From Candidatus Chisholmbacteria bacterium RIFCSPHIGHO2_01_FULL_52_32 (GTDB lineage Bacteria > Patescibacteriota > Microgenomatia > UBA1400 > Chisholmbacteraceae), in the NCBI GenBank assembly GCA_001816585.1, contig MHCJ01000006.1, forward strand, positions 40 through 64,039: a stretch of 64,000 bases of DNA, given 5' to 3'. The stretch's first letter is position 1. Every line of letters starts with the position of its first letter. Positions 1 through 64,000 of the stretch are shown here, piece by piece. A model generated the notes under the pieces. It was not told where the DNA came from, searched no databases, and worked only from the letters and a program-made list of their open reading frames with translations. The translations under genes and the position numbers were made by a program.

Positions 1-980
1 TTCCCCTTGATAGTCCTTGATTTCCCTTGATACCCCTTGGCGGCGTCCAAGCCGCCCGCGCTCACCTGGAAGTACTTCAGGAACAATTCCAGCGTATCCG
101 GGTAGGGGACGAAGTCCGCATCAAACACGACGATGAATTCCGCTCTGGGGTCAGTGGCTTTGAGGGCTTCTTTGAGTGCTCCTCCCTTGAAGCCTGCCCG
201 GGTATCTCTATGGAGAAGCTTGATAAGGGGCGTAGAGCCTAGGGCATAGGGCGTAGCGTCTCCCTCTGTATTCTCTGCTCTCTGCTCTCTGCCCTCTGCC
301 CTTAGCCCTAAGCGCTTAGCATTCCATTCTTCGGCAAACTGCCGAACAATGGCCGTGGTCTCATCCGTACTGTCATCGCAGACGATCACTTCATACCGCT
401 CATAATCGAAGGAGCTGCAGGCTTTAAGGAGTCTCTCCACCACCCGCGGTTCGTTGTAGACGGGGAGATGGATGGAGATGAAGGGATACCGCTCAAGCTT
501 CACCTGGGAGACATCGGGCTCCAATCCTCCTCCCCTCTGCTCTTCGCTCTCTGCCATCCGCCCTCCACCCTCAACCCTCGACCCTAAACCCTCTCCTCTC
601 ATCATCCCTATCCCGAACAGCTTCCCCAACCATCCCGTTTTGAATTTGCCTGCCCTGAGCTTTGTCGAAGGGGAAGGTGAAATTTGAAGTGTATGTGGAA
701 CTTGTGATTGGTCATTGGTGATTTCTTCCGAAGCTTCTCTTGAAAAGCTCAACACGACTGCCAGGGTGAAGTAGTACTTGAGGGAATAAAGGAAGAAGAG
801 AGTGCCGGAAATAAGCGCCAGGGAGGCAAACACCCATCCCAGAGCTTGGATCGAGTTGGTGGCAGTTCCCAAGAGTCTTCCCCATGCGAAAAGCCCAAAG
901 AAGATAAAGATTGAGAGAAGGATAAACGTGGAGAAACGCCGAAGGAGGAGGACCGCTTGCCTCGCCGAAGTCCTGAGCAT
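1..980 (-). CDS. Family 2 glycosyltransferase, CesA/hyaluronan-synthase-like; partial, runs off the window start. N-terminal TM helix after Met at 978-980, then a low-complexity G/E/R linker.
   Basis: Manual minus-strand translation gives ...YPFISIHLPVYNEPRVVERLLKACSSFDYERYEVIVCDDSTDETTAIVRQFAEEW...EFIVVFDADFVPYPDTLELF..., a GT2 DXD-type catalytic region. The frame stays open to position 1. It is missing from the ORF track because there is no stop inside the window. Confidence 0.6.
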   Translation of the reverse strand, partial: MLRTSARQAVLLLRRFSTFILLSIFIFFGLFAWGRLLGTATNSIQALGWVFASLALISGTLFFLYSLKYYFTLAVVLSFSREASEEITNDQSQVPHTLQISPSPSTKLRAGKFKTGWLGKLFGIGMMRGEGLGSRVEGGGRMAESEEQRGGGLEPDVSQVKLERYPFISIHLPVYNEPRVVERLLKACSSFDYERYEVIVCDDSTDETTAIVRQFAEEWNAKRLGLRAEGREQRAENTEGDATPYALGSTPLIKLLHRDTRAGFKGGALKEALKATDPRAEFIVVFDADFVPYPDTLELFLKYFQVSAGGLDAAKGYQGKSRTIKG

Positions 981-1937
981 ATCGAAGGACGGAGGCGGGG
1001 CGGGAGCCCGCGTCGGCACGAACTGCTCCCATACTTGCTTGAGCCGATCTTGCCAGGATAGTGCAGGCCGTACCGCCAATGTTACTGGCGTGTGCGCCTG
1101 GGCGTAAGCTAATCGCCTTTCAAATGTATTCAAACTATATCGTAACAATATATTCTGTATCGCATGATGACCTATATCCGGTATCTGCGCCTTTAGTCGA
1201 TGTACGGAAAGCCGGGGTTCCGCAACCACCGCCTCCAGCACTCGCGAAACGACGATTGGAGGCGTCCAGCGCCGATGCAGATCACCAACCGCATACCGAT
1301 CACCCAAGGATTCAATAAGGAAAGCCTCGCGCAGCTTTGCCTCTTCGTATCGCTGTTTCCAAAAATAGAAAGTCTTCCGACTCACCCGAAATTCCCGACA
1401 AGCCTCACCCACGCGCTTTCCTTCTAAGAGCACAGCTTCAATCAACCGCTTTCGACTATTAGGTAAAAGGCGAAAAGCCCGACGCCCCAAAACATCCGTA
1501 ACCCCCTTCACGGTCTGATGAAGCCGGCTGAACTCCTCACGCTGCGAAGCCGTAGAAAGATCAAGTTCTTTGAGTAAAGTGTGGATGGCGTGATGGCCAA
1601 TTTCCTTTCCGCAGTTGCGTAGCGCTTGACAGATCTGTCTGCTACTCCACTCGGGGTGGGAAACCACAAAACGAAGGACAAATCGCCGGAACTTGCTCCG
1701 ACGCTCCCGTGGGTGTTCGGAGCCCATAGGGTAGCGAAACTGAAGGGCCAAGCGACTCCCCCGCCCCCGACGTCCCTCCCACAACCGCTTCCAGCAGTAG
1801 AAGGTTTTTCGCGAAATGCCATTCTCCCGGCAAACAAGCGAAACCGGCTTCTTTTCCTCAAGTACAAGCCTCAAGATTCGCTCACGAACATGCGCAGGAA
1901 AACGTTTGAAGCGGTGCAATTTGAATGGGGCAGACAT
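981..1937 (-). CDS. Two tandem copies of an IS481-family-transposase-like N-terminal DNA-binding module (HTH plus integrase N-terminal HTH). No DDE catalytic domain. Same frame as the downstream GT2 with no intervening stop.
   Basis: Translated codon by codon from Met 1935-1937. Rep1 is RERILRLVLEEKKPVSLVCRENGISRKTFYCWKRL...VVSHPEWSSRQICQALRNCGKEIGHHAIHTLLKEL and rep2 is RKRLIEAVLLEGKRVGEACREFRVSRKTFYFWKQRY...RRWTPPIVVSRVLEAVVAEPRLSVHRLKAQIPDIGHHAIQNILLRY. There is no stop until 1974-1976 (TAG) upstream of the Met. Confidence 0.4.
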
Positions 1938-2410
1938 CCAAATTCGTCCAATCTTTAACCGATTGAGCTGAGTCTAATGGGCAGTGTTGTTCTCAGGCCT
2001 ATGTTAAGTGTTACCAACCATGGGTACTCTTGTCAAGTAGCCGAGGGGTTAAAATTCCATGATTTTTCACGGCCGAAAAAAAGTGCAAATTACGGCCAAA
2101 AAACCAGACGGAAATATACAGGAGAAGAAAAGCTATAAGCCAGTATAGAATTCAATGCTATAGAGTCTTAGAGAATATAATATAGTGTCTATGAGTGAAG
2201 TATCTCCACAACCCGAGAGAAGTCAATTCCAGAGGAAAAGCAAAGCCTAAAGAAGGCTAACTCCCTTCCCTCTTCCACTCAACAACCCCAAGAATCCAAA
2301 ACAGTCTCCGAATCCAACCAAACAGAGAAAAAATCAAAAAACCAGCTGAATTGAGGAAAGAATGTCCTTCTTTTCAGAAGAGAACACGCTCCAGTCCCCC
2401 TAAAACGCCT

Positions 2411-2740
2411 TCAAGAGAGCTGGGGATACTTTTCTAACTCCTGGGAACGGCAAATAAAGCAGTGCGTCCGCGTGTACCGGAAGCTTACAGCCCGCACCAC
2501 CAGCTCATAGACAGAAGAAAGACAAAGTGATACTCCGGTAAAAAGAAAGCCAAGCCCGAGGATGTACGACAAAGGCGAAGGAAGCGTTTGGAGCAAATAG
2601 TAACCAAGGAGAGCCAACAGTAGAAAAGAACCAGACAGGATACTGTATTTGACGGCCCCAACGAAACCCACCAGAAGGTGATGCCACCAAACGTGATTCC
2701 CTGTCAAGAACGCCTTTTCCATCACTCCTATTATCCGCAA
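2411..2740 (-). CDS. Hypothetical small membrane protein.
   Basis: ORF-track entry with hydrophobic segments. An overlapping alternative frame (2505..2828) exists. AT-rich surroundings. Confidence 0.25.
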   Translation of the reverse strand: MRIIGVMEKAFLTGNHVWWHHLLVGFVGAVKYSILSGSFLLLALLGYYLLQTLPSPLSYILGLGFLFTGVSLCLSSVYELVVRAVSFRYTRTHCFICRSQELEKYPQLS

Positions 2741-2856
2741 GGTTGAATGATGCTGTCAACCAAAGACAACCTGGAAGCTTCAAACAATAAACGAACAAGA
2801 AATGTCTCCAAAACATTGGAAGAGGCAAGTATGATAAAACCCTGGATGAAAGAAAA

Positions 2857-3594
2857 CTACTGAAGTGCCTGGTCGATCATGCTTTTGAAGTTTGCAAACG
2901 GCATCGCCCCAACCAGAATCTTCCCGTTGATATAAAAGCCCGGTGTCCCCCCGATCCCAAGCTCCTGAGCTAAGGCAACATCCTTCAACACTTGATCTTG
3001 ATGGGTACCATCCTTAAGACAGGCCGAAAGCTCTCCGCCATTAAGCCCGAGCGAACTCCCAAAGCCAAGGAACGCATCCGTCGGATCTCCGGTCGACCAT
3101 TCCTCCTGTTTCCCAAACAGGAGATCATGCATTTCCCAATACTTTCCCTGATCCCCGGCGCATCGTGCAAGCTGGGCTGCCGAAGGGGCATTAGGATGAT
3201 TCGGTAGTGGAAAATCCCGAACGAGATATTTGACCTTGCCCGTCTGAATGTAGTCCTTCTCAATCTGCGGCAGCGTTTCATCGAAATGTCTCTTACAATA
3301 GGGACACTGATAATCGGTGAACTCAACGATCGTAACCCGCGCGCCATCTTTACCTTGGGAAACAGCTGACTCGGAGATAACCCTCTGCCACTGTTCTTCG
3401 GAAAGAGTCTCTGAAGCCTGTGGCTGTGCCGATCCGACTTGCTGATTTTGCGCTCCTGGTGTCTGTACGGAAGATCCCGCAGGGGATCCCCCCTTCTTAA
3501 GCAACTCCACTTGCCCTTGGTACCGTCCCAGCAAAAACACCACTACAATCAGAAGTCCAACAAGCAGAGGCAGAAGTTTTACAGGAATTTTCAT
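2857..3594 (-). CDS. DsbA-like thiol:disulfide oxidoreductase with thioredoxin fold and an N-terminal signal/TM.
   Basis: CPYC active-site motif (DYQCPYCKRHF) and an N-terminal hydrophobic segment. Confidence 0.75.
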   Translation of the reverse strand: MKIPVKLLPLLVGLLIVVVFLLGRYQGQVELLKKGGSPAGSSVQTPGAQNQQVGSAQPQASETLSEEQWQRVISESAVSQGKDGARVTIVEFTDYQCPYCKRHFDETLPQIEKDYIQTGKVKYLVRDFPLPNHPNAPSAAQLARCAGDQGKYWEMHDLLFGKQEEWSTGDPTDAFLGFGSSLGLNGGELSACLKDGTHQDQVLKDVALAQELGIGGTPGFYINGKILVGAMPFANFKSMIDQALQ

Positions 3595-3661
3595 AACAGA
3601 GTCCCCACTATACGCGACAAGAAAAACCCTGTCAATAAGCGTGAAGAGGAGCGTGTAGGGT

Positions 3662-4978
3662 TTAGAAATTCCCTTTGCCCTCTGCCCTATGCCCCCTTAG
3701 CATCATTGCATCCGCCACCCGTTGCACCGCTAGGATGTACGCCGCCGTGTGGAGGTCAACCTTCTTTTCCTGGGCCAATTCCCAAACAGCCGCAAAGGCA
3801 GCCTCCATGATCTCTCCTAATCGTTCAAACACCAATGTTTTTGTCCAATAGTATCCGGACAGATTCTGGACCCATTCAAAATAGGAGGCCGTCACTCCTC
3901 CGGCATTCGCGAGGATGTCGGGAACCAGGACGACGCCTTTCTTTCGAAGCACCACGGCAGCGGCTTCCGTCACAGGTCCATTAGCCATCTCAATGATCGC
4001 CTTGGCTCGAACCGACTGAACGTTATGGATGCCAATTACTCCCTCCATCGCTGCCGGTACCAGCACATCGACATCAAGTGTCAATAGCTCGTCGTCCGAT
4101 ATCGCCTTTCCATGACGAAGATCACAAACGGACCCGACGCAATAACAGCTGGCGATCTTCCCTTTCTCTTCCTTACAAGCCAGGGTTAGCTGTGGATTCA
4201 ATCCCTTGGGCACGGATACGGCTCCTTTGCTATCTCCTGCAGCCACAACGGTAAACCCTGCCTTATCCGCAAAGTGGGCAAACCAGTATCCGACATTCCC
4301 GAAACCCTGGATTGCGATGGTCGCGTGTCGCTTTTTCAGACCGAGTTTCGCGGCCAGGAGCTTAAGGATAATCGACCCGCCAAATCCGGTTGCCTCTTCT
4401 CTCCCTAACGAACCGCCCAATGCTACCGGCTTCCCCGTAATAACTGCGTAAGGGCTTTCATCATTTTGACTTTTGACTTTTGACTTTTGACTTTGAATTT
4501 TTTGGTACTCATCCACCATCCAAGCCATAATCTGGGCATTCGTATTCAGATCCGGCGCCGGGACATCCTTCCATGCCCCAAAATAGGGCGCAAACACCCG
4601 CATGTAGGCTCGGGAAAGGCGTTCAAGCTCGCCCGATGAAAGGGTCTTGGGATCAACCACAACACCACCCTTCGCCCCGCCGAAAGGGATACCGACCACG
4701 GCGCACTTCCAGGTCATCCACAGGGAAAGCGCCTTCATCTCTGCCTCATTCACTTGAGGGTGATAGCGGATCCCTCCCTTAAACGGGCCCCTGGCATCGT
4801 TGTGTTGGCTGCGAAATGCGGGGAACTTCCGTATCTTCCCGTCATCCATCTTCACGGATAGCAACTTCCTAATAAATCTTTTCGGAAACTTAAGTTGCTC
4901 AACCATGTCCGCCGGAGCATCCAGATACGGCCTCGCTTCCTCAAGCTGTTTGATAGCATCCTGGTATGGATTCTCCAT
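3662..4978 (-). CDS. gdhA: Glutamate dehydrogenase, NAD(P)+ dependent.
   Basis: Full-length GDH signatures: KGGIRYHP, the GIPFGGAKGG glycine-rich region, and an NAD-binding GFGNVG. It carries an in-frame repeat insert, QKSKVKSQ. Confidence 0.9.
   Translation of the reverse strand: MENPYQDAIKQLEEARPYLDAPADMVEQLKFPKRFIRKLLSVKMDDGKIRKFPAFRSQHNDARGPFKGGIRYHPQVNEAEMKALSLWMTWKCAVVGIPFGGAKGGVVVDPKTLSSGELERLSRAYMRVFAPYFGAWKDVPAPDLNTNAQIMAWMVDEYQKIQSQKSKVKSQNDESPYAVITGKPVALGGSLGREEATGFGGSIILKLLAAKLGLKKRHATIAIQGFGNVGYWFAHFADKAGFTVVAAGDSKGAVSVPKGLNPQLTLACKEEKGKIASCYCVGSVCDLRHGKAISDDELLTLDVDVLVPAAMEGVIGIHNVQSVRAKAIIEMANGPVTEAAAVVLRKKGVVLVPDILANAGGVTASYFEWVQNLSGYYWTKTLVFERLGEIMEAAFAAVWELAQEKKVDLHTAAYILAVQRVADAMMLRGHRAEGKGNF
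4464..4503. repeat. Tandem heptamer repeat (TTTTGAC)x4 plus degenerate units, inside gdhA and in frame. Encodes SQKSKVKSQN.
   Basis: Direct reading: ttttgacttttgacttttgacttttgactttgaattttttg. Confidence 0.85.
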
Positions 4979-5019
4979 TTATCTCCTAATCTTTGCTAAT
5001 TTTGAACTTTAAGCTGTCT

Positions 5020-6012
5020 TCACCAACTCTGCATACTACCCGTCAGGTACTTCTCGACATCAAGTGCAGCCATACACCCCATTCCCGCCGCGGTCACTGC
5101 CTGCCGGTATCGAAAATCAACCACATCCCCGGCCCCGAAAACACCCTGAACTGAAGTCATGGTCGGATAGTCCTCAAGCCACGTTTTTTGGGGTATATCG
5201 CTCCAGGAAGAAGTCAGTTTGGTCACCAAATAGCCCTTTTGATCAAGTTCGACCTGTCCGTCAAAGATGGATGTCTCCGGAACATGACCAATGGAAATAA
5301 ATAGTCCGTCAGTCGCAAGTTCCTCCTTTTTACCGGTCTTTGTATCCTCAACGGTAATCGCCTCAAGTTTCTTTTCTCCCGTCACCCCAACCACTTGACT
5401 GTTCCAACGTGACTTGACGCGATCTTTATGGCCTTCAAGGACCCGCTCTTGCATGATTTTGGAGGCGCGTAGCGTATCTCTTCGATGAATCAAGGTCACC
5501 GACCGGGCATACCGGACAAGAGCTAAAACCTCTTCCATCGCGGCATCCCCGCCGCCAACCACAAAGGTCACCTTATCCTTGAAGAATGCGGCATCGCAAA
5601 CCGCGCAGGTCGAGACCCCCCGCCCCAAGAGCCGCTCTTCACCGACTCCGAGTAGCCGTGCCCTTGCCCCCGTCGCGATGATAACTGCCTTCCCAAGGTA
5701 TTCCTTACGCTCATTTCCCTGATCAGTCCAAATCCGAAATGGCTGTTTGGAAAAATCAACGCCTGAAGCGGTCACATCGAAGATTTCTGCCCCAAACCGC
5801 TTCGCCTGCTCCCGCATCGAAGCCATGAGTTCAGGTCCTAAAATCCCCCGCTGGAAGCCGGGGTAATTTTCAACCTCGGTCGTCAACATTAATTGGCCTC
5901 CGTGCTTTTCCCCTGCAAGCACCACAGGCGAAAGCTTCGCCCGAGCCAGATAGAGACCTGCAGTATATCCTGCCGGGCCCGAACCGATGATGACAACATC
6001 GTAAATTCGCAT
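5020..6012 (-). CDS. trxB: Thioredoxin-disulfide reductase.
   Basis: Two-domain FAD/NAD(P) fold with GSGPAG and redox-active CAVCD. Confidence 0.85.
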   Translation of the reverse strand: MRIYDVVIIGSGPAGYTAGLYLARAKLSPVVLAGEKHGGQLMLTTEVENYPGFQRGILGPELMASMREQAKRFGAEIFDVTASGVDFSKQPFRIWTDQGNERKEYLGKAVIIATGARARLLGVGEERLLGRGVSTCAVCDAAFFKDKVTFVVGGGDAAMEEVLALVRYARSVTLIHRRDTLRASKIMQERVLEGHKDRVKSRWNSQVVGVTGEKKLEAITVEDTKTGKKEELATDGLFISIGHVPETSIFDGQVELDQKGYLVTKLTSSWSDIPQKTWLEDYPTMTSVQGVFGAGDVVDFRYRQAVTAAGMGCMAALDVEKYLTGSMQSW

Positions 6013-6031
6013 AGCGCGTAGAGCAAAGAGC

Positions 6032-6382
6032 TTAGCGAAGAGACCTCTTAAAAGAAACTAACTTACGCGACAACATATCTGCTTTTTCGTAAAGATGATG
6101 TCTTTCCCTCTCCTTTAAGTATCCTTGCTTTTCGGCAATAAGCAAATGAGATGCTGTTTCAAACAAGCTCTTACGAGCATAATCTAAATAGTTCTTGTTG
6201 TCTTTTATCGTAGCTGCCGCTGAACCCTCTGCAATATTCGCAGGGATAGAAACAGCACTCCTCCATATCTGAGCGGTTAAACTGAAGAGCTCGCTTTTCG
6301 GCCATAACTTGGTCAAGAGATAAACTTCGCTGACAAAGTCGGCCGCCAGCCTCCAAACATCCAAAGTCTCAAACCGAAACAT
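6032..6382 (-). CDS. Four-helix-bundle protein (23S rRNA intervening-sequence-protein-like family).
   Basis: 116 aa. The motif content (WRLAADF..., ...IAEG...) resembles the family of proteins encoded within 23S rRNA intervening sequences. Recognised from memory, not searched. Confidence 0.55.
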   Translation of the reverse strand: MFRFETLDVWRLAADFVSEVYLLTKLWPKSELFSLTAQIWRSAVSIPANIAEGSAAATIKDNKNYLDYARKSLFETASHLLIAEKQGYLKERERHHLYEKADMLSRKLVSFKRSLR

Positions 6383-6412
6383 ACTCTTTCCCTACGCTCT
6401 CTGCCCTATGCC

Positions 6413-6739
6413 CTATGCCACTTTCTTGATCAATTCTTCGTACCCGGCCTTTCCACCGAACCCAATCTTCCGCTCCACCTCTTTCCCGTCCTTAAAAAGG
6501 ATAACGGTCGGAATACTCATCACTCCATGGACGACCGCCTGCCCATTGTTCTCATCCACATTAAGCTTCCCGATCTTAACCTTCCCGGCATACATTTGGG
6601 AAAGCTCATCGACAACCGGCGCGGCCATCCGACAGGGCCCGCACCACTCCGCCCAAAAATCCACCAATACAGGCAGAGGGCTCTTCAAAACCTCCTCCTC
6701 AAAGTTCTCATCAGTAATAGTGACAGTGGTAACCGCCAT
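6413..6739 (-). CDS. trxA: Thioredoxin.
   Basis: WCGPC active site, 108 aa. Confidence 0.9.
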   Translation of the reverse strand: MAVTTVTITDENFEEEVLKSPLPVLVDFWAEWCGPCRMAAPVVDELSQMYAGKVKIGKLNVDENNGQAVVHGVMSIPTVILFKDGKEVERKIGFGGKAGYEELIKKVA

Positions 6740-6787
6740 ATCGAACTTCCTTTCTCGCTCTGCTAACTCTAATCTTAAATCTTTCTC

Positions 6788-7027
6788 TCAGCTTATCCGA
6801 AACAACGTCTGGATCATCCGCGCAAACCGCTCATTTTCTTTCCCTGACCGCGCGCAGCGAATCGCTTCTCCCGAGAGAACCATTTTCCCAACCTCGGCCA
6901 AAGCAGACCGTACCGCTCCAATCTGCTGGGAAAGCTCCATACATTCTCGCCGCTCAAGGTACATCTTCCGGATACCGGCGATTTGCCCCTCAATCCTTCG
7001 TAGTCGTATCTCAATCGGGTCAGTCAT
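6788..7027 (-). CDS. CsoR/RcnR/FrmR-family metal-sensing transcriptional repressor.
   Basis: 79 aa with RLRRIEGQIAGIRKM and conserved Cys/His positions typical of DUF156. Confidence 0.65.
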   Translation of the reverse strand: MTDPIEIRLRRIEGQIAGIRKMYLERRECMELSQQIGAVRSALAEVGKMVLSGEAIRCARSGKENERFARMIQTLFRIS

Positions 7028-7133
7028 ATTGAAAGTTAGTAACTTTTAACTTTTGACTTTAAACTTTTAACTGTTGAAATACTCCCCCCCAGTATATAGC
7101 CGAAGCTTCATCCTGTCAAGGAAGAAATAAACC

Positions 7134-7466
7134 CTATTTCAACCGCCGGTCTAAGGAAATAAACTTCCGCAGCACCCTGGTAAAAAACACATCCGCCCGG
7201 GCCATCTTCCTCCGTGCCGAGGAAACCGTCTGCGCGGTCACGTTTAAAGCGCGTATGACCTCCTCGTACTTCCCTTTCCCTTCTATGCGCTTGTAAAGCT
7301 CTAATCGCTTCGCAAGCATGGTGAGTTCCTGACGTGTAAAAAATTCCAAAAAAAATGCTTCAGCCTCCTGCCAATTCCCCAAAGATGAGAACGCTAAAAA
7401 AAGCTTCTCCAACAACCGTTGTTCCGAATCAAACGAAAGTGGCCTCTTTACACTCACCCTCGCCAT
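7134..7466 (-). CDS. YerC/YecD-family, TrpR-like DNA-binding protein.
   Basis: 110 aa. The pattern LEKLFLAFSSL...EAEAFFLEFFTRQELTMLAKRLELYK matches this family. Confidence 0.55.
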   Translation of the reverse strand: MARVSVKRPLSFDSEQRLLEKLFLAFSSLGNWQEAEAFFLEFFTRQELTMLAKRLELYKRIEGKGKYEEVIRALNVTAQTVSSARRKMARADVFFTRVLRKFISLDRRLK

Positions 7467-7520
7467 AACTCCTCCCGCACATCTAATATATCAGACCACA
7501 GAAGTCTGGAGTAAGATCCA

Positions 7521-7620
7521 ATGCGAATTGGCGGGACCGTTCACGGGGCAGGTTTTCTTGGTTACTTCTTTGCCTGAACAAAGAAGTAACTGTCATTCTT
7601 GTGTAAAAAAATAAAAGAAA
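7521..7620. repeat. Partial copy (3' portion) of the roughly 190-bp repeat family (C4).
   Basis: ...ccgttcacggggcaggttttcttggttacttctttgcctgaacaaagaagtaactgtcattcttg matches the 3' ends of the copies at 11497, 12476 and 37735. Confidence 0.5.
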
Positions 7621-7627
7621 GAATCGT

Positions 7628-8356
7628 TTAAGAAAGAAGTAACCACGAAGCCAATAACACCAACACCACCCCCAAAGACAGCTTCATCCATTTCTCCGCC
7701 CGGTGTTCCCACTCCTTAATCTCAACGATCCGCCTTCCCTTCCACACCACGATGAGGATCACGATAAGGGGAAGGACAAAAAGGAGGTTGTAGTAGAGAA
7801 AATAGGCAATAACCAACGGCAAGGAAAAACCGGACTGGGCCAAAATCGTCGCCGTGCCAACATAGAGAGGCAGCGAGCATGGCGTTTCAAGCACGGTCAC
7901 CAAAACCCCCAGGACGACCACCGCGGGCAACGAAGCCTTCTCAACCAAACTCATAAGCTTCGCTTTGCTTGCCGTGGGAATCCGAAGGTGAATCGGCAAA
8001 TGCGGCCAAAAGAAGTCTTTGATCTGTATCAGGCCGGCGATCAGCAGCGCCGCCCCGATAGTTTTGTTGAGGGCTGACGAGGCCAAGCTTAAATTGAGCC
8101 TTGAAATCGTTTCGTAGAATGCAAGACCAATGACAAGGTACGTCGCAAAAATCGAACCAATGTAAACAGCTCCCGTGATAAGCACCTTCTCCGGTTTCTT
8201 GGCAAACACTAAAAGGTACCCCAAAAGCATCACCATCATCCCGATGGCACAAGGGTTAATCCCATCCACCAACCCCGCAATCGTTACCAAGGGAAAGCTT
8301 ACCAACCCACCTTGGCGTTCAAGGTAACACCCAACCGCCGTGCAATCTCCAATCAT
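7628..8356 (-). CDS. CcdA/DsbD-family cytochrome-c-biogenesis and disulfide-transfer transmembrane protein.
   Basis: Polytopic membrane protein, 242 aa, with conserved Cys in TM segments (GINPCAIG... and ETPCSLP). Confidence 0.65.
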   Translation of the reverse strand: MIGDCTAVGCYLERQGGLVSFPLVTIAGLVDGINPCAIGMMVMLLGYLLVFAKKPEKVLITGAVYIGSIFATYLVIGLAFYETISRLNLSLASSALNKTIGAALLIAGLIQIKDFFWPHLPIHLRIPTASKAKLMSLVEKASLPAVVVLGVLVTVLETPCSLPLYVGTATILAQSGFSLPLVIAYFLYYNLLFVLPLIVILIVVWKGRRIVEIKEWEHRAEKWMKLSLGVVLVLLASWLLLS

Positions 8357-8468
8357 GATCCCCCTCGTAAACTACAATCTCTGCATGATAACACATCAGC
8401 AGTATTTTTGAGCACCATAGAAACAGTACCCTTGGAATATCGCGTGAAACCCGCCGTAGTCCCGAGCA

Positions 8469-9416
8469 ATGTCGAGGGGCGAAGAAGGGTATCCCTTCAT
8501 TGATCCCTTGCCAAGAACGGCTTACAATGAACTCGTGAAGAAACCACCCGTGGTATCACAACCCCTTGCTTTTAAAACCCCTCCCGACGACCAACCCTCA
8601 GAAGATTTCTTCGAAGAAGCCGCCCTTTCCGGCGAGATAAAACCGCCGAAGAGGAAAATACATAAAGCCGATCTTCTCATTTGGCTTGGGATCGGTATCA
8701 TGTTTATCCTGTTTCTTGCCACCCGATATTATCGTATGGCCAGGCTGAGTAAGTCCCTATCAATACCACCCTTCTTCCAAGCCACCCCCACTCCCAATCC
8801 AACCGCCGACTGGAAAACACATCGAAGTGAAAAGTTTATGGTAGAGCTGAAATACCCTCCCGATTGGGAATTGCACGACAGTACAAATCAAGAAAATCCA
8901 TATTTACAAATTATAAAACGTGGTCCTTCAGGCTCCGAGCTTGATTGGACCGATGGTTCAGTGCTTAGCATCTCTATGACTGACTCTATTGAAGTCAATC
9001 TTGAAAAAGAATTTGTCTTACCTCATGATATCGTCGAAAAAATGAACCCAAAAGTATTTAGCTTCAATGGTTGGCAAGGATATAGACATAGTAAGTTCTT
9101 TGATTCTCCTGAAAATCGTCCCGAAAACTATTTTGAAGAGATTATCGCAACAAACACATCGCAGTCTGGAAAGATATTCAGAATCACTTGGTCCCAGATG
9201 AATGCCAATAACGGACTGACAGCAGAAAAATATCTTTTCCCGATCCTCTCCAGCTTCAAATTTCTAGACGAAAAGGCTGAAAATGCGAAGTGTGCTCAAG
9301 ACTCCGATTGTCAGAGCATCTGTGACGTATGCAGAGAAGGAGTCTGTAAGTACCAACTCGGCTGCCATCCGCTGCCCGATGAACTACGTTACGAAGAGAC
9401 ACCAACGATCGAATAG
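8469..9416 (+). CDS. Hypothetical single-pass membrane protein with a C-terminal Cys-rich module.
   Basis: One of the few plus-strand genes. One TM helix (LLIWLGIGIMFILFLA). The C-terminus reads CAQDSDCQSICDVCREGVCKYQLGC. Confidence 0.45.
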   Translation: MSRGEEGYPFIDPLPRTAYNELVKKPPVVSQPLAFKTPPDDQPSEDFFEEAALSGEIKPPKRKIHKADLLIWLGIGIMFILFLATRYYRMARLSKSLSIPPFFQATPTPNPTADWKTHRSEKFMVELKYPPDWELHDSTNQENPYLQIIKRGPSGSELDWTDGSVLSISMTDSIEVNLEKEFVLPHDIVEKMNPKVFSFNGWQGYRHSKFFDSPENRPENYFEEIIATNTSQSGKIFRITWSQMNANNGLTAEKYLFPILSSFKFLDEKAENAKCAQDSDCQSICDVCREGVCKYQLGCHPLPDELRYEETPTIE

Positions 9417-9432
9417 AAACTCTCAGTAGAAC

Positions 9433-9903
9433 CTACTCTCCCTCGAGAACCACCGGATCCCCAAGCTTCACCCCATGCCGCTCGGCCCAACCGCTGTTGA
9501 CCTCAAGCACCCACGTGGCCGGCAACCAGGTTGAGACCCGGGTCTCCGTACCATCCTCCCCTTCCCCCGGCGCTGGCACTTTGTGGGCAATATCAACCAC
9601 CTTCCCCTGATTGATAAACAGCATATCCAAAGGAAAGCGCATACCCTTCATCCAAAACGTCCGCCGCACCGACTCATCGGAGACAAATAACATCCCCTCT
9701 TCTTCTAAAAGACTCTCCCGACCGGAAAGCCCCTGACTCCATTCCTCCGGCGTCTTCGCCATTTCAACCGCAACCACATTCTCCCCAATCCGCAAACGGC
9801 CCATTTCAACAGGCACAATCCTCTCAAACTTACCGAAGCGTATAACTCCGGCTATAATGATCACTATAAAGAGAAGAAGGATAAATAATTTAGTTCCTCT
9901 CAT
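9433..9903 (-). CDS. DUF192-family protein.
   Basis: 156 aa with an N-terminal TM/signal. The motif content (GLSGR...LEEEGMLFV, ...MKGMRFPLDMLFI...) is DUF192-like. Confidence 0.5.
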   Translation of the reverse strand: MRGTKLFILLLFIVIIIAGVIRFGKFERIVPVEMGRLRIGENVVAVEMAKTPEEWSQGLSGRESLLEEEGMLFVSDESVRRTFWMKGMRFPLDMLFINQGKVVDIAHKVPAPGEGEDGTETRVSTWLPATWVLEVNSGWAERHGVKLGDPVVLEGE

Positions 9904-10840
9904 ACGACCTTTTTCTATTCAATGAGTATAATAATAACCCACCAAGAACAATCGATAAAACACCCATCCCCTGGGCAACATTAATCCCAAAAATAGCCCA
10001 CTGACTAATCCGTAACACCTCAAGCCCAAATCGACCCGCCCCATACAGTATAAGATACACGAAAAAATAGCTCCCTGCATGCAAGCGGAACCTCTTCCTC
10101 CAAATCAAAAACAGAACACCGAAAACGCCAAGCGAATACAGCGATTCGTAGAGGAAAAGGGGATGAAAATGGGTAAAATCCTCAAAACCGGCCATCCGAA
10201 ACTCGGGCGGGATAAAAAGACCCCAGGGAAGATCAGTCGGTTTCCCGTAGAGCTCCCGATTAAAAAAGTTTCCCCACCTCCCGATCGCCTGCCCAATCGG
10301 CAAGCCGAACGCCGCCAGATCAGAAAAAGCTAAAAATCGGTTCCTTACGCATTCAGAAAAGAGCGCGGACGTCTTTTCGTGCAGCGAACTACGGCCAGGC
10401 TGAAAGCCTGCCAGGCTTAACAACGAAGAAAGCTTCTCTAACCAAACCTTAGGAAACAAACGAAAAGTATGTCCGCGCTCACGACGGCATAACCACCAGC
10501 AAAACATCCACAATCCAAAGATCCCTCCGGCAATCGCCCCAAAAATCCCAAGCCCCCCCGTCCAAAGAGCGGGAATCAGGGCGAGGTGTTCCCGATAGTA
10601 CTCCCACAGATCGACTACATGATAGATACGCGCCCCAACAATCCCAGGTACCACCACCCACCACAACGATCCCCAAACATCGTTTGGGGATAATTCGAAT
10701 TTCGAATTTCGAATTTCGAATTTTCGCGCGAAGCGCGAGGCCACCCAAAATCCGACCAGAATCCCCAGTCCTACGAGAAGACCATAGGGGTGAATCATCA
10801 GTGAGAAAGTTTCCATTCTGCTTCCTCTATTGTAGCCCAA
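9890..10840 (-). CDS. lgt: Prolipoprotein diacylglyceryl transferase.
   Basis: Polytopic, with the Lgt signature region (...GRWGNFFNRELYGKPTDLPWGL...). An in-frame repeat insert, ARKFEIRNSKFEL, sits near the N-terminus. Confidence 0.8.
   Translation of the reverse strand: MGYNRGSRMETFSLMIHPYGLLVGLGILVGFWVASRFARKFEIRNSKFELSPNDVWGSLWWVVVPGIVGARIYHVVDLWEYYREHLALIPALWTGGLGIFGAIAGGIFGLWMFCWWLCRRERGHTFRLFPKVWLEKLSSLLSLAGFQPGRSSLHEKTSALFSECVRNRFLAFSDLAAFGLPIGQAIGRWGNFFNRELYGKPTDLPWGLFIPPEFRMAGFEDFTHFHPLFLYESLYSLGVFGVLFLIWRKRFRLHAGSYFFVYLILYGAGRFGLEVLRISQWAIFGINVAQGMGVLSIVLGGLLLYSLNRKRSYERN
10693..10726. repeat. Tandem heptamer repeat (ATTCGAA)x4, inside lgt and in frame.
   Basis: taattcgaatttcgaatttcgaatttcgaattttcg. 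Confidence 0.85.
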
Positions 10841-10854
10841 TCAAAAAAAAGGAA

Positions 10855-11433
10855 TCACAAAAGAAGGAGGTTGAGCAGCCCAAATCCACCAGTGAGGATC
10901 CACACAAACGTCCGTTGTTCTTCGGGTGAAACCTCTCGGGAAACCATCCAAAACAACCAGGAATTGAGGTGCTGCGGCCGCGTGAGCTGATCGCGCCAGA
11001 TATCGTAGACGAGGTGAACCATCAACCCGAGCGCAATCCCTTTCCCAAACAATCCCGAGGTTGAGGTGATCGCAAAGAACAGCACGGGAATAAAAACCAA
11101 CGCAAATACACCATTGCGAAAAGCCAGGTGGTACTGCTCTCCTCGACGAAGGAGAAGAGTTTGGAGTGCTTCCCGAAGTTTCCTTTGTCCCACCAACGAG
11201 GAAACCTGTTGCGAAAGCTGCTCGTGCGGCCGAGTGGCGTATACATGGATCACTCGGTCAAGGCCTAGAAGCGCCATTCCGATTGCGCCCCCGACCCAAA
11301 GTCCTACAAGATCAAACATCCCCCGAACGCTCCCGGGCCACTCCCACCGAAGAAGCATAAAGACAATCAAATAGACAACTAGCACACGGACATGCTCAGA
11401 AATCAACTTACGCATACTATTACTGTAGCACAA
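10855..11433 (-). CDS. Hypothetical polytopic membrane protein.
   Basis: 192-aa ORF with several hydrophobic helices. No recognised motif. Confidence 0.4.
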   Translation of the reverse strand: MCYSNSMRKLISEHVRVLVVYLIVFMLLRWEWPGSVRGMFDLVGLWVGGAIGMALLGLDRVIHVYATRPHEQLSQQVSSLVGQRKLREALQTLLLRRGEQYHLAFRNGVFALVFIPVLFFAITSTSGLFGKGIALGLMVHLVYDIWRDQLTRPQHLNSWLFWMVSREVSPEEQRTFVWILTGGFGLLNLLLL

Positions 11434-11496
11434 CTAAACTCCACGCAACAAGAAACCCCGGCAACAAACCAAGTACCCTTTGAGCGGCTTCTTTGT

Positions 11497-11700
11497 TCTT
11501 CATTCCCCTTTGAACGCAGCAATTCAAGACGAGCCGAGCGAAGACCATTAAAAAAGCGACCACTGTTCGACGAGCCTTTAGAGCGAGAAGTTTGGTCGCA
11601 TAGTCTAAAGGGAGGCGAAGTCCTGAATGACCGTTCAAGGGGCACCCTTTCTTGGTTCCTTCTTTGGGTGAGCAAAGAAGGAACTGCCATTCTTGGGCAC
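11497..11700. repeat. Copy C1 of a repeat family of about 190 bp. The 5' end ccctttgaacgcagc... is complementary to the internal ...cgttcaagggg, and a stem-loop closes the 3' end.
   Basis: Aligns along its whole length with the copies at 12476-12665 and 37735-37920. Confidence 0.55.
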
Positions 11701-11752
11701 ACAAAGAAAGTGGCTTTTTTTGGACAAGAGAAGAAACGGCCAGCCATCCCCT

Positions 11753-12037
11753 TTACCGCCGGACCTCAAAACCCCGAAGTGCCTCTGGTTTCTCCCAAGA
11801 AACATCAACCTTGCTCACCTTGGCAGACGGGCTCCCCTCCCAACACCAAGCGATCATTTCGTTGACCGCCGTCTTCTCCCCCTCAAACGCCGCCTCCACC
11901 CTTCCATCCGGAAGATTCCGGACCCATCCGGATAGCCCCAATGCCTGTGCCTCCTTCTGGGTATAGGCGCGAAAGAACACGCCTTGAACGAGGCCGGAAA
12001 TAACAACCTGTGCGCGAACCCGCATAATAATTACCAA
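11753..12037 (-). CDS. acyP: Acylphosphatase.
   Basis: 94 aa with VQGVFFR and GWVRNLPDGRVE motifs. Confidence 0.8.
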   Translation of the reverse strand: MVIIMRVRAQVVISGLVQGVFFRAYTQKEAQALGLSGWVRNLPDGRVEAAFEGEKTAVNEMIAWCWEGSPSAKVSKVDVSWEKPEALRGFEVRR

Positions 12038-12128
12038 TAATACAAATCCGACAAATAGTACAAATCAATCTTTATCTATATTCAATTTTTTTCTTTGGCA
12101 GAAATAATGATGCTCGACACGATTTTCG

Positions 12129-12458
12129 CTATTTCTTTCCCTTCTTGGCGGAGTTATTCCACAGACATCTCCCCAAATCCACATGCATCTCATCTCGAAA
12201 ACTCACTCCCTCAGCCTGCAACCTCCTTCGCTGCTCCGTCGCTCCGTCAAAGACAAAATTCGGCGCCAGTCTGCCGTTTCGGTCCACCACCCGGTGACAT
12301 GGCACCTTTGGATCGTTATTCGCATGCATTGCATGCCCGACCCTCCGCGCATCCCGTGTACCTAATGCCCTCGCGACCTCGCCATACGTTGTCACTCGGC
12401 CTCGCGGAATCTTCTTCACAACCCTGTAAACATCCTTAAAAAAACTCATAGATTCCAA
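12129..12458 (-). CDS. MGMT-family (O6-alkylguanine-DNA alkyltransferase DNA-binding domain) protein.
   Basis: 109 aa with the PCHRVV active-site motif and a HTH (TYGEVARALG). Confidence 0.7.
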   Translation of the reverse strand: MESMSFFKDVYRVVKKIPRGRVTTYGEVARALGTRDARRVGHAMHANNDPKVPCHRVVDRNGRLAPNFVFDGATEQRRRLQAEGVSFRDEMHVDLGRCLWNNSAKKGKK

Positions 12459-12475
12459 ATAAGTGTGTTTATGTT

Positions 12476-12665
12476 ACCCCTTTGAACGCAGCTACTCAAG
12501 ATGAGACGAGCGAATTCTAATAAGAAGTCATCGACTGTTCGACGAAGTGTTTACCACGAGGAGTTTGATGACATTGATGAGCGAGGCGAAATCCTGAGAG
12601 AACGTTCAGTGGGGTGCGCTTCTTTGGTTACTTTCTTGCGCAAACAAGAAAGTAACTTAATCCGC
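12476..12665. repeat. Copy C2 of the roughly 190-bp repeat family. Its 3' hairpin overlaps the stop of the CvpA-CAP gene.
   Basis: cccctttgaacgcagctactcaagatgagacgagcgaat...cgttcagtggggtgcgcttctttggttactttcttgcgcaaacaagaaagtaac. Confidence 0.55.
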
Positions 12666-13631
12666 AAACACCTGCACAAACATCTTCCCGTACGTCCCGC
12701 CATCAATGACCCCGATTCCGATCCGCTGAAATTCTGGGTCCAGGATATTCCGCCGGTGTCCCTCACTCTGCATCAATCCTTCATGCGCCATCTCAAGGGT
12801 CGGTGCGAGTGCCAGATTCTCCCCTGCCACAAGATACATCAGCCCTGCCTCACGCAGACGGTTTCCCACATCTTTCCCTTCTGGACTGACGTGGGAAAAG
12901 TACCCCCGCTCAAACATATCCGTAGCGTGGGCTCGGGCGACACCAACGATCGCCGGATCCCACAAGAGAGCCTTGACACCCCGCTCTTCCCGCTCACGAT
13001 TCACCAACCCAAACATCGCAAGCTCCGTCTTCTCATCAATGCGAAGCGAAGGTTTTGTAACTTCAAACCCGAGTTTAATCCGCTCCGTCCCTTTCGGCTC
13101 AACAGTCAGGAAGGAGAGGGTTTCTTGGATCGCCTCGCCGAATACGGCATCGAGCTGTCGCTCAAGCGTACTTGTCCGTCGGACTAGAAAACCCCCGATT
13201 CTACTTTCAAAGATCGTCTGTTTAACCTCCGGACGCAGTGGAAGGGAAGTCGCAAGTGTCAACAGTACAGCGCTCACAATCAACCCATTGATGAGCGACG
13301 GGAAAAGACCGAGAAGATTCCGCCAAAGTCGGGAGAGCTTCTTTGTAGGAAGTTCCTTGAGAGCCCCAACGAGAACAACGGTGAGGGTTGCGTGGGAGAG
13401 AAGATAAACAAACAGAAATCCGATGACGTTTGCGATGCCGCGGGATAACAGAAAAAGCTGGGAAAAGAGCTCGGCAGACCTCGGATAAAAACGGAGAGCG
13501 AACACAAATGCCCCGAGAAAGGCGATAAGATCGGCGACCAAAATAAAAAAACCCTCATCCCACGCATCGACAATCCAGATAAAAAGAATAAGCAGAATGA
13601 GAAGGTCAACAATATTTCCCTGAAACAGCAT
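12657..13631 (-). CDS. CvpA-family membrane domain fused to a C-terminal CAP/SCP (PR-1-like) domain.
   Basis: N-terminal MLFQGNIVDLLILLILFIWIVDAW... is CvpA-like with 4 TM helices. The C-terminal GYFSHVSPEG...GENLA...HR is CAP-like. Confidence 0.55.
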   Translation of the reverse strand: MLFQGNIVDLLILLILFIWIVDAWDEGFFILVADLIAFLGAFVFALRFYPRSAELFSQLFLLSRGIANVIGFLFVYLLSHATLTVVLVGALKELPTKKLSRLWRNLLGLFPSLINGLIVSAVLLTLATSLPLRPEVKQTIFESRIGGFLVRRTSTLERQLDAVFGEAIQETLSFLTVEPKGTERIKLGFEVTKPSLRIDEKTELAMFGLVNREREERGVKALLWDPAIVGVARAHATDMFERGYFSHVSPEGKDVGNRLREAGLMYLVAGENLALAPTLEMAHEGLMQSEGHRRNILDPEFQRIGIGVIDGGTYGKMFVQVFAD

Positions 13632-13723
13632 AAGGAATAATTGCTATATTGCAAAATGGTTAAATTGTTAAAAAACAATTCAACAATGAGCGAACTGATG
13701 TGAGCGGTAACAATATAACAATT

Positions 13724-14029
13724 TCATTTGTTCTCCTCATACAACGGCTCCCCTTTCTTCAACTTGGTCAATGCCCACATAAAGAGCTTTGCTTTGGAAC
13801 GCACGTTCCGAGCGTCCTTCACAAACGTCCGCGCCTGCTCGAGGTGGGCACGATTGGATACTTTGGCCAATTTGATGTAGAGGCTCTTATTCCGCTCATC
13901 GGAAAGCTCCATCGCTAAGCGATACCCATAATCCTGGAACTCCTGGGTAATATACTTCTTTTTATCCCAGTCGTATTCAAGGAGAAGTTTACCGATTGAT
14001 TGGAATTTCGCGTCCCGCTTCCTGCCCAT
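13724..14029 (-). CDS. Hypothetical protein.
   Basis: 101-aa ORF-track entry, basic, no recognised motif. Confidence 0.3.
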   Translation of the reverse strand: MGRKRDAKFQSIGKLLLEYDWDKKKYITQEFQDYGYRLAMELSDERNKSLYIKLAKVSNRAHLEQARTFVKDARNVRSKAKLFMWALTKLKKGEPLYEENK

Positions 14030-14060
14030 ATCTGCTCCCGGTGGTATAACTCAGGCAACG

Positions 14061-14606
14061 TCATTCGCTTACCAACCCGAGAATTCCACCAAACTCCAGA
14101 ACTACCTGATCAGTCACCTGTTGTATAAGCGCCTGTTCTTCTTCCGTAAACCGCTGCAGGACATACGCCTCTCCGGTCGTCCTCTGCTCTTCCATGCCCT
14201 TCGCCCTATGCTCTATGCCGATACGAATATGCCAGAATCCCTCCGAACCCAATTCTCTATAGATCGATTGAAGTCCCTGATGTACTTTCGGCCCTTTCCC
14301 AAATTGAATCTTGTACTTCCCAAGCGGAATATCTAAATCATCATGCACGACATAAAGATTAGACTTGGAAACCTTGTAAAACCGAACCAACTTCCCGACA
14401 GCCACTCCAGATCGATTCATAAACGTCTGTGGTTTCGCCAATAAAACATCATCTACCTGGAACACCAAGCTCATATACTTTTCATTGATTTTGAATTTTG
14501 AATTTTGAAGCGTTGCTGCTAGCTCCTCCACCACCAAAAATCCGACATTGTGTCTGGTGCCAACATATTTCCCTCCCGGATTCCCCAAACCAACGACAAG
14601 TTTCAT
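14061..14606 (-). CDS. pth: Peptidyl-tRNA hydrolase.
   Basis: MKLVVGLGNPG...GTRHNVGF...HDDLD signatures. Contains two in-frame repeat inserts, QNSKFKIN and an AKGMEEQR-type segment. Confidence 0.85.
   Translation of the reverse strand: MKLVVGLGNPGGKYVGTRHNVGFLVVEELAATLQNSKFKINEKYMSLVFQVDDVLLAKPQTFMNRSGVAVGKLVRFYKVSKSNLYVVHDDLDIPLGKYKIQFGKGPKVHQGLQSIYRELGSEGFWHIRIGIEHRAKGMEEQRTTGEAYVLQRFTEEEQALIQQVTDQVVLEFGGILGLVSE
14486..14510. repeat. Tandem heptamer repeat (TTTTGAA-like), inside pth and in frame.
   Basis: tgattttgaattttgaattttgaag. Confidence 0.8.
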
Positions 14607-14607
14607 A

Positions 14608-15243
14608 TCACGAAGCAGAAAGTATCCGCTTCACCTCCTCATCGGTCACCTGCCCAAATTCACGATAGAATTGTCCGACGGCAGAAAACCACTCCGGTTT
14701 ATCAAGACATATCGTGCGATCGGCTAACCGTTCAAGTCTGGTCATGGAATCCCGCGCTCCCGTCGGAACAGCCAGAATGATCTCTTTTGGGCGCTGGGTC
14801 CGAAGCCAGGAAAGCGCCGCTTCAAGTGTTGCGCCGGTCGCAACGCCGTCATCAACAACAATCACCACTTTCTCCTTGAGCACTAGGGATCGCCCCTCTC
14901 GAAATATCCGAATGTACTCCTGAATTGTCCGGGAAACCCGTCTCATCTCCCTCGGAAGATCTTCCTTCTCGATCCCAAGCTTGGAAAGAAGTTCCTCTTC
15001 AAAAATCGGCTTCCCGTCTTCAGCCATCGCCCCTATTGCCAATTCCGCATTGGAAGGTGCCCCAATTTTCTTGGTTACAATAACATCCAAAGGAAGATGA
15101 AGTGTTCGGGAAACCTCATATCCGACCACAACTCCCCCACGGGGTACGGCCAATACCAATGCATTCGGATGGTTGGAGTAGGAGAAAAGCTCCCTGGAAA
15201 GAAGTCGTCCAGCTTCTTTCCGGTCGCTAAAGACCTTTGCCAT
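14608..15243 (-). CDS. Phosphoribosyltransferase-family protein.
   Basis: PRPP-binding motif VVIVVDDGVATGATL. 211 aa. Confidence 0.65.
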   Translation of the reverse strand: MAKVFSDRKEAGRLLSRELFSYSNHPNALVLAVPRGGVVVGYEVSRTLHLPLDVIVTKKIGAPSNAELAIGAMAEDGKPIFEEELLSKLGIEKEDLPREMRRVSRTIQEYIRIFREGRSLVLKEKVVIVVDDGVATGATLEAALSWLRTQRPKEIILAVPTGARDSMTRLERLADRTICLDKPEWFSAVGQFYREFGQVTDEEVKRILSAS

Positions 15244-15248
15244 GTCGT

Positions 15249-15590
15249 TTACAGTCCGAATTGCTTTCCCAAACGCTGAATATGCGGACCTAAAACAGGC
15301 AGTTCAAACCGCTCGCCTTGATATGCCTTGACAATACAAACCAGCCAAAACACAAACATCAAAAGGCCCCAAAAGGGTAAGACAATCCATCCGACAATCG
15401 GAATGACCGTGAGGACAATCCACCCCACTACCCACACCAGCGACAGCCCAATCGATTGCACCGCATGGAAATGGACAAACTCGTCACCCTTACGCATTGC
15501 CAACATCACAATCCCGGTGATAAGACCAAGGACATAGGAAAGTGCTGCAGCGGTATTCCTTGGCAGGGTAACGTCTTCTTTTTCCGCCAT
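15249..15590 (-). CDS. DUF4870-like small membrane protein.
   Basis: 113 aa with hydrophobic helices and a ...HFHAVQS... motif. Confidence 0.5.
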   Translation of the reverse strand: MAEKEDVTLPRNTAAALSYVLGLITGIVMLAMRKGDEFVHFHAVQSIGLSLVWVVGWIVLTVIPIVGWIVLPFWGLLMFVFWLVCIVKAYQGERFELPVLGPHIQRLGKQFGL

Positions 15591-15824
15591 AATCTCGTCT
15601 CACCACCTTTCTAGCACCATAATATATTTCGATAGTCGCAGCCCCGTACTGGAGCCTGATTTTTGAAACGGCTGGACTCGCCTCGATTCGAGTCGAAGCG
15701 GGTAAGCGGTTTTCAAAAATTCAAGCGACTAGTTCTGGGGCAAGCACCGTAAAAAATCACAAAGAGTATATTGCTCCAACTCTACCATTCGTCCCTCTGA
15801 ACATCAAGGTTTGCCCCCGACCCT

Positions 15825-15935
15825 TACTCCCTATTTATCCTGAGCGGACTTGTCCTGAGTGACCTGTGGAGAGCCAAGCTGAACCAAATCGAAGGAGTCG
15901 AAGGACTCCATATTTATGCTGAGCGGAGTCGAAGG
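15825..15935. repeat. Interspersed element, copy A: ...atcctgagcggacttgtcctgagtgacctgtggagagccaagctgaaccaaatcgaaggagtcgaaggactcc... plus a duplicated tail.
   Basis: About 85% identical over roughly 75 bp to 33157-33235. Shares its core with segments inside nnr (26583-26628) and nrdJ (46312-46340). Confidence 0.65.
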
Positions 15936-15939
15936 ACTC

Positions 15940-17331
15940 CTAAAACAACGACATCTGAGTATCGGGCTCCGAAGCTTCTTCTCCAAAGATCTCAACCTTC
16001 CCAAAAACTCCATCGTAGCCAGGGCGGATTGAAATATTACCGTTTCGTACTTTTCGAATCGCCTCCCCTAAACGCTCTCCTTTAAACCGGGCTAATTCCT
16101 CAAGGGAAATCTGAAGCAGCACTGCAAACTCGCTTCCGAACTTTGTAACCAAAGAATGGTACTCACTAAGTACAGTATTACTTGATACACCAGAATGATA
16201 AACTTCACTTAATATCTCCAGCAGGGGAACAAGCATGACAAAAGGCGGCCGCGTTTCGTCTGACGGATGAGAAAGAGAAGTCACACCAACTGTATCCGAC
16301 TTCCGCGCGGTCGTTAAAGCGAATAACTCGTGATCGCTTAACTGGTCAACCCTGTACATCACCCCGACCGTCAGCGGTCTCCCGCAGACATGGCAGATAA
16401 CCCCTCGCTTTCGTGTCTCCTCCGGCGATTGAATAACCCCACAACTGCGATGTCCATCATAATGGTACTTCCCCTCCTCCGGATAGAATTCGATTGTAGA
16501 GGCAATCTGAAGCTTCCCCTCGTTCCTCCCCAAAAAACGTTCCGCAATCGCCCAATAAATATCGTTGTATTCAAAATTTGTCATTTGTAATTTGTCATTT
16601 GTCATTCCGTTTTTCTCCTGAAAAACGGTGGCCTCTCTTCCCAATTTCGGCCCGGAGTGGGCATCAGAGAATGACACGATCGCCCGCCTTTGAAGCTCGC
16701 TGATCCTCCAGTTCATAAGGGGGTCCGAAGAAAGACCGGTTTCCACCGCAAAAATCGATCCCGCCAAGTCCCCGAAACAGTCATCAATGGAGTCAAAGCC
16801 ACTTTTCGAGCCGTACAGACTAAACCACGGCGTCCACGCATGAGCCGGAATCACAAGACATCGCTGACTGACGGAAAACGCGATTTCTGCAATATCTCTT
16901 GCGGAAAGCCCGACAATGGGCCGGCCATCGGAGGCAAGATTACACCCCCGCTTCAAAAGCTCTGCGTTGATCCGCTCTGCTATCGCAAAGTCGGGAGCAA
17001 ACACAAGGGTATGAACCCTATGCGACTTTCCTCCCTGCGTGTAGATACTCGATATCTCCGCCGAAAGCAAAAACTTCACCTCACCCTGATCTCCTGGTCC
17101 CACCGCAACTTTTGACTTTTGACTTTCAACTTTTAACTGATAGATGCCCTCGCTCACCTCCTCAAGTTGACTTTGGATCTCCCGAAACCAAAGCGTATGC
17201 ATCCAATCTCCAGTGGCAACCAGATCAATACCCTTTCTCCTCGCCCATGACACAATTTCCGAAAGATCCATATTTTTTGAAACTGCCCGGGAATATTTTG
17301 AGTGAAGTTGAAGATCGGCGATAAGTTCCAC
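15940..17331 (-). CDS. PHP-domain (polymerase/histidinol-phosphatase-like) metal-dependent phosphoesterase.
   Basis: The N-terminal ADLQLHSKYSRA...DLVATGDWMH is a PHP signature. Two in-frame heptamer inserts: LKVESQKSKV and MTNDKLQMTNFE. Confidence 0.6.
   Translation of the reverse strand: MELIADLQLHSKYSRAVSKNMDLSEIVSWARRKGIDLVATGDWMHTLWFREIQSQLEEVSEGIYQLKVESQKSKVAVGPGDQGEVKFLLSAEISSIYTQGGKSHRVHTLVFAPDFAIAERINAELLKRGCNLASDGRPIVGLSARDIAEIAFSVSQRCLVIPAHAWTPWFSLYGSKSGFDSIDDCFGDLAGSIFAVETGLSSDPLMNWRISELQRRAIVSFSDAHSGPKLGREATVFQEKNGMTNDKLQMTNFEYNDIYWAIAERFLGRNEGKLQIASTIEFYPEEGKYHYDGHRSCGVIQSPEETRKRGVICHVCGRPLTVGVMYRVDQLSDHELFALTTARKSDTVGVTSLSHPSDETRPPFVMLVPLLEILSEVYHSGVSSNTVLSEYHSLVTKFGSEFAVLLQISLEELARFKGERLGEAIRKVRNGNISIRPGYDGVFGKVEIFGEEASEPDTQMSLF
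16576..16607. repeat. Tandem heptamer repeat (ATTTGTC/ATTTGTA), inside the PHP gene and in frame.
   Basis: atttgtcatttgtaatttgtcatttgtcattc. Confidence 0.8.
17108..17138. repeat. Tandem heptamer repeat (ACTTTTG/ACTTTCA/ACTTTTA), inside the PHP gene and in frame.
   Basis: acttttgacttttgactttcaacttttaact. Confidence 0.8.
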
Positions 17332-17382
17332 ACGTCCTCCAAACGCTGTCTATAGTATCATACAGAAGGAGGCTGGACGATC

Positions 17383-18261
17383 ATGGAAAATAAACCGTTT
17401 TTCTCAATCATCATTCCTACCTTAAACGAGGCGACCACCCTCCCGGTCCTCCTAAAAGACCTTACTAATCAGACCTGGAAGGACGTTGAAATCCTGATCG
17501 TTGATGCCAACTCGGAAGACAAAACCAACCAGAAAGCGGAATCCTTCCGAAAATATTTCGCTGGCCTCAAAATCATCATCAGCCAACAGCGAAACGTCGC
17601 CTACCAACGGAACTTAGGCGCCAAAAACGCGAAAGCAGATTGGATCATCTTCATGGACGCAGACAATCGGATTCCCCCATACTTTCTTCAAGGGGTGAAG
17701 TACCGACTTGAGGCTTTAAATCCTGACATCTTGTCAACTTGGATCCAAGCGGAAACAAGCGACACCAAAGACCAAGCGATCGCCACGATCGTGAATCTCT
17801 ATATTGAGATGCAGAAAACCACGAACAAACCCTCCGTCCTTGAGGCAATGATGTGTTTTAAAAAAGACGTGTTCCTTCGTCTTGGAGGATTTGAAACTTC
17901 AAGAAACTGGGGAGAAGGGGGTGAAATCCTCGAGAGGGCACTCCGAAAAAAGTTCCGCTTTGAAGTCGTCAGGGACCCAAAATTCACCTACTCGCTCAGA
18001 CGCTTACGCGCGCAAGGAACCTTGAAGAGCACCCGTACTGTTGCCAGACTTGAGCTTGCCCGGCTCCTATCAAAAAGGCTTCCGAAACAGAAGTTAAAAT
18101 TTCTCTACCCAATGGAAGGCGGCGCGTATTTTAAACAGCCCACCGAAAAGCAGGTCTCAAGGTTAAGAAGACTTGTCCAACGACTCTATCGCGGGACACC
18201 AGACGATAGAGAGCAGCCAAAGCACTGGTTCCTTGACCGTCTGTTTGGCAAGAAAGCATAA
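17383..18261 (+). CDS. Family 2 glycosyltransferase.
   Basis: FSIIIPTLNE...ILIVDANSED...DAD motifs (GT-A fold). Confidence 0.8.
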   Translation: MENKPFFSIIIPTLNEATTLPVLLKDLTNQTWKDVEILIVDANSEDKTNQKAESFRKYFAGLKIIISQQRNVAYQRNLGAKNAKADWIIFMDADNRIPPYFLQGVKYRLEALNPDILSTWIQAETSDTKDQAIATIVNLYIEMQKTTNKPSVLEAMMCFKKDVFLRLGGFETSRNWGEGGEILERALRKKFRFEVVRDPKFTYSLRRLRAQGTLKSTRTVARLELARLLSKRLPKQKLKFLYPMEGGAYFKQPTEKQVSRLRRLVQRLYRGTPDDREQPKHWFLDRLFGKKA

Positions 18262-18290
18262 CAGTCCTTGAAGAAAAAAAGACGATCCCT

Positions 18291-19316
18291 CTACAACAGA
18301 GTAACGATGTTGGAGAAGAACCGAGACAGGGAAAAACCGCTGATTTTGAAGAATTCAAAGAACACAAATAGGACATAGATTAACAAAAGCAAGACTCCTT
18401 CCCATCGCTCAAGCTGGTGCTTCGTGGAAGCAAGCATCCAAAACACCCCGAACACCACGACGAAGGCAACGGTCGCCAGAAGATACGGATGGAAACCCCC
18501 GTCAAGCACAATCGGATGGATGAGAGCAGTAATACCGAGAATGACGGTTGAATTAGCCACTACACTCCCCAGGAGATTCCCGTAGACCATCGCGGCTTGA
18601 TGATTTCTGACGGCTTCAACTTCAAAGGCAAATTCCGGCAATGTTGTCCCGATGGCTAAGAAAACGATGCCCATAAGAATAACAGGAATGCCTAACAACT
18701 CTGCAAGGTTGGTAGACGTCCGAACCAAAAGATCCCCGGAAAGCATGAGAATAAAAAGCCAAAAGACAAGCCAAACAAGATGCTTCCTGGTCCGCTTTTG
18801 GTTGAGCTTAAGAAGAATCCGATGCCAGAAAGGGCCCAAAGCATCCTGGTGTGATGCAAGATGCTCCGTCTTGCCGCGGAGGATCGTCATCGAATACCAA
18901 AGATAGACAACAAGTAAGATCAGCGCGTCGATTCGGGAGAGCGAGTTATCGACTAACAGAAGTAAAGGCAGGCTACCGGCCAGAAAAACCAGGAGCAGCT
19001 CGCGCCGTAAAAAATCGCCAACCACACGGATGGAGCCCCCCAGAACCGCCGCACCCCCCACGACCAATGAAATATTCGAAATGTTACTCCCCAACACGTT
19101 CCCCAGGGAAAGGGACGGTCTTCCCTCGATAGCAGAGGCAATACCGACCACAAGCTCCGGGAGGCTCGTTGCAAACGCCACGAGGAATGCCGTAAGTCCA
19201 AAAGCGCTTAGCTTGGTCATCTGTGAGAGTACCCGAAGTTCGGAAACAAGGTGGTCTGTCGCCCGAACAAGAAGGTAACCAAACAAAGCAATCAAAAGAA
19301 AATAAAGAAGAATCAC
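18291..19316 (-). CDS. Ca2+/Na+ antiporter, CaCA (YrbG-like) family.
   Basis: Two internal repeats of hydrophobic alpha-repeat motifs (GNVLGSNISNISLVVG and GTTLPEFAFEV). Confidence 0.7.
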   Translation of the reverse strand: MILLYFLLIALFGYLLVRATDHLVSELRVLSQMTKLSAFGLTAFLVAFATSLPELVVGIASAIEGRPSLSLGNVLGSNISNISLVVGGAAVLGGSIRVVGDFLRRELLLVFLAGSLPLLLLVDNSLSRIDALILLVVYLWYSMTILRGKTEHLASHQDALGPFWHRILLKLNQKRTRKHLVWLVFWLFILMLSGDLLVRTSTNLAELLGIPVILMGIVFLAIGTTLPEFAFEVEAVRNHQAAMVYGNLLGSVVANSTVILGITALIHPIVLDGGFHPYLLATVAFVVVFGVFWMLASTKHQLERWEGVLLLLIYVLFVFFEFFKISGFSLSRFFSNIVTLL

Positions 19317-19329
19317 GATCCTCCATGAA

Positions 19330-21900
19330 TTACGTAATCCGCTCTGTCAAGGGAGTTGTAAGCCGCCTTTTTGAGAAAATCCATTTCGTACATTCAATAA
19401 TCACAATAACTATCAACGCCTCAAGGAAAACCCACAGCCATTCGAAAGGAGTGAGTGGCCTAGTCATCAGCAAACTCTGGAAAAACGGAATATAGAGCGC
19501 CGTGAGTTGGAAGAGGAACCCTCCGAGAACAGCAAGAAGAAGCCATGGGTTTGAGAAAAATTTGGTCTGCCAAATGGGCGATCGCAAAGAACGTGCAGAA
19601 AATACATAGATTAATGAGTTTGCTCCGAGCATCGAGAATGCAACAGTGCGGGCGGAATAAACATCTCCAGAGGTTCGCCAGAACCAGTAAAAAGCGATAA
19701 GCGTAACAACACCGGTAACTGCAGAAATGAGGAGGATGAGAAGCTTGATTTCCGAGTTGACCAACGGTTCACGCGGGTCTCTGGGCCTCTGCCGCATCAA
19801 ATCTCCTTCCCTCGGCTCGACGGTCAAAGCTAAGTTAGGAAAGCCATCACTGATAAGGTTTATCCAAAGAATCTGTGCCGCAGTCAAAGGCAAAGGGATT
19901 CGCAGAAGGAGTGATCCCATCACGAGCGTCACCTCTGAAAAGCTGTCGGAAAGAAGGTAAAGAATCACCTTCCGCAGATTCTCAAATATCCCTCTCCCCT
20001 CCTCGACCGCAGCGGCGATTGTCGAAAAGTTGTTGTCTAAAAGAACCATATCCGCGGTCTCCTTTGCCACGTCAGTTGCCCCGGAAACCACAATCCCCAC
20101 ATCGGCACGTTTGAGCGCAGGCGCATCGTTTACTCCGTCACCGGTCATCGCAACTACCTCCCCATTCGCCTGTAAGGCCTCAACGATTGAAAGTTTCTGC
20201 ACGGGATCAATACGAGAAAATAGGACGATATCCCGAACACGACCTCGAAGTTCGTCCAAAGACAGCGTTTCAAGCTCCGATCCCTCCATAACCAAAGGAA
20301 AACGCGCTCGAAGCTTGTCTTTTTGAGTAAGCAGTCCGAGCTGCTCTAAAACCGCCTCCGCCGTAGCCCGATGATCACCAGTGATGACTTTAACCGTAAT
20401 ACCGGCTTTCTTGGCCTCAGCAAACGCTTCGCTCACCCCTGCCCGTATCGGATCCTCATGAACAACAATACCAACCCAGGTTAAGCCGCTCCGGACACTC
20501 TTCTTCGTCAACTTCCGCTCTCCATCTTTTCTCGGACGGACGGCAAAACCAACGATCCTTAGACCCTTCAAGCCGTACTGTTCAAACTTACGCATCCACC
20601 GGTGTTTGGTCGATCCCGGCATGCTGCAGAAAGACAACACCACTTCCGGTGCACCCATCACAAACACACGCCCGTCATAGAGTTTCGCCGTAAATTTCTC
20701 CGTTGGCGAAAACGGAATGGCATCAACCCGCTCAGAAGCCTCAGCAATATGGGAAGGATCGACATTTTTCCGTTCTCGCACCCAATCCCAAATTGCAATT
20801 TCCAAAGGATCACGCTGGTCATTTGCCAAAACCGCAGCCTGAATCCCTACCTCCTCATCGACGAACTCAGCCTTCGTCACTCGCATCACGCCTTCGGTCA
20901 AAGTTCCGGTTTTATCGACACAAATGACGGTCACACTTCCCAAGGTTTCTGCTGCCATGAGCTTTCGAACCAAGGCCTTACGTCGTAAGATCCGTTGCAT
21001 CCCGATTGCAAGGATGGCCGTCAGAGAAACAGCCATTCCTTCAGGAATCGCTGCAACGGCAATTGCAACAGAAGTGGTAAATATGGAAAGGAAAGATTCG
21101 CCGACCAGGAGACCGGTCGCAAAGATCACAAAAGCGGTAATCCCGACAAAGACAGCCAGTTGATTGGAAAAGCGATCAATGCGTTTCTGAAGCGGAGTTG
21201 GCTCCTGAACCGTTTCCTCCAAAGACCGAGCAATCTTTCCGACCTCCGTTTTGTTACCGGTAACCACAACCAAGATTGTTGCCGTTCCGGAAGAAACAAT
21301 GGTTCCGGCAAAAACCCTCTCCTCACGCACCAACCCCTTCCACCGCTCCTGCAAATCCTCCACATCCTCCCCATCAAAATCTTTCAACCGCGTTCTCCTC
21401 TTTAAAACAGGCACCGATTCCCCCGTGAGGATCGCCTCCGTAACGGTAAAGTCATCCTCTTCGGCAACAACGCCGTCTGCAGGAATCCGATCGCCCAGCC
21501 CGACAAAACAAATATCCCCCGGGACGATGTCGGGAGCTTCAACCGTCTGCCGTCTTCCCTCTCGTATCACGATCGCTTTCGGGGTCAGGATCGCACGCAG
21601 AGCAGCGAGTGCCCGTTGAGCCTTCCGTTCCTGATAGAACCCGAGGATTGTATTCACCCCGACCGCAAGGCTTATCACCCCGGTATCCACGAAATCACCA
21701 AGAAGAGAAGTAATAAACGCGGCAAAAATGAGGATGTAGATGAGCGGAGAACGGAACTGTGACCAAAGCAGGGTAAGTTCCCCGACCTCCTTGTGGTGGT
21801 CGATCATGTTAGGACCAAACCGACTCAGACGCTGGCGAACCTCAACTTCCCGCAGTCCCTGTTTGAAAAACAGCCCGAAGCCTTTCTTATCCTTCACCAT
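19330..21900 (-). CDS. Cation-transporting P-type ATPase (type II, Ca/Mg-like).
   Basis: DKTGTLT phosphorylation motif, TGES actuator motif, and the MTGDGVNDAPAL and GDGVNDA hinge. Confidence 0.85.
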   Translation of the reverse strand: MVKDKKGFGLFFKQGLREVEVRQRLSRFGPNMIDHHKEVGELTLLWSQFRSPLIYILIFAAFITSLLGDFVDTGVISLAVGVNTILGFYQERKAQRALAALRAILTPKAIVIREGRRQTVEAPDIVPGDICFVGLGDRIPADGVVAEEDDFTVTEAILTGESVPVLKRRTRLKDFDGEDVEDLQERWKGLVREERVFAGTIVSSGTATILVVVTGNKTEVGKIARSLEETVQEPTPLQKRIDRFSNQLAVFVGITAFVIFATGLLVGESFLSIFTTSVAIAVAAIPEGMAVSLTAILAIGMQRILRRKALVRKLMAAETLGSVTVICVDKTGTLTEGVMRVTKAEFVDEEVGIQAAVLANDQRDPLEIAIWDWVRERKNVDPSHIAEASERVDAIPFSPTEKFTAKLYDGRVFVMGAPEVVLSFCSMPGSTKHRWMRKFEQYGLKGLRIVGFAVRPRKDGERKLTKKSVRSGLTWVGIVVHEDPIRAGVSEAFAEAKKAGITVKVITGDHRATAEAVLEQLGLLTQKDKLRARFPLVMEGSELETLSLDELRGRVRDIVLFSRIDPVQKLSIVEALQANGEVVAMTGDGVNDAPALKRADVGIVVSGATDVAKETADMVLLDNNFSTIAAAVEEGRGIFENLRKVILYLLSDSFSEVTLVMGSLLLRIPLPLTAAQILWINLISDGFPNLALTVEPREGDLMRQRPRDPREPLVNSEIKLLILLISAVTGVVTLIAFYWFWRTSGDVYSARTVAFSMLGANSLIYVFSARSLRSPIWQTKFFSNPWLLLAVLGGFLFQLTALYIPFFQSLLMTRPLTPFEWLWVFLEALIVIVIIECTKWIFSKRRLTTPLTERIT

Positions 21901-21954
21901 AATTCTCCCCGCCCACTTCTCTCTTTTCTATTCATTACGAATCTCACACCTACA

Positions 21955-22095
21955 AACTTCCAAAGGAGAGCGCGGAACAAATTTCGCAGGTCGCATCGGC
22001 CAGTCCGCCAGCTGGCGGACTGGCTAGCATCCCGAACACGAAAAGCCGACCAAAACCGAACCTTGTGCGACCAAGAAATTTCCGTTAAACGATCT
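21955..22095. repeat. Intergenic element R1 of about 140 bp, with a perfect 10-bp-stem palindrome ccagtccgccagctggcggactgg.
   Basis: Shares aaaggagagcgcggaacaaatttcgc...ggccagtccgccagctggcggactgg...gcgaccaagaaatttccgtt with the copy at 63535-63675. Confidence 0.6.
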
Positions 22096-22113
22096 CCGCA
22101 AACACCCCAATCC

Positions 22114-23880
22114 CTACTTGCCCTGCAACTGGTAAAGCGTGCTCACTTCTGCCATTGTCGTTGCCTGCCCGGGACCTTTATCATCGCGGAAGCGTACGAG
22201 CCTTGGAAACCGCAAAGCGAGCCCGGCGGAGTGTACCGGAGAGCGAGTGATGTTATCAGCCGCAATCTCAACCACAAGTGAAGGACGGGTCCAAATATCT
22301 GGCGCAAGAGTCTTCCCGATGTCTCCGTACTCCTTCGGCTTATCCGAAACAGCCAAACGATCAGCCCGAAGCCTCAGCTCTTTCCATTGTTCATCCGAAA
22401 GTCCGGTACCGATTTTGGAAATGGTGACAAAGTGCCCGCCTTTCGGAATCCCAACCAAAAAACCTCCGATGCCAAAACTCGCCCTTTTCCCCCGACCGCG
22501 ATAATAGCCCATCACGACGCAATCTAACGTATCGGAAAGCCCGGCAGTTCTCTCCTCAGCTTCCTTGTACTTCACCCAACTCCACCCACGTCTGCCCGGA
22601 GAGTATGGGGCGTTCCACTTTTTAACCACCGCTCCTTCTAGCCCCGCCGTAAGTTGCTTGGCATGAAACTGACGAAGCACGTTCGGATCTTCGGTCACGA
22701 TGCGCTCGGTCTTCATTAACACTTTCCCTCCAGCAAGAGTCTGCTCAAGAAGGGCGGCCCGATTGGAAAGAGGCAGATGAAGGAGGCTCCTTCCGTCCTT
22801 ATAAAGAATGTCAAAAACGAAAAACCGCAAAGGGACTTTCGCTGCTGCTTCGAGAATCGCGTGCTTCCGCTTTCTGGTGATGATCTCTTGAAACGGGAGA
22901 ATTTTACCGGAAGAAGTATCATACGAAACGGCCTCACTATCCAAAATAACTTCACGGGCAGACAGATCAGCGGTAATCCTCCCAAGCTCCGGAAACATAA
23001 ACGACACTTCCTCCAAATTCCGCGTAAACGCCCTCAAGAACACTCCCTTCGCTTTGCCCTTTGCGCTTTGCCCTTTGCGCTTTGCCCAGTGTATCTGCAC
23101 CCGCTGTCCGTCGTATTTTGGTTCCACCGCCACCCTGCCCATTTTCGCAATCATTTCTTGAGGAGATTTTAGCCGCTGGCAGAGTGCCGGCATAACGGGA
23201 ACACCGAGCTTCGCCGCAATACCCGAAAGGCCTGAAACGCCCTTTTTCTTAAAAAGCGCCGCAATCGCTCCGATATCAGCCCGCACGAAATAGGCCTGCT
23301 CAAGCCGCGGCCGCAAAGTTTTCGTTCCCGTCTTCATCCACGAAAGCGCGTCCAAAATAGTCACATCCGAAAACCCCAGTCGAAGTCGACCCAACACCAT
23401 CCGGACAACATATTTGCAGCTTACTGAATCGAGTTCATGAAGAAGCAAAACAAGTCCTTCTATCTTCCGCTGTTGACTCCCCTCCCCGTTTTCTTCCGCA
23501 ATCTTCCGCAATCTCCCATAGACCTCTAACATGGACAGTTTTGAGCTTCGAGTTGTAGCTATAACTTTTAACTTTTCACTTTTAACTTTTAACTTTTCTG
23601 CCACTTCCCCCAAATCCCCGACCTCCTTATACGTTTCCCTGACCCGATCTTCAGAAACGTTAAAAGCCTGCCCGATCACCCGAATGATCATCTTTTCTGC
23701 CAGCTGAAATTCTAATGGCTCGTAAAGCGGCGCCAATCTTCCCAAGGAAAGATAACAGAGAATAGCAATTTCCGTACTGGAAGCAGAGGAAAATAAATCA
23801 GCCAGAACCTCAGTGATTGCAAGTCGTGAGGTTATCCCTTCGAGTTTGGCAAAAAAGGAAGACAGTGTTGCAAAAGTCAT
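22114..23880 (-). CDS. ATP-dependent DNA ligase.
   Basis: Motif I KYDGQR (adenylation lysine) and an OB-fold C-terminus. Contains two in-frame repeat inserts: SAKGKAKG and KLKVKSEKLKV. Confidence 0.85.
   Translation of the reverse strand: MTFATLSSFFAKLEGITSRLAITEVLADLFSSASSTEIAILCYLSLGRLAPLYEPLEFQLAEKMIIRVIGQAFNVSEDRVRETYKEVGDLGEVAEKLKVKSEKLKVIATTRSSKLSMLEVYGRLRKIAEENGEGSQQRKIEGLVLLLHELDSVSCKYVVRMVLGRLRLGFSDVTILDALSWMKTGTKTLRPRLEQAYFVRADIGAIAALFKKKGVSGLSGIAAKLGVPVMPALCQRLKSPQEMIAKMGRVAVEPKYDGQRVQIHWAKRKGQSAKGKAKGVFLRAFTRNLEEVSFMFPELGRITADLSAREVILDSEAVSYDTSSGKILPFQEIITRKRKHAILEAAAKVPLRFFVFDILYKDGRSLLHLPLSNRAALLEQTLAGGKVLMKTERIVTEDPNVLRQFHAKQLTAGLEGAVVKKWNAPYSPGRRGWSWVKYKEAEERTAGLSDTLDCVVMGYYRGRGKRASFGIGGFLVGIPKGGHFVTISKIGTGLSDEQWKELRLRADRLAVSDKPKEYGDIGKTLAPDIWTRPSLVVEIAADNITRSPVHSAGLALRFPRLVRFRDDKGPGQATTMAEVSTLYQLQGK
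23052..23086. repeat. Tandem heptamer repeat (CTTTGCC/CTTTGCG)x5, inside the ligase gene and in frame. Encodes an AKGKAKG-type peptide.
   Basis: ctttgccctttgcgctttgccctttgcgctttgcc. Confidence 0.85.
23563..23598. repeat. Tandem heptamer repeat (AACTTTT/CACTTTT), inside the ligase gene and in frame.
   Basis: aacttttaacttttcacttttaacttttaacttttc. Confidence 0.85.
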
Positions 23881-24144
23881 GACCCTAAACCCTCTACCCT
23901 AAACCCTCTACCCTCATTCAATTTAAATCTGCCGCAAAACGATATACGCGAGAATAACAACAACGATAAACAGGGACCCAAATATCAAGCTTAACCATCC
24001 TCCTAAATCACTCTTAACAAGTTTGTGCAAGCCCTCCCCGATAAGGGTAAACCCAAACAGGCTTGGAATAATAAGGACCATATAAAGTAACTGAGGATCA
24101 GAAAAATCAATCATCCGCCTCCGCTGTTTATGGACGCCTTCGTG

Positions 24145-25314
24145 CTACGCTGCCAACACGTAGAACGAACCCTTCGTTACCCCACGCCTTTTAATGACTC
24201 TTTTTCGAATGAGATCGTTAAAATCACGAATGAGGGTATCTCTCGAAACCTTCGGCAAAAGCCGGCGAGCGATCCCTACGGTTAACCGTCCTTCGTTGGC
24301 TTGCATCGCTTCCAAAAGGGCAATTTGGCGCTCGGAAAGCGCCACCTGCCTTCCCCCAAGCTCTCCCTTTAAACGCAAGTCCTGCGAAAGCTTGAGAACC
24401 TGAGTTTTTACGCGCGAAAGCTCTGCGGCCAACCCCAGTGTGAAGTATTCAAGCCAAGGGGTCAAGTCATACCCCCCGCGTGCGACGTGCTGCAAAGCGG
24501 TGTAGTATTCACTGCTTTGGCGATCAAAATATTCCTCAATCGAAAAAAACCGCTTGACATCGTAGCCTTCTCGCAAAAGAACCAAAAGAGCAAAGGCACG
24601 CGCCGTACGACCGTTACCATCGGTGAATGGATGAATCCGCACGAGTTCATAATGAACCACGCCTGCCTTAAGAACCGCATGGTGTCCCTTTGTTTCCGCG
24701 CTATTGAGCCAGGAAAAAAGGTCCGCCATCTGATACGGGACTTCCACGGCCGGGGGTGGTCGAAAGGTTACCGCGAGCGTTGCAGCATCCTTCACCACCA
24801 CCTGAACCGTACGGTACGCCCCCCCTACTTCGGGCGGAAGAATCCGATCAACGGTCGTCGCATGGATCTTCTTAAGGATAGCTTCCGTGTATGTAGTAAA
24901 AGAAGTATCCTCTGAGATCGAGTCAAGATAACCCATCACATTTCGATAATTAATGACTTCTTGGATATCACGGTCGCGTGCCACGATCTCTGCTTTTGAG
25001 GCAGCCATCCAAGGCTCGTCTACCGGAGAGTACACGGCAACCAAACGTTCTGCCTCCGCCCGCGACAATGGATTTCCTTCAAGATGCGTTCCGTGGTGAA
25101 CTGTTCTAACCAGTGCATCGGTGCGGAATCTTGCTTCCCATGCCGGAACCAATGCAGCGTTCTCAATGACTTCCCTCGCCGCCTCGATGTGTCCGATGTT
25201 GGAAAGAATCGCCGTTGTTATGGTATAGTTTGGGGAGAACATCGCCGTAATTGTTGCATATACTGCATCAATTGACAATACCAAGAAAAGCTCCGGGATC
25301 ACAACCCATGGCAA
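24145..25314 (-). CDS. Fic-family protein (AMPylation/Fido domain).
   Basis: Canonical Fic motif HPFTDGNGRTAR. 389 aa with a C-terminal wHTH-like region. Confidence 0.75.
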   Translation of the reverse strand: MPWVVIPELFLVLSIDAVYATITAMFSPNYTITTAILSNIGHIEAAREVIENAALVPAWEARFRTDALVRTVHHGTHLEGNPLSRAEAERLVAVYSPVDEPWMAASKAEIVARDRDIQEVINYRNVMGYLDSISEDTSFTTYTEAILKKIHATTVDRILPPEVGGAYRTVQVVVKDAATLAVTFRPPPAVEVPYQMADLFSWLNSAETKGHHAVLKAGVVHYELVRIHPFTDGNGRTARAFALLVLLREGYDVKRFFSIEEYFDRQSSEYYTALQHVARGGYDLTPWLEYFTLGLAAELSRVKTQVLKLSQDLRLKGELGGRQVALSERQIALLEAMQANEGRLTVGIARRLLPKVSRDTLIRDFNDLIRKRVIKRRGVTKGSFYVLAA

Positions 25315-25607
25315 TAAACCAAAAATTCACTCGCGACACTAAAAATCTCCCCCAAGAAATCGTGAAGCAGATGTTAACGCTCGCAACTTCTGGATTTGGC
25401 CTCGTTGCAGCGTTAGCATGGAACGAATTCATCAAAGAGGCGATACAAGTCTACATCAAGCCCTACGTCCCGAAAGGATCAACGGTTGTGTCGCTTTTTA
25501 TCTACGCCATGATTGTAACAAGCCTTGCTGTTATGGTGACACTTCAATTAACTAAATTAAAAGCAAGACTTGAACGGGATGAAGGCTTGACGAAAAAGAA
25601 AGTCTAA
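25308..25607 (+). CDS. Hypothetical small membrane protein.
   Basis: The plus ORF from MAINQKF... has two hydrophobic helices. Start chosen to avoid overlapping fic. Confidence 0.4.
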   Translation: MAINQKFTRDTKNLPQEIVKQMLTLATSGFGLVAALAWNEFIKEAIQVYIKPYVPKGSTVVSLFIYAMIVTSLAVMVTLQLTKLKARLERDEGLTKKKV

Positions 25608-25635
25608 ACTTGGGCAGACGTTACCGATGCCGTCT

Positions 25636-26208
25636 TCAGGAAAGCGGAACTTCTGAAATCTTTTGGTATTCCGATCCTTGAGGATGAAGAATGCTTTGAT
25701 AGATAACCACCCGATCGATCAAAGAAAGTTCGGAGAACGCACCAACATCAAGCTTCTGAAGTTGTCTTCCAAGTTCCTTCTGGGCTCGAAACCGAACATC
25801 CGTCTGCATCCTCCCAATCGTCAAGTGGGGCGCCCAACCCCGTTTTTCATCGGGAAATCCTCTACTTACTAACGCTCCTGCAACTTGTCTCCGCAATCGA
25901 ACCAACTCCTGCTGATCCCCCTTAATACCCAACCAAACAACCCGAGGCTTAAGGTAATCCGGAAACACTCCAAGATAACCCAAGCGAATCGAAAAGGGCA
26001 CAATACTCTTCGCCCCCTCCGTAACCGCCTCAACAACCCGCGAAACCATGTCTTCTTCAGTCCACCCCACAAAGAAAAGCGTAAGATGAAGTTTTTCCGG
26101 TTTCTCCCATCGAACCAACCACCGCTTTGAGGAGAGCTTCTGAATCAAACGTTCAAGCTCCCTCCTCGCTCTCTCGCCCAAATCAACCGCCACAAACACT
26201 CGAATCAT
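25636..26208 (-). CDS. RNA 2',3'-cyclic phosphodiesterase / 2'-5' RNA ligase (LigT/ThpR, 2H family).
   Basis: Two H-x-T/S-x motifs: KLHLTLFFVG and PHLTIGR. Confidence 0.75.
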   Translation of the reverse strand: MIRVFVAVDLGERARRELERLIQKLSSKRWLVRWEKPEKLHLTLFFVGWTEEDMVSRVVEAVTEGAKSIVPFSIRLGYLGVFPDYLKPRVVWLGIKGDQQELVRLRRQVAGALVSRGFPDEKRGWAPHLTIGRMQTDVRFRAQKELGRQLQKLDVGAFSELSLIDRVVIYQSILHPQGSEYQKISEVPLS

Positions 26209-26211
26209 AAA

Positions 26212-27237
26212 TCAATACGCCAACACTTCCTTCATCACCGCTGGAACTTCCGCCACTAAATCACCCGCATTAAAGTACGGTCCGACACGCCGAAACAACC
26301 GATCCCCCGCTTGCTTGTTGATAAAGCTCCCCGCCTTCGCCGCCAAAAACGCCTCGTCCTTACAATACAGCGCACCGACCAGTCCCGCCAACACATCTCC
26401 CGTTCCTCCTTTCGTCATCCCCTCATTCCCCCCTTCCACTACCACACACTCCTCTCCCCAACAAATAATATCTTTTTTCCCCTTCAACAACACCGTCACT
26501 CCCCCAAGATATTTGGAAACCTCCCCAACCAAATGGGCCAACTGTCCATCGTTAATTTTTAATTTTGAACTGTAATTTTGCTTGCCCTGAGCGAACTTGT
26601 CCTGAGCCTCGTCGAAGGAGTCGAAGGGAACTTTAAATATTAAACTTTTAATTTTACTCAGCAGTCTCCGAAACTCTCCCCCATGCGGCGTAACGATCAT
26701 GTTATCATTGAAAAGTCCCGGATCAACTTCCTGCAATGCCCCTCCGTCAATCACCCACCGCTTACCGGGAAACTTCTGCAAAAGCCCGTTTACGATCTCC
26801 TCCGTAGGTTGCTCCCCTACCTCCAATCCCTCCCTTCGCGGCATCCCCGGCCCGATCACCACACAATCATCTTCCAAAATATATTCTTCAACCCTCTCCC
26901 ACGGCACCACAATCCCGTTCCAAAACTTCTCCTTCGTTCTCTTCCGCACAAGGTCATTATTTTCCATTGCCGGCGAAGAGAAATGAACCAAGTCAACAAT
27001 CCGACTTGCCACATCCGCGGTCCAAAAGATCGAAGAATGAAAAAGCTTGCTCCCTCCGATAACCAGAAGCCTCCCATTCTGACCCTTATGGGAATCTGCT
27101 GGAGGACGGTAAAGTCCCTGAAGATCTGCTGGTCCAATAGTTTTCATGACAACTTCAAAAAAACCGCTTCTCCCCCCATTATACCCCAAGGCCATTCTCT
27201 GGCCGCCTTTGGTATAATTCACGCCATGCATCGCCAA
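26212..27237 (-). CDS. ADP-dependent (S)-NAD(P)H-hydrate dehydratase domain protein (Nnr C-terminal / carbohydrate-kinase-like).
   Basis: ...LLVIGGS... and GGTGDVLAG motifs. Contains a composite insert of about 110 bp in frame, KIKSLIFKVPFDSFDEAQDKFAQGKQNYSSKLKIN. Confidence 0.65.
   Translation of the reverse strand: MAMHGVNYTKGGQRMALGYNGGRSGFFEVVMKTIGPADLQGLYRPPADSHKGQNGRLLVIGGSKLFHSSIFWTADVASRIVDLVHFSSPAMENNDLVRKRTKEKFWNGIVVPWERVEEYILEDDCVVIGPGMPRREGLEVGEQPTEEIVNGLLQKFPGKRWVIDGGALQEVDPGLFNDNMIVTPHGGEFRRLLSKIKSLIFKVPFDSFDEAQDKFAQGKQNYSSKLKINDGQLAHLVGEVSKYLGGVTVLLKGKKDIICWGEECVVVEGGNEGMTKGGTGDVLAGLVGALYCKDEAFLAAKAGSFINKQAGDRLFRRVGPYFNAGDLVAEVPAVMKEVLAY
26553..26662. repeat. Composite insert inside nnr: AT-rich heptamer repeats flanking a copy of the cctgagcgaa...gtcgaaggagtcgaagg element core.
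   Basis: gttaattttttaattttgaactgtaattttg, then cttgccctgagcgaacttgtcctgagcctcgtcgaaggagtcgaagggaac, then tttaaatattaaacttttaattttac. Read in frame on the minus strand. Confidence 0.75.
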
Positions 27238-28254
27238 GAAGCGCCGGAAACATCATTCTCACCCCTTGAGGCGTTTAGCGACACCCTCTCCCGCTATGCG
27301 CAACTCATTGGTCACACCGACCCGCTTTCCCCTTCCGAGGCAGCAACTCTCATCGCAAAACATTCGGGAACGTCAAGCTTGCCAGAAAAAACCACGGTCT
27401 CGAATAATATGAAACATCTCCTCCACGTTCTTCATGAGGAGGATGCGCAGATTCCCCCGGATGTTGTCATGTTCGCGCTTGACAGAGAAATGGACAAAGC
27501 AGAAATGCGAAGTCGCTTCGGATGGAAAGAAGTCACACTCCCCCAAGCCGCACGGGTTCTGGCAGTTCTTGGCGAACCGGTTGATCCGGGTCCTGCCTCC
27601 CAAATGGAAGCCAGACTGAAAGCGGCGTACCCTACCATATCCCAGTTGTTTCGCAGAAAGGCAAATAACACGGAACCGTCCATCCCGGCTCGATTCTTTC
27701 TCGAATTATTCGCGACCATTCTTCCGGACGAACAAGAACGAGCCCTCGTTGAGGCTGGGATAAGAAAATACGGTTTTAGCCCAACAGAATATGCCTGCCT
27801 CTACCTTACCGCTCGAGGAAAAACGAATGAAGAAATCACTGAAATCCTAGAATTCAAGTGGCAAAACGTAAAAAATCATGAACACAACCTGCTTGAAAAA
27901 ATTTGGGAAACAGGAAACACCGCCGTATACGACAGAACTCAACTCAGCCAGGTCGCCGTCCAAGAAGGCCTCGTCCCGTATTCCCTGCTGGTCAATTTGC
28001 CTGAGGCCGGAAAAACCGGAAATCTTGGGTTGCTCTCACCCAGAGAAGCAGAAGTGCTCCAGTTCATCACCATCGGTTTAGCCAACAAACAAATCGCTCA
28101 ACAATTGGTAATCTCGTCCCAAACCGTTAAAAATCATGTCACTGCAATCCTCGACAAACTCGAATGCCAAAACCGCACCGCCGCATCGCTTATCTGGCAC
28201 ATCGCCGCGCGTACCGGGCAACCAGAATTGAGGAAAAACAATGGAAGACCCTAG
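27226..28254 (+). CDS. LuxR-family transcriptional regulator with two tandem LuxR-type HTH domains.
   Basis: The C-terminal LSPREAEVLQFITIGLANKQIAQQLVISSQTVKNHVTAILDKL and the upstream TEYACLYLTARGKTNEEITEILEFKWQNVKNHEHNLLEKI are both HTH-like. The annotated plus ORF's 5' part is antisense to nnr, so the start was trimmed to Met 27226. Confidence 0.5.
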   Translation: MHRQEAPETSFSPLEAFSDTLSRYAQLIGHTDPLSPSEAATLIAKHSGTSSLPEKTTVSNNMKHLLHVLHEEDAQIPPDVVMFALDREMDKAEMRSRFGWKEVTLPQAARVLAVLGEPVDPGPASQMEARLKAAYPTISQLFRRKANNTEPSIPARFFLELFATILPDEQERALVEAGIRKYGFSPTEYACLYLTARGKTNEEITEILEFKWQNVKNHEHNLLEKIWETGNTAVYDRTQLSQVAVQEGLVPYSLLVNLPEAGKTGNLGLLSPREAEVLQFITIGLANKQIAQQLVISSQTVKNHVTAILDKLECQNRTAASLIWHIAARTGQPELRKNNGRP

Positions 28255-29384
28255 TCTTTCTGGCTTTGGTGAAGCTCCACAACCTCAATCCCCTTTGTCT
28301 GTCCAACCAGGTGAAGATCGGTCGTGGTCATAATCGTCTGCTGATGCGGAAGAATTCTTAACACCAAGGCCCGATGGTCATGATCAAGCTCCGACAGGAT
28401 ATCATCTAAAAGAAGTACCGGCCGTTCCCCGATTGTCTGTGACACATAGGAAAGCTCCGCAAGCTTCAACCACAGTACTGCCAATCGCTGCTCTCCTCTT
28501 GAACCATACAGCGCAAGATCCCGACCTCTACTTGTTACTTGTCTCTTGTCACTTGTTACTATCTGAAAGTCATCTTTATGCGGCCCAACCAAGGTATATC
28601 CGACCGCCACTTCCTGCTCAGCGTACTGCAAAAGTCTACTCGCAGAAACAACGGAGCTGTCGTAGGTCACCCGAAAGGAATCAATCTCTGCATCAAAACG
28701 GTTGATCGCTTCAACAAATGCCATTCGCTTTTGCGTCAAGACTTGGCCGTGTTTGATAATCAGCTGGTCCCAGAAGGCAAGGTGGGTTCGCGCAGTCCCT
28801 TCCTCCCGAATGGCATCGAGTAGCCTATTGCGTCGCACCAATGCCTTCTCGTAGGAAACCAAGCTCCGCCGATACTCGCGATCAATCTGCGATAAAACCA
28901 CATCCAAGAAAGCCCGTCGTACGGATGGACTGCCGAGGATAAGCTCCAAATCTTCAGGCCGGAATACCACGACGACCAACCGCCCGACATAATCGGAATA
29001 ACGCTTGGGAACTTCATCGATGCGATAGCGTCGTTTTGCAACCCGTTTTCCCTGAAGTTCCCCTCTTGTCAAAAGCACCTCAAGCTCAACCGAAGGGCCG
29101 GTATCGCCATCAGTCGCGGGTAATAATTGCTCAACCTTGCCTGTCACACGCGCCAACTCCTTGGTAAAAAGGATCATCTCCTCGGTCTTCTGTGCCCGAA
29201 AACTCCGCCCCGTGGCTAAAAGAGAGATTGCCTCCAAAACATTGGTCTTCCCCATGGCATTATTCCCTACAAGAAGGGTAGTGTTCGTTCCGAAACGAAA
29301 GGTCTTCCTTTCGTAACTGCGGAAGTTTTCTAAGGTAAGCGACAAGAGCTGCATAGTGGAGAAATATAGGAAACGGAAAGCCAA
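28251..29384 (-). CDS. recF: DNA replication and repair protein RecF.
   Basis: Walker A GNNAMGKTN, an SMC-like signature region, and Walker B LLLDD. An in-frame insert VTSDKRQVTSRG is encoded by a heptamer repeat. Confidence 0.85.
   Translation of the reverse strand: MAFRFLYFSTMQLLSLTLENFRSYERKTFRFGTNTTLLVGNNAMGKTNVLEAISLLATGRSFRAQKTEEMILFTKELARVTGKVEQLLPATDGDTGPSVELEVLLTRGELQGKRVAKRRYRIDEVPKRYSDYVGRLVVVVFRPEDLELILGSPSVRRAFLDVVLSQIDREYRRSLVSYEKALVRRNRLLDAIREEGTARTHLAFWDQLIIKHGQVLTQKRMAFVEAINRFDAEIDSFRVTYDSSVVSASRLLQYAEQEVAVGYTLVGPHKDDFQIVTSDKRQVTSRGRDLALYGSRGEQRLAVLWLKLAELSYVSQTIGERPVLLLDDILSELDHDHRALVLRILPHQQTIMTTTDLHLVGQTKGIEVVELHQSQKD
28529..28560. repeat. Tandem heptamer repeat (ACTTGTT/ACTTGTC-like), inside recF and in frame.
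   Basis: tacttgttacttgtctcttgtcacttgttact. Confidence 0.8.
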
Positions 29385-29412
29385 AAACTGTTAAAAGCCT
29401 TGAAATGATGAG

Positions 29413-29468
29413 GTGTAATTTTGAATTTTTAACTGCAATTTTTAACTTTTAATTTTGAATTTTAAACT
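29413..29468. repeat. Intergenic AT-rich heptamer tandem repeat between recF and mutM.
   Basis: gtaattttgaatttttaactgcaatttttaacttttaattttgaattttaaac. Confidence 0.8.
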
Positions 29469-30316
29469 TATCTCTGGCACGTTGTGCAGAAGTACGTCCC
29501 TCTCCCTCCCATCATCGTTTTCTTGATAGTGCCGGAGCAGCCTTCCCGTAGGCATCGCTTCCCTTCCCGATCATACACCATATAGTGCTCCTGATATTGT
29601 CCTTTTCGGCCCAACACATCCCGGTACGCATTCGTACTCGATCCCCCATACTTCATTCCCTCCTCAAAAACCCTAAGGGTACACTCAAAAAGCACCTTTG
29701 CCTCTGAAGAAGCAAGCTGACGAGCTTTTCTGTCCGGCCGGATCTTCGCGCAAAACAGTGATTCATTCGCGTAAATGTTCCCCACGCCGGAAATCCGTTC
29801 CTGATCCATCAAAAGAAGTTTTACCGGCCGACCGATTTTGCGCAATATCGCCTCAAACTGCTGCGCATTGAGGGTCTTGCCCGGCTCAGGTCCTAATTTG
29901 GCCACAAACGGAAGCCTGTTAACCTCCGAAGTCTTGACCGCCTGTACCCATCCGAATCGCCGAATATCATTGAAATAGAGCTTATCGCCGCCCCGGAAAG
30001 TAAATACCACATGGGTATGCTTGCCTGGAAGTGTAGTTAAATCCTCGTCAACCTTAAGATGCGCCGGCTGTTTCTTCCCTCGATAAATAAGCCTGCCAGT
30101 CATCTTAAGGTGAATAGCCAAACTAAAAGCGTTCGAAAGATCGATACAAAGCATCTTGCCAAACCGCCGTACACCAAGAACCCTCCCGCCGATCACCCGC
30201 TTTAAGTCCGATCGGGTGACCTTTGGGGTGATCACTTCAACAGCAGTAATGGTTGAATCTGAAATGTAACGGGAGAGTCCACGACCAAGGAGTTCAACCT
30301 CCGGGAGTTCAGGCAT
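29468..30316 (-). CDS. mutM: Formamidopyrimidine-DNA glycosylase.
   Basis: N-terminal MPELPEVE (catalytic Pro2/Glu3), an H2TH region, and a C-terminal zinc finger CxxC...CxxC. Confidence 0.85.
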   Translation of the reverse strand: MPELPEVELLGRGLSRYISDSTITAVEVITPKVTRSDLKRVIGGRVLGVRRFGKMLCIDLSNAFSLAIHLKMTGRLIYRGKKQPAHLKVDEDLTTLPGKHTHVVFTFRGGDKLYFNDIRRFGWVQAVKTSEVNRLPFVAKLGPEPGKTLNAQQFEAILRKIGRPVKLLLMDQERISGVGNIYANESLFCAKIRPDRKARQLASSEAKVLFECTLRVFEEGMKYGGSSTNAYRDVLGRKGQYQEHYMVYDREGKRCLREGCSGTIKKTMMGGRGTYFCTTCQR

Positions 30317-30770
30317 AGGGGGAAAGTCGGGCCAAACGTGCGTGCCGTTTTGCTTGAATCATTCGCCAACTCTGGAGGGTCCCAATCCAAATAGGCAGCC
30401 AAGAAAAATTCTTCTTCATGCGGTAGTTATGGAACGCATCGGTCGAAAGATGCGTCCAGTACCCAAATGCCCACACCCACGTCAGCGGTGTGTAATAGAC
30501 CAAAACGGTGAAGATAATCCCGAATTCCAAAGTATGGAAAAGGTAAAACCGCTGCCTTCGGTTATCCCAATCTTTTCTGACAAGCTTCGAGACCTTTCTG
30601 TAAGAAAGGGTCCGTTCCATAAAGATATGGTAGAGAAAGTGATCTGCGTCGATGAGAAAGCTTGCAATGACCGCAGGGGAAAGTGTTGAAAAAAGAACCG
30701 GAAGACCGGCAATCTTCAGAGCTGCAACGCCTAAGATCGTATTCGCCACCGCATGCCGTCTGTAATGCAT
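30309..30770 (-). CDS. Membrane-bound metal-dependent hydrolase-like protein (YdjM/DUF457-like).
   Basis: 153 aa, hydrophobic, with DADH and H..D motifs. Confidence 0.4.
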   Translation of the reverse strand: MHYRRHAVANTILGVAALKIAGLPVLFSTLSPAVIASFLIDADHFLYHIFMERTLSYRKVSKLVRKDWDNRRQRFYLFHTLEFGIIFTVLVYYTPLTWVWAFGYWTHLSTDAFHNYRMKKNFSWLPIWIGTLQSWRMIQAKRHARLARLSPYA

Positions 30771-30926
30771 AAATTGAAGCCTCCCCGGCTTAAAAGGCCA
30801 ATGTTTCCTTCAATGGTTAGGCTGAAACCCCGTACCGACCAGTCTGATCCAGTCTGACTGGGCAACCACGTTTGACGCGGCTGGTCTGGTACTGGGGTAA
30901 AGTATACCAGTTATAGAGGAAAGCGA

Positions 30927-32069
30927 CTACACGACCTTCCCTTTCGTCACGCACTGCTCCACAAATTCCCTCATCTCCCGCTTGAAGCGCTCCTTAGAAA
31001 ACCTCTGCGCCTCTTTCTGTATCTCTTCAACTTTAAACTTTTCACTTTGAACTTTGAACTTTCTTATCGCCCCAACCAACCCCTCAACGGTATAGTCATC
31101 GAAAAAGACACCGGTCTTACCCTCGACAACCGACTCAACGTACCCTCCGCCGCGATAGGCCACCACCGGCGTCCCGTAGGCCATCGCTTCAACCGGCGTA
31201 ATTCCAAAATCCTCGTCCTCTGCCGTGGCAAGAAATGCCCGAGCTCCGGCGTACAGCTCGGCCAAACGCTCATCGGCTACTTCCCCGAGAAACTCAATAG
31301 TATCCCCTGCCATCTGCCGTAAACGCCTTCCCGCCGACCCCCACCCTGCCGGTTTGCCGACGATCTTCAGGGATATACGCATCCGGTTCGCGGCTTCGAC
31401 GGCAAGCTCCAGCCCCTTCCCACCCACAATCCTCGAAACAACCAGATAATAGTCTCTACCATCTTGTTTCTTGTTTCTTGTTACATGTTTCTGTATCTCA
31501 ACCGGCGGATAAATCACCGTTGCCTCTTTGCGGTAGAACTTCTCAATCCGCTTCGCAACATTCTTCGAATTCGCTACAAAAAAATCCACTCGTTGGGCCG
31601 CCCGAAAATCGTACATTCTCAGGAAATGTCCGACAATCATCCCGTACACCCGCACCGGCCAATATCGGCGCCACTCAACCGAAGTTTGATACCCGTAGAG
31701 GTACCTTGGTGGCGTGTGGCAGTAACAAACCTCAACCGTATTCGGCCCCCTTCGAAATCCTTTCGTGATATACCAGTTTGCACTTGAGATCACAACATCA
31801 TAGTTTGAATAATTAAACTGCCTCCATACCAAAGGGGAAAGAAACCGTAAAGGGCTGGCAAGTCGCGAGGCAAAGGGAATCCAATGGAACCAAGAAACTC
31901 GAATATCTTTATCTCGGAAGCGCTCCCAAGCGGAAGAGTTTCGTAAGTAGTACGCCGTATAAATCGGCGCTTCCTGCCAGATTTCACTCAAGGCCAGAAG
32001 TACCCGCTCCGCCCCACCAAATTCATGAAGATAGTCATGAACCAGTGCAACACGCAACGTATCTCTCAT
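30927..32069 (-). CDS. Glycosyltransferase, GT-B fold (GT4-like).
   Basis: The C-terminal E-x7-E region (EDEDFGITPVEAMAYGTPVV) is typical of GT4. Two in-frame heptamer inserts: KFKVQSEKFKV and TRNKKQD. Confidence 0.8.
   Translation of the reverse strand: MRDTLRVALVHDYLHEFGGAERVLLALSEIWQEAPIYTAYYLRNSSAWERFRDKDIRVSWFHWIPFASRLASPLRFLSPLVWRQFNYSNYDVVISSANWYITKGFRRGPNTVEVCYCHTPPRYLYGYQTSVEWRRYWPVRVYGMIVGHFLRMYDFRAAQRVDFFVANSKNVAKRIEKFYRKEATVIYPPVEIQKHVTRNKKQDGRDYYLVVSRIVGGKGLELAVEAANRMRISLKIVGKPAGWGSAGRRLRQMAGDTIEFLGEVADERLAELYAGARAFLATAEDEDFGITPVEAMAYGTPVVAYRGGGYVESVVEGKTGVFFDDYTVEGLVGAIRKFKVQSEKFKVEEIQKEAQRFSKERFKREMREFVEQCVTKGKVV
31030..31064. repeat. Tandem heptamer repeat (ACTTTRA/ACTTTTC-like), inside the GT4 gene and in frame.
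   Basis: actttaaacttttcactttgaactttgaactttc. Confidence 0.8.
31462..31492. repeat. Tandem heptamer repeat (TCTTGTT), inside the GT4 gene and in frame.
   Basis: tcttgtttcttgtttcttgttacatgtttc. Confidence 0.8.
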
Positions 32070-32092
32070 TACTCCTTACTCCTTACACCTCC

Positions 32093-33061
32093 CTAAAACA
32101 TCTCCTCCTGCACCATCTGCTCAAACGAATCGTCAGGAAGACGGGGGATTAAGGTGGTAAATTCGAGCGCTCGGAACTTCTCGACAGCCTTTTCCTTATC
32201 GTAATCCGAAACAACACACTTCCCAAGATCAAGCACGATGGGAGCATCGGTCGCAATCGTAGCAAGCTTCATGGAAAGATGAGCAGACTCCTTTCCATCG
32301 GCCAATTTCTGAAACACCGCTTCACCAAATTTCGTTTTGATTTCTTTAAGGTGGTGATAAACCCTGCCCAAGTCACCGTAGGTTTGAATAAGCGTTGTTG
32401 CTGTCTTTGGTCCGATGCCCTTTACCCCGGGAATTTCATCTGATGAATCTCCGGCAAGTGCTTTAAAATCGGTCAGCTGCTGCGGAGTCAGCCCATACCG
32501 CTCCATCACGACATCGACATCCCAAAGCGTTGCTGCCTGTTTTCCCCTTCCGGGAGTGTAGACCACCACGCGTTTCCCCTCCACGAGTTGCAGAGCATCG
32601 CGATCCCCTGTTACAATCACAACTTCAATATCATTTTTTTTCCCTCTGCCTTTCACCCTTTGCCCTTTGCCGTGAGCCGCTTGTTTCACGAGCGTTGCAA
32701 TCACATCATCCGCTTCATACCCTTCCAGCGAAAAAATTGGGATATTGAGGATCGACACGATCTCCCAAACCCGTTCCTGTTGACTCGCAAGGTCGGCCGG
32801 CATCTCTGGCCGATGGGCCTTATAGCCCTTGTACTCCACATGGCGAAAGGTCGGTTTGTCCCGATCGAAGCAAACCACAAGGTGGGAAGGCGAAAGCTCG
32901 CGAATGACAGAAAGAAGAATGTTGGTAAATCCATAGACGGCGTTAATCAATTCCCCTTTTCTCGTCGTCAGGGGCGGGTACGCATGAAAGGCCCGGAATA
33001 GCACCGAATGTCCATCAATCAGAACCAGTCGCTTTTGTTGATCGGATTTTCCTCGATTCAT
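32093..33061 (-). CDS. Stand-alone 5'-3' exonuclease (DNA polymerase I N-terminal-domain-like, FEN family).
   Basis: ...LVLIDGHSVLFRAFHA... plus an H3TH region (GIGPKTA). An in-frame insert HGKGQRVKGRGKK is encoded by a CTTTGCC-type repeat at 32648-32672. Confidence 0.8.
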   Translation of the reverse strand: MNRGKSDQQKRLVLIDGHSVLFRAFHAYPPLTTRKGELINAVYGFTNILLSVIRELSPSHLVVCFDRDKPTFRHVEYKGYKAHRPEMPADLASQQERVWEIVSILNIPIFSLEGYEADDVIATLVKQAAHGKGQRVKGRGKKNDIEVVIVTGDRDALQLVEGKRVVVYTPGRGKQAATLWDVDVVMERYGLTPQQLTDFKALAGDSSDEIPGVKGIGPKTATTLIQTYGDLGRVYHHLKEIKTKFGEAVFQKLADGKESAHLSMKLATIATDAPIVLDLGKCVVSDYDKEKAVEKFRALEFTTLIPRLPDDSFEQMVQEEMF

Positions 33062-33097
33062 AAAGGTAATTCTATCACAAGCCCCCAGAGGAAAAAG

Positions 33098-33122
33098 AAA
33101 ACCTCCGCTTCTCTCGGAGGCT
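33098..33122 (-). terminator. Rho-independent terminator downstream of ftsH.
   Basis: On the minus strand, a hairpin cctccgagagaagcggagg followed by a U-rich tract. Confidence 0.4.
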
Positions 33123-33156
33123 CAAGTATTGCCGAAAATCTCCATTTCTTATTTAA

Positions 33157-33235
33157 TCCTGAGCGAACGCGTCTTGAGTGACCTGTGGTGAGCGAAGTCG
33201 AACCAAATCGAAGGAGTCGAAGGACTATTCACCCT
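33157..33235. repeat. Interspersed element, copy B: aatcctgagcgaacgcgtcttgagtgacctgtggtgagcgaagtcgaaccaaatcgaaggagtcgaaggact.
   Basis: About 85% identical to 15838-15912. Confidence 0.65.
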
Positions 33236-33291
33236 GATCCGCCAACCCTGTTACCGTCTGGTACAGGGCCAGCTGGCGCACGAAGGACTTC

Positions 33292-35208
33292 CTAGTCTCT
33301 ACCCTTTTCTCCCGAAGGCGGTTGCGCCTTTGGCATCCCCATGATCTTCTCAAACTCTTCTCCGTCTAAAGATTCCTTCTTCACAAGCTCTGCAGCAACA
33401 GCATCAAGTTGCTCTCGATATTTGGTCAAAATCTTTACAGCTTCTTTGTAAGCTACATCAACGATTTTCTTGATCTCCACATCAACCTTCGCCTGCATCT
33501 CCTGAGAAAGCTGGCTTGGTTCAACGATCGCTCGCCCCCATTCGGAGGCATCCCATTGCGGTCCCAAGTTGACGGGTCCGATATCGCTCATCCCGTAATC
33601 CTCAACCATACTTCGCGCAATCCGGGTCACTTTATCGATATCGCTTGCCGCGCCCCCCGTCAATTCCGAAAATACCAGCTCCTCAGCCGCCCGTCCTCCC
33701 AAAAGAGTCTTGATCGTATCCAAAAGCTCACTCCTTGTTTGGGTATACTTATCCTTCTCCGGAGGCATGAGGGTAAATCCAAGCGCGAGTCCCCGCGAAA
33801 CGATGCTAACCCGATGCACGCGATCGGAATACGAGGAAAGATGCCCGACCACGGCGTGTCCACCCTCATGATATGCCGTCATTCGCCGTTCATAATCGCC
33901 CTGGAGTCTCTTCTTTTCCGGTCCCAACTTCACCTTGGTTGCCGCCTCCTCGATATCGCTCGTATCCACGGAGTGTTTATCAACCCGCGCCGCCAAAATT
34001 GCCGCTTCGTTGAGCATATTCTCAAGGTCAGCTCCAGAAAACCCAACCGTCCGTTTGGCAACTTTATCCCAATCAACATCTCGGGAAATCGGCTTCCCCT
34101 TCGCATGAATGAGAAGCACGCGCTTTCGCTCTTCGATATCGGGAAGGTCAAGGGTGACTCGTCGATCGAACCGCCCGGGCCGTAAAAGCGCAGGATCCAA
34201 AAGATCCCCGCGATTCGTCGCTGCAAGCACAATCACATTGTCATTCGGAGTAAATCCATCCATTTCAACTAAAATTTGATTTAAGGTCTGCTCGCGTTCA
34301 TCATGGCCTCCGGCAACTCCCAATCCGCGGACCCGACCAATCGCATCAATCTCATCGATAAAAATGATGGCGGGAGATGACCGCTTTGCAGTATCAAACA
34401 GATCCCGCACCCTGGATGCCCCAACGCCGACAAGCATTTCCATAAACTCTGACCCTGCCATGGAGAAAAAGGGGACCCCCGCCTCCCCCGCGACCGCCCG
34501 CGCGAGTAAGGTCTTCCCGGTTCCGCTTGGTCCAACCAAAAGAACGCCTTTGGGAGTCCGCGCACCCAATCGGCTGTATTTCCGAGGATGCTTAAGGAAA
34601 TCCACCACCTCTTCAAGCTCCTTCTTTGCTTCGGCCACCCCACCGACATCGGCAAAGGTCACCGTCTGTCGGCCCTTTGAAAAGAGTTTGGCTTTGCTCC
34701 GACCGAAGGTAAACAGACTGTCTTGGGCTCCCCTCGCTTGCCTGATCAAAAAGAGGAAAAATAATCCCATGAAGAGAAGGGGTAAAACCGTTCCCGCGAT
34801 GTCCCACCAAACCCGTCCCATGCTCTGATCATGTACCTCAATCGTCACGGACTGGGGATCGACATCTGAGTTCTTCAAAATCTCTACCAACGTCTCGTTT
34901 CCTTCCTTCCGCGAGGTTCGCTGTTCTCCCCCTCGATAGGTCAAAATGAGACGCTCCCCGTCCACCCCAACCTTCTCCACCCGCGAGTTACCGATGTCCG
35001 AGATTGCTTGAGATAATGGAATCTCCTCAGTTACAGACTTCGCCGCGAGGAATGAAAGAATAAACGGGGTAAAAAGAAAGAGCAGAATCACCCACAGAAA
35101 AATCCGCTTCGGGTTGAAATGAAGCCGCAGTTCCATCCGCCGCATCTTCCGGGGCATTTGGGGTGGTTGGGGTGGTTGAGGTGGAGGGACAGTTTGTTGG
35201 TCTTCCAT
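33292..35208 (-). CDS. ftsH: ATP-dependent zinc metalloprotease FtsH.
   Basis: AAA Walker A GPSGTGKT, the second region of homology, and zinc-binding HEGGH. The ORF-track start (35289) overlaps the upstream gene, so Met 35208 is the more likely start. A PPQ-encoding 9-nt tandem repeat lies at the 5' end. Confidence 0.9.
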
Positions 35209-35212
35209 AACT

Positions 35213-35575
35213 TTATCGAATGGTTGTTCCTGGGACAACCTCCTCTTGAGGGCTGATGAGGATCGGCTTTTCTTCACAGTCCGCTGCAAGCAGCATCCCG
35301 GAAGAAGTTAGCCCTCGAATCTCTTTCTCCTCTAAATTAACCACAACAACAATCTGCTTTCCCACTAGATCCGAGGTCGTATGGCTTTTTCGAAGCCCTG
35401 CTATCAACTGCCGCTTCCCGACTTCACCTAAATCAACAGTAATCTTTAAAAGGTTATCCGCACCCTCAACAGGATCCGCGGTTTGTATGGTACCAACCCG
35501 CAGATCAAGCCTGGAAAAATCGGAAAACGGGATTGTGGCCTTCACTGTGGAAGTATACCACAGCGAAACGGACAA
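35213..35575 (-). CDS. tRNA-binding-domain protein (CsaA/EMAP/Myf-like OB fold).
   Basis: 120 aa with ...LDLRVG.I......P.ADKL......DLGE... and ...LLAAD.... Matches tRNA-binding proteins. Confidence 0.6.
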   Translation of the reverse strand: MSVSLWYTSTVKATIPFSDFSRLDLRVGTIQTADPVEGADNLLKITVDLGEVGKRQLIAGLRKSHTTSDLVGKQIVVVVNLEEKEIRGLTSSGMLLAADCEEKPILISPQEEVVPGTTIR

Positions 35576-35609
35576 CGGAATCGAAATTCCATAAAAGAAA
35601 CAGAAAAAA

Positions 35610-36599
35610 TCATCCTAAACCAACCTTCCCCCGCACTCTATCAAGTGTCTCCCTGGCAATACGCCGGGCTTTTTCGGAACCCTCACGAAGCACCCGATCA
35701 ACATACGGCTGATCCTCCGTAAGCAAGTTCCGACGGCGCTGGAACGGCTCAAGCTCCCGGTGAATCGCCTCAGAAAGCTCATCCTTCAAAGCTTGATACC
35801 GAATCCCCTCCGACCGATACTGCGCTTCACACGTCCGCCTCCGATCCTCTCCCATAAACAACCCAACCAACACCAGAAGGTTCGCCACCCCTCCTTTCTC
35901 AGGGACTTTCTCTCCCTTCCCTGAATCGGTCGGGACCGTAGCCAGCCGCTTGCGAATCGTAGAAAGGTCATCGGTGAGCGTGATATAACTCCCCGAAACA
36001 GACTTGCTCATTTTACCCTCCCCAACCAGGCTCGGAACATATCCCCCCGACGTCTCAAACCGCTGCGGCTCGGGAAAATCCGTGCCGTAGGTTTGGTTCA
36101 TCTTACGGGCAATCTCCCTGGCAATCTCAAGGTGCGGCTCCTGATCAACCCCAACCGGCACCAGCTCCGCCTTGTAAGCAAGGATATCTGCCGCCATCAG
36201 AATTGGATAGTTCAAAAGTGCCATCGTCACGGCTTTGGGGTATTGCTTGACCTTATCCTTAAATGTTGGCAAGTGCTGCATGCGGGCAACGGAAACAACC
36301 GTAGCAAAATAGAAGGCAAGCTCCGTATGCTCCGGCACATCCGATTGAGCAAAGATGATGCTGCGTTTTGGATCCAACCCGGCTGCCAGATAATCCATGA
36401 CAACTTCCCGTCGGTTGACCCGCAGCTCCTCGGGATCGTACGGGGTTGTCATCGTATGCAAATCCGCAATCATGTACAGGGTTTCGTAGTCGGGATTATC
36501 CTGCAAGGAAAGCATACCTTTCACAGCCCCAAGGTAATTCCCGAGGTGTAATCGTCCGGTTGCGCGGATACCTGATAATACCCGTTTCTTCCCGCTCAT
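35610..36599 (-). CDS. trpS: Tryptophan--tRNA ligase.
   Basis: Class I HIGH (GRLHLGNY) and KMSKS motifs. 329 aa. Confidence 0.9.
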   Translation of the reverse strand: MSGKKRVLSGIRATGRLHLGNYLGAVKGMLSLQDNPDYETLYMIADLHTMTTPYDPEELRVNRREVVMDYLAAGLDPKRSIIFAQSDVPEHTELAFYFATVVSVARMQHLPTFKDKVKQYPKAVTMALLNYPILMAADILAYKAELVPVGVDQEPHLEIAREIARKMNQTYGTDFPEPQRFETSGGYVPSLVGEGKMSKSVSGSYITLTDDLSTIRKRLATVPTDSGKGEKVPEKGGVANLLVLVGLFMGEDRRRTCEAQYRSEGIRYQALKDELSEAIHRELEPFQRRRNLLTEDQPYVDRVLREGSEKARRIARETLDRVRGKVGLG

Positions 36600-36635
36600 A
36601 GTGCTCCTACTTTATCATAATATGAGCCCCAGTCT

Positions 36636-36839
36636 TCAATACTGTCCTGGAGCATCTCCACTAATGCGATGGATTTCTTCTCGGACATCGGCTAACCTCT
36701 GCGCCACCGCTTTAACGGTATCATGGTCGTTGTTCTCAACAGCCTGAAACAGTGCCGCATCAAGCACAACAAGCTGTTGTCCGAGAACGTCAGGGGCCTG
36801 AGTTTCTTCCACACCTCTCCGTCCGCTTTCCATTACCAT
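36636..36839 (-). CDS. Hypothetical small protein between the candidate T-box leader and trpS.
   Basis: 67-aa ORF with non-repetitive composition. Confidence 0.25.
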   Translation of the reverse strand: MVMESGRRGVEETQAPDVLGQQLVVLDAALFQAVENNDHDTVKAVAQRLADVREEIHRISGDAPGQY

Positions 36840-36871
36840 ATTTTCTCACCTCCTTTCAAGCAATTGGCCAT

Positions 36872-37170
36872 AAAAAAACCCTTACGGATTTCCAAACGAT
36901 TATTGGAAACCTGCAAGGGCCCTTCAATTCCGCTTTAGGGCGGTGCCACCTCGCTTTTCCCTGTGAGATAAGCAAGCTATCTCACGGGACTCATTCATGA
37001 CGTGCTCCGCGAGTATACCCCGAGTTTATCGAGGGGCGACACACGCTGCAGTCTTTCTACGGTTTCGCCTCCGTCCCGCTATTTTGGCGGACAGCTCCCC
37101 GGTCCCAACCTTACCGGATCATCGCTTTTGTTCACTTATGGTAACGATCTTATTGTACAAAACTTGTCAA
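36872..37170 (-). promoter_or_regulatory. Candidate T-box riboswitch leader, Trp-type, ending in an intrinsic terminator, upstream of trpS.
   Basis: The minus-strand RNA contains AAAAGCGAGGUGGCACCGCCC, which matches the T-box core GGUGGNACCGC. The UGGC segment would pair with the tRNA-Trp 3' end GCCA. A long hairpin plus U7 terminator follows (cccuugcagg...ccguaaggguuuuuuu). A GAUGA K-turn-like motif lies upstream. Stem I and the specifier were not rigorously folded. Confidence 0.4.
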
Positions 37171-37176
37171 GCTCTG

Positions 37177-37249
37177 TGCTAGGGGTGGGATTCGAACCCA
37201 CGACCTATCGCTTATGAAACGACCGCTCTGCCACTGAGCTACCCTAGCA
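37177..37249 (-). tRNA. tRNA with anticodon CAU, either elongator Met or Ile2/lysidine. They cannot be distinguished by eye.
   Basis: Minus-strand cloverleaf: GCUAGGG / UA / GCUC-AGUGGCAGA-GAGC / GUCGU-UUCAUAA-GCGAU / AGGUC / GUGGG-UUCGAAU-CCCAC / CCCUAGC-A. Confidence 0.85.
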
Positions 37250-37261
37250 ACACCTCAAAAT

Positions 37262-37295
37262 TGTACCAAAAAGAAAGCCCCGAAAGAAATCAGGG
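37262..37295 (-). terminator. Intrinsic terminator immediately downstream of tRNA-fMet.
   Basis: Minus strand: aagccc-ugauuucuuuc-ggggcuu followed by ucuuuuugg. Confidence 0.45.
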
Positions 37296-37578
37296 CTTGA
37301 GTGTTGCGGGGCCAGGAGTTGAACCTGGTCTGCGAGATTATGCGTGTTGTTTTCTCCAGTTTCCTGGAGTACCGGACTATGTCTTAACCCGTTAGATAAT
37401 CATAATCACATATCTAATGGGTTCCTGGCGTATAGTCTCTACGGATTCCCATTCAAGGTCTTTCCTCGGCGTTGCCGTACTCAGTTCATGAGGGTAGGTT
37501 TCGCCGATATAGCCAGGTGCACTCCATCAATTACTCGATAGAGGGCCCATCATTGAGCCTCACGTGCTACCGTACACT
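37296..37578 (-). tRNA. Initiator tRNA-fMet (CAU) interrupted by a group I intron in the anticodon loop.
   Basis: 5' exon CGCGGGGUAGUGUACGGUAGCACGUGAGGCU. 3' exon CAUAAUCUCGCAGACCAGGUUCAACUCCUGGCCCCGCAA. The C1 x A72 mismatch and the CGCGGGG...CCCCGCAA acceptor are initiator hallmarks (compare E. coli tRNAfMet CGCGGGG...CCCCCGCAACCA). The spliced anticodon loop is CUCAUAA. Confidence 0.7.
37335..37547 (-). ncRNA. Group I intron of about 213 nt inserted between U33 and C34 of tRNA-fMet.
   Basis: The 5' exon ends in U (the P1 U-G pair) and the intron ends in G. The core elements resemble the R and S elements as I recall them from group I introns such as Tetrahymena's (written from memory): GUAGAGACUAUACG against an R-like ucAGAGACUAnA, and UAAGACAUAGUCCGG against an S-like AAGAUAUAGUCC. 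An IGS-like GGGCCCUC can pair with the exon end GAGGCU. Confidence 0.65.
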
Positions 37579-37734
37579 ACCCCGCGCGTTGTCAAAACGA
37601 GCCAATTTTACCAAATTCCTCTGGAAAAATCAACCTAAAAAAACGTCTCTCTCTAAACGCATTTCAATTGGACCAAGAAGCATGAAGTATTGAGTAAGAA
37701 GGAAATAAACTCGCTTTGGGGATCTCTTCTTGAA

Positions 37735-37920
37735 TACCCTTTGAACGCAGCTACTCGAGAACGACGTGAGCGAATACCATTAAGATGTCATCGACTGTCC
37801 GACGAAGGGTTTATCCCGAGAAGTTTGATGACAAAGGATGAGCGAACGAGCTCCCGAGAGACCGTTCACTGGGGCGTCATTCTTTGGTTACTTTCTTAGA
37901 CGAGTAAGAAAGTAATAAAT
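37735..37920. repeat. Copy C3 of the roughly 190-bp repeat family.
   Basis: accctttgaacgcagctactcgagaacgacgtgagcgaat...cgttcactggggcgtcattctttggttactttcttagacgagtaagaaagtaat. Confidence 0.55.
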
Positions 37921-38036
37921 CTGCTTGGGAAAAAGAATAAAAACTAATTTGGGAAACTAAACAAGAGACAGCATCCCTTAAGAACAACAATCTCGCCCTC
38001 CAGCAGTCAGAGTCAAACTCACGACGAGTTTGGGTG

Positions 38037-38417
38037 TTATCTGAAGAAACCGAACACTTGAGCCCACTTCTCCCAATTCGCCAAGTCCTCTTTCGCACTG
38101 TTTTGGTCTTTGTCGGAAGTAGGCCCCGCCTGTCCTGTCTGATCGTTATCAGGCGGAAGAAGCATGACGACCTCTCCGGGTTTTCCCATCAAGAGCTTCT
38201 CCCTCGCCTCCTTCTCAACGAATTCATCGCCCGAAACATACTGGAGCTTCTCCGCCAAGTCCCGTTGCTCCTGCTCAAGTTTTGCTACCTCGGCCTCCTC
38301 CTGAATGATCCGCTCCCGCTTAGATAGAAGATCCAGAAGATCCCTTGAGAGGGCAACGATGAAATAGATCCCAAGAAGCAGTGCCAAAATACTAAAGGCT
38401 TGTCGGCGCATTGACAC
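38037..38417 (-). CDS. FtsB/DivIC-like septum-formation initiator.
   Basis: N-terminal TM, a coiled coil, and ...YVSGDEFVEKEAREKLLMGKPGEVVM..., the family signature. Confidence 0.6.
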   Translation of the reverse strand: MSMRRQAFSILALLLGIYFIVALSRDLLDLLSKRERIIQEEAEVAKLEQEQRDLAEKLQYVSGDEFVEKEAREKLLMGKPGEVVMLLPPDNDQTGQAGPTSDKDQNSAKEDLANWEKWAQVFGFFR

Positions 38418-38476
38418 ACATCCTCGTCAATGGTATTATAAGATAGTTTATTACAGGATAATAAGGCGTAAACGGT

Positions 38477-39355
38477 ATGAATGGGTCCAATTCCCTATCC
38501 CTTAAGCAGTCACGCGAAGAATTCATTGCAGACCTCCGCGCAAAAAAGCGTGCAACCGCTACCATTCTAGCATATGGGAAAGATATCGAGCAGCTTGCCG
38601 AGTTTCTCGAAAAAACCGAGATCACCTCAACAGAAGCAATCACCCCGGAGCACATCAAAGCCTTTACGCTCAACTTAGGGAAACTCAACTACACTGCCAA
38701 ATCCATCTCTAGAAAAATTAATTCTATCAAGTCCTTCTTTCGATTTCTAAAGGCTAAAGAGTATATCGAAACAAATCCCACCACCGCGATCGTTCATCCG
38801 CGTTACGACGTCAAGCCACCAAGAGTTCTTTCAAAGATGGAATACCGGGCCCTTCGCGATGCCTGTCGTTCGGACACGAGAATCTCTTCAATTGTAGAGA
38901 TGCTCCTGCAAACCGGAATACGGATCGGCGAACTCGCCAACCTGAGAATTGAGGACCTTGATCTTGAAAAAAGCGCCATGACCATCCAACCATACGAATC
39001 GCACGGGCTCCGAACCGTACCCCTCACAAGAGCCGCCCACAAAGCCCTCGAAGACTATATCGAAGAACGTCCGAAAACACGGGAGAAAACACTCTTTGTC
39101 ACCAAAACCGGCCGCCCATTCCTCGTCCGGAACATCAGAGCAGCCATTGATCGCTACTTCAAGCTGGCAGGGATAAAAGATGCGAAAGTCAATGACCTCC
39201 GCCACACCTTCATTGCCCAACAGTTGATCGCCGGAACGCCGTTGGTATATATTTCAAAGCTCGTTGGCCACAAACGGCTCTCCACTACCGAAAAATACCT
39301 CAAGGTCATCAGCGAAAAAGTGGAAAAAGACGAAGTGAAACTGGAAGAGCTCTAA
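38477..39355 (+). CDS. Tyrosine site-specific recombinase, XerC/XerD-like.
   Basis: 292 aa with an N-terminal core-binding domain and a catalytic R...HxxR...Y (LRHTF...TEKYLKV). Confidence 0.75.
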   Translation: MNGSNSLSLKQSREEFIADLRAKKRATATILAYGKDIEQLAEFLEKTEITSTEAITPEHIKAFTLNLGKLNYTAKSISRKINSIKSFFRFLKAKEYIETNPTTAIVHPRYDVKPPRVLSKMEYRALRDACRSDTRISSIVEMLLQTGIRIGELANLRIEDLDLEKSAMTIQPYESHGLRTVPLTRAAHKALEDYIEERPKTREKTLFVTKTGRPFLVRNIRAAIDRYFKLAGIKDAKVNDLRHTFIAQQLIAGTPLVYISKLVGHKRLSTTEKYLKVISEKVEKDEVKLEEL

Positions 39356-39356
39356 T

Positions 39357-39593
39357 CTACCAATCCCGAAGCTTCTTCATCGCCCGATATCGCAGCCGCA
39401 CATGCTCAAGCACCCGTTCTTCTCCGGTCTCTTCATTACGAACGGTTATCGTCACCAAGGGCGTATCTTCGTTCATTGAAGCTTCCTGTGTCCAAAATTC
39501 ATCCCAGAAGGCCTGATCAGCTGGATCGCTTGTCAAAAAAAACTCCTCTTCCTCGGAAAACGTCAGATCGCTGAACCTCCGCTTCGCCATGTT
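39357..39593 (-). CDS. Hypothetical small acidic protein.
   Basis: ORF-track entry. Likely start MAKRRF. Confidence 0.3.
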   Translation of the reverse strand, partial: NMAKRRFSDLTFSEEEEFFLTSDPADQAFWDEFWTQEASMNEDTPLVTITVRNEETGEERVLEHVRLRYRAMKKLRDW

Positions 39594-39651
39594 CCTCACT
39601 ATAACACACAATCAAAGCGAGCAAAAGAAGGAAAAGAAATAAACACGATTG

Positions 39652-39723
39652 TGCGCCCGCTTGGATTCGAACCAAGGACATCTACTTTATAAGAGTAGCG
39701 CTCTGCCGCTGAGCTACGGGCGC
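39652..39723 (-). tRNA. tRNA-Ile with anticodon UAU (reads AUA).
   Basis: Minus-strand cloverleaf: GCGCCCG / UA / GCUC-AGCGGCAGA-GC / CUACU-CUUAUAA-AGUAG / AUGUC / CUUGG-UUCGAAU-CCAAG / CGGGCGC-A. Positions 34-36 are UAU. Confidence 0.75.
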
Positions 39724-39865
39724 TCGCTGCCGGAGGAATTATACCACCGACCCCTCTACCCTACTTGCCCGACGAAGCATCCAGAATGGAGTCTTGACTA
39801 ATGATCAAGACGGAATCTCTGGAGCAGAGGCGGGAACCCTATACGCTAAACGCTAGACGCTATTC

Positions 39866-42193
39866 CTACAGCCTGGACCTCTTCGCCACATCCGCCTCAA
39901 TCTCAGTCCGGTCCTTCCCGTACTTAAGCCTTGAAAGCTGACGGATCATCTCTCCGACTTTGGGATTCCGCAGTCTTCGCTCCTCTTCCACATCCTTGGT
40001 TAAATCCATCGAAAACGGCGGCATGGGCTCGTTATTCACCACGGTTTTTATGTAGACGTTGAACCGTTCGACATTCACCAAATCCCCTTCGGTAAAGGTC
40101 GGGGTAAACTCATGTTGAAGGAAATTTGCGTCCGACACACCAACCCGGAAGGTAACCAAACTTCCCACATTTCCGAACACAGCCTGTTTCACCTCTTCCT
40201 CAACCTGCCCAATGAATTGGTTGGCAACCGTCAGGTTCAGTTTATACTTCCTCGCTTCGGAAAGAATGACCGCAAAATCCGGTGTCGCAAAGTTCTGGAA
40301 CTCATCAACATAGAGGTAAAAATCGCGTCGTTGTTCCTCCGGAACATCCTGACGGCTCATCGCCGCAATAAGGATCTTCGGCACCAGGATAAGCCCCAAG
40401 AAGTTGCTGTTTTCTTCCCCGATCTTCCCCTTCGCAAGGTTTATAAGAAGTATTTTTCCCTCATCCATCACGTTTCGGAAATTGAATGCGCTCGCAGATT
40501 GCCCGATGATATTTCGCATCATCTTGTCTGTGACAAACCGCCCGAATTTCGAGACGATGTAGTCCAACACCTCGGATTTATGGAAGTCTGCCGTCTGGGC
40601 AATCTGGTCCGTCCAATAACGCCTGACGATCGGATCGCGGACCTTGGGAAGCAATTCCTGAACATACTTAGAATCGGTGAGCACCCGCACCACCTCAACA
40701 AACGTGTTGCCCGGTTCGCTCATTACGGTAAGCATCGCATTGCGGATCGCGTGCTCAAACCGCGGTCCGATAATCCCCGTCTTATGGGGATCGTAGAGCT
40801 TGTACATGAGGCCAATGAGCGAGGAAACCACGAAATGCTTCTGTTCTTCGGTTTCTGCTTCAAGCATGTTAAGCCCCATCGGCCGTTCGGTGTCGGAAGG
40901 ATCAAAGTAGATTACATCCTCCGCCCGCTCGGGAGGAATAAGCTCCAAGATCTGCTCAACCATGTCATGGGGATCAATAAAACACACCCCTTTCCCCGCC
41001 CGGATGTCTTGCATAATCATGTCTTTTAAGAATTCCGACTTCCCCGTCCCCGTTTTCCCGATGATGTACATGTGCCGCCTGCGGTCATCATCGGCGATGT
41101 AGACCTTCCGTGTCACCCCCCGGTAGGCGCTCTTCCCAAGGTAAAGTCCCTCTAAAGGAATCTGTGCCGGTGCCGGTGCCCTTTTCGCCATCAGCCAAAA
41201 GATGTGGGGGGTTTCCACCTGCTTGTTGGGAAAATGCATGATGGTTGCCAACTCTTCACTCGAGAGGACCGACCGCTTCCCAAAAAACGGCTGGTACCGG
41301 TAAATAAAATCAATCATGAATAAACGCCGAAGCCAAATCCGCGCCTTCTCGAAGCCGTTCTGATCCGAGGAAAACTGGGAAAATGCCCCGATGATGTTCC
41401 GAAGATGAGCCTCCGCCGACTGCTGCGATGTGGATGAAACGACGATGCGAATAGTTGTTTCAAAGCCTGGTTTTGCAACCTTATTCTCAATGGCTTCCAA
41501 GGTTTTTGCATCCACCATATATCTGGCTTTCTCGGGATCCGCCTCCTGAGCCTTAGTTTTAGCAACATAAGAAGCTCCCGCACTCTGCCAGGATTTTGAA
41601 GCGGGACTGATAAGGATTTGCAGCACCGCTCCTTCATCATCACCCATCTTCGCCAGTGCCGAGGTAACCGAACTCAACGGATCAGTGGGAAGTTCCTTAT
41701 ACACCTTCAGCGGTAAGTGAGAAGACGAACGAATTTTAAGCTGAGCATAAGCAACTTTCCCGGTTTCTGAAAAAATATTGTACTCATCAACTTCCTTAAC
41801 TTCTGCTCCGGGATATGCCCCATGGATCTGCTTTTCAACCAAATCGCGGAGCTCCATCGGACAGACAACCATGAAACGGATATCCTCTTTCCGGGCTACA
41901 ATCTCAAAGGAGAAGTGATCCTCAGGTTTAAACCAGGAAAAGAAACCGACTTTTTTAACGGAGAACAAACTGGCGAGCATCTGCTCAGCAACATCGATCT
42001 TGAGTTCGTTATCCCTCGGCACCGCAACCTGCAAAACCACCGATCCGAGCGAGTACTCTTCCCTCCTCCGGTAACGGATCCATTGAAACAGAAGATAGAA
42101 AAGGGCAACCAACCCCACGATCCCAACGGCCGCAATAATCATCAGGGTAACAAAGAAGAATGCTGTTCCGACCGGATCACTCACTCTCGGCAT
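39866..42193 (-). CDS. Membrane-anchored P-loop ATPase of the FtsK/HerA-TraD/VirD4 superfamily (AAA-like, DUF87 / type-IV coupling-protein-like).
   Basis: 775 aa with an N-terminal TM helix. Walker A IIGKTGTGKSEF near the middle and Walker B LYVDEFQNF. The family assignment is from architecture only. Confidence 0.45.
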   Translation of the reverse strand: MPRVSDPVGTAFFFVTLMIIAAVGIVGLVALFYLLFQWIRYRRREEYSLGSVVLQVAVPRDNELKIDVAEQMLASLFSVKKVGFFSWFKPEDHFSFEIVARKEDIRFMVVCPMELRDLVEKQIHGAYPGAEVKEVDEYNIFSETGKVAYAQLKIRSSSHLPLKVYKELPTDPLSSVTSALAKMGDDEGAVLQILISPASKSWQSAGASYVAKTKAQEADPEKARYMVDAKTLEAIENKVAKPGFETTIRIVVSSTSQQSAEAHLRNIIGAFSQFSSDQNGFEKARIWLRRLFMIDFIYRYQPFFGKRSVLSSEELATIMHFPNKQVETPHIFWLMAKRAPAPAQIPLEGLYLGKSAYRGVTRKVYIADDDRRRHMYIIGKTGTGKSEFLKDMIMQDIRAGKGVCFIDPHDMVEQILELIPPERAEDVIYFDPSDTERPMGLNMLEAETEEQKHFVVSSLIGLMYKLYDPHKTGIIGPRFEHAIRNAMLTVMSEPGNTFVEVVRVLTDSKYVQELLPKVRDPIVRRYWTDQIAQTADFHKSEVLDYIVSKFGRFVTDKMMRNIIGQSASAFNFRNVMDEGKILLINLAKGKIGEENSNFLGLILVPKILIAAMSRQDVPEEQRRDFYLYVDEFQNFATPDFAVILSEARKYKLNLTVANQFIGQVEEEVKQAVFGNVGSLVTFRVGVSDANFLQHEFTPTFTEGDLVNVERFNVYIKTVVNNEPMPPFSMDLTKDVEEERRLRNPKVGEMIRQLSRLKYGKDRTEIEADVAKRSRL

Positions 42194-42326
42194 ATCTGAT
42201 AACCTTCCCTCTCTTTGCTCTCCCAGTGAAGTAACGCTCCGCGTACTTCACGGGATCCCGTGAGATATAAAAGTTATCTCACTGGGATCTGCTCTACGCC
42301 CTATGCTCTATGCTCTAAGCTCTCTG

Positions 42327-42827
42327 CTATTTCTTCCCAAGAGCATATTTCTTTGCCATCCGAATGCACCACTCCGCCAGCCAGCGAATGCTGTCAAACA
42401 GCTTGTAATGAAGTCCCTTCTTAATGCCCGTATCGTCAAGCGGCAACGTGACACTCACTGCCTGCGGCGCTGCCGGGGAAACAATCGGCTTCCCCTTATG
42501 AACGATAACCGGCGGTTCCGCCACCTCATCCTTTTCCACCCGCTCAAGCCATCCCTCCACATCCGGAGGAAGCTCCTTGGGAGGACCAATTTCAACAATC
42601 GGATGTGTTTCCGTCGGACTCACTCCTGTACTTGGTTCCTTCTCTTTTGCGGCCGTCGGTTGACCTGCCTGTGGTTGAGAGCCTGACGGCGCCTCAATCA
42701 CCTTCCCCGCCTCTTGCGGTACCACCCCGGCTTGATCTGTTTGTGACGAAGGCGGCCCAACGGAAGAAGGCTGTGCACTTGAAGGTAATCCGCCCTCAGC
42801 ATTCCCTTGCCCACCAGGTGTATCCAT
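42327..42827 (-). CDS. Hypothetical Pro/Gln-rich protein.
   Basis: 166-aa ORF with low-complexity P/Q/S-rich N-terminal two thirds. Confidence 0.35.
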   Translation of the reverse strand: MDTPGGQGNAEGGLPSSAQPSSVGPPSSQTDQAGVVPQEAGKVIEAPSGSQPQAGQPTAAKEKEPSTGVSPTETHPIVEIGPPKELPPDVEGWLERVEKDEVAEPPVIVHKGKPIVSPAAPQAVSVTLPLDDTGIKKGLHYKLFDSIRWLAEWCIRMAKKYALGKK

Positions 42828-42921
42828 ACCCCTCCATCATAGCACACCAAAAGAGGGCTCTCGAAATGATCACGCTTGAAAAAGACTACCCGAAGAGAAA
42901 GGTTAATATTCGAAGTTATCC

Positions 42922-43401
42922 TTAAGGTTGCCGCGCAAGCTCCAGCTCCAACCAATTGAAAAACGTATTGTCAAGCTCGGCAATGGACTCCCACGTATCA
43001 TCTTCAATATCACCAGCATTGGCACCCACCCTACCGATCGTCCTCCAGCTTTTCTCGGGTTCCGATTCGAGGTTATAACACGCATGAATTCCTTGAGATT
43101 CAACGGTTACCTTAATAGCCGAAGACGGAGACAAAACCTTAGCATGTGGACTTCTGGGATCTGTCTCAATTTCCACATTGGTTCGAACTGAACTATAGCG
43201 ACCCACATTGCGCATCTTATCAACAGATAATTTCCAATACGAAGAGGACTGAGTTTGTCCCAATATCCGATCGGCAATTCCAATCCGTTGCTGTTCTCCC
43301 TGCTCCCGAAGCAAGGTAACCAGTCGTTCTCGAATAGGTTGTACTACCCGAAGTGCTTGATCCCTTTGGCCTTCGATCGCTTCAAGTTTGTTAAACACCA
43401 T
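42922..43401 (-). CDS. Hypothetical protein.
   Basis: 159-aa ORF with no recognised motif. Confidence 0.35.
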   Translation of the reverse strand: MVFNKLEAIEGQRDQALRVVQPIRERLVTLLREQGEQQRIGIADRILGQTQSSSYWKLSVDKMRNVGRYSSVRTNVEIETDPRSPHAKVLSPSSAIKVTVESQGIHACYNLESEPEKSWRTIGRVGANAGDIEDDTWESIAELDNTFFNWLELELARQP

Positions 43402-43425
43402 AGTCGCATAAGTTTATCATATCGG

Positions 43426-44025
43426 TCAAAAATCCAAGCCCTTCACGGCTTTCCTGCCCCGATCATACGGATGCTTGATTTTTCGCATCTCGGTCACCAG
43501 ATCCGCAAGCTCCACAATTTTTGGATGTGCACCTCTTCCTGTCAACACCAAATGTGTCTTCTCCCTATCAGAAATTAGGTCAATTAGAGCACTTAGGTCA
43601 ATTAAGCCGTCAGAGACGGCGTTATTAACCTCATCCAAAATCAGCATATCAACCTGTCCTACCAGCTCCTTTGCTTTCCGAAGTGCCGCCTTCGCCGCTT
43701 TCTTATGCTCATTCTCCCCCGCCCGATCCACAACCACCCCACCGCCAGCAATCGGAGCGGTTTTGATCTGCCTTCCTCTCTGATTCATAATTCCTGATTC
43801 ATAATTCGTGATTCTAAAACCCACACCCATTGGAAATACCTTGAAGTTAGGAAATTGATCCGCTAATCGATACTCGGAAACATCCCAGTCTCTGCTCTTG
43901 TACCAACAAACCATCACAACCGTCATTCCGGAGAGTGCCGCCCGCACCCCTACTCCCAACGCAGCAGAAGTTTTCCCCTTTCCGTTCCCTGTGAATACGT
44001 AAACAAGTCCTTTTTGAATAGTCAT
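43426..44025 (-). CDS. Cob(I)yrinic acid a,c-diamide (corrinoid) adenosyltransferase, CobA/BtuR type.
   Basis: P-loop GNGKGKTSAALG... and a CobA-type N-terminus. Contains an in-frame 14-nt x2 tandem duplication (RITNYESGIMNQ). Confidence 0.7.
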   Translation of the reverse strand: MTIQKGLVYVFTGNGKGKTSAALGVGVRAALSGMTVVMVCWYKSRDWDVSEYRLADQFPNFKVFPMGVGFRITNYESGIMNQRGRQIKTAPIAGGGVVVDRAGENEHKKAAKAALRKAKELVGQVDMLILDEVNNAVSDGLIDLSALIDLISDREKTHLVLTGRGAHPKIVELADLVTEMRKIKHPYDRGRKAVKGLDF

Positions 44026-44112
44026 TCTAAACCCTAGACGCTAAACCCTAAACGCTACTGACAATTGTTGCATTTTTCTCCACTTATCGTTGCATCCAGA
44101 CGAAAAGTGCTT

Positions 44113-44517
44113 CTATTTGTCCCTCAACCGTCTCTGGGCCAGCCGAAGGATGGCTCCGATTCGGACATCTCCGCCATCGAAAAACCGCCGCACGTCATCG
44201 CTGTACTTGGTAATCCAATCCGACAATGCCTCAGGCGTTTCCTTTGCTAAATATTCCACAACCTGTTGACAGGAGATGACCGTTTTTTTCGTTAATGGCG
44301 TACCATCGTTAGGTCGTACTATTCCCATGGCATCAAGTCCCTGCGACATAAGGACTTGTTCAACCGCTCTCCGTCGTGCATCCTCAATACCTCGCCGTGG
44401 TCCTTCCCGCTCCCCGAAGTAGTGATTCACCAATCCGGAAAAGAGCTCTTCGGGAGATAATGGCTCTTGGACAGTTCGGTCTCGACTTATAGAAAGCTCA
44501 TCTCTTGCTTCTGTCAT
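44113..44517 (-). CDS. Hypothetical protein.
   Basis: 134-aa ORF. Confidence 0.35.
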   Translation of the reverse strand: MTEARDELSISRDRTVQEPLSPEELFSGLVNHYFGEREGPRRGIEDARRRAVEQVLMSQGLDAMGIVRPNDGTPLTKKTVISCQQVVEYLAKETPEALSDWITKYSDDVRRFFDGGDVRIGAILRLAQRRLRDK

Positions 44518-44567
44518 CGTTGTTGATTATATCGTTTATAAGTAGACAAACCTTTCGATGTCCCTCG

Positions 44568-45182
44568 TTAACTCAAATATCCCGTCTTCTCAAACACAAT
44601 CCTCGGAACATCACGTTTAAGCGTAAATCCATGTTTCCGTAGCAATGTTTGAAGAACCACAAGCGGCAGTCCCACGACATTCGTAAAGCTTCCGCGAACG
44701 TCAGAAACAAATCCCTTTGCCCCCATCTGGATCGCATACCCTCCCCCTTTATCAAGCGGTTCACCCGTTGCCACGTAATCGTTGATCTCCTCATCAGACA
44801 AAGTTCGGAACGTGACAGCCGTTTCCTCCGCCGCCGACACGCTCTTTTTTGTCAAGGCATCAACCACCGCTATCCCGGTGTACACCGCATGTGTCTTCCC
44901 GGAAAGCTTTTTTAAAATCCGCACCGCATCCCTTTCATCCTTCGGCTTCCCAATAGTTTCCCCACCAACAGAAACAACGGTATCCGCTCCAATAACGAGT
45001 CCCTCCGAACGCATCTCAGCAACGAAACGGGCTTTCAAAAGCGAAAGTTTGAAAACGAGCTTTCGGGGATCTCTCAGGGAAATTTTCCGCTCGTCAAAAT
45101 AGGAAGGGACGACAGCAAATGGAACTCCCAGCCAAGATAAAAGCTCGCGCCGACGTTCTGATGACGAAGCTAAAATAAGCAT
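44568..45182 (-). CDS. maf: Maf-family nucleoside-triphosphate pyrophosphatase.
   Basis: MLILASSSERRRELL...GADTVV...GKP motifs. Confidence 0.8.
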   Translation of the reverse strand: MLILASSSERRRELLSWLGVPFAVVPSYFDERKISLRDPRKLVFKLSLLKARFVAEMRSEGLVIGADTVVSVGGETIGKPKDERDAVRILKKLSGKTHAVYTGIAVVDALTKKSVSAAEETAVTFRTLSDEEINDYVATGEPLDKGGGYAIQMGAKGFVSDVRGSFTNVVGLPLVVLQTLLRKHGFTLKRDVPRIVFEKTGYLS

Positions 45183-45271
45183 AGTCGGTGGATAGTATTC
45201 GAGAGAAGTATAACAGGACCTAAGAAATCCGCAGGAAAGCTGCAGGAAGGAAAACCTCCGAAACAGCGACC

Positions 45272-47587
45272 CTACACTTCACAAACGCTGTACCCGCACA
45301 GCTGGCACTTTGAACAACCCTCGGTAAACGACATCGGTCCGCCGCATTCCGGACACTTGCCCCCTTCCGTCTCACCCACCCCAAAAGAGGCCGCCCGTAC
45401 CGCAAGCGGTGTGACAGAAAGTTTGCTCTGAATCCGAACACTCTTCGATTCCTTCTCAAGGATCTGCACCGACTTGCTTTTATCCCGATAGATCGTGATC
45501 CCTTTACACCCCATCTTCCAGGCTAACCGATAGGCCTTTTCGACATCCTCGATCACTGCCGATTCCGGAAAGTTGATCGTCTTGGAAACCGCATTATCGG
45601 TGTATTCCTGAAACGCCCCCTGCATTCGCACATGCCATTCTGGAGAAATATCATGGGCAGTCCGGAAAACATCCTTTATCCACTGTGGAATACCCAAAAC
45701 GGAGGTAACGCTCCCCGTTTTTGAGACTTCATGAAGGAGAGGTTCAATTGCGCTCCGCTCACCGTTTCCAACCGCACCAGCCAGCGCCTGTTCAAAAGAA
45801 GTGTTCATATACGTCAACCCTTCCTGATCTACAACGTTTTTCACAAATGAAAGAGCAAAGATCGGCTCGATCCCGGATGAGCAATCGGCAACCATGCTGA
45901 TCGTCCCTGTGGGGGCTATGGTCGTGACGGCAACATTCCGCACTTTCACTCGCTTCCCCAAATGCGGATGCTTTCGTGCAAAGTCGCTCTTCTCCCATAG
46001 CGGGAACGCACCCTTCTCCGCAGCAATCCTCGCGCTTTCATCCCATCCGATCCTCTGAATGAACTGCGCCACTTTCTTTGCCAAACGAACAGCTTCCTCG
46101 CTGTCGTATCGGACACGAAGCGAAACTAATAAATCCGCCCATCCCATCACCCCGAGGCCAATCCGACGGACATTATGTGCCATGGCGCTGATTTGAGGAA
46201 TGGGATAAAAACTCGCATCAATCCCGTCATCCAAGAACCGTACCGCTATTCGCACGACCTCCTCCAACCGCTTCCAATCAATGAGGTCTTCTGTTTTACC
46301 CTTTGCCCTTTGCCCGCTTGTCCTGAGCGAAGTCGAAGGATTGCCCTTTGCCTTTTTAACAAACTTCCCCAAATTAACAGACCCTAAGTTGCACACGTCA
46401 AACGGATGAAGCGGTTGTTCCCCGCAAACATTGGTTGCCGTAATAGGCCCAAGAGCCTTAAGAAGCGGGTTATCTCGATTGATCGCATCAAGATAAATCA
46501 TTCCCGGATCGCCGGTTTTCCATGCCAAAGCAACAGCCTGGTCAAACACCGTCCGCGCCTTCGTTCGCCGTACGACCGCGCCCGTACGCGGATTCACCAA
46601 ATCCCAATGACCATCCTTCTCAACCGCTCCCATGAACGCATCACTCGCCCCCACCGAAATATTGAAGTTGCCAATTTCCCCTTCCTGCGTCTTGCAGGTG
46701 ATAAATTCAAAAATATCCGGGTGGTCGGCATTCAGGATGCCCATGTTAGCCCCGCGGTGGCGCCCTCCAAGCATCACGATCTCCGTCGCCGCATCAAACG
46801 CCTTCATAAACGAAACGGGCCCTGAGGCAAATCCGCCGCCACCGACCGCATCTCCGTTCGGTCGAAGCTTGGAAAAATTGTAACCAGTCCCCCCACCCGA
46901 CTGATGAATGAGTGCTGTCCACTTCACCGCATCAAAAATTGCCTCCATGTCATCCTCAACCGGTAACACGAAGCAATTTGCGAGTAGCCCCCGTTTTTGC
47001 CCGGCTCCCCGAAAGTAACAACCTGCCGGAACAAAAGAAAACGTGCTCATTATCTCGCTAAATTTTTGCTCCCAAGCCTTACGCTGACGCTTCTCGACTG
47101 CGGAAACACAAGCAGCCACTCGCTCCACCGCTTGTCGGGGCGTTTCAACCACATTCCCCCGTTCATCTTTGAGAAGATAACGCCTGGCCATTGCCTTGAG
47201 AGCATTGACGGACATCCCGAGGTCATCCTCAACGCCCAACACGTTCCGCACTGTCCGCAGCTCCGCTTGTCGTTGTCGGAAGAGGATGTACGCCTTCGCC
47301 GTACGGTAGTGAGACCCCGCCATCAATACCTGCTCTACGATATCCTGCACCTGCTCAACAGTCGGAATCACCTTTCTCGCCCCTCGAAGCCCTGGCGAAG
47401 TGGGGCCATTGGTTCGCCGGAGAAGTTCAATCACAATACTCGTCAGCCGCTTCGCTTCAATTTCCCCGAACTCGCCGGTTACAGCCGAAGATTTTAAGAT
47501 CGCAATGGTGATCTTGGCGGGATCAAACGCTACCACCCCTCCATCGCGCTTTCTGATCTGCTTAATGGCGAAAGCGTTATCTGCCAT
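45272..47587 (-). CDS. nrdJ: Class II (adenosylcobalamin-dependent) ribonucleotide reductase, paralog 1, with an N-terminal ATP-cone and C-terminal Zn-ribbon.
   Basis: ATP-cone (IRKRDGGVVAFDPAKI), a catalytic core with NLGSVNL, the PTGTIS motif, and a C-terminal CPECGG...C..C..C. An in-frame insert AKGNPSTSLRTSGQRAKGK matches the interspersed repeat core. Confidence 0.85.
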   Translation of the reverse strand: MADNAFAIKQIRKRDGGVVAFDPAKITIAILKSSAVTGEFGEIEAKRLTSIVIELLRRTNGPTSPGLRGARKVIPTVEQVQDIVEQVLMAGSHYRTAKAYILFRQRQAELRTVRNVLGVEDDLGMSVNALKAMARRYLLKDERGNVVETPRQAVERVAACVSAVEKRQRKAWEQKFSEIMSTFSFVPAGCYFRGAGQKRGLLANCFVLPVEDDMEAIFDAVKWTALIHQSGGGTGYNFSKLRPNGDAVGGGGFASGPVSFMKAFDAATEIVMLGGRHRGANMGILNADHPDIFEFITCKTQEGEIGNFNISVGASDAFMGAVEKDGHWDLVNPRTGAVVRRTKARTVFDQAVALAWKTGDPGMIYLDAINRDNPLLKALGPITATNVCGEQPLHPFDVCNLGSVNLGKFVKKAKGNPSTSLRTSGQRAKGKTEDLIDWKRLEEVVRIAVRFLDDGIDASFYPIPQISAMAHNVRRIGLGVMGWADLLVSLRVRYDSEEAVRLAKKVAQFIQRIGWDESARIAAEKGAFPLWEKSDFARKHPHLGKRVKVRNVAVTTIAPTGTISMVADCSSGIEPIFALSFVKNVVDQEGLTYMNTSFEQALAGAVGNGERSAIEPLLHEVSKTGSVTSVLGIPQWIKDVFRTAHDISPEWHVRMQGAFQEYTDNAVSKTINFPESAVIEDVEKAYRLAWKMGCKGITIYRDKSKSVQILEKESKSVRIQSKLSVTPLAVRAASFGVGETEGGKCPECGGPMSFTEGCSKCQLCGYSVCEV
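46297..46352. repeat. In-frame insert inside nrdJ paralog 1: CTTTGCC heptamers flanking the cctgagcgaagtcgaagga element core.
   Basis: ccctttgccctttgcccgcttgtcctgagcgaagtcgaaggattgccctttgcc. Confidence 0.75.
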
Positions 47588-47622
47588 AATCGCTGGAAAT
47601 GAATTTGGATAGTAGAAATTGG

Positions 47623-48051
47623 TTATTTGTCATTCTCGCCCTCAGCGAGAGGATGTCCTCCTCTGTACTTTGCTTTAATCCGATAGTAGTGCCGCCAACG
47701 CTCCGCTTCGGACGCGTCGCTTGCAAAGATTTTTTCAGGATACTTCTCCTCATTCTTCCTCATCTTCATCTCAAACGCGTGGGCTAAATCGATATGTAAA
47801 CTCTCCGCCATGACGAGCACCCACCAGAGAACATCCGCCAATTCATCGCAGATGGGCCCATAAAGCCTGGCTTCCTTTCTTACTTCATCTCCCGTTTTCC
47901 ATTGAAAATGTTCCAAAAGCTCGGTTGCCTCCAGAACCACGCTCAACGCGATGTCTTTTGGATCCTCACCGGTCCACTTCCTTCGTTGACGAAACTGAAG
48001 GACCTGCTTCTTAAGCTCTTCAACCTTCGTCTTTTCATCATTCATCGACAT
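47623..48051 (-). CDS. MazG-like nucleotide pyrophosphohydrolase.
   Basis: EATELLEHF...ELADVLWWV is the MazG EExxE motif region. Confidence 0.7.
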   Translation of the reverse strand: MSMNDEKTKVEELKKQVLQFRQRRKWTGEDPKDIALSVVLEATELLEHFQWKTGDEVRKEARLYGPICDELADVLWWVLVMAESLHIDLAHAFEMKMRKNEEKYPEKIFASDASEAERWRHYYRIKAKYRGGHPLAEGENDK

Positions 48052-48063
48052 ATTCCTCCTTTC

Positions 48064-48513
48064 TTAGTCCTTACTCCCGACTCGTAAATAATCCTCCACA
48101 ATCCTGTTATGATCAAAGGCGAGGCGTGGGAGTTCATCCAAAGCGAACCACTTCGCCTCCAATGCATCATCACCGAATTGTAGCACCCCACCAATAATCA
48201 ATACCTCATACACAACGGTCACCCGCTGCAACGTATCACGGCGTGGATCGGAATAGACACCAAGAAACTTCCCCACTCGTCCGCTCAGTCCGGCTTCCTC
48301 AGAAAACTCCCTCAAAACCGCCTCCTCCGCATCCTCATCCCAATCCAAGAGTCCGCCCGGCAATGCCCACTTTCCCCGGTCCGGTTCGTTCCCGCGTTTG
48401 ATGAGAAGTACCTTTCCATCGGAAACCGCCAAGCCGTCCACTGCAATATTACGTAAATATCTGTTCCCGCAAACCCCGCACTTCTCCCCTCGCTGCAATC
48501 GAACGGTTCCCAT
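48064..48513 (-). CDS. NUDIX hydrolase.
   Basis: Nudix box GGLLDWDEDAEEAVLREFSEEAG. Confidence 0.8.
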   Translation of the reverse strand: MGTVRLQRGEKCGVCGNRYLRNIAVDGLAVSDGKVLLIKRGNEPDRGKWALPGGLLDWDEDAEEAVLREFSEEAGLSGRVGKFLGVYSDPRRDTLQRVTVVYEVLIIGGVLQFGDDALEAKWFALDELPRLAFDHNRIVEDYLRVGSKD

Positions 48514-48516
48514 ATC

Positions 48517-48553
48517 TCTAACTTTTAACTTTTCACTTTAAACTTTAAACTTT
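48517..48553. repeat. AT-rich heptamer tandem repeat, intergenic and overlapping the nrdJ paralog 2 stop.
   Basis: aacttttaacttttcactttaaactttaaactttaca. Confidence 0.8.
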
Positions 48554-50821
48554 ACAGTAGCTATATCCGCAATTCGCGCACGTCGCACACCCTTCGCTAT
48601 ACGTGAGTTCGCTACCGCACTCCGGACAAGCTGTCCCTTCCCTTGACGCCTTCTCTCCCATCGACCGGGGTACTTTCGCTTCCGCAAGGTTCAACACTTG
48701 ATCCGTCTTGCTTCCGTCCCGATAAATAGTAATACCCTTGCACCCGAGCCTCCAGGCCAAAAGGTAGGCCTCTCGGACATCCCGGGCACTTGCTCCTTGA
48801 CGAAAGTTGATCGTTTTTGAAACCGAGTTATCGCAGTGTTTCTGCCACGCAGCTTGAATCTTCACATGCCAAGGCCAGTCGATGTCGTGGGTCGTAACGA
48901 ATACGTCCCGCATCCGCTTCGGCAGTCCCCGAAGACCGAGAAGATGGCCAAACTTGCTGAGGTGCTTGAACACATCCTCCCTGGTAACAGAAAGGGGGCG
49001 ACTCGCAATCTGCGCCTCCAGTACTTCCGAGAATACCGGATCAACGATGGTTAACGACTTCGTTGGACGATTCTTGCGATCGTCCTCATAGAAGGTACGC
49101 CGGGTAGTGAGGAGGGAAAACACCGGTTCAATTCCCGAAGAGCAATTGGCAAAAAGACTGATAGTTCCCGTAGGAGCTATGGTCAGCATCGTGGCATTCC
49201 GATAGCGCTCCGACGTCCCCGAATAAAAGCTCATGTCAAAATTGGGGAACACCCCGCGCTTCTTCGCCAACTCCAAAGAGGCGGCTTCCGCCTCCTTCTG
49301 AATGAACTTTCCCAAATGATCGGCCATCTGAACAGCCAAAGAAGAGTTATAAGGGATTCCCATACGGTACAAAAGATGGGCAAATCCCATGACCCCCAAC
49401 CCGATCTTCCGATTCCCAAACCGTACGATCCGCTCAATTTCAGGCAGAACGTAGGTATTCGCCTCAATCATGTCATCCAAAAAGCGAATCACCGTCCGAA
49501 CCGTCCTCCCCAACTCATCCCAATCAACTTCCCACCCAAATGGGTCATCGGCTTTCTTTCTCCGAAGGTGCGAGGAGAGGACGATGGAGGAAAGATTACA
49601 GCTTTCAAAGGGTAATAGCGGCTGTTCCCCGCAGGGATTTGTCGCATCAAGCTTCCCCAGTGTCGGTGTCGGATTGTCCTGCTCTAGTCGATCCAAAAAG
49701 ATCATCCCCGGATCCCCGGTTTTGTGGGCAAATTCGACAATTGCCCAAAAAAGCTCTGAGGCCTTCATGGTTTTTTGCACTTCTCCCGTTCGCGGATTCG
49801 TAAGATTCCACGGCTTTCCCTTCACCACCGCCTCCATAAATGCATCCGGCGCGCCCACGGAAATGTTGAAATTTTTGATGTTTCCGTCCGTCGCTTTAAT
49901 CTTGACGAATTCCAAAAGGTCAGGATGATCGGCATTGAGAATGGCCATGTTCCCCCCCTGTCGCTTTGCTCCCTGAAGAATCTTAGACAGTGCCGCCGAA
50001 TAGGCCTGCAGAAAGTCAACCGGACCGCTGGCTGCCCCCGGAACGTTTTTGACCTTATCGCCCCGCGGCCGGATCTTCGAGAAGTTGAATCCCGTACCGC
50101 CGTTGTTCTTATGGACTAAAGCCGCCTCCCCCAACGTCTTAAAAATCGCCGCAATACTATCCTCAATCCCCAACACAAAACAGGCAGACAGCTGTCCCGT
50201 TCCCCCGTCGTTACCCGCCTCAAACATCGCCTTTCCCGAACAAATAAAGCGGAAGTTGACCATGCGGTCAAAAAACTCCCGTGCCGTCCGCTCCACATCC
50301 CGTTCATCCCCCCAGGCAATCTCTGCCTTGGCGATAGATCGTGCCACCCGCCAAAGCATCTGCCCCGCAGACTCGACCGGCCGTCCCTTCATGTCGGTAC
50401 GGACATACCGTTTTGTCACAACCGCAAGAGAGTGATCCGCCAAAACGGGTTCCCGGATCTGCCAAGTGTCTTTCCTTTGCCCCTTATGAGTCCCGTACAA
50501 AATATAGTACTTGGCTGTCGCAAAATACCCGGCTTTGGCTATCGCAGGTTCAACGAGGTTTCGTATCTCAAGAACGGTAACCAGTCGCCGATCCCGAAGA
50601 TCGCTACGGAGCACGTTGATAACTCCATCGATGATCCCCTGAGCCCCGGCCTCTGAATACTCACCGGTGTCCGATCCGGCTGCCACCACACTCGCCTCAA
50701 TCTTCGAAAGTAAAAATGGCTCAATCCGTCCGTCTTTCTTGCGAACCTGCAAAGATTTTGGGAAAGGTTGTTTGCGAAAACCGAAAGGTTGAACGGGTTT
50801 TCGAGGGTAAAGTAGCTGCAT
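48545..50821 (-). CDS. nrdJ: Class II ribonucleotide reductase, paralog 2, with an ATP-cone and C-terminal Zn-ribbon.
   Basis: ATP-cone (VRKKDGRIEPF), NLSSIVL, PTGTIS and CPECGS...C..C..C. Confidence 0.85.
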   Translation of the reverse strand: MQLLYPRKPVQPFGFRKQPFPKSLQVRKKDGRIEPFLLSKIEASVVAAGSDTGEYSEAGAQGIIDGVINVLRSDLRDRRLVTVLEIRNLVEPAIAKAGYFATAKYYILYGTHKGQRKDTWQIREPVLADHSLAVVTKRYVRTDMKGRPVESAGQMLWRVARSIAKAEIAWGDERDVERTAREFFDRMVNFRFICSGKAMFEAGNDGGTGQLSACFVLGIEDSIAAIFKTLGEAALVHKNNGGTGFNFSKIRPRGDKVKNVPGAASGPVDFLQAYSAALSKILQGAKRQGGNMAILNADHPDLLEFVKIKATDGNIKNFNISVGAPDAFMEAVVKGKPWNLTNPRTGEVQKTMKASELFWAIVEFAHKTGDPGMIFLDRLEQDNPTPTLGKLDATNPCGEQPLLPFESCNLSSIVLSSHLRRKKADDPFGWEVDWDELGRTVRTVIRFLDDMIEANTYVLPEIERIVRFGNRKIGLGVMGFAHLLYRMGIPYNSSLAVQMADHLGKFIQKEAEAASLELAKKRGVFPNFDMSFYSGTSERYRNATMLTIAPTGTISLFANCSSGIEPVFSLLTTRRTFYEDDRKNRPTKSLTIVDPVFSEVLEAQIASRPLSVTREDVFKHLSKFGHLLGLRGLPKRMRDVFVTTHDIDWPWHVKIQAAWQKHCDNSVSKTINFRQGASARDVREAYLLAWRLGCKGITIYRDGSKTDQVLNLAEAKVPRSMGEKASREGTACPECGSELTYSEGCATCANCGYSYCKV

Positions 50822-50881
50822 AGGCGATGAAGAATGGAAGCAAAAATAGCTTTATTAAATAACAAAGAACAAAGAGCCAAA

Positions 50882-52852
50882 CTAGGTCGAGCTGCAAAAA
50901 CTATAGGAGCAGTTTGGGCAAGTCGCACAGCCTTCATGAAAGACCATCGGCGTTTTACACTCCGGGCAAAGACCGCTATCTCCATTGGTCACCACGTAGT
51001 GATGGGAAACACCCCCATTCCCTCCCTCTCGATGCCCATTTCCGGAAGGGAAAGAATCTGCCGCTGCGACCATGGCTTTGGAGGCGGCAACGGTATCAAC
51101 GGTTTCCGACGCCGCAGTCCCTTGCCCCAAATGCAGCACCTGCTGATCCCGACTCCGATCCCGATAAATCGTAATCCCCATGCATCCGCTCTCGTAAGCG
51201 GAAAGGTAGGCCTGGTAAACATCCTCAACCGTTGCCGATGAGGGCAAATTGATGGTCTTTGAAACCGCACTATCCACATGGTGTTGCCACGCCGCTTGCA
51301 TCCGGACATGCCACCCATAGGAAATGTCATGGCTGGTAACGAAAACCTTTGCTAAATCCAAAGGAACGCCGGAAACACCTTGGCAGCCTCCCGTCCTTGA
51401 GACTTCATCCAAAATGCGATTAAAGACGGGTCGCTGCCGAACGCGCCGCGACAATGCCCGCGAAAACGCGGCGTTGAACTCAACCATCTCGGTCTTTCCG
51501 ATTTCAAGGATGTTGCGGCGGGTGTATGACAAGGCAAACAGGGGCTCAATGCCCGACGAACAGGAAGCTAAGATACTGATCGTCCCCGTCGGAGCAATCG
51601 TGGTAATGGTCGAATTCCGGATTGCTTGGTATCCTTCCTTCTCCCATCGGCTGCCGCGAAATGCCGGGAAAGAACCTCGTGATCGGCCCAGGACAACCGA
51701 TTCTTCACGAGCCACCCGTTCGATGAACCTGGCCAACCTCTCGGCCAAAACCAACCCGCGCGTCGAGTTATAAGGAATACCAAGGTCAACGAGAAGATCC
51801 GCAAAACCCATGACCCCCAACCCGATCTTGCGGGTCTTGAGAGACATCTCCGTAATCTCGGAAAGGGGATAATCACAAACGTCAATCACGTTATCCAAAA
51901 ACTTAACGGCCAGCCGTACGGTCCGCTCCAGTTTTCTGAAATCGACGCTCCTCTTTCCCCCTGCCACGCGGACGAACTTTGCCAGATTCACCGACCCTAA
52001 GTTGCAGCTCTGATAGGGCAAAAGGGGCTGCTCCCCACAAGGATTCGTCGCCTCAATCTCCCCAAGGTGGCGGATAGGGCAGGCTGCATTCATGCGGTCC
52101 AAAAAGACCAAGCCAGGATCCGCCACCTTCCATGCATTCTCACTGATAAGGTCAAGAATCGTCCGGGCAGCCACCTCACGAACAACTTTCCCGTCGTGAG
52201 GATCAATGAGGCTATACGTAGTGCCCTCGGAGACAGCCTCCATGAAGCGATCGGTAATCCCAACCGATACGTTGAAGTTCGTCAACCTCCCCCCATCCCT
52301 CTTTGCAGCAATGAATTCCTCGATATCGGGGTGATCAACGCGCAAAATTCCCATCATCGCCACCCGTCGACTCGAACCCTCGTTAATGACTTGTGCCATA
52401 TGATCAAAGAGGTCCATAAACGAAACCGGACCCGATGCCACCCCGCCGGTGGTCGAAACCGGAGATCCCCGCGGACGTAATTTGGAAAAAGAATACCCGA
52501 CACCCCCGCCGGTCCTAAGGACCAAGGCAGCATCATGGAGTGTCTTAAAAATACTCTCCAAGGTATCCTCAATCGGCAGGACAAAACACGCTGACAGTTG
52601 CCGAAAGCCATTGCGTCCCGCATGCATCAAGGTCGGCGAATTCGGCAAAAACTGAAAATCCGTCATGATTTCATAGAACGCGTGCGCATCCAGGGAAACG
52701 TCCTCTCCATAGGTTCCGCTTGCAGAAGCGACGCCATTGGCAACCCGCTTAAACATCTGTTCAGGGGTTTCAACGACATTCCCCGCCTGATCGCGACGCA
52801 GGTAATCGCGCTTCTTTAGAACGGTAATGGCATTCTCCGACAAACGAATCAT
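50882..52852 (-). CDS. nrdJ: Class II ribonucleotide reductase, paralog 3, with no ATP-cone and a C-terminal Zn-ribbon.
   Basis: Starts directly in the catalytic domain. NLGSVNL, PTGTIS and CPECKT...C..C..C. Confidence 0.8.
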   Translation of the reverse strand: MIRLSENAITVLKKRDYLRRDQAGNVVETPEQMFKRVANGVASASGTYGEDVSLDAHAFYEIMTDFQFLPNSPTLMHAGRNGFRQLSACFVLPIEDTLESIFKTLHDAALVLRTGGGVGYSFSKLRPRGSPVSTTGGVASGPVSFMDLFDHMAQVINEGSSRRVAMMGILRVDHPDIEEFIAAKRDGGRLTNFNVSVGITDRFMEAVSEGTTYSLIDPHDGKVVREVAARTILDLISENAWKVADPGLVFLDRMNAACPIRHLGEIEATNPCGEQPLLPYQSCNLGSVNLAKFVRVAGGKRSVDFRKLERTVRLAVKFLDNVIDVCDYPLSEITEMSLKTRKIGLGVMGFADLLVDLGIPYNSTRGLVLAERLARFIERVAREESVVLGRSRGSFPAFRGSRWEKEGYQAIRNSTITTIAPTGTISILASCSSGIEPLFALSYTRRNILEIGKTEMVEFNAAFSRALSRRVRQRPVFNRILDEVSRTGGCQGVSGVPLDLAKVFVTSHDISYGWHVRMQAAWQHHVDSAVSKTINLPSSATVEDVYQAYLSAYESGCMGITIYRDRSRDQQVLHLGQGTAASETVDTVAASKAMVAAADSFPSGNGHREGGNGGVSHHYVVTNGDSGLCPECKTPMVFHEGCATCPNCSYSFCSST

Positions 52853-52864
52853 AACCCTCGCTTT

Positions 52865-53335
52865 TTATGTGACGTGTTTTCCTAAACGCTCTATCTCCCG
52901 CTTAAAATCATCAATATCCTGAAAGTCTCGGTAGACGCTCGCAAAAAGGATGTAACCAACCGGGTCCAATTTGCGAAGCCTGGTCACCACCAACTTCCCG
53001 ATTTCCCAGCTTTTCACTTCCTTATTTGCTCGAGCTCTCAGCTTCTGTTCAACCTCTTCAACCAAAGACTCAATCTGTTCGATCGTTACGGGCCGCTTCC
53101 ACGTCGCCTTCATCAAACCTTTCCGAAGCTTATCCCGGTCAAACGACTCCCTTCTCCCGTCTTTTTTGATCACCACTAAGTCGAGTCCCTCAACCCGCTC
53201 ATACGTTGTAAATCGCTTCGCACATCTCTCGCACTCTCGACGCCGACGGATGCTCTGCTCATCTTCCGAGATTCTGCTCTCAAGGACACTGCTTTCAGTA
53301 GTTCCACAGTAGGGACACTTCATGGAAAATCCCAA
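52865..53335 (-). CDS. nrdR: Transcriptional repressor NrdR.
   Basis: N-terminal Zn-ribbon MKCPYCG...C..C followed by an ATP-cone. 156 aa. Confidence 0.9.
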   Translation of the reverse strand: MGFSMKCPYCGTTESSVLESRISEDEQSIRRRRECERCAKRFTTYERVEGLDLVVIKKDGRRESFDRDKLRKGLMKATWKRPVTIEQIESLVEEVEQKLRARANKEVKSWEIGKLVVTRLRKLDPVGYILFASVYRDFQDIDDFKREIERLGKHVT

Positions 53336-53359
53336 AACTGAAAAACCAGAGTGAAAAAA

Positions 53360-53409
53360 ACACTAAATATAGTGCTCTAATTCAAGCTAGGACACTAACA
53401 CTAGACTGT
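53360..53409 (-). promoter_or_regulatory. Two candidate NrdR boxes upstream of nrdR, about 33 bp centre-to-centre.
   Basis: acactaaatatagtgc (53360-53375) against the NrdR-box consensus acaCwAtATaTwGtgt, and a weaker acactaacactagactgt at 53392-53409. Confidence 0.45.
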
Positions 53410-53575
53410 CAACCACCAATTAATACATCAAACTAGATCGTCTAGAGAAAAGAAGCTGAAACAATGGAATCCCCGTATCCCCCACCAAGTATTCACTACT
53501 CAATGAAAAAAGGAAAAAAATGCTTTCTCAACATTTTATACTCAAAACTTAAAAAAGTGATTGATAATAAAATTC

Positions 53576-54889
53576 TTAAGATTGTACCCTTTCGCACCGG
53601 GGACAACTATTTCCGGTGTATTCCTCCCGACATCGCTCACATCGCTTCTTCCCATTCTCACTCCCGCAAGCGTCTTCCCCCCCAATCCAGCTTTGCGTTA
53701 TCGGATCCCAATATTGACCCGTATCCTCACGGGTCGACGGGTGAAATCCGGCAATTTGGATCTCCCCTGAAAGCAGCGCGTCCATATAACGATCAACATC
53801 CCTACCCTTCTCCTTCGCCCACTGCCGTTGACCAAAAGAGAGCATGCCCCACAGCGTTTTTAAAAAAGCGCGCTTATCTTCCTTAAGCAGCAACCCTAAA
53901 AGCCCTTGAGCATTATCCCGGATCAGCGTACAAACCCGCTCCTCTTGCTCTCGCTCTCCTTCAGCATCAAATTCGAATAAATAGCGTCCGAACCGCTGTC
54001 GAAATAATCCGTCTAAAGCGGCAAGGTACGGCGCCAAGACCGAGTGAACGTGCACATACTCCCCAGCAGTCGAAGGTGATTTCGGCAACCGCTTAAGTTC
54101 CGCGACTTCGGCCGGAAAGCGAAAGGAGCGGGGCGTGCGAACGAGCCACTCGGGAAAAATTGGGCTCTCGACAATCACATCGTCCATGTCAGACAAACGG
54201 GTCATCATGGCATCTTGGGTATGGCTATCCAAAGCATCGATCCCAAAATCAACCCCAAGGGTATGGATGTTTAACAAAAAGGCTCGCTCCCGGTTTGACA
54301 ATCTCCTGTCAACAAACAGGAACCATCCGGCTACCTCAACTTCACAGTCACGCTTGTCGACGACAACCAACGGATTAATGACGTTCCCTTTGGAATCGTA
54401 CTTCGCATACAACTCCGTGGGACTAATAATCACAACTCCTTCACCCACTTCAGAATCAACTAAAGTTGAAAAAGCCTTTTTGAGCCCTTCCCCGACAGCT
54501 TCGGGGTATTGATCAAAATCAAGGTAGCTTTCCAGCTGCTCGCCATATTCATCCAATTGGTAGGCGTAAACACCCCAAGCACCATCAATGTTTCGCATCA
54601 CATACCGCGTTAGCGGCTGTACGGTAAGGGCCCGCTCTCCCACACCATACTCTGAGAGCAGCGCTCGCGACTTGGCGCGCAGGCTCTCTAAAACCGCGGG
54701 CACACCAATGGCTATTCCAACGCGATCAATCACCTCCTGCGTTCTCCGAAGCTCATGATCGAAGTTAAAGATCTTGCCGAACCACGGCTCACTTCCAAAT
54801 CCCGTCCTCGGCAATTCCGCTTGTGCAACTTGAGCCATAACCATCTCCAGTTGACCTTTATTAAACTTCACGCGAGGGAAAGACCCCAT
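53576..54889 (-). CDS. Hypothetical protein with a C-terminal Zn-ribbon.
   Basis: 437 aa, ending in CGSENGKKRCERCREEYTGNSCPRCE. No recognised catalytic motif. Confidence 0.4.
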   Translation of the reverse strand: MGSFPRVKFNKGQLEMVMAQVAQAELPRTGFGSEPWFGKIFNFDHELRRTQEVIDRVGIAIGVPAVLESLRAKSRALLSEYGVGERALTVQPLTRYVMRNIDGAWGVYAYQLDEYGEQLESYLDFDQYPEAVGEGLKKAFSTLVDSEVGEGVVIISPTELYAKYDSKGNVINPLVVVDKRDCEVEVAGWFLFVDRRLSNRERAFLLNIHTLGVDFGIDALDSHTQDAMMTRLSDMDDVIVESPIFPEWLVRTPRSFRFPAEVAELKRLPKSPSTAGEYVHVHSVLAPYLAALDGLFRQRFGRYLFEFDAEGEREQEERVCTLIRDNAQGLLGLLLKEDKRAFLKTLWGMLSFGQRQWAKEKGRDVDRYMDALLSGEIQIAGFHPSTREDTGQYWDPITQSWIGGEDACGSENGKKRCERCREEYTGNSCPRCERVQS

Positions 54890-54902
54890 CTCCGCCGAAA
54901 AG

Positions 54903-54930
54903 ACGACAAAAAACCTTCCCGAAGGAAGGT
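54903..54930 (-). terminator. Intrinsic terminator.
   Basis: Minus strand: aaccuuccuucgggaagguu followed by uuuug. Confidence 0.35.
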
Positions 54931-55291
54931 TTGTAACTTGAACGCTAGCCCCTAATCGCTAGTCGCTACTCTGACTCCTGCTCGGGAGAAACATTGCGCC
55001 CACGACGTTCCTGACTTCCCCGCCCTTCGCGAAGAGCGGGGTTACAGTTGCGGCACAGCCACCAAGTCAGACTTGGTGACCCTGAAGTGATCCGCCAACC
55101 GGCGGATCTCCTTCAGGGCTCCCGACTAGACCTCGCAGTTGCCAGAGGCAACTTAAAGGGAATTCACGGGATTCCGTCGCGGAAACAAAAAGGTTGTCAA
55201 ATGCTAAAACCTAAAGATACCAGCCAAGCTTAAGCGGTGTCAACATGAGAAAGTATCTGAAAATTATCGCCACGGAAAAACCATAAGCCCA

Positions 55292-56032
55292 TTACCCATT
55301 CCCCTCATCTTTTTCATCATCTTTCCCTTCATTGCCTTCTTGTAGCTCCTCACCTTCGCGATCTTCGCTATCCTCAACACCATCGATCTCCTGTTGAATC
55401 TCATCTTGGATCTCACCATCCAAAGATTCTCCCTGGTCATCCACTTTGCTTTCGATTTCTTTATGACTGCGTTCGTTGATCGCAAGTGCTGATTCCACTA
55501 CTGCTTGTGCCTCATCGGGAGTTCGGGACATCACACCCAAAAGCACCTTCTCATGCTGTTCAGTCGCCGCGAAAAGTTGGCGGTAAAAATCCTTTGTGTT
55601 GTCTCCTCGGGTCTCGGCGAGCTTAGCCGCATCAATTGCCTGCGTAAGATACTTCTCTGCCTTCGTTGCCGTGGAAACCGCAAGTCCCACTTTCCCTTTT
55701 TCCGCCAAGGCTAAGGAAGCGGAAATGCGTTTATCCGAATAGTGGAGAAGGAGCTTGGCTCGCGCCAGTGGCTGTCCGGTAAACCACAATTGGATCCGGT
55801 CCCGGGTCATCTTTAAAAAATAAAGGGGGTGATCAGGCAGAAATCCGGGGTAAGGCAACGGGTACTCTTCCGTTTCCGGTTTCATTTCGCTCACGATGAC
55901 CATCTCCTCCTCTGGGGAAGAAGAGGCATCAGCTGCAAGCGTCGCCATTGGAGCCCGTGAACGCCAGATGGAAACTCCGACAACCAAAAGACTAAAACCG
56001 AAAAGAAGGAAAGAAAAAAAAGATCGTTTCAT
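55292..56032 (-). CDS. Secreted or periplasmic hypothetical protein with an acidic, low-complexity C-terminus.
   Basis: N-terminal signal/TM (MKRSFFSFLLFGFSLLVVG) and a C-terminal E/D-rich tail. Confidence 0.45.
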   Translation of the reverse strand: MKRSFFSFLLFGFSLLVVGVSIWRSRAPMATLAADASSSPEEEMVIVSEMKPETEEYPLPYPGFLPDHPLYFLKMTRDRIQLWFTGQPLARAKLLLHYSDKRISASLALAEKGKVGLAVSTATKAEKYLTQAIDAAKLAETRGDNTKDFYRQLFAATEQHEKVLLGVMSRTPDEAQAVVESALAINERSHKEIESKVDDQGESLDGEIQDEIQQEIDGVEDSEDREGEELQEGNEGKDDEKDEGNG

Positions 56033-56103
56033 GCCTTTCTCACCTCCATTCCGAATCCCATTGAAATCGGATAAGAAAAATCTTTAAAAAACGCTCCGGC
56101 CCA

Positions 56104-57345
56104 TTAGACCTTACTCCGAGTACCCAAATAGTCAACAATCACTCGGGCGTAAATCTCCGTGACCTTCCGCAAGCTTTCAAGATCGATCCACTCATTCACC
56201 CCATGATACCCAGCCCCGTCAGGACCAAATCCGGAAACCGTCGGGATGTCATTGGTAACCAGCATCCACGCATCACACCACGGCCCGGACCCCTCGATCT
56301 TCGGAGAAAATCCAAACACTTCCCTAACATGCTTGGCCAAAACCTCCACAACCTCTTCCTTACGGTCGATCTCAACCGATGGGACAAACAAGAGATCGCT
56401 AAGCTCATAGCGAAGACCGGGTATGGAGGTGAGCTTCTCGCGAATCCAAATCTTCACCTGCTTATCGCTGTTTCCTGGCATCAAACGAACATCCCCATAG
56501 GCAACACATTTATCAGGAACCGAATTGATAGACAGACCACCGCTGATCTTCGTCGGAAAAGTGAAAACCGGAGAGCGTCCGATAAAGGCCCGTGCCGGTT
56601 TATAGGGAATCTCTAAGTTCTCTAAAGAAACAATTGCCTTCGCCATATCCAAAATAGCATTCCGTCCCGCTTCCTTCCTCTCCCATGCCCGAATTCCGGT
56701 ATGGATGGCCTCTCCGAACGTGGTGAGACGAAAACGATACCCTCCCCGATTGCCGATGGCAATCTTGGAAGTCCCGGGCTTTCCGATAATCGCCGCCTTC
56801 GCCCGAATCCCCTGCTTTAAAAGGTATGCCGTCCCAAATTCGCTGCAGCCACCGGGTTCTTCGTCAACCACGAATTCAAGGATGAGTCGCCCATCCAAGA
56901 CAACGCCACTATCGATGAGCGCCTTGACGGCGTAGACGTATGCGGAAAGCGTACCTTTCATGTCGGCCGCCCCCACTCCGTAAAGCCTTCCGTCTCGGAT
57001 TGCACCGGAGTGAGGATCAAGCGTATATCCTTCTCCTGCAGGAGTCGTGTCCATGTTACCGTTTAAAATGAGGCTTTTGCGGAACCGCCGCGAACCGACA
57101 TAGCAAAGCACATTCGGCCGTTTTTTCGTCATACCGATCTTCCGGGATTGAAGTCCGAAAGACTGTAGCCGCTTGACGATGAGTTCGGCCACTCCAAGTT
57201 CAATCGGCACCTTGGCACTCGATTGATCGGGAGTATACGGATTCTCGCTTTTCTCTCGCACCAATACCGAAGCAAAACTGGTTTGCTCGGGAAAGTTCTT
57301 AGTAACGGCAGAGGAAATGCGTTGCCAAAGCCGTGAAGAAGCCAT
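56104..57345 (-). CDS. M20-family metallopeptidase (ArgE/DapE/succinyl-diaminopimelate-desuccinylase-like).
   Basis: 413 aa with metal-binding His/Asp/Glu motifs (...GAADMKG... and ...EEPGG...). Confidence 0.7.
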   Translation of the reverse strand: MASSRLWQRISSAVTKNFPEQTSFASVLVREKSENPYTPDQSSAKVPIELGVAELIVKRLQSFGLQSRKIGMTKKRPNVLCYVGSRRFRKSLILNGNMDTTPAGEGYTLDPHSGAIRDGRLYGVGAADMKGTLSAYVYAVKALIDSGVVLDGRLILEFVVDEEPGGCSEFGTAYLLKQGIRAKAAIIGKPGTSKIAIGNRGGYRFRLTTFGEAIHTGIRAWERKEAGRNAILDMAKAIVSLENLEIPYKPARAFIGRSPVFTFPTKISGGLSINSVPDKCVAYGDVRLMPGNSDKQVKIWIREKLTSIPGLRYELSDLLFVPSVEIDRKEEVVEVLAKHVREVFGFSPKIEGSGPWCDAWMLVTNDIPTVSGFGPDGAGYHGVNEWIDLESLRKVTEIYARVIVDYLGTRSKV

Positions 57346-57407
57346 ACCGTGTCCTCCATTCTACCACCAAGAGGGGAAAACTCCAAATCTTCCAGAGGAA
57401 GTAACAC

Positions 57408-58196
57408 CTATGAGAATAGTCCGACCGCCACGGACCAAAACGTATGCGAAAGAATGGGAGCGACCAGGTTTCGAGTCCGAAGCATCAGAATGGCATTACC
57501 CATACCGACAAAAAAGAAGAGGATGAGCTGAATGACGATGAAGGATGCACTGGCATGAGACTCAAACCAAAGAATGGGAAAGTGAAGCAGGGTATAAAGA
57601 AATGCCGTGAGACCCACGCTCTCCCATTCATTTCCAAAAGAATGGTAGAACCGAGAAAGAAAAAATCCCGAAAAAACCATCTGCTCCCAAACCGCCGTCA
57701 TCAAAGATACGCCCAAAAGACTCAACCAAGAAACAGACGTAAAAGGGAGGATGCCGAGGCGCTCTCCTGAAGGAACATATCCTGCGAGCCGTACGGCAAG
57801 GAGGTAAACGACCCCAAGCGTCAAACCAAAATAGATGGACAAGGACAACCTCTCCCGCCGAAATCCAAAAGCTTCAAAGAGAGCCCTACCCCGCTTACCT
57901 TCCCCGACCAGGACGGACAAAACAGGGGGTAAAAAAACCAAAGGCTTAAATATCAACTCCTCAATGATCGTCGGAAATCGAAACAGCAGGCGGTATAAAC
58001 CCCACAGAACAAAAATAACCGCATAGACGGAAATAGTTCTCCGTAGAACCTCTATGCGGGATTCCGGACGGACCAAACCAACTCGTTCTGAAACCGAAAG
58101 GATCAATCTGCGAAACAGAGTGTGAGAGCGCATGGGACGGAAAAAATATTGGAAAATAGGACAACCTCCCGTTACGAATTCATTGTACAATAACAA
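57408..58196 (-). CDS. CPBP-family intramembrane glutamic endopeptidase (CAAX protease-like).
   Basis: Polytopic, with EExxFR-like and FxxxH motifs (...AVWEQMVFSGFF... and ...HFPIL...). Confidence 0.6.
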   Translation of the reverse strand: MLLYNEFVTGGCPIFQYFFRPMRSHTLFRRLILSVSERVGLVRPESRIEVLRRTISVYAVIFVLWGLYRLLFRFPTIIEELIFKPLVFLPPVLSVLVGEGKRGRALFEAFGFRRERLSLSIYFGLTLGVVYLLAVRLAGYVPSGERLGILPFTSVSWLSLLGVSLMTAVWEQMVFSGFFLSRFYHSFGNEWESVGLTAFLYTLLHFPILWFESHASASFIVIQLILFFFVGMGNAILMLRTRNLVAPILSHTFWSVAVGLFS

Positions 58197-58279
58197 AAGG
58201 AATAAACTAAAAATTGGAAAAGGAATGACACCTTACCCTCAAGGTGTATGATAGAAGCCCAAAGTCAAAAACCTGAGCG

Positions 58280-58951
58280 ATGAAAAGGTCAAAACTCCAA
58301 GAAATCAAAGAGTATAAATACAAAAACGTCACCATCTCCGGCATCCCCGGAGCCGGTTCCTCGACCTTAGGGAAAGCCCTGGCAAAAGCAATCGGATGGA
58401 AGTATTTCTCAGGAGGCGACTTTATGCGAGCCTACGCCATCAAAAAAGGATTCTTTAACAAACGGAACAAAGTCCACCATGACGCAACCATCTACGACGA
58501 GGATTTCGACCGAAAGGTTGATTTCGGAATGCGCGAGACCCTCAGTACCAAAAGCGGACAAGTCTTGGAATCCTGGCTTTCAAGCTTTATGGCACAAGGG
58601 ATTAAAGGGACGTTAAAAATCCTGGTCTATTGTTCGGTAGACTCGGTGAGGGTCGACCGCATCGTCAACCGCGACAATATCACCGTTGGTGAGGCAAAAA
58701 AACATATATTCGAGAGAGAGAAAAAGAACACCGAAAAATGGGGCAGGGTCTACAAACACCAATGGCAAGAGTGGGTGGTAGAAAAAGGGCGAGTCGACAA
58801 GACAAAACCAATTTGGTTCTGGTATCCGGAGCTGTATGATGTAGCGATCGACACCTATGGAAACAGCAAGGAAGAAACATTGAGGATCGCCCTCACAGCG
58901 CTCGGAGTAAAAAAACCGATCGATTACCAGAAACTCTTTGCCTCCGAATAA
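58280..58951 (+). CDS. Cytidylate-kinase-like P-loop NMP kinase.
   Basis: P-loop ISGIPGAGSSTLGKALA with a CMP/AAA_17-like fold. Confidence 0.55.
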   Translation: MKRSKLQEIKEYKYKNVTISGIPGAGSSTLGKALAKAIGWKYFSGGDFMRAYAIKKGFFNKRNKVHHDATIYDEDFDRKVDFGMRETLSTKSGQVLESWLSSFMAQGIKGTLKILVYCSVDSVRVDRIVNRDNITVGEAKKHIFEREKKNTEKWGRVYKHQWQEWVVEKGRVDKTKPIWFWYPELYDVAIDTYGNSKEETLRIALTALGVKKPIDYQKLFASE

Positions 58952-58957
58952 ACCTCC

Positions 58958-61429
58958 ATGCGGAAAGCTCAAACGGGTGAATACTCCCCCAAAACAAGGG
59001 ATAAACGAGGAAGATTTGTTCAATCAGAAACTCCCGGAACCGCAACCACGGTTTCGGGATCAGAACCGGAAACACCCCCCGAAAGCAGAAAGAAACCGGA
59101 GAAAACTCAAGCGTATTCATCCGCACCCCTAAACTTGAGCCACAAGGTTGCATGGGGAAAAGCCAAGCTCAGGGAATATTGGTATGTCCTTACCGCACTT
59201 ATACTCATCTGCCTGGCATCCTACCTGTTCATCTTTCGCGATCTGCCCTCCCCTCAAAGACTTCGTCAAGCCGATGCCTTTGCCGCCTCAACCAGAATCT
59301 TTGACCGGAACGGAAAATTGCTGTTTGAGATCTATACGGAACGCAACAGAACACCGGTAACCGTAAAGGAGCTCCCGGAGTATATCAGCTCCGCCCATAT
59401 CGCAATTGAGGATAAAAACTTCTACCACCACCATGGCTTTGCTTCCGAAGGATTGGTAAGAGCAACGGTAAATACCCTGTTTCGCAGAAAGCTCCAGGGC
59501 GGATCGACCATTACCCAACAGCTCGTCAAGACCGCGCTCCTCAGTCCCGAGCGGACCATTCAAAGAAAAATCCGCGAAGCGATCCTGACAATTCTCACCG
59601 AACTCATATACTCGAAAGACCAAATTCTCGAAATGTACTTAAACCATGTTCCGTACGGAGGGACGGCTTGGGGAGTTGAAGCCGCCGCCCAAACGTATTT
59701 CGGAAAACCGGCCAAGGACCTGACTTTAGGTGAAGCCGCCCTCCTCGCTGGCCTTCCCGCTGCTCCCACTCGCTATTCCCCGTTCGGGGCGAATCCCGAA
59801 CTGGCAAAAGAACGCCAAGAGTTGGTCCTCTCCCGCATGGTTGAAGATGGATATATTACGGAGAACGAGAGAGAAACCGCAAAACAAGAACCGGTCAAGC
59901 TCGTCCCTCCGAAGACCGATATCAGGGCCCCCCATTTTGTCCTTTGGGTGAAAGAGCTTCTGGTTGAAACGTACGGCGAGCAAGCGGTCGAAAAAGGCGG
60001 GCTTCACGTCACCACGACCCTCGACCTTGATCTTCAAGAATACGCCGAAGGCACGCTTGCCGCTGAAATAGCCGATCTTGAAAAACTTCGGGTCGGCAAC
60101 GGCGCCGCCCTCATTACGAATCCGAAAACCGGCGAAATTGTAGCCATGGTCGGTTCACGGGACTATTTCGACACCCAACACGACGGCAATGTAAACGTCA
60201 CCACCCGTCCCCGTCAACCCGGAAGCTCAATAAAACCGATAAACTACGCGACGGCCTTCGCGACCGGCCGGCTCACTCCCGCATCCCTGATCCTGGACAT
60301 CCCGACCTGTTTTGTCGTTTCTGGGCAACCACCCTACTGTCCCCGGAACTACGACAACACCTTCCACGGCCCCGTTCAAGTTCGCTTTGCCCTGGGGAAC
60401 TCGTACAACATCCCTGCGGTGAAGGCCCTGGCGGTGAACTCGGTTGAAAATATGATCGCGACGGCCAGTGCCATGGGCATCACCGGCTGGAAAGACCCGA
60501 GTTCCTACGGACTCTCCCTAACCTTGGGAGGGGGAGAGGTACGCATGGTTGATATGGCTGTAGCTTTTGGCGTTTTTGCAAACGAAGGTATCAAAGCCCC
60601 TCTCCATGCAATCCTCAAGGTTGAAGATCAACAGGGAAATATCTTGGAAGAATACAAACCAGAAGAGACTCTTGAGGAAGTCAACCGGCTCAATGAGGCT
60701 GACCAGAAAACAGAGACTGAAAACAGTGAAAAGCAATCGGTGCATCGGGTTCTCCCCCGAGAAATCGCCTACCTTATCTCCCATATCCTCTTAGATAACA
60801 ATGCGCGCGCCGGGGCTTTCGGAACGGATTCCCAACTGGTGATTCGAAACAAAGTCGTCTCCGTCAAAACTGGTACAACAAACGATCTTCGGGACAACTG
60901 GACGATCGGCTTTACTCCAGAAAGGCTTGTTTCCGTCTGGGTTGGGAACAACGATAATACCCCAATGAACCCCTATCTTGTCTCTGGAGTCACGGGCGCA
61001 GCCCCCATTTGGCACAAACTCATGGAGAAAGTGCTCGAGAACGAAAAAGCCCAGTGGCCGGAGAAACCCAAAGGAATCATCGGTTTGGATATCTGCACCA
61101 TCTCAGGGCTTCTTCCCAACCCGGAAAATCCTTGCCCGACCAGACACGAATTCTTTATGAAGGGCTTTGAACCTAAAGAGCTCGATCAATCCCGTCGTGG
61201 GATCCCGATCAAAAAGGACACGGGGCTCCCTCCGAAACAGGGGGATACCGAGAACATCGAGATTCAGGATCATTTCGTCGTTTCCGATCCGTTTCTCAAA
61301 GATTTCTGTTTGGACTGTCCTTGGCCGCAGGAGGTTGATGAAAATGGTCAGCCGACCGGAAAACCTGCCTATCCGCAAACAACGATCGACATAAAAACTG
61401 GAACAGGCACAATCTCCCAAAACCCCTAA
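58958..61429 (+). CDS. Bifunctional class A penicillin-binding protein (transglycosylase plus transpeptidase), PBP1A-like.
   Basis: GT51 motifs (EDKNFYHHHGF, GGSTITQQL) and transpeptidase SxxK (GSSIKP), SxN and KTGT. Confidence 0.85.
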   Translation: MRKAQTGEYSPKTRDKRGRFVQSETPGTATTVSGSEPETPPESRKKPEKTQAYSSAPLNLSHKVAWGKAKLREYWYVLTALILICLASYLFIFRDLPSPQRLRQADAFAASTRIFDRNGKLLFEIYTERNRTPVTVKELPEYISSAHIAIEDKNFYHHHGFASEGLVRATVNTLFRRKLQGGSTITQQLVKTALLSPERTIQRKIREAILTILTELIYSKDQILEMYLNHVPYGGTAWGVEAAAQTYFGKPAKDLTLGEAALLAGLPAAPTRYSPFGANPELAKERQELVLSRMVEDGYITENERETAKQEPVKLVPPKTDIRAPHFVLWVKELLVETYGEQAVEKGGLHVTTTLDLDLQEYAEGTLAAEIADLEKLRVGNGAALITNPKTGEIVAMVGSRDYFDTQHDGNVNVTTRPRQPGSSIKPINYATAFATGRLTPASLILDIPTCFVVSGQPPYCPRNYDNTFHGPVQVRFALGNSYNIPAVKALAVNSVENMIATASAMGITGWKDPSSYGLSLTLGGGEVRMVDMAVAFGVFANEGIKAPLHAILKVEDQQGNILEEYKPEETLEEVNRLNEADQKTETENSEKQSVHRVLPREIAYLISHILLDNNARAGAFGTDSQLVIRNKVVSVKTGTTNDLRDNWTIGFTPERLVSVWVGNNDNTPMNPYLVSGVTGAAPIWHKLMEKVLENEKAQWPEKPKGIIGLDICTISGLLPNPENPCPTRHEFFMKGFEPKELDQSRRGIPIKKDTGLPPKQGDTENIEIQDHFVVSDPFLKDFCLDCPWPQEVDENGQPTGKPAYPQTTIDIKTGTGTISQNP

Positions 61430-61453
61430 ATGGTGTAGTATGGATAAGGCGGT

Positions 61454-61771
61454 ATGGAGAAAAAAAACCTGCTCCAATTCCCATCAATGGCCATCTTCCT
61501 CGCTGAATCGGTGGCAATCCAAAACCCACGCTGCATCGACTTCACGAAAGAGCTCGAAAGTAGCCTCGGCCTCTTCCAACTCGGAGCCCTCGCGCGCTTT
61601 TTTCCCCAAATCGTTGCGGGAACAGCCGCCCTCTTCACATACCTCTTTTTTCTCAAGGCGTTTGCAAAACCCAAAACCCTCCTTGCCCTCGTAAGCCTTC
61701 CGATAACCTACGCTGCGCTCTCCACCCTCATTTCCTACCTTATCCGAGACGTCTTCAGTTACTGTTATTAG
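61454..61771 (+). CDS. Hypothetical small membrane protein, overlapping the PBP gene's 3' end. Possibly spurious.
   Basis: ORF-track entry with hydrophobic segments. Confidence 0.2.
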   Translation: MEKKNLLQFPSMAIFLAESVAIQNPRCIDFTKELESSLGLFQLGALARFFPQIVAGTAALFTYLFFLKAFAKPKTLLALVSLPITYAALSTLISYLIRDVFSYCY

Positions 61772-61802
61772 AAGGGGAAACAACCTTTGCTACAATAACC
61801 CT

Positions 61803-63503
61803 ATGCCAGCCAAAGCCGAAAAGAAAAAGAAAACGGAAAAGCACCGTGCTGCCCGAAAAGACTCCCCTCCCTCGATTCCGGTAGGCACCGCAGAGAAGAT
61901 TCAAGCCGAGACAATGCCGACCGAAAGTGCCACGAAGGAAAAAGGAAGCCCGGGTTTGCCGCCTGAAAACGAACCAGGAAGCACTCCCGAACCGCAAGAA
62001 CAGTTACCGCCGATCGATCTGTCAAGCACCCAAGCTGAACCTGAAACGGAAACGGGAGAAAACCCTCTGACTCAAGTCCAAAGCCTAGCCGAAGAAGCAA
62101 GTAAAGCCCCTCCTCCGATAGACGAAGAGCCAAAGCCTCCGGTAGCCCTGGATCTCCGAAAACCGCCGGCTTGGCACGCGGAATCGGAAACCCCAACGGA
62201 AACTCCGGAAGAGATTCCAAAAGAACAAGCGACGATCGGGGAAGAAGCACAAGAACAGGAAAAAGAACCGCAAGAACAGATAGCCAAGCAGCCGAAAAAA
62301 AAGCTAACCATTGGTTTCATCGCGCTCCTTGTGATCTTTCTTCTTCTGCTTATTGCTGTAATCGTTGCGATAAACCTCATGACGGCCAAACAGGAATTTA
62401 TCTCTCCGGTTCCCGAAGAAACCGGTGTCCTCTCCGTGCAAATCGAAGCCCGGGACACTCAAAAATCAAAGGAAGTGATTGGATTTCTGCCCTACTGGAA
62501 TATCAAAGAGGAAACAAACTTTCGCTACCAGCTTCTGACCCAAATTGCATTCTTCTCATTACAAATCGATGCGGACGGAAATATCAACAAACTCAAAGAA
62601 GATGGGACCGAAGAACCGGGATGGACTGCCTTTAAAGGGCCATCGTTTGGGACAATCTTCCGTAAAGCAAAAGAGTCGGGAGCAAAAGTTATTTTGACCA
62701 TTCAAGCCATGGATCAAGAAACCATCTCCGAAGTCGTCAACGATCCTCTGAAACGAAGCCGAGCGATCGCTCAAACGCTTGAAGCGATATTGACCAAAAA
62801 CCTCGACGGGGTAAACATTGACTTTGAATACGCCGGAGCGCCCAGCGTCAACACAGTCGATAACTTCACCGAGTTTGTTAAGGAATTTAATGGTGAGCTC
62901 CAGGCAAAGAAACCAAACGCCACACTGACCGTCGACGTCTTCGCCGACGCCGTAGCCAAAGTACGACTCTGGGACATACCGGAGTTTGTAGAGGATGTGG
63001 ACCATATCATCATTATGGCCTACGACTTCCATCGTGCCTCATCTTCGGTTGCCGCTCCCGTTGCGCCGATCCGAGGGGCACCAGAATATTGGGAATACGA
63101 CATCGGGAAAGCCCTTACGGAGTTCACAAAAATTGTCCCCATGGAAAAGATCATCCTCGGAGTCCCCTACTATGGGTACGAGTGGAGAACGACCACAGAT
63201 ACGCCATATGCCACAACCTATCCGAAATCCGGATCGCTCGCCACGTTTAAACGAATTCAAACGCTAATCGAAGAAAAAAATCCAAAACTCGATTGGGACG
63301 AAACCGCCCTCGCCCCACGGGTAACATACACCGAAAAAGGAGAAATCTACCAAATCTACTACGAGAATGAAACCTCGCTTGGACTAAAGTACGATTTAGT
63401 AAATCAAAGCGGAATCGCAGGAATTGGTATTTGGGCATTGGGATACGATGGGGAATATCCAAATCTTTGGAATCTCCTTGCAGAAAAATTACCCCGTAAC
63501 TGA
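61803..63503 (+). CDS. GH18-family chitinase-like glycoside hydrolase, with an N-terminal P/E-rich region and a TM anchor.
   Basis: Catalytic DGVNIDFEY (DxxDxDxE), a TM helix (LTIGFIALLVIFLLLLIAVIVAI), and a low-complexity E/P-rich N-terminus. Confidence 0.7.
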   Translation: MPAKAEKKKKTEKHRAARKDSPPSIPVGTAEKIQAETMPTESATKEKGSPGLPPENEPGSTPEPQEQLPPIDLSSTQAEPETETGENPLTQVQSLAEEASKAPPPIDEEPKPPVALDLRKPPAWHAESETPTETPEEIPKEQATIGEEAQEQEKEPQEQIAKQPKKKLTIGFIALLVIFLLLLIAVIVAINLMTAKQEFISPVPEETGVLSVQIEARDTQKSKEVIGFLPYWNIKEETNFRYQLLTQIAFFSLQIDADGNINKLKEDGTEEPGWTAFKGPSFGTIFRKAKESGAKVILTIQAMDQETISEVVNDPLKRSRAIAQTLEAILTKNLDGVNIDFEYAGAPSVNTVDNFTEFVKEFNGELQAKKPNATLTVDVFADAVAKVRLWDIPEFVEDVDHIIIMAYDFHRASSSVAAPVAPIRGAPEYWEYDIGKALTEFTKIVPMEKIILGVPYYGYEWRTTTDTPYATTYPKSGSLATFKRIQTLIEEKNPKLDWDETALAPRVTYTEKGEIYQIYYENETSLGLKYDLVNQSGIAGIGIWALGYDGEYPNLWNLLAEKLPRN

Positions 63504-63534
63504 CACGCATCTCCCAACGAAGAGACCCCCTCTA

Positions 63535-63675
63535 TATCAAAAGGAGAGCGCGGAACAAATTTCGCCGGTTGCTTAGGCCAGTCCGCCAGCTGGCGGACTG
63601 GTATGGAATACAACGAACGCCTGCAAATCGTGATTGCGCCGTTTGCGACCAAGAAATTTCCGTTGCAGGGGTCTC
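63535..63675. repeat. Intergenic element R2, the second copy of the palindrome-containing element.
   Basis: aaaggagagcgcggaacaaatttcgccggttgcttaggccagtccgccagctggcggactgg...gcgaccaagaaatttccgtt. Confidence 0.6.
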
Positions 63676-63742
63676 CGCAGTAAGCGGAACTCGAGCTATA
63701 AACTGCCAGAGTTGCCCATCTGAACTATAATATCCCCAAAAG

Positions 63743-64000
63743 ATGAAAGGAAACCCGTCAGAAACAAGGAAACGGTTGCCAATTGACGGACTGCTAATCA
63801 CCTTTGGTCAGCCATTTTTCCAAGGGATACTGATCGTGCTCTACGGCGCAATCATCGGAATTGCGCTGATCGCCAATGGGCTGGTTCAATTAATGAAACT
63901 GTCGAATGCGCTCACCGTACCAATACGAAAGACACTCTCATCGGTGAAGTCAAGAGTCGCGCGGATCTCAGAAGATCTTACGGCGAAAAGCTCCCTCCAA
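63743..64000 (+). CDS. Partial CDS running off the window end. Hypothetical membrane protein.
   Basis: MKGNPSETRKRLPIDGLLITFGQPFFQGILIVLYGAIIGIALIANG..., preceded by a tataat-like -10 at 63728. Confidence 0.3.
   Translation, partial: MKGNPSETRKRLPIDGLLITFGQPFFQGILIVLYGAIIGIALIANGLVQLMKLSNALTVPIRKTLSSVKSRVARISEDLTAKSSLQ

Follow-up and report, generated by a model that had tools for sequence, protein, structure and literature searches.

Group I introns in bacterial tRNA genes

The introns of Azoarcus tRNA-Ile (at position 36/37) and Anabaena tRNA-Leu (at 34/35), both of subgroup IC3, are the model bacterial tRNA group I ribozymes. They share with the intron described here a length of about 200-250 nt, a location in the anticodon loop, a short P1, the absence of a P5abc extension, and GNRA tetraloops in L2 and L9 that are able to dock into helical receptors, although the sequences are unlike. 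In tRNA-fMet, position 33/34 is a well-characterised insertion site (PMC13011429), and in the portion of Table S5 of that study drawn on here the fMet 33/34 rows span Bacteroidota and Cyanobacteriota. Two introns of Microgenomatia, from the complete genomes GCA_013426185.1 and GCA_001029755.1, were entered in Table S3 of the same study as “Met (CAT) 33/34” (Nakagawa et al. 2026, PMC13011429). The in vitro assays were confined to Asn and Asp 35/36 introns, for which self-splicing was demonstrated (PMC13011429).

In this study, a 64-kb stretch of DNA (“the window”) from an uncultured groundwater member of Candidatus Chisholmbacteria, in the Microgenomates group (CPR/Patescibacteria), was analysed. 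The host assignment is supported by the TrpRS and the 5'-3' exonuclease encoded in the window, both of which are identical to database proteins of Candidatus Chisholmbacteria. We are confident that it carries a compact, ORF-less group I intron at U33/C34 of a probable initiator tRNA(CAU), and that this intron belongs to a widespread, mostly vertically inherited Microgenomates lineage rather than being a recent arrival from cyanobacteria.

Organization of the interrupted tRNA(CAU) gene

The anticodon loop of a tRNA(CAU) gene is split after U33 by a group I intron, as the original prediction had claimed. ARAGORN with intron detection (-i) reported a tRNA-Met(CAU) with an intron of exactly 213 nt (about 213 nt had been predicted) at the junction “aggct-intron-cataa”, and rebuilt the cloverleaf. 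The whole gene occupies 37304..37586 on the minus strand, and its 283 nt consist of the 70-nt mature tRNA and the intron. The predicted length was therefore right, but the predicted position (37296-37578) was 8 nt off. The 5' exon, tRNA positions 1-33, lies at 37556..37586 (-) and reads CGCGGGGUAGUGUACGGUAGCACGUGAGGCU, with U33 as its last base; the intron at 37343..37555 (-) starts with CAAUGAUGGGCC and ends with AACACG; and the 3' exon, positions 34-73, lies at 37304..37342 (-) and reads CAUAAUCUCGCAGACCAGGUUCAACUCCUGGCCCCGCAA. The discriminator A is at 37304, and CCA is not encoded. A CA repeat shared by the two junctions allows cuts at three positions with an identical product. Of these, 33/34 alone obeys the rule that the last base of the 5' exon is U (U 37556) and the last base of the intron is G (G 37343), the two bases that had been predicted. 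The C1xA72 pair, the CGCGGGG/CCCCGCA acceptor stem and the spliced anticodon loop CUCAUAA were likewise present as described. No intron-less copy of the interrupted tRNA(CAU) was found in the 64-kb window.

The surroundings suggest that the gene is possibly a transcription unit of its own, from a promoter-like site to a terminator-like hairpin. At 37605..37633 (-), with its end 19 nt ahead of the first tRNA base, is a promoter-like site in which TTGATT and TAAAAT are separated by 17 nt and the -10 is extended by TG; one such site was found by the consensus scan and 1.0 was expected in shuffles, so it is weak evidence. The terminator-like element at 37268..37298 (-) consists of a hairpin, AAGCCCUG...CGGGGCUU, and a UCUUUUU tract behind it. 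It begins 6 nt past the discriminator, between the interrupted tRNA and the next one, and its stem (37298-37275 (-)) has 9 pairs, 5 of them G-C. A terminator had been predicted here, and the hairpin with its TCTTTTT tract bears this out, but not the coordinates given for it (37262-37295). An intronless, elongator-type tRNA(CAU) lies 55 nt downstream of the interrupted gene at 37177..37248 (-), as identified by ARAGORN and the Rfam tRNA model (73 bits); it has G1-C72, and its anticodon stem is without the three-pair purine:pyrimidine run. A tRNA-Ile(UAU) is also near.

Secondary structure of the intron

Three of the checks proposed with the original prediction, namely a covariance-model scan, a fold of P1-P9 and the tRNA scan with intron detection described above, agreed with it. 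The Rfam model RF00028 matched 37353-37565 (-) above its gathering score (82.7 bits against 50, E 1.6e-19) over model positions 1-253 of 253. The minimum free energy (MFE) of the intron had a z-score of -4.63, and the MFE fold recovered P1-P6, P8 and P9. The strings that had been named as the R and S elements forming P7, GTAGAGACTATACG at 37429-37442 (-) and TAAGACATAGTCCGG at 37372-37386 (-), were exact and occurred once each, with a chance expectation of 0 for both. No sense-strand ORF was present within the intron, where the overlapping ORFs were short antisense ones only, and no homing-endonuclease ORF was found in it.

P1 (37544..37559 (-)), which was formed in the MFE fold, is composed of exon GGCU and the first intron bases with the internal guide sequence UGGGCC. 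Its U33•G wobble at the 5' splice site was present in 45/45 sequences of the comparative set described below, its C-G pair in 45/45 and its G-C pair in 44/45. By eye, an AUG adjoining the guide could pair with CAU of the 3' exon to form P10. P2 (37522..37543 (-)) is a 9-bp hairpin with a GUAA tetraloop of the GNRA type (RNAfold of the segment, -10.4 kcal/mol); all nine pairs were changed on both sides among the homologues, with 70-85% of cells paired in the MAFFT alignment. The P3 strands, CCUGGC at 37512..37517 (-) and GCCAGG at 37424..37429 (-), were 94% paired, with compensatory pairs at 3/6 (UA/CG/UG), and form the P3/P7 pseudoknot with P7. The P4-P5-P6 domain (37443..37507 (-)) contains P4 UCGGCG/CGCCGA, J4/5 AAA, the P5 hairpin, and P6 with GG/CC and an inner hairpin. 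P4 was 99.6% paired and showed switches from U-A to A-U and from C-G to U-A, and the bases of P5 and P6 were 100% and 99% paired, respectively.

The 5' strand of P7, G-A(bulge)-GACUA at 37433..37439 (-), lies within the R string, and its partner UAGUCC at 37374..37379 (-), preceded by J8/7 UUAAGACA, lies in the S string; the Rfam alignment agrees with this pairing. Guanosine is predicted to bind at the G-C pair that follows the bulged A. P7 was invariant in 45/45 sequences, which is uninformative because the search pattern demanded P7. The P8 hairpin (37388..37421 (-), RNAfold -11.6 kcal/mol) had compensatory changes in 3/3 basal pairs. P9 (37354..37369 (-)) is the hairpin CUCCAG-GAAA-CUGGAG with a GNRA tetraloop; it was 99-100% paired, with compensatory changes in 5/6 pairs, and its loop in the homologues was GAAA or GUAA. 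The group I core elements, that is, the splice-site U•G, the terminal G (45/45 sequences), the P7 G-C with the bulged A, and J4/5 AAA, are all intact.

From this structure, the intron would be expected to be self-splicing. Transcription would produce a 283-nt precursor, possibly extending from the promoter-like site to the terminator-like hairpin. This RNA would fold into P1 with the splice-site U•G, the P3/P7 pseudoknot, and a core of P4-P6, P8 and P9 with GNRA tetraloops in L2 and L9. Free guanosine would be bound in P7, and the intron would excise itself through two transesterifications. Joining of the exons would create the anticodon loop CUCAUAA, and CCA would be added post-transcriptionally.

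Homologues and covariation

Homologues were collected by scanning species-representative genomes, and all counts are lower bounds. Splice sites were called by exhaustive enumeration of junctions within the anticodon loop, with U required as the last base of the 5' exon and G as that of the intron. The same intron was found at 33/34 of the same tRNA in at least 44 further species-representative genomes, with intron lengths of 180-266 nt; the number becomes about 50 with six loci known by exon motifs only. The informatively named hosts among the matches listed were all of the Microgenomates group, and the host groups of the homologues were Woese-, Roizman-, Gottesman-, Chisholm-, Shapiro- and Levybacteria. 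Among the pattern matches outside tRNA, at least 26/75 adjoined LSU-like sequence in a crude BLAST classification, and one was placed in 23S rRNA by an Rfam search of that single locus. Six others were tRNA-Met hosts, recognised by the exon motif, that had been cut off or missed.

Covariation was scored for P1-P9 in 45 sequences, with P7 treated as a pseudoknot and the P9.0 pairing, which had no consistent definition among the homologues, excluded. In the intron structure 93.2% of the pair cells were paired, compared with 34-48% in slid controls. Compensatory changes were found in 24/45 pairs, and 0/500 shuffles reached any of the observed measures. The tRNA cloverleaf was 98.1% paired in the 45 homologues, with 8 compensatory pairs. 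These changes, which across 45 species maintain the tRNA stems and P2, P3, P4, P8 and P9, require selection on the folded RNA; together with the intact core and the lack of an intron-less copy in the window, they make it least probable of all that the gene is a pseudogene whose intron has decayed and no longer splices, even though a homing endonuclease is absent and decaying genes do occur in reduced genomes.

The nearest intron among the matches listed was that of the other Chisholmbacteria genome, with 78% identity in the intron and 99% in the exons. Introns of Gottesmanbacteria and Roizmanbacteria clustered by host. Exon and intron distances were weakly correlated (Spearman rho 0.07), and the case for vertical descent therefore rests mainly on this clustering of named taxa.

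Identity of the host tRNA

Most probably, the interrupted tRNA is the initiator of this organism, to judge from its sequence features. The alternative is that the host is an elongator tRNA-Met or tRNA-Ile2, with the true initiator elsewhere in the genome and the intron as described above. The acceptor end speaks against the elongator assignment, because a 1:72 mismatch, G2:C71, C3:G70 and A73 are among the formylase determinants (PMC5389676), and the interrupted tRNA has C1xA72, G2:C71, C3:G70 and A73 together with the CAU anticodon. The acceptor stem in the window was identical to that of one published cyanobacterial tRNA-fMet exon. Position 1:72 was CxA in 18 of the 44 homologues; G1-C72, the usual elongator pair, was absent from all 45 sequences, which again disfavours an elongator. 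The remaining 26 homologues have a Watson-Crick U1-A72, which is more in line with it.

Other parts of the molecule also lend the elongator assignment some weight. The three G-C pairs at 29:41, 30:40 and 31:39 of the anticodon stem are absent and are replaced by A-U/G-C/G•U in 45/45 sequences. Position 11:24 is U:A in 45/45, whereas the E. coli initiator has A11:U24, and the D loop of the interrupted tRNA has 6 nt. The homologous Microgenomatia genes were labelled “Met”, not “fMet”, through the best intron-less match (PMC13011429). The description of the tRNA as a canonical initiator consequently holds for the acceptor-end determinants, but not for the anticodon stem, position 11:24, the D loop or the published label. 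Against these points, the au/GC/gu anticodon stem is already known as a natural initiator variant in some mycoplasmas and alpha-proteobacteria (PMC5389676), and a conventional elongator-type CAU tRNA lies just downstream, with tRNA-Ile(UAU) near. The “Met” label itself, in our view, probably goes back to an isotype classifier whose training set consisted of canonical initiators. On balance, an elongator host is rather unlikely.

Taken together, a position-1 pyrimidine facing A72, the au/GC/gu stem, U11:A24 and the 6-nt D loop can also be read as marks of an unconventional Microgenomates initiator that is called elongator Met in annotation pipelines. It is a speculative and rather improbable extension of this idea that many lineages with these reduced genomes have retained the intron because guanosine-dependent splicing would tie the initiator supply to guanine-nucleotide status, and that it is not a neutral passenger.

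Relation to published intron lineages

A sequence profile of the lineage was built without the window. The window intron scored 127 bits on this profile, and the two published Microgenomatia Met 33/34 introns scored 128 and 120 bits. By these scores and the shared features, the window intron is a further member of the already described Microgenomatia Met 33/34 lineage. It resembles the two published introns in host class, insertion site and length (213 nt against 190 and 216 nt), in the unusual tRNA (xGCGGGGUAGUGUACGG..GCAC...AGGCU / CAUAAUCU...), in the core strings GGCUAUAUCGG, UAGAGACUAYACGCC and AAGAYAUAGUCCG, and in the GNRA-capped P9. It differs from them in that the window tRNA has C1xA72 whereas both published tRNAs have U1-A72, and in the sequences of P2, P5, P6 and P8, although their pairing is kept. 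In addition, Chisholmbacteria is another order-level lineage, outside the complete-genome set of PMC13011429. The 35/36 introns of Patescibacteria tRNA-Asn and tRNA-Asp are similar in phylum, in being compact and mostly ORF-less, and in the layout of P3-P4 and P7-P9, but they differ in host tRNA and site and were reported to be mostly of subgroup IA (PMC13011429). The Asp 35/36 intron of GCA_001029755.1 scored 48 bits on the lineage profile.

A link with cyanobacteria was implied by the original prediction, which regarded tRNA-fMet group I introns as known mainly from that phylum and the present case as phylogenetically informative for this reason. That view is out of date, given the Microgenomatia cases in PMC13011429 and those of Bacteroidota in the portion of its tables drawn on here. 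Recent lateral acquisition of a cyanobacterial-type tRNA-fMet intron would agree with the host gene type, the 33/34 site, the similar group I core motifs, and the splice-site U•G with a GGGC guide pairing exon GGCU. The shared guide is forced, since the exon sequence is shared. Several results argue strongly against such a transfer. Among the cyanobacterial fMet IC3 introns, one scored 21 bits on the lineage profile and two gave no match, and one of Bacteroidota scored 18 bits, compared with 120-128 bits for Microgenomatia. The P6 and P9 regions are of different build: the cyanobacterial intron has a longer P2 region, a different P6 and J3/4, and a 3' domain CCAGACCxCAAAC...GAAAG...GUGGUAxG, in place of which the window intron has a single P9 hairpin. 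Some cyanobacterial tRNA-fMet introns encode a PD-(D/E)XK homing endonuclease, whereas the window intron has no such ORF, and the cyanobacterial host tRNA has the canonical GGG/CCC anticodon stem, unlike the window tRNA. Furthermore, the intron is present in at least 44 Microgenomates species and clusters by host, and the Patescibacteria tRNA introns include none of subgroup IC (PMC13011429). The intron is not closely related to the cyanobacterial fMet intron in these comparisons, and a recent transfer is very improbable.

A phage vehicle for the intron was also unsupported. When the region was compared by blastn with 50,697 phage records, the neighbouring intronless tRNA was the only part to find a match and the intron found none, and none of the 7 pattern matches in viral contigs was in tRNA-fMet.

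Implications

Since the lineage and its tRNA were already described in Microgenomatia in 2026, the window case is a further example and no discovery, and it leaves the knowledge of group I introns and of translation initiation unchanged. What it extends is the published count of the lineage, from the two cases in PMC13011429 to at least 44 more species-level genomes; the 33/34 site of tRNA-fMet is occupied by at least two intron lineages whose relationship is only distant. The practical consequence concerns annotation. Default ARAGORN missed the interrupted tRNA(CAU) gene. In intron mode, roughly half of the homologous genes were labelled Leu(CAA) or Ser(CGA) and their intron was placed at 36/37, since the first intron bases are CAA; the same mislabelling artefact was reported in PMC13011429. 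As the gene is missed or mislabelled by standard tRNA finders, the genome seems to be without its probable initiator tRNA, an annotation gap shared by no fewer than 44 further genomes of Microgenomates.

The interrupted tRNA gene

An Rfam scan of the whole window gave RF00028 as its sole group I intron match, at 37353-37565(-), with 82.7 bits (E 1.6e-19; gathering score 50) over model positions 1-253 of 253. Default ARAGORN did not report the interrupted tRNA and found only two intronless tRNAs in the window, Met(CAU) at 37176-37248 and Ile(UAU) at 39651-39723; with intron detection it rebuilt a tRNA-Met(CAU) with a 213-nt insert in the anticodon loop (aggct-intron-cataa). The gene occupied 37586..37304 on the minus strand, with the 5' exon at 37586-37556, the intron at 37555-37343, and the 3' exon at 37342-37304, and CCA was not encoded at its 3' end. 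These scans agreed with the original prediction of a tRNA split in its anticodon loop by a group I intron; the predicted interval, 37296-37578, had the correct length and was displaced by 8 nt. The strings quoted as the R and S elements, GTAGAGACTATACG at 37429-37442(-) and TAAGACATAGTCCGG at 37372-37386(-), were exact and occurred once each in the window, with 0 expected by chance. The dinucleotide CA was repeated at both exon-intron junctions, so that three cut positions gave the identical spliced product. Of these, only the 33/34 cut has U immediately 5' of the intron and G as the last intron nucleotide, as had been described. Apart from minor coordinate errors, the feature was real and had been correctly recognised.

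Structure and conservation of the intron

The MFE fold of the intron had a z of -4.63, and 0 of 200 shuffles folded as well. Segment folding and the MFE fold showed P1, in which UGGGCC paired with exon GGCU and the bases that open the intron and U33•G lay at the splice site, a 9-bp P2 with a GUAA tetraloop, P3 (CCUGGC/GCCAGG), P4 (UCGGCG/CGCCGA) followed by J4/5 AAA, the hairpins P5, P6, and P8, and P9 (CUCCAG-GAAA-CUGGAG). P7 in the P1-P9 model was G-A(bulge)-GACUA/UAGUCC, and an 11-nt 3' tail ended in G. By inspection, an AUG beside the guide sequence could pair with the 3'-exon CAU to form P10. No sense-strand ORF was found within the intron, which was overlapped only by short antisense ORFs; it therefore encodes no homing endonuclease.

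A pattern from the P7-P3'-P8-P7' region, scanned against one genome per bacterial or archaeal species, matched at least 119 stretches. Since ARAGORN wrongly labelled many of these Leu(CAA) 36/37, all U|...G| splice combinations were enumerated, and only those whose product was a tRNA joined within its anticodon loop were kept. The identical type of tRNA(CAU) with a 33/34 intron of 180-266 nt was present in at least 44 genomes, and at least 6 further loci had the exon motifs but were incomplete or missed by ARAGORN. Among the matches listed, all informatively named hosts belonged to the Microgenomates group (Woese-, Roizman-, Gottesman-, Chisholm-, Shapiro-, and Levybacteria).

The P1-P9 model, with P7 written as a pseudoknot, was tested on an alignment of the window and 44 genomes. 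Standard pairs filled 93.2% of cells in the 45 sequences, versus 34-48% when partners were slid by 1-3 columns; 24 of the 45 pairs in the model changed on both sides, and 0 of 500 shuffles attained any observed measure. Clean compensatory changes lay mostly in P3, P4, P8, and P9, and P2 also covaried, although the alignment there was poorer. P7 was invariant across the 45 sequences because the search pattern required it, and is therefore uninformative. The splice-site U•G was present in 45/45 sequences, and the spliced cloverleaf was 98.1% paired with 8 compensatory pairs. The pairing and covariation of both intron and cloverleaf indicated that selection has preserved the folds of both ribozyme and tRNA, which argues against a pseudogene.

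Probable initiator identity of the tRNA

Judged from the 64-kb window, the interrupted tRNA is quite probably an initiator, as originally proposed. The predicted C1xA72 mismatch was present together with G2:C71, C3:G70, and A73, and PMC5389676 gives a mismatch at 1:72, combined with the pairs 2:71 and 3:70, as the chief formylase determinant. A cyanobacterial tRNA-fMet exon listed in Table S5 of Nakagawa et al. 2026 (PMC13011429) had an identical acceptor stem. Among the homologues in the matches listed, 1:72 was CxA (18) or U-A (26) and never G-C. The G-C triplet of the anticodon stem was not found; the invariant A29:U41/G30:C40/G31•U39 instead corresponds to the au/GC/gu variant of natural initiators in some mycoplasmas and alpha-proteobacteria (PMC5389676). 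An elongator-type tRNA(CAU) with G1-C72 lay 55 nt downstream, and a tRNA-Ile(UAU) lay 2 kb away, both in favour of an initiator. Against it stood the three missing G-C pairs, U:A at 11:24, a D loop of 6 nt, the U1-A72 pair in most homologues, and the label "Met" given to the homologous tRNA in PMC13011429.

Predicted splicing and gene neighbourhood

The gene would be transcribed as a 283-nt precursor. A promoter-like TTGATT-17-TAAAAT at 37633-37605 (-) occurred at chance frequency and was weak evidence; the hairpin at 37298-37275(-), followed by TCTTTTT, was a better terminator candidate and agreed with the predicted terminator after the gene. By established group I chemistry, folding of the core would most likely be followed by attack of free guanosine, bound in P7, on the bond 3' of U33. 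The 3'-OH released on U33, aligned by P10, would then attack the bond that follows the terminal G, and exon ligation would restore CUCAUAA. End processing and CCA addition would follow. Splicing was tested only for 35/36 introns in PMC13011429.

The terminator-like hairpin separated the gene from the elongator-type tRNA(CAU) (37177-37248, minus strand), and an intronless tRNA(CAU) stood beside the interrupted one at many homologous loci among the matches listed. The tRNA-Ile(UAU) at 39652-39723(-) scored 72.8 bits with the Rfam tRNA model. The UAU anticodon is rare in bacteria, and its presence suggests AUA decoding independent of a lysidine-modified tRNA-Ile2(CAU). This gene was flanked by an XerC-like tyrosine recombinase (38477-39355, plus strand) and a protein of 775 aa whose P-loop matches to TraD/VirD4/HerA were weak (39866-42193, minus strand), which may be the remnant of an element integrated beside the tRNA genes. 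The neighbours were housekeeping genes, encoding Fpg, a glycosyltransferase, a stand-alone 5'-3' exonuclease, FtsH, a tRNA-binding protein, TrpRS, DivIC, the XerC-like recombinase, Maf, and a corrinoid adenosyltransferase. Sequences identical to the TrpRS and the exonuclease were deposited under Candidatus Chisholmbacteria bacterium (OGY17780.1, OGY17777.1) and were also found on metagenome scaffolds. The host thus belongs to the Microgenomates group within the CPR/Patescibacteria.

Other pattern matches

About 25 species-representative MAGs among the matches listed carried the Microgenomates-type tRNA and intron under the titles "uncultured Gammaproteobacteria" or "Pseudomonadales" (loci including L012, L017, L019, L023-L025, L028, and L029; OZ246397.1 is a 615-kb chromosome), and the taxonomy in these titles appears to be mistaken or a placeholder. 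Many remaining genome matches were rRNA introns, at least 26 of the 75 non-tRNA matches adjoining LSU-like sequence; at locus L010, from a Parcubacteria MAG, a group I intron (453-683(-), Rfam 57.8 bits) interrupted the 23S rRNA (LSU 1-2840). A few matches came from MAGs outside Patescibacteria (L056, Elusimicrobia; L106, Clostridiales; L072, L074, L111, L118, and L123), the taxa being Elusimicrobiota, Clostridiales, Anaerolineae, Omnitrophota, Chloroflexota, and Methylomirabilis; the tRNA reconstructions of L056 and L106 were ambiguous. Seven IMG/VR viral contigs (L126-L132) had the core pattern, 0/7 in tRNA-fMet. In L126 and L128 it seems to be located in a different tRNA gene, downstream of a long insert containing an ORF, and L129 and L132 had in common a GGCTGTATCGG...CCGAGGGAAGTCGTAATTGACCCCG core, similar to that of the Woesebacteria tRNA intron, in non-tRNA contexts.

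Relation to known introns

The survey of 4,934 complete bacterial genomes in PMC13011429 yielded 333 tRNA group I introns from 18 phyla and described tRNA-fMet 33/34 as one of the common, well-characterised sites of insertion. The fMet 33/34 rows in the available part of its Table S5 came from Bacteroidota and Cyanobacteriota, all of subgroup IC3, and the paper reports no Patescibacteria tRNA intron in subgroup IC. Its Table S3 listed "Met (CAT) 33/34" introns in two Microgenomatia genomes, whose exons and intron core closely matched the window; the best intron-less matches (94-97% identity) were other Microgenomatia genomes. A profile HMM of the 44 genome introns, window excluded, scored the window intron at 127 bits and the two published introns at 128 and 120 bits. 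The scores were 48 bits for Microgenomatia Asp 35/36, 40 bits for Bacillota_B Ile2 33/34 (IC3), 18 bits for Bacteroidota fMet (IC3), and 21 bits for one of three cyanobacterial fMet introns (IC3), the other two giving no match. The window intron thus belongs to the published Microgenomatia lineage. To the cyanobacterial tRNA-fMet intron it is no more than a distant relative, and the GGGC guide that the two have in common is dictated by their common exon sequence. The phylogenetic significance first attached to the intron, as a type known mainly from cyanobacteria, rested on an outdated premise.

The closest intron among the matches listed was that of the other Chisholmbacteria representative (78% intron and 99% exon identity), and the Gottesman- and Roizmanbacteria introns listed clustered by host. 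These sequence relationships fit mostly vertical descent of the intron lineage, with losses. The present analysis adds a Chisholmbacteria example and at least 44 further species to a lineage previously described in two genomes.

Follow-up and report, generated by a model that had tools for sequence, protein, structure and literature searches.

Three full-length, diverged genes for the class II ribonucleotide reductase NrdJ lie in one nrdR-headed array on the minus strand of the stretch of DNA analyzed here (the window, 64 kb), from Candidatus Chisholmbacteria, a groundwater bacterium with a tiny genome. Judging from gene content, domains, motifs, conserved order, NrdR boxes and paralog age, all read from sequence, we lean with a little better than even confidence toward a deoxyribonucleotide-supply operon that is typical of its lineage, the Microgenomates (CPR), and that would encode co-expressed, sub-functionalized NrdJ isoenzymes.

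Gene content and order

ORFs and domain searches bear out the minus-strand gene order of the original prediction: nrdR, J3, J2, NUDIX, MazG, J1. The leading nrdR (TIGR00244, 196 bits; cutoff 125) occupies 52865–53323 from its likely ATG, giving 152 aa, a length also found in the gene calls of locus L001; the ORF (52865–53335) reaches out to a TTG at 53335. Its product has an N-terminal Zn-ribbon (Pfam Zn_ribbon_NrdR, PF22811) and an ATP-cone (PF03477). The nrdJ genes occupy three slots, all on the minus strand: J3 in slot A (50882–52852, 656 aa), J2 in slot B (48545–50821, 758 aa) and J1 in slot C (45272–47587, 771 aa). All three are full length, as had been claimed; J3 is without an ATP-cone, and those of J2 and J1 matched at E 4e-15 and 3e-15. 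The NCBI annotation gives only 647 aa for J1 and misses its ATP-cone. Between J2 and J1 are genes for a NUDIX hydrolase (48064–48513, minus strand, 149 aa, PF00293 E 1e-21) and for a MazG-like all-alpha NTP pyrophosphohydrolase of DCTPP1/RS21-C6-like type (47623–48051, minus strand, 142 aa, PF12643 E 6e-11).

The cluster runs farther than was first described. Just downstream on the same strand are two genes that had been overlooked, namely maf, for a nucleotide pyrophosphatase (44568–45182, 204 aa, PF02545 E 2e-58; TIGR00172 174 bits, cutoff 117), and a cobO-type gene for a probable ATP:corrinoid adenosyltransferase of the CobA/CobO/BtuR family (43426–44025, 199 aa). The latter scored 165 bits with PF02572 (cutoff 25.7) and 138 bits with the equivalog TIGR00708, below its cutoff of 168; it would supply the AdoCbl cofactor. 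Between the two, at 44113–44517 on the minus strand, is a hypothetical protein of 134 aa that matched nothing in family searches and for which no homologue was found in related loci; it is seen in this species only.

The Nudix box is intact, reading G-LLDWD-E-DAEEAVL-RE-F-S-EE-A-G-L in translation and fitting G-x5-E-x7-RE-U-x-EE-x-G-U. The best solved relative of the NUDIX protein is 2yyh, labelled "8-oxo-dGTPase domain"; those of the MazG-like protein are 4qgp and dCTP pyrophosphatase 1. Both interleaved enzymes are present as described, and the sanitizing of the dNTP pool ascribed to them is one possible role among others. The suggestion of a coordinated nucleotide-supply module fits the tight spacing and the one NrdR-boxed promoter, and the module extends into Maf and the corrinoid adenosyltransferase. 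An in-frame repeat insert had also been reported in J1; it comes down to a 21-nt microrepeat, (GGGCAAA)x3, found by TRF at 46295–46315 (minus strand) inside a hypervariable surface loop that measures 18–57 aa among 117 orthologues and 39 aa in the window copy.

That the array is an assembly artefact of collapsed or misjoined repeats, a concern raised with the original prediction, is scarcely credible. The identical locus, with the same gene order, was recovered in at least six independent assemblies (ENA, NCBI, Logan) that differ in pipeline and sequencing run, and the copies, at 39–44% protein identity, are too far apart for an assembler to confuse. GC and codon usage of the three nrdJ genes are within the range of the other genes in the window.

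NrdJ subclass and catalytic residues

All three paralogs pass the 400-bit cutoff of the NrdJ_Z equivalog model TIGR02504 (J1 672, J2 605 and J3 679 bits). They had been called monomeric-type, which is wrong: against the monomeric RTPR model TIGR02505, with its cutoff of 340 bits, they score 60–74, and the best solved relative of each is the dimeric NDP reductase NrdJ of Thermotoga maritima (1xje, matched by J3 at E 5e-119), with residues 122–452 aligned contiguously. Loop 1 is short in all three, without the long insertion that mimics a dimer interface. By family assignment the three enzymes belong to the NrdJd (T. maritima) type and are predicted to be dimeric. Identity with the monomeric NrdJm/RTPR was rejected, the Lactobacillus leichmannii enzyme (1l1l) matching at E 9e-5 only and TIGR02505 remaining below cutoff.

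The whole catalytic body of T. maritima NrdJ can be aligned with all three paralogs, which share its catalytic C134, N320, C322, E324 and C333: the thiyl-radical Cys on the finger loop (N-x-C-G-E), the redox Cys pair, the Asn and the Glu. A survey of 201 NrdJ bodies in 81 loci showed these residues to be invariant but for a single departure, at C134. Family-conserved residues were also checked for loss in the three window clades, and none was lost. Because all three copies retain the catalytic residues, none is a pseudo-paralog, and all are apparently catalytically competent. No NrdB-like or activase-like gene was found in the operon or the surveyed flanks, which, like the corrinoid adenosyltransferase gene kept at the array end, lends indirect support to a predicted class II AdoCbl chemistry that uses neither a radical-generating subunit nor an activase. 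Where T. maritima has one nrdJ gene, the window has three that have diverged; all of them are six-Cys-tailed and two carry ATP-cones. The T. maritima loop 2 residue K202, invariant in sampled non-CPR NrdJd, is replaced in all three window paralogs.

The common C-terminal Zn-ribbon of the original prediction was recognized. Each paralog has at its extreme C-terminus the same array, C-x2-C-x9-C-x2-C-x2-C-x4-C, a predicted zinc tail. The NrdJd of Stackebrandtia nassauensis also has a six-cysteine C-terminal array, which binds zinc and relays electrons to the active site, also between subunits (Loderer et al. 2017, PMC5704485). There it belongs to a C-terminal domain of 150–220 aa and its last spacing is x5, whereas the window paralogs have a short linker before the array and a last spacing of x4.

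Promoter and NrdR boxes

A promoter-like element was read from the sequence at 53384–53412 on the minus strand, consisting of a −35 TTGACA (53412–53407), a 17-nt spacer and a −10 TAGCTT (53389–53384). L007 and L008, the two closest relatives, keep it as well. A generic promoter scan passed over it, since only 3/6 positions of the −10 match. Two NrdR-box-like palindromes had been noted upstream of nrdR, and they differ in quality. Box 2 (gcaCtatatttaGtgt, 53360–53375, minus strand), a short way downstream of the −10, is the strong one: it departs from the 14-nt core CACWATATATWGTG at 1 position, and nowhere else in the 64 kb does a sequence come within 1 mismatch of that core. Box 1 (agtCtagtgttaGtgt, 53392–53407, minus strand), which overlaps the −35 and the spacer, is degenerate, with 6 mismatches to the core; it is kept in relatives and retains the two G:C pairs that are critical in Streptomyces coelicolor (PMC9110341), its C4 and G13 being invariant in L007 and L008. 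The spacing is 32 bp center to center, with box 1 upstream. When up to 2 mismatches were allowed, the 1.39 Mb of related loci had 21 boxes upstream of nrdR versus 19 everywhere else.

A search for boxes before each paralog located them only in front of nrdR; the internal genes of the array have neither an NrdR box nor a promoter-like site in front. Since there is a single NrdR-boxed promoter region, the intergenic gaps are short and internal boxes or promoter-like sites are lacking, we infer co-expression of the array genes from a single promoter. In S. coelicolor nrdR likewise heads an operon with nrdJ, the nrdRJ operon, whose promoter is overlapped by a pair of NrdR boxes, separated by about three helical turns, that serve autoregulation (Rozman Grinberg et al. 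2022, PMC9110341). The window operon differs in having three nrdJ genes along with the pyrophosphatases and probably maf and cobO, and in the degeneracy of its upstream box.

Divergence and conservation of the paralogs

The paralogs are as clearly diverged as had been claimed: pairwise identity among J1, J2 and J3 is 39–44%, versus 55–80% between each and its orthologues. The phylogeny suggested as a check speaks against recent duplication, each paralog falling in its own old clade (bootstraps 88–100; 95 for the J1 clade), and the slot B (J2) clade being monophyletic over Microgenomates, Dojkabacteria and WWE3 (bootstrap 88). On these sequence comparisons the three are anciently diverged. Nor is the triple array unusual, as it had been thought to be; for the lineage it is the rule, with three NrdJ bodies in 34 of the 41 bounded Microgenomates loci and a fixed slot order. 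In 28 related loci maf follows the last nrdJ, and the corrinoid adenosyltransferase gene is kept at the array end in at least 25. ATP-cones are found in 30/30 slot C proteins and 16/54 slot B proteins, and essentially never in slot A-type clades.

The slot B body occurs fused, head to tail, with another complete NrdJ body in at least 17 species representatives of Dojkabacteria/WS6 type. NPCGE and the redox cysteines are present in both bodies, which are connected by a linker of ∼25 aa and have a single C-terminal zinc tail between them; these loci encode slot A as a separate protein of ∼592 aa without a tail. P0043/L087 is an additional NrdJ fusion, and the WWE3-type locus L058 has four NrdJ bodies with a tail on the last only. 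Fusion and tail sharing in these sister lineages favor physical association over independent isoenzymes, and we count them against sub-functionalization. In the Pseudomonas-type split NrdJa+b, catalytic body and cysteine-rich tail likewise depart from a simple one gene–one protein relation; there one enzyme is in two genes, whereas in the Dojkabacteria relatives two complete bodies are fused, and the three enzymes of the window are each complete.

The presence of several nrdJ genes per genome was already known to be common, from 1,108 of 24,059 GTDB representatives (Schell et al. 2021, PMC8365446). That paper and its supplement mention neither operon organization nor Patescibacteria, triple arrays or fusions, and we found no description in the literature of the conserved triple operon, the odd loop motifs or the NrdJ fusions.

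Phosphate loop and specificity loop 2

Residues of the apical loop, which precedes the catalytic barrel, set the preference for NDP or NTP, as shown by experiment (PMC8365446). The loop motifs are clade-specific: PNSP for J3 (65/74), PAGR, PAGC or PAGG for J1 and C[AS]GK for J2. In the window, J3 has FLPNSPT, the NDP-type PNSP that T. maritima NrdJ shares with slot A, and J1 PAGC and J2 CSGK do not match it. PAGC keeps the Gly and has lost the Arg of PAGR, which is found in 59/117 J1 orthologues; CSGK has Gly-Lys at positions 3–4, versus Gly-Arg in the PAGR type. In containing a Gly, the loops of J1 and J2 are similar to the PSGR Gly-Arg NTP loop of L. leichmannii RTPR, which is also an AdoCbl class II enzyme but monomeric and of another subclass. 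Schell et al. 2021 (PMC8365446) describe the motifs PNSP, PAGR (where position 2 may instead be Ser or Gly), PSMR and PQGSP; C[AS]GK, PAGC and PNGR of the present lineage are missing from their set. Labelling J1 and J2 NTP-type is therefore a guess, because PAGC is without the Arg of the characterized pair and CSGK is absent from those motifs.

The same puzzle, several oxygen-independent NrdJs in one genome, was treated in that study, which found PNSP and Gly-type enzymes mixed in 760 of the 1,108 genomes and published the notion of complementary NDP and NTP types (PMC8365446). The window resembles those 760 in pairing a PNSP (NDP) enzyme with Gly-type, NTP-like ones. A PNSP member is found in only 10 of the 46 arrays with at least three bodies, so an NDP/NTP split cannot be the general reason for keeping three copies.

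Loop 2 is likewise clade-specific and conserved within each clade, reading VINEGSSRRVAMM in J3, KILQGAKRQGGNM in J2 and IVMLGGRHRGANM in J1. Slots A and C co-vary, slot C being without Arg wherever slot A has PNSP (9/9 arrays), and within J1, PAGR is coupled to a loop 2 of QVMQGGKKR (57/57 sequences). Strictly clade-discriminating positions were not enriched in the specificity-site/dimer region (2/82 vs 11/492, p = 1), which we also count against sub-functionalization.

Why three copies

The main rival to sub-functionalized isoenzymes is a heteromeric class II reductase, which we hold possible if rather doubtful. In this model the proteins of slots B and C, perhaps joined by that of slot A, would pair at the canonical helix-bundle interface to form asymmetric dimers or higher oligomers whose unlike subunits share specificity sites, ATP-cone and zinc-tail reductant shuttle. 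The slot B fusions of at least 17 Dojkabacteria/WS6-type representatives, with one zinc tail per two bodies, point this way, as do the tail-less slot A protein beside them, the P0043/L087 fusion, the single tail for four bodies at L058, the slot A/slot C co-variation and the coupling within J1. However, independent enzymes that are simply co-expressed would be compatible with fusion too, shared ancestry may account for the co-variation, and in the window lineage the paralogs are separate, each with a complete tail of its own, so that nothing forces association. We think it unlikely that the paralogs are instead isoenzymes tuned to different conditions (reductant, cobamide form, temperature or growth phase, for example) and not to different substrates. 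Same-class RNR paralogs with distinct roles are known, such as class Ia and Ib (PMC3019208), and ATP-cone content differs among the paralogs; yet the one NrdR-boxed promoter region, the short gaps and the lack of internal boxes or promoter-like sites speak for co-expression, and the differences among paralogs fall in the substrate-phosphate and specificity loops. Lundin et al. 2010 (PMC3019208) proposed as the default for RNR paralogs of one class the null hypothesis of redundant and transient leftovers of duplication or horizontal transfer. Here it is very improbable and effectively already ruled out by the conservation pattern: a fixed-order triple array is retained in dozens of species-level reduced-genome organisms, the catalytic residues are invariant, each paralog has 55–80% identical orthologues despite 39–44% identity to its neighbors, and gene composition shows no anomaly.

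Under the reading as sub-functionalized isoenzymes, the substrate specificities, regulation, co-transcription and accessory-enzyme roles that we infer would fit together as follows. At a high dATP/ATP balance NrdR would shut off its own gene and all the genes downstream. The transcript would yield three co-expressed AdoCbl-dependent reductases of dimeric NrdJd type that divide the labor, J3 with the PNSP loop of an NDP reducer and no ATP-cone, and J2 and J1 with NTP-like loops that contain glycine (CSGK, PAGC) and with ATP-cones as on/off switches. All would use a conserved specificity loop 2 of their own, and the six-Cys zinc tail of each presumably serves to re-reduce it. The cobO-type adenosyltransferase would make the cofactor out of salvaged corrinoid, and NUDIX, the DCTPP1-like MazG and Maf may process (d)NTPs or keep their pool clean, for instance by turning dUTP or dCTP into dUMP or dCMP. 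The conserved triple array makes a known puzzle, why some microbes keep several NrdJs, directly testable.

Organization of the operon

In Candidatus Chisholmbacteria, a member of the Microgenomates group of Patescibacteria/CPR, the cluster opens on the minus strand with nrdR (52865-53335 as an ORF; TIGR00244, 196 bits), whose start we place at the ATG at 53323, yielding 152 aa, where both the model match and external gene calls begin. Downstream on the same strand lie the slot-A nrdJ gene J3 (50882-52852; 656 aa), the slot-B gene J2 (48545-50821; 758 aa), a NUDIX gene (48064-48513) with an intact Nudix box, a MazG-like gene (47623-48051) and the slot-C gene J1 (45272-47587; 771 aa). All of these were found where the original prediction had placed them. 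It had ended the cluster at 45272; the same-strand module in fact runs on through maf (44568-45182), a 134-aa hypothetical protein and an ATP:corrinoid adenosyltransferase of the CobA/CobO/BtuR family (43426-44025; PF02572, 165 bits), enzymes that make adenosylcobalamin. Intergenic gaps across the operon are 12, 60, 31, 12, 35, 89, 50 and 87 bp. Two heptamer repeats were noted: TAAAGTT x5 (48520-48554) overlaps the J2 stop codon just before the NUDIX start, and GGTTTAG x4 (44027-44057) occupies the spacer directly before the cobO start.

J3, J2 and J1 score 679, 605 and 672 bits with TIGR02504, the NrdJ equivalog model (curated cutoff 400 bits), and each carries the RNR all-alpha and barrel domains of Pfam. 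They are full-length and diverged (pairwise identities 39%, 44% and 41%), and share one C-terminal cysteine spacing, C-x2-C-x9-C-x2-C-x2-C-x4-C. Pfam places an ATP-cone in J1 and J2 and none in J3, also as predicted. NCBI already annotates all three as adenosylcobalamin-dependent RNR; its J1 is 647 aa long, starting at M125 (OGY17867.1, OGY20699.1), which leaves out an in-frame ATP-cone (Pfam E 3e-15) present in nearly all J1 orthologues. The records for the other two are OGY17793 and OGY17792. None of the three genes stands out in GC content or codon usage.

The core observation of the original prediction is thus confirmed, with two descriptive details wrong. It had called the enzymes monomeric-type, yet their nearest solved relative is the dimeric Thermotoga maritima NrdJ (1xje, E 5e-119, contiguous alignment); the match to the monomeric L. 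leichmannii enzyme is far weaker (E 9e-5), and the RTPR model TIGR02505 gives 60-74 bits against a cutoff of 340. The in-frame repeat insert reported in J1 is a (GGGCAAA)x3 microrepeat at 46295-46315 within a surface loop. Because this loop spans 18 to 57 aa among 117 orthologues (39 aa in the window copy), we regard the insert as ordinary loop-length variation.

Predicted regulation

In the 240 bp before nrdR we found a promoter-like element on the minus strand, with a -35 TTGACA (53412-53407), a 17-nt spacer and a -10 TAGCTT (53389-53384). Of the two NrdR-box-like palindromes proposed here, one is strong: gcaCtatatttaGtgt (53375-53360, minus) follows closely on the -10 and departs from the 14-nt core at a single position; nowhere else in the 64-kb window is there a site with one mismatch or fewer. 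The other, agtCtagtgttaGtgt (53407-53392, minus), overlaps the -35 and is a degenerate candidate with six core mismatches, lying 32 bp upstream, centre to centre. In Streptomyces coelicolor two G:C pairs are critical for NrdR binding; both are also kept in agtCtagtgttaGtgt, and the spacing of about three helical turns between the boxes there is the same in the window (PMC9110341). The two closest relatives keep the promoter and both boxes. In 1.39 Mb of sequence from 81 related loci, box-like sites with no more than two mismatches number 21 in the 300 bp before nrdR and 19 in all remaining sequence.

The suggested search for boxes before each paralog was negative: no NrdR box or promoter precedes the internal paralogs in the window, and no box recurs before an internal nrdJ in the 81 loci. 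Intrinsic-terminator matches within the operon are about as frequent as expected by chance (17 versus 14 +/- 4.4), and neither a cobalamin riboswitch nor any other Rfam element was detected in it. From these sequence features we infer a single transcription unit, predicted to be autoregulated by NrdR.

Directly upstream of nrdR, a 437-aa protein (53576-54889, minus) has no family match and ends in a Cys-rich motif, CERCREEYTGNSCPRCE; a homologue with 33% identity occupies the same position in L013, a related nrdJ locus. The 400-bp spacer upstream of this ORF (54890-55291, minus) has two matches below threshold, one with the cobalamin riboswitch aptamer (17.5 bits; gathering score 31.5 bits; not credited) and one with RAGATH-32 (19.5 against 41.8 bits), and ends in a strong hairpin with a T-run (54932-54911). 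Its reading as a cobalamin riboswitch is suggestive in a B12 context, and not convincing.

Other features of the window

A group I intron (RF00028, 82.7 bits; 37353-37565, minus) lies 105 nt upstream of tRNA-Met(CAT) (37176-37248, minus). A tRNA-Ile with anticodon TAT (UAU), an uncommon means of AUA decoding, is at 39651-39723 (minus). Every 2-kb bin of 1-64000 has a negative GC skew (cumulative -5.2) and the minus strand carries almost all long ORFs, which fits a single replichore with strong gene-strand bias.

Distribution and age of the array

We surveyed one genome per GTDB species with a profile of the middle paralog, J2, obtaining 80 loci, which were annotated by BLASTP against the window proteins. 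The order nrdR, nrdJ A, nrdJ B, optional NUDIX and/or MazG, nrdJ C, maf, cobO is seen again in loci whose titles name Chisholmbacteria, Woesebacteria, Beckwithbacteria or the "Microgenomates group". Its conserved core consists of nrdR, the three nrdJ genes, maf and cobO; NUDIX and MazG occur together in a subset of only seven loci. Three NrdJ bodies (catalytic units) were present in 34 of the 41 loci bounded on both sides, and two bodies in four, so the triple array, originally described as unusual, is the normal state of the lineage. Array-bearing species representatives in L009-L061 are often titled "uncultured Pseudomonadales", "Gammaproteobacteria" or "Candidatus Saccharibacteria", labels that look unreliable.

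Searches with each paralog recovered its own orthologues, 55-80% identical to it, in metagenomes of Microgenomates and Patescibacteria; between paralogs the identity is 39-44%. The three orthologue sets form separate clades, with neighbour-joining bootstraps of 99-100, a separation inflated by top-hit sampling. In an alignment of 201 bodies, the slot-B clade of J2 unites Microgenomates, Dojkabacteria and WWE3 sequences in one monophyletic group (bootstrap 88) and the slot-C clade of J1 has a bootstrap of 95; slot A is filled by different clades in different sublineages. The J3 type of the window also occurs in Beckwithbacteria-titled loci, among others, and J3 itself is about equally near to non-CPR proteins of the dimeric class (NrdJd; 50-56%) and to its CPR orthologues. 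The identities, the separate clades and the recurring array together indicate ancient paralogy.

Recent tandem duplication is ruled out by these identities. Misassembly is likewise ruled out, since at least six contigs from independent assemblies (ENA, NCBI GCA_001816955.1, Logan runs) encode the 656-aa protein with the same neighbours and gene order.

A divergent slot-A clade (24 loci within L009-L061) has a hybrid phosphate loop, PNGR, and intact catalytic residues. It shows radical changes at otherwise conserved positions, e.g. N->C directly after the second redox Cys, along with G->Y and R->V.

Catalytic residues and specificity loops

With one exception, at C134, all 201 bodies have the equivalents of T. 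maritima C134, N320, C322, E324 and C333, and the three window paralogs keep every one. Changes at residues conserved in the rest of the family number 0, 0 and 4 in the three window clades, the four being conservative, and no loss of a family-conserved residue was found in any of them. This rules out pseudo-paralogs. Redundancy and assembly artefact are effectively excluded as explanations of the triple array. All three window proteins have the six-Cys tail; in the S. nassauensis NrdJd this tail binds zinc and acts as an electron shuttle to the active site and also between subunits (PMC5704485). The conserved cobO linkage gives indirect support for AdoCbl use. Intein domains (PF14528, PF14890) were seen in six NrdJ homologues of 1,120-1,200 aa (P0065, P0096, P0140, P0162, P0173, P0190), and in most intein-bearing homologues the N-x-C-G-E motif is interrupted.

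The paralogs differ in their control and specificity elements. An ATP-cone is present in 30/30 slot-C proteins, plus 6/6 in a Woese-type clade, in 16/54 of slot B, and in none of the slot-A clades (0/24, 0/9, 0/21), with 2/15 in the identity-defined J3 group. Specificity loop 2 (T. maritima residues 200-212) reads VIKQGGxRRGANM in a non-CPR NrdJd sample, where K202, Q203, R207 and R208 are invariant. J3 has VINEGSSRRVAMM, J2 has (K/Q)ILQGAKRQG(A/G)N(I/M) and J1 has QVMQGGKKRGANM, or IVMLGGRHRGANM in the window's sublineage, each version being strongly conserved inside its own clade. Only 13 positions discriminate strictly between clades, and these show no excess in the specificity-site/dimer region (T. 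maritima 134-215; 2/82 versus 11/492, p = 1), so divergence is concentrated in a few loops and not over the whole surface.

Grafting experiments have shown that the apical phosphate-binding loop sets NDP versus NTP preference, PNSP giving NDP and a Gly-Arg pair (PAGR, PSGR) NTP reduction (Schell et al., PMC8365446). PNSP is found in 65 of 74 members of the J3 clade, and J3 is therefore predicted to reduce NDPs. J1 loops are PAGR (59), PAGC (40) or PAGG (10), with PAGC in the window; J2 loops are CAGK or CSGK, with CSGK in the window. By these loops J1 and J2 look like NTP-type variants.

Why three copies

The presence of several NrdJs per genome was explicitly raised as a "puzzle" by Schell et al. 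(2021), who counted 1,108 multi-NrdJ organisms among 24,059 GTDB representatives, found predicted NDP and NTP types combined in 760 of the 1,108, and suggested a selective advantage (PMC8365446). The window shows the same mix of NDP and NTP-like types, so neither the basic phenomenon nor the NDP/NTP explanation is new. A conserved triple operon, Patescibacteria, the non-canonical motifs and NrdJ-NrdJ fusions are not mentioned in that paper or its supplement. These features were likewise absent from the RNR-family phylogeny papers and CPR literature searched, which covered few subscription journals, most lying outside its reach; that search returned no report of multi-NrdJ arrays or NrdJ fusions in CPR, Patescibacteria or Microgenomates. 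As a general rule for keeping three copies the NDP/NTP split was rejected: of the 46 arrays that have three or more bodies, only 10 include a PNSP member, and 12 arrays are uniformly Gly-Arg or Gly-Lys (e.g. PNGR / CAGK / PAGR). With most arrays having no PNSP member, some further factor must maintain three copies. In L057-L059, loci with three to four separate bodies, the phosphate loops SGT, VTRS, PGGS and PGTR are all non-canonical.

Two lines of observation argue for physical or functional coupling. The first comes from sister lineages: at least 17 species representatives of Dojkabacteria/WS6 type encode the slot-B body and another complete NrdJ body as one head-to-tail fusion. ORFs of this kind lie in L064-L086 (e.g. 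L075 9956-14260), in L062 and in L087 (1481-4948), the last of these, P0043/L087, being a further, truncated fusion. The fusion ORF is typically ~1,434 aa (range about 1,430-1,670 aa) with a linker of ~25 aa; both bodies carry NPCGE and the redox cysteines, and a single zinc tail sits at the extreme C-terminal end. Just upstream is a separate, tail-less slot-A NrdJ of ~592 aa. The WWE3-titled locus L058 has the tail on only the last of its four bodies, and no six-Cys tail was detected in L057 or L059. The second is that loops co-vary between slots: slot A with PNSP is accompanied by a slot C that has no Arg (PAGC, PAGG or PGGT) in 9/9 arrays. Within J1, PAGR is coupled to the loop 2 sequence QVMQGGKKR in 57/57 sequences; in all variants lacking the Arg, loop 2 is changed. 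We treat the co-variation as a lead only, because shared ancestry could yield the same pattern. The fusions and the shared tails raise the prospect that the tandem NrdJs, and their fused Dojkabacteria descendants, form a heteromeric class II RNR whose unlike catalytic subunits would share specificity sites, ATP-cone control and zinc-tail shuttle. The literature searched describes no architecture of this kind for any RNR class. The heteromer, the main rival explanation, seems to us less likely than not.

We lean, if only somewhat, toward an NrdR-controlled operon of three functional, sub-functionalised NrdJd isoenzymes, with which cofactor-activating and nucleotide-processing enzymes would be co-expressed. 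Among the latter, the MazG-like protein has as solved relatives 4qgp, a small archaeal-type pyrophosphatase, and dCTP pyrophosphatase 1 / RS21-C6, and the best solved relative of the NUDIX protein is 2yyh, an entry labelled "8-oxo-dGTPase domain". A "sanitising" role for the pair is possible. If J1 and J2 reduce NTPs directly, the two could equally convert dUTP or dCTP to dUMP or dCMP for thymidylate synthesis, a role that we only infer.

Implications

Cells obtain DNA precursors solely through RNR, and it is an acknowledged open puzzle why more than one oxygen-independent class II enzyme is retained in some genomes (PMC8365446). Very small as CPR genomes are, a whole lineage here invests ~6.5 kb per operon in three diverged NrdJs, and a sister lineage fuses two. 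Tandem and fused NrdJs are thus a clean natural experiment on NrdJ multiplicity. The uncharacterised motifs C[AS]GK, PAGC and PNGR widen the known sequence space for phosphate specificity, and the short Chisholmbacteria NrdJs make NDP/NTP and base specificity, ATP-cone control, and homo- versus hetero-oligomerisation testable. The association of the nrdJ genes with cobO, Maf, NUDIX and a DCTPP1-like enzyme shows how a salvage-dependent symbiont may arrange its dNTP supply.
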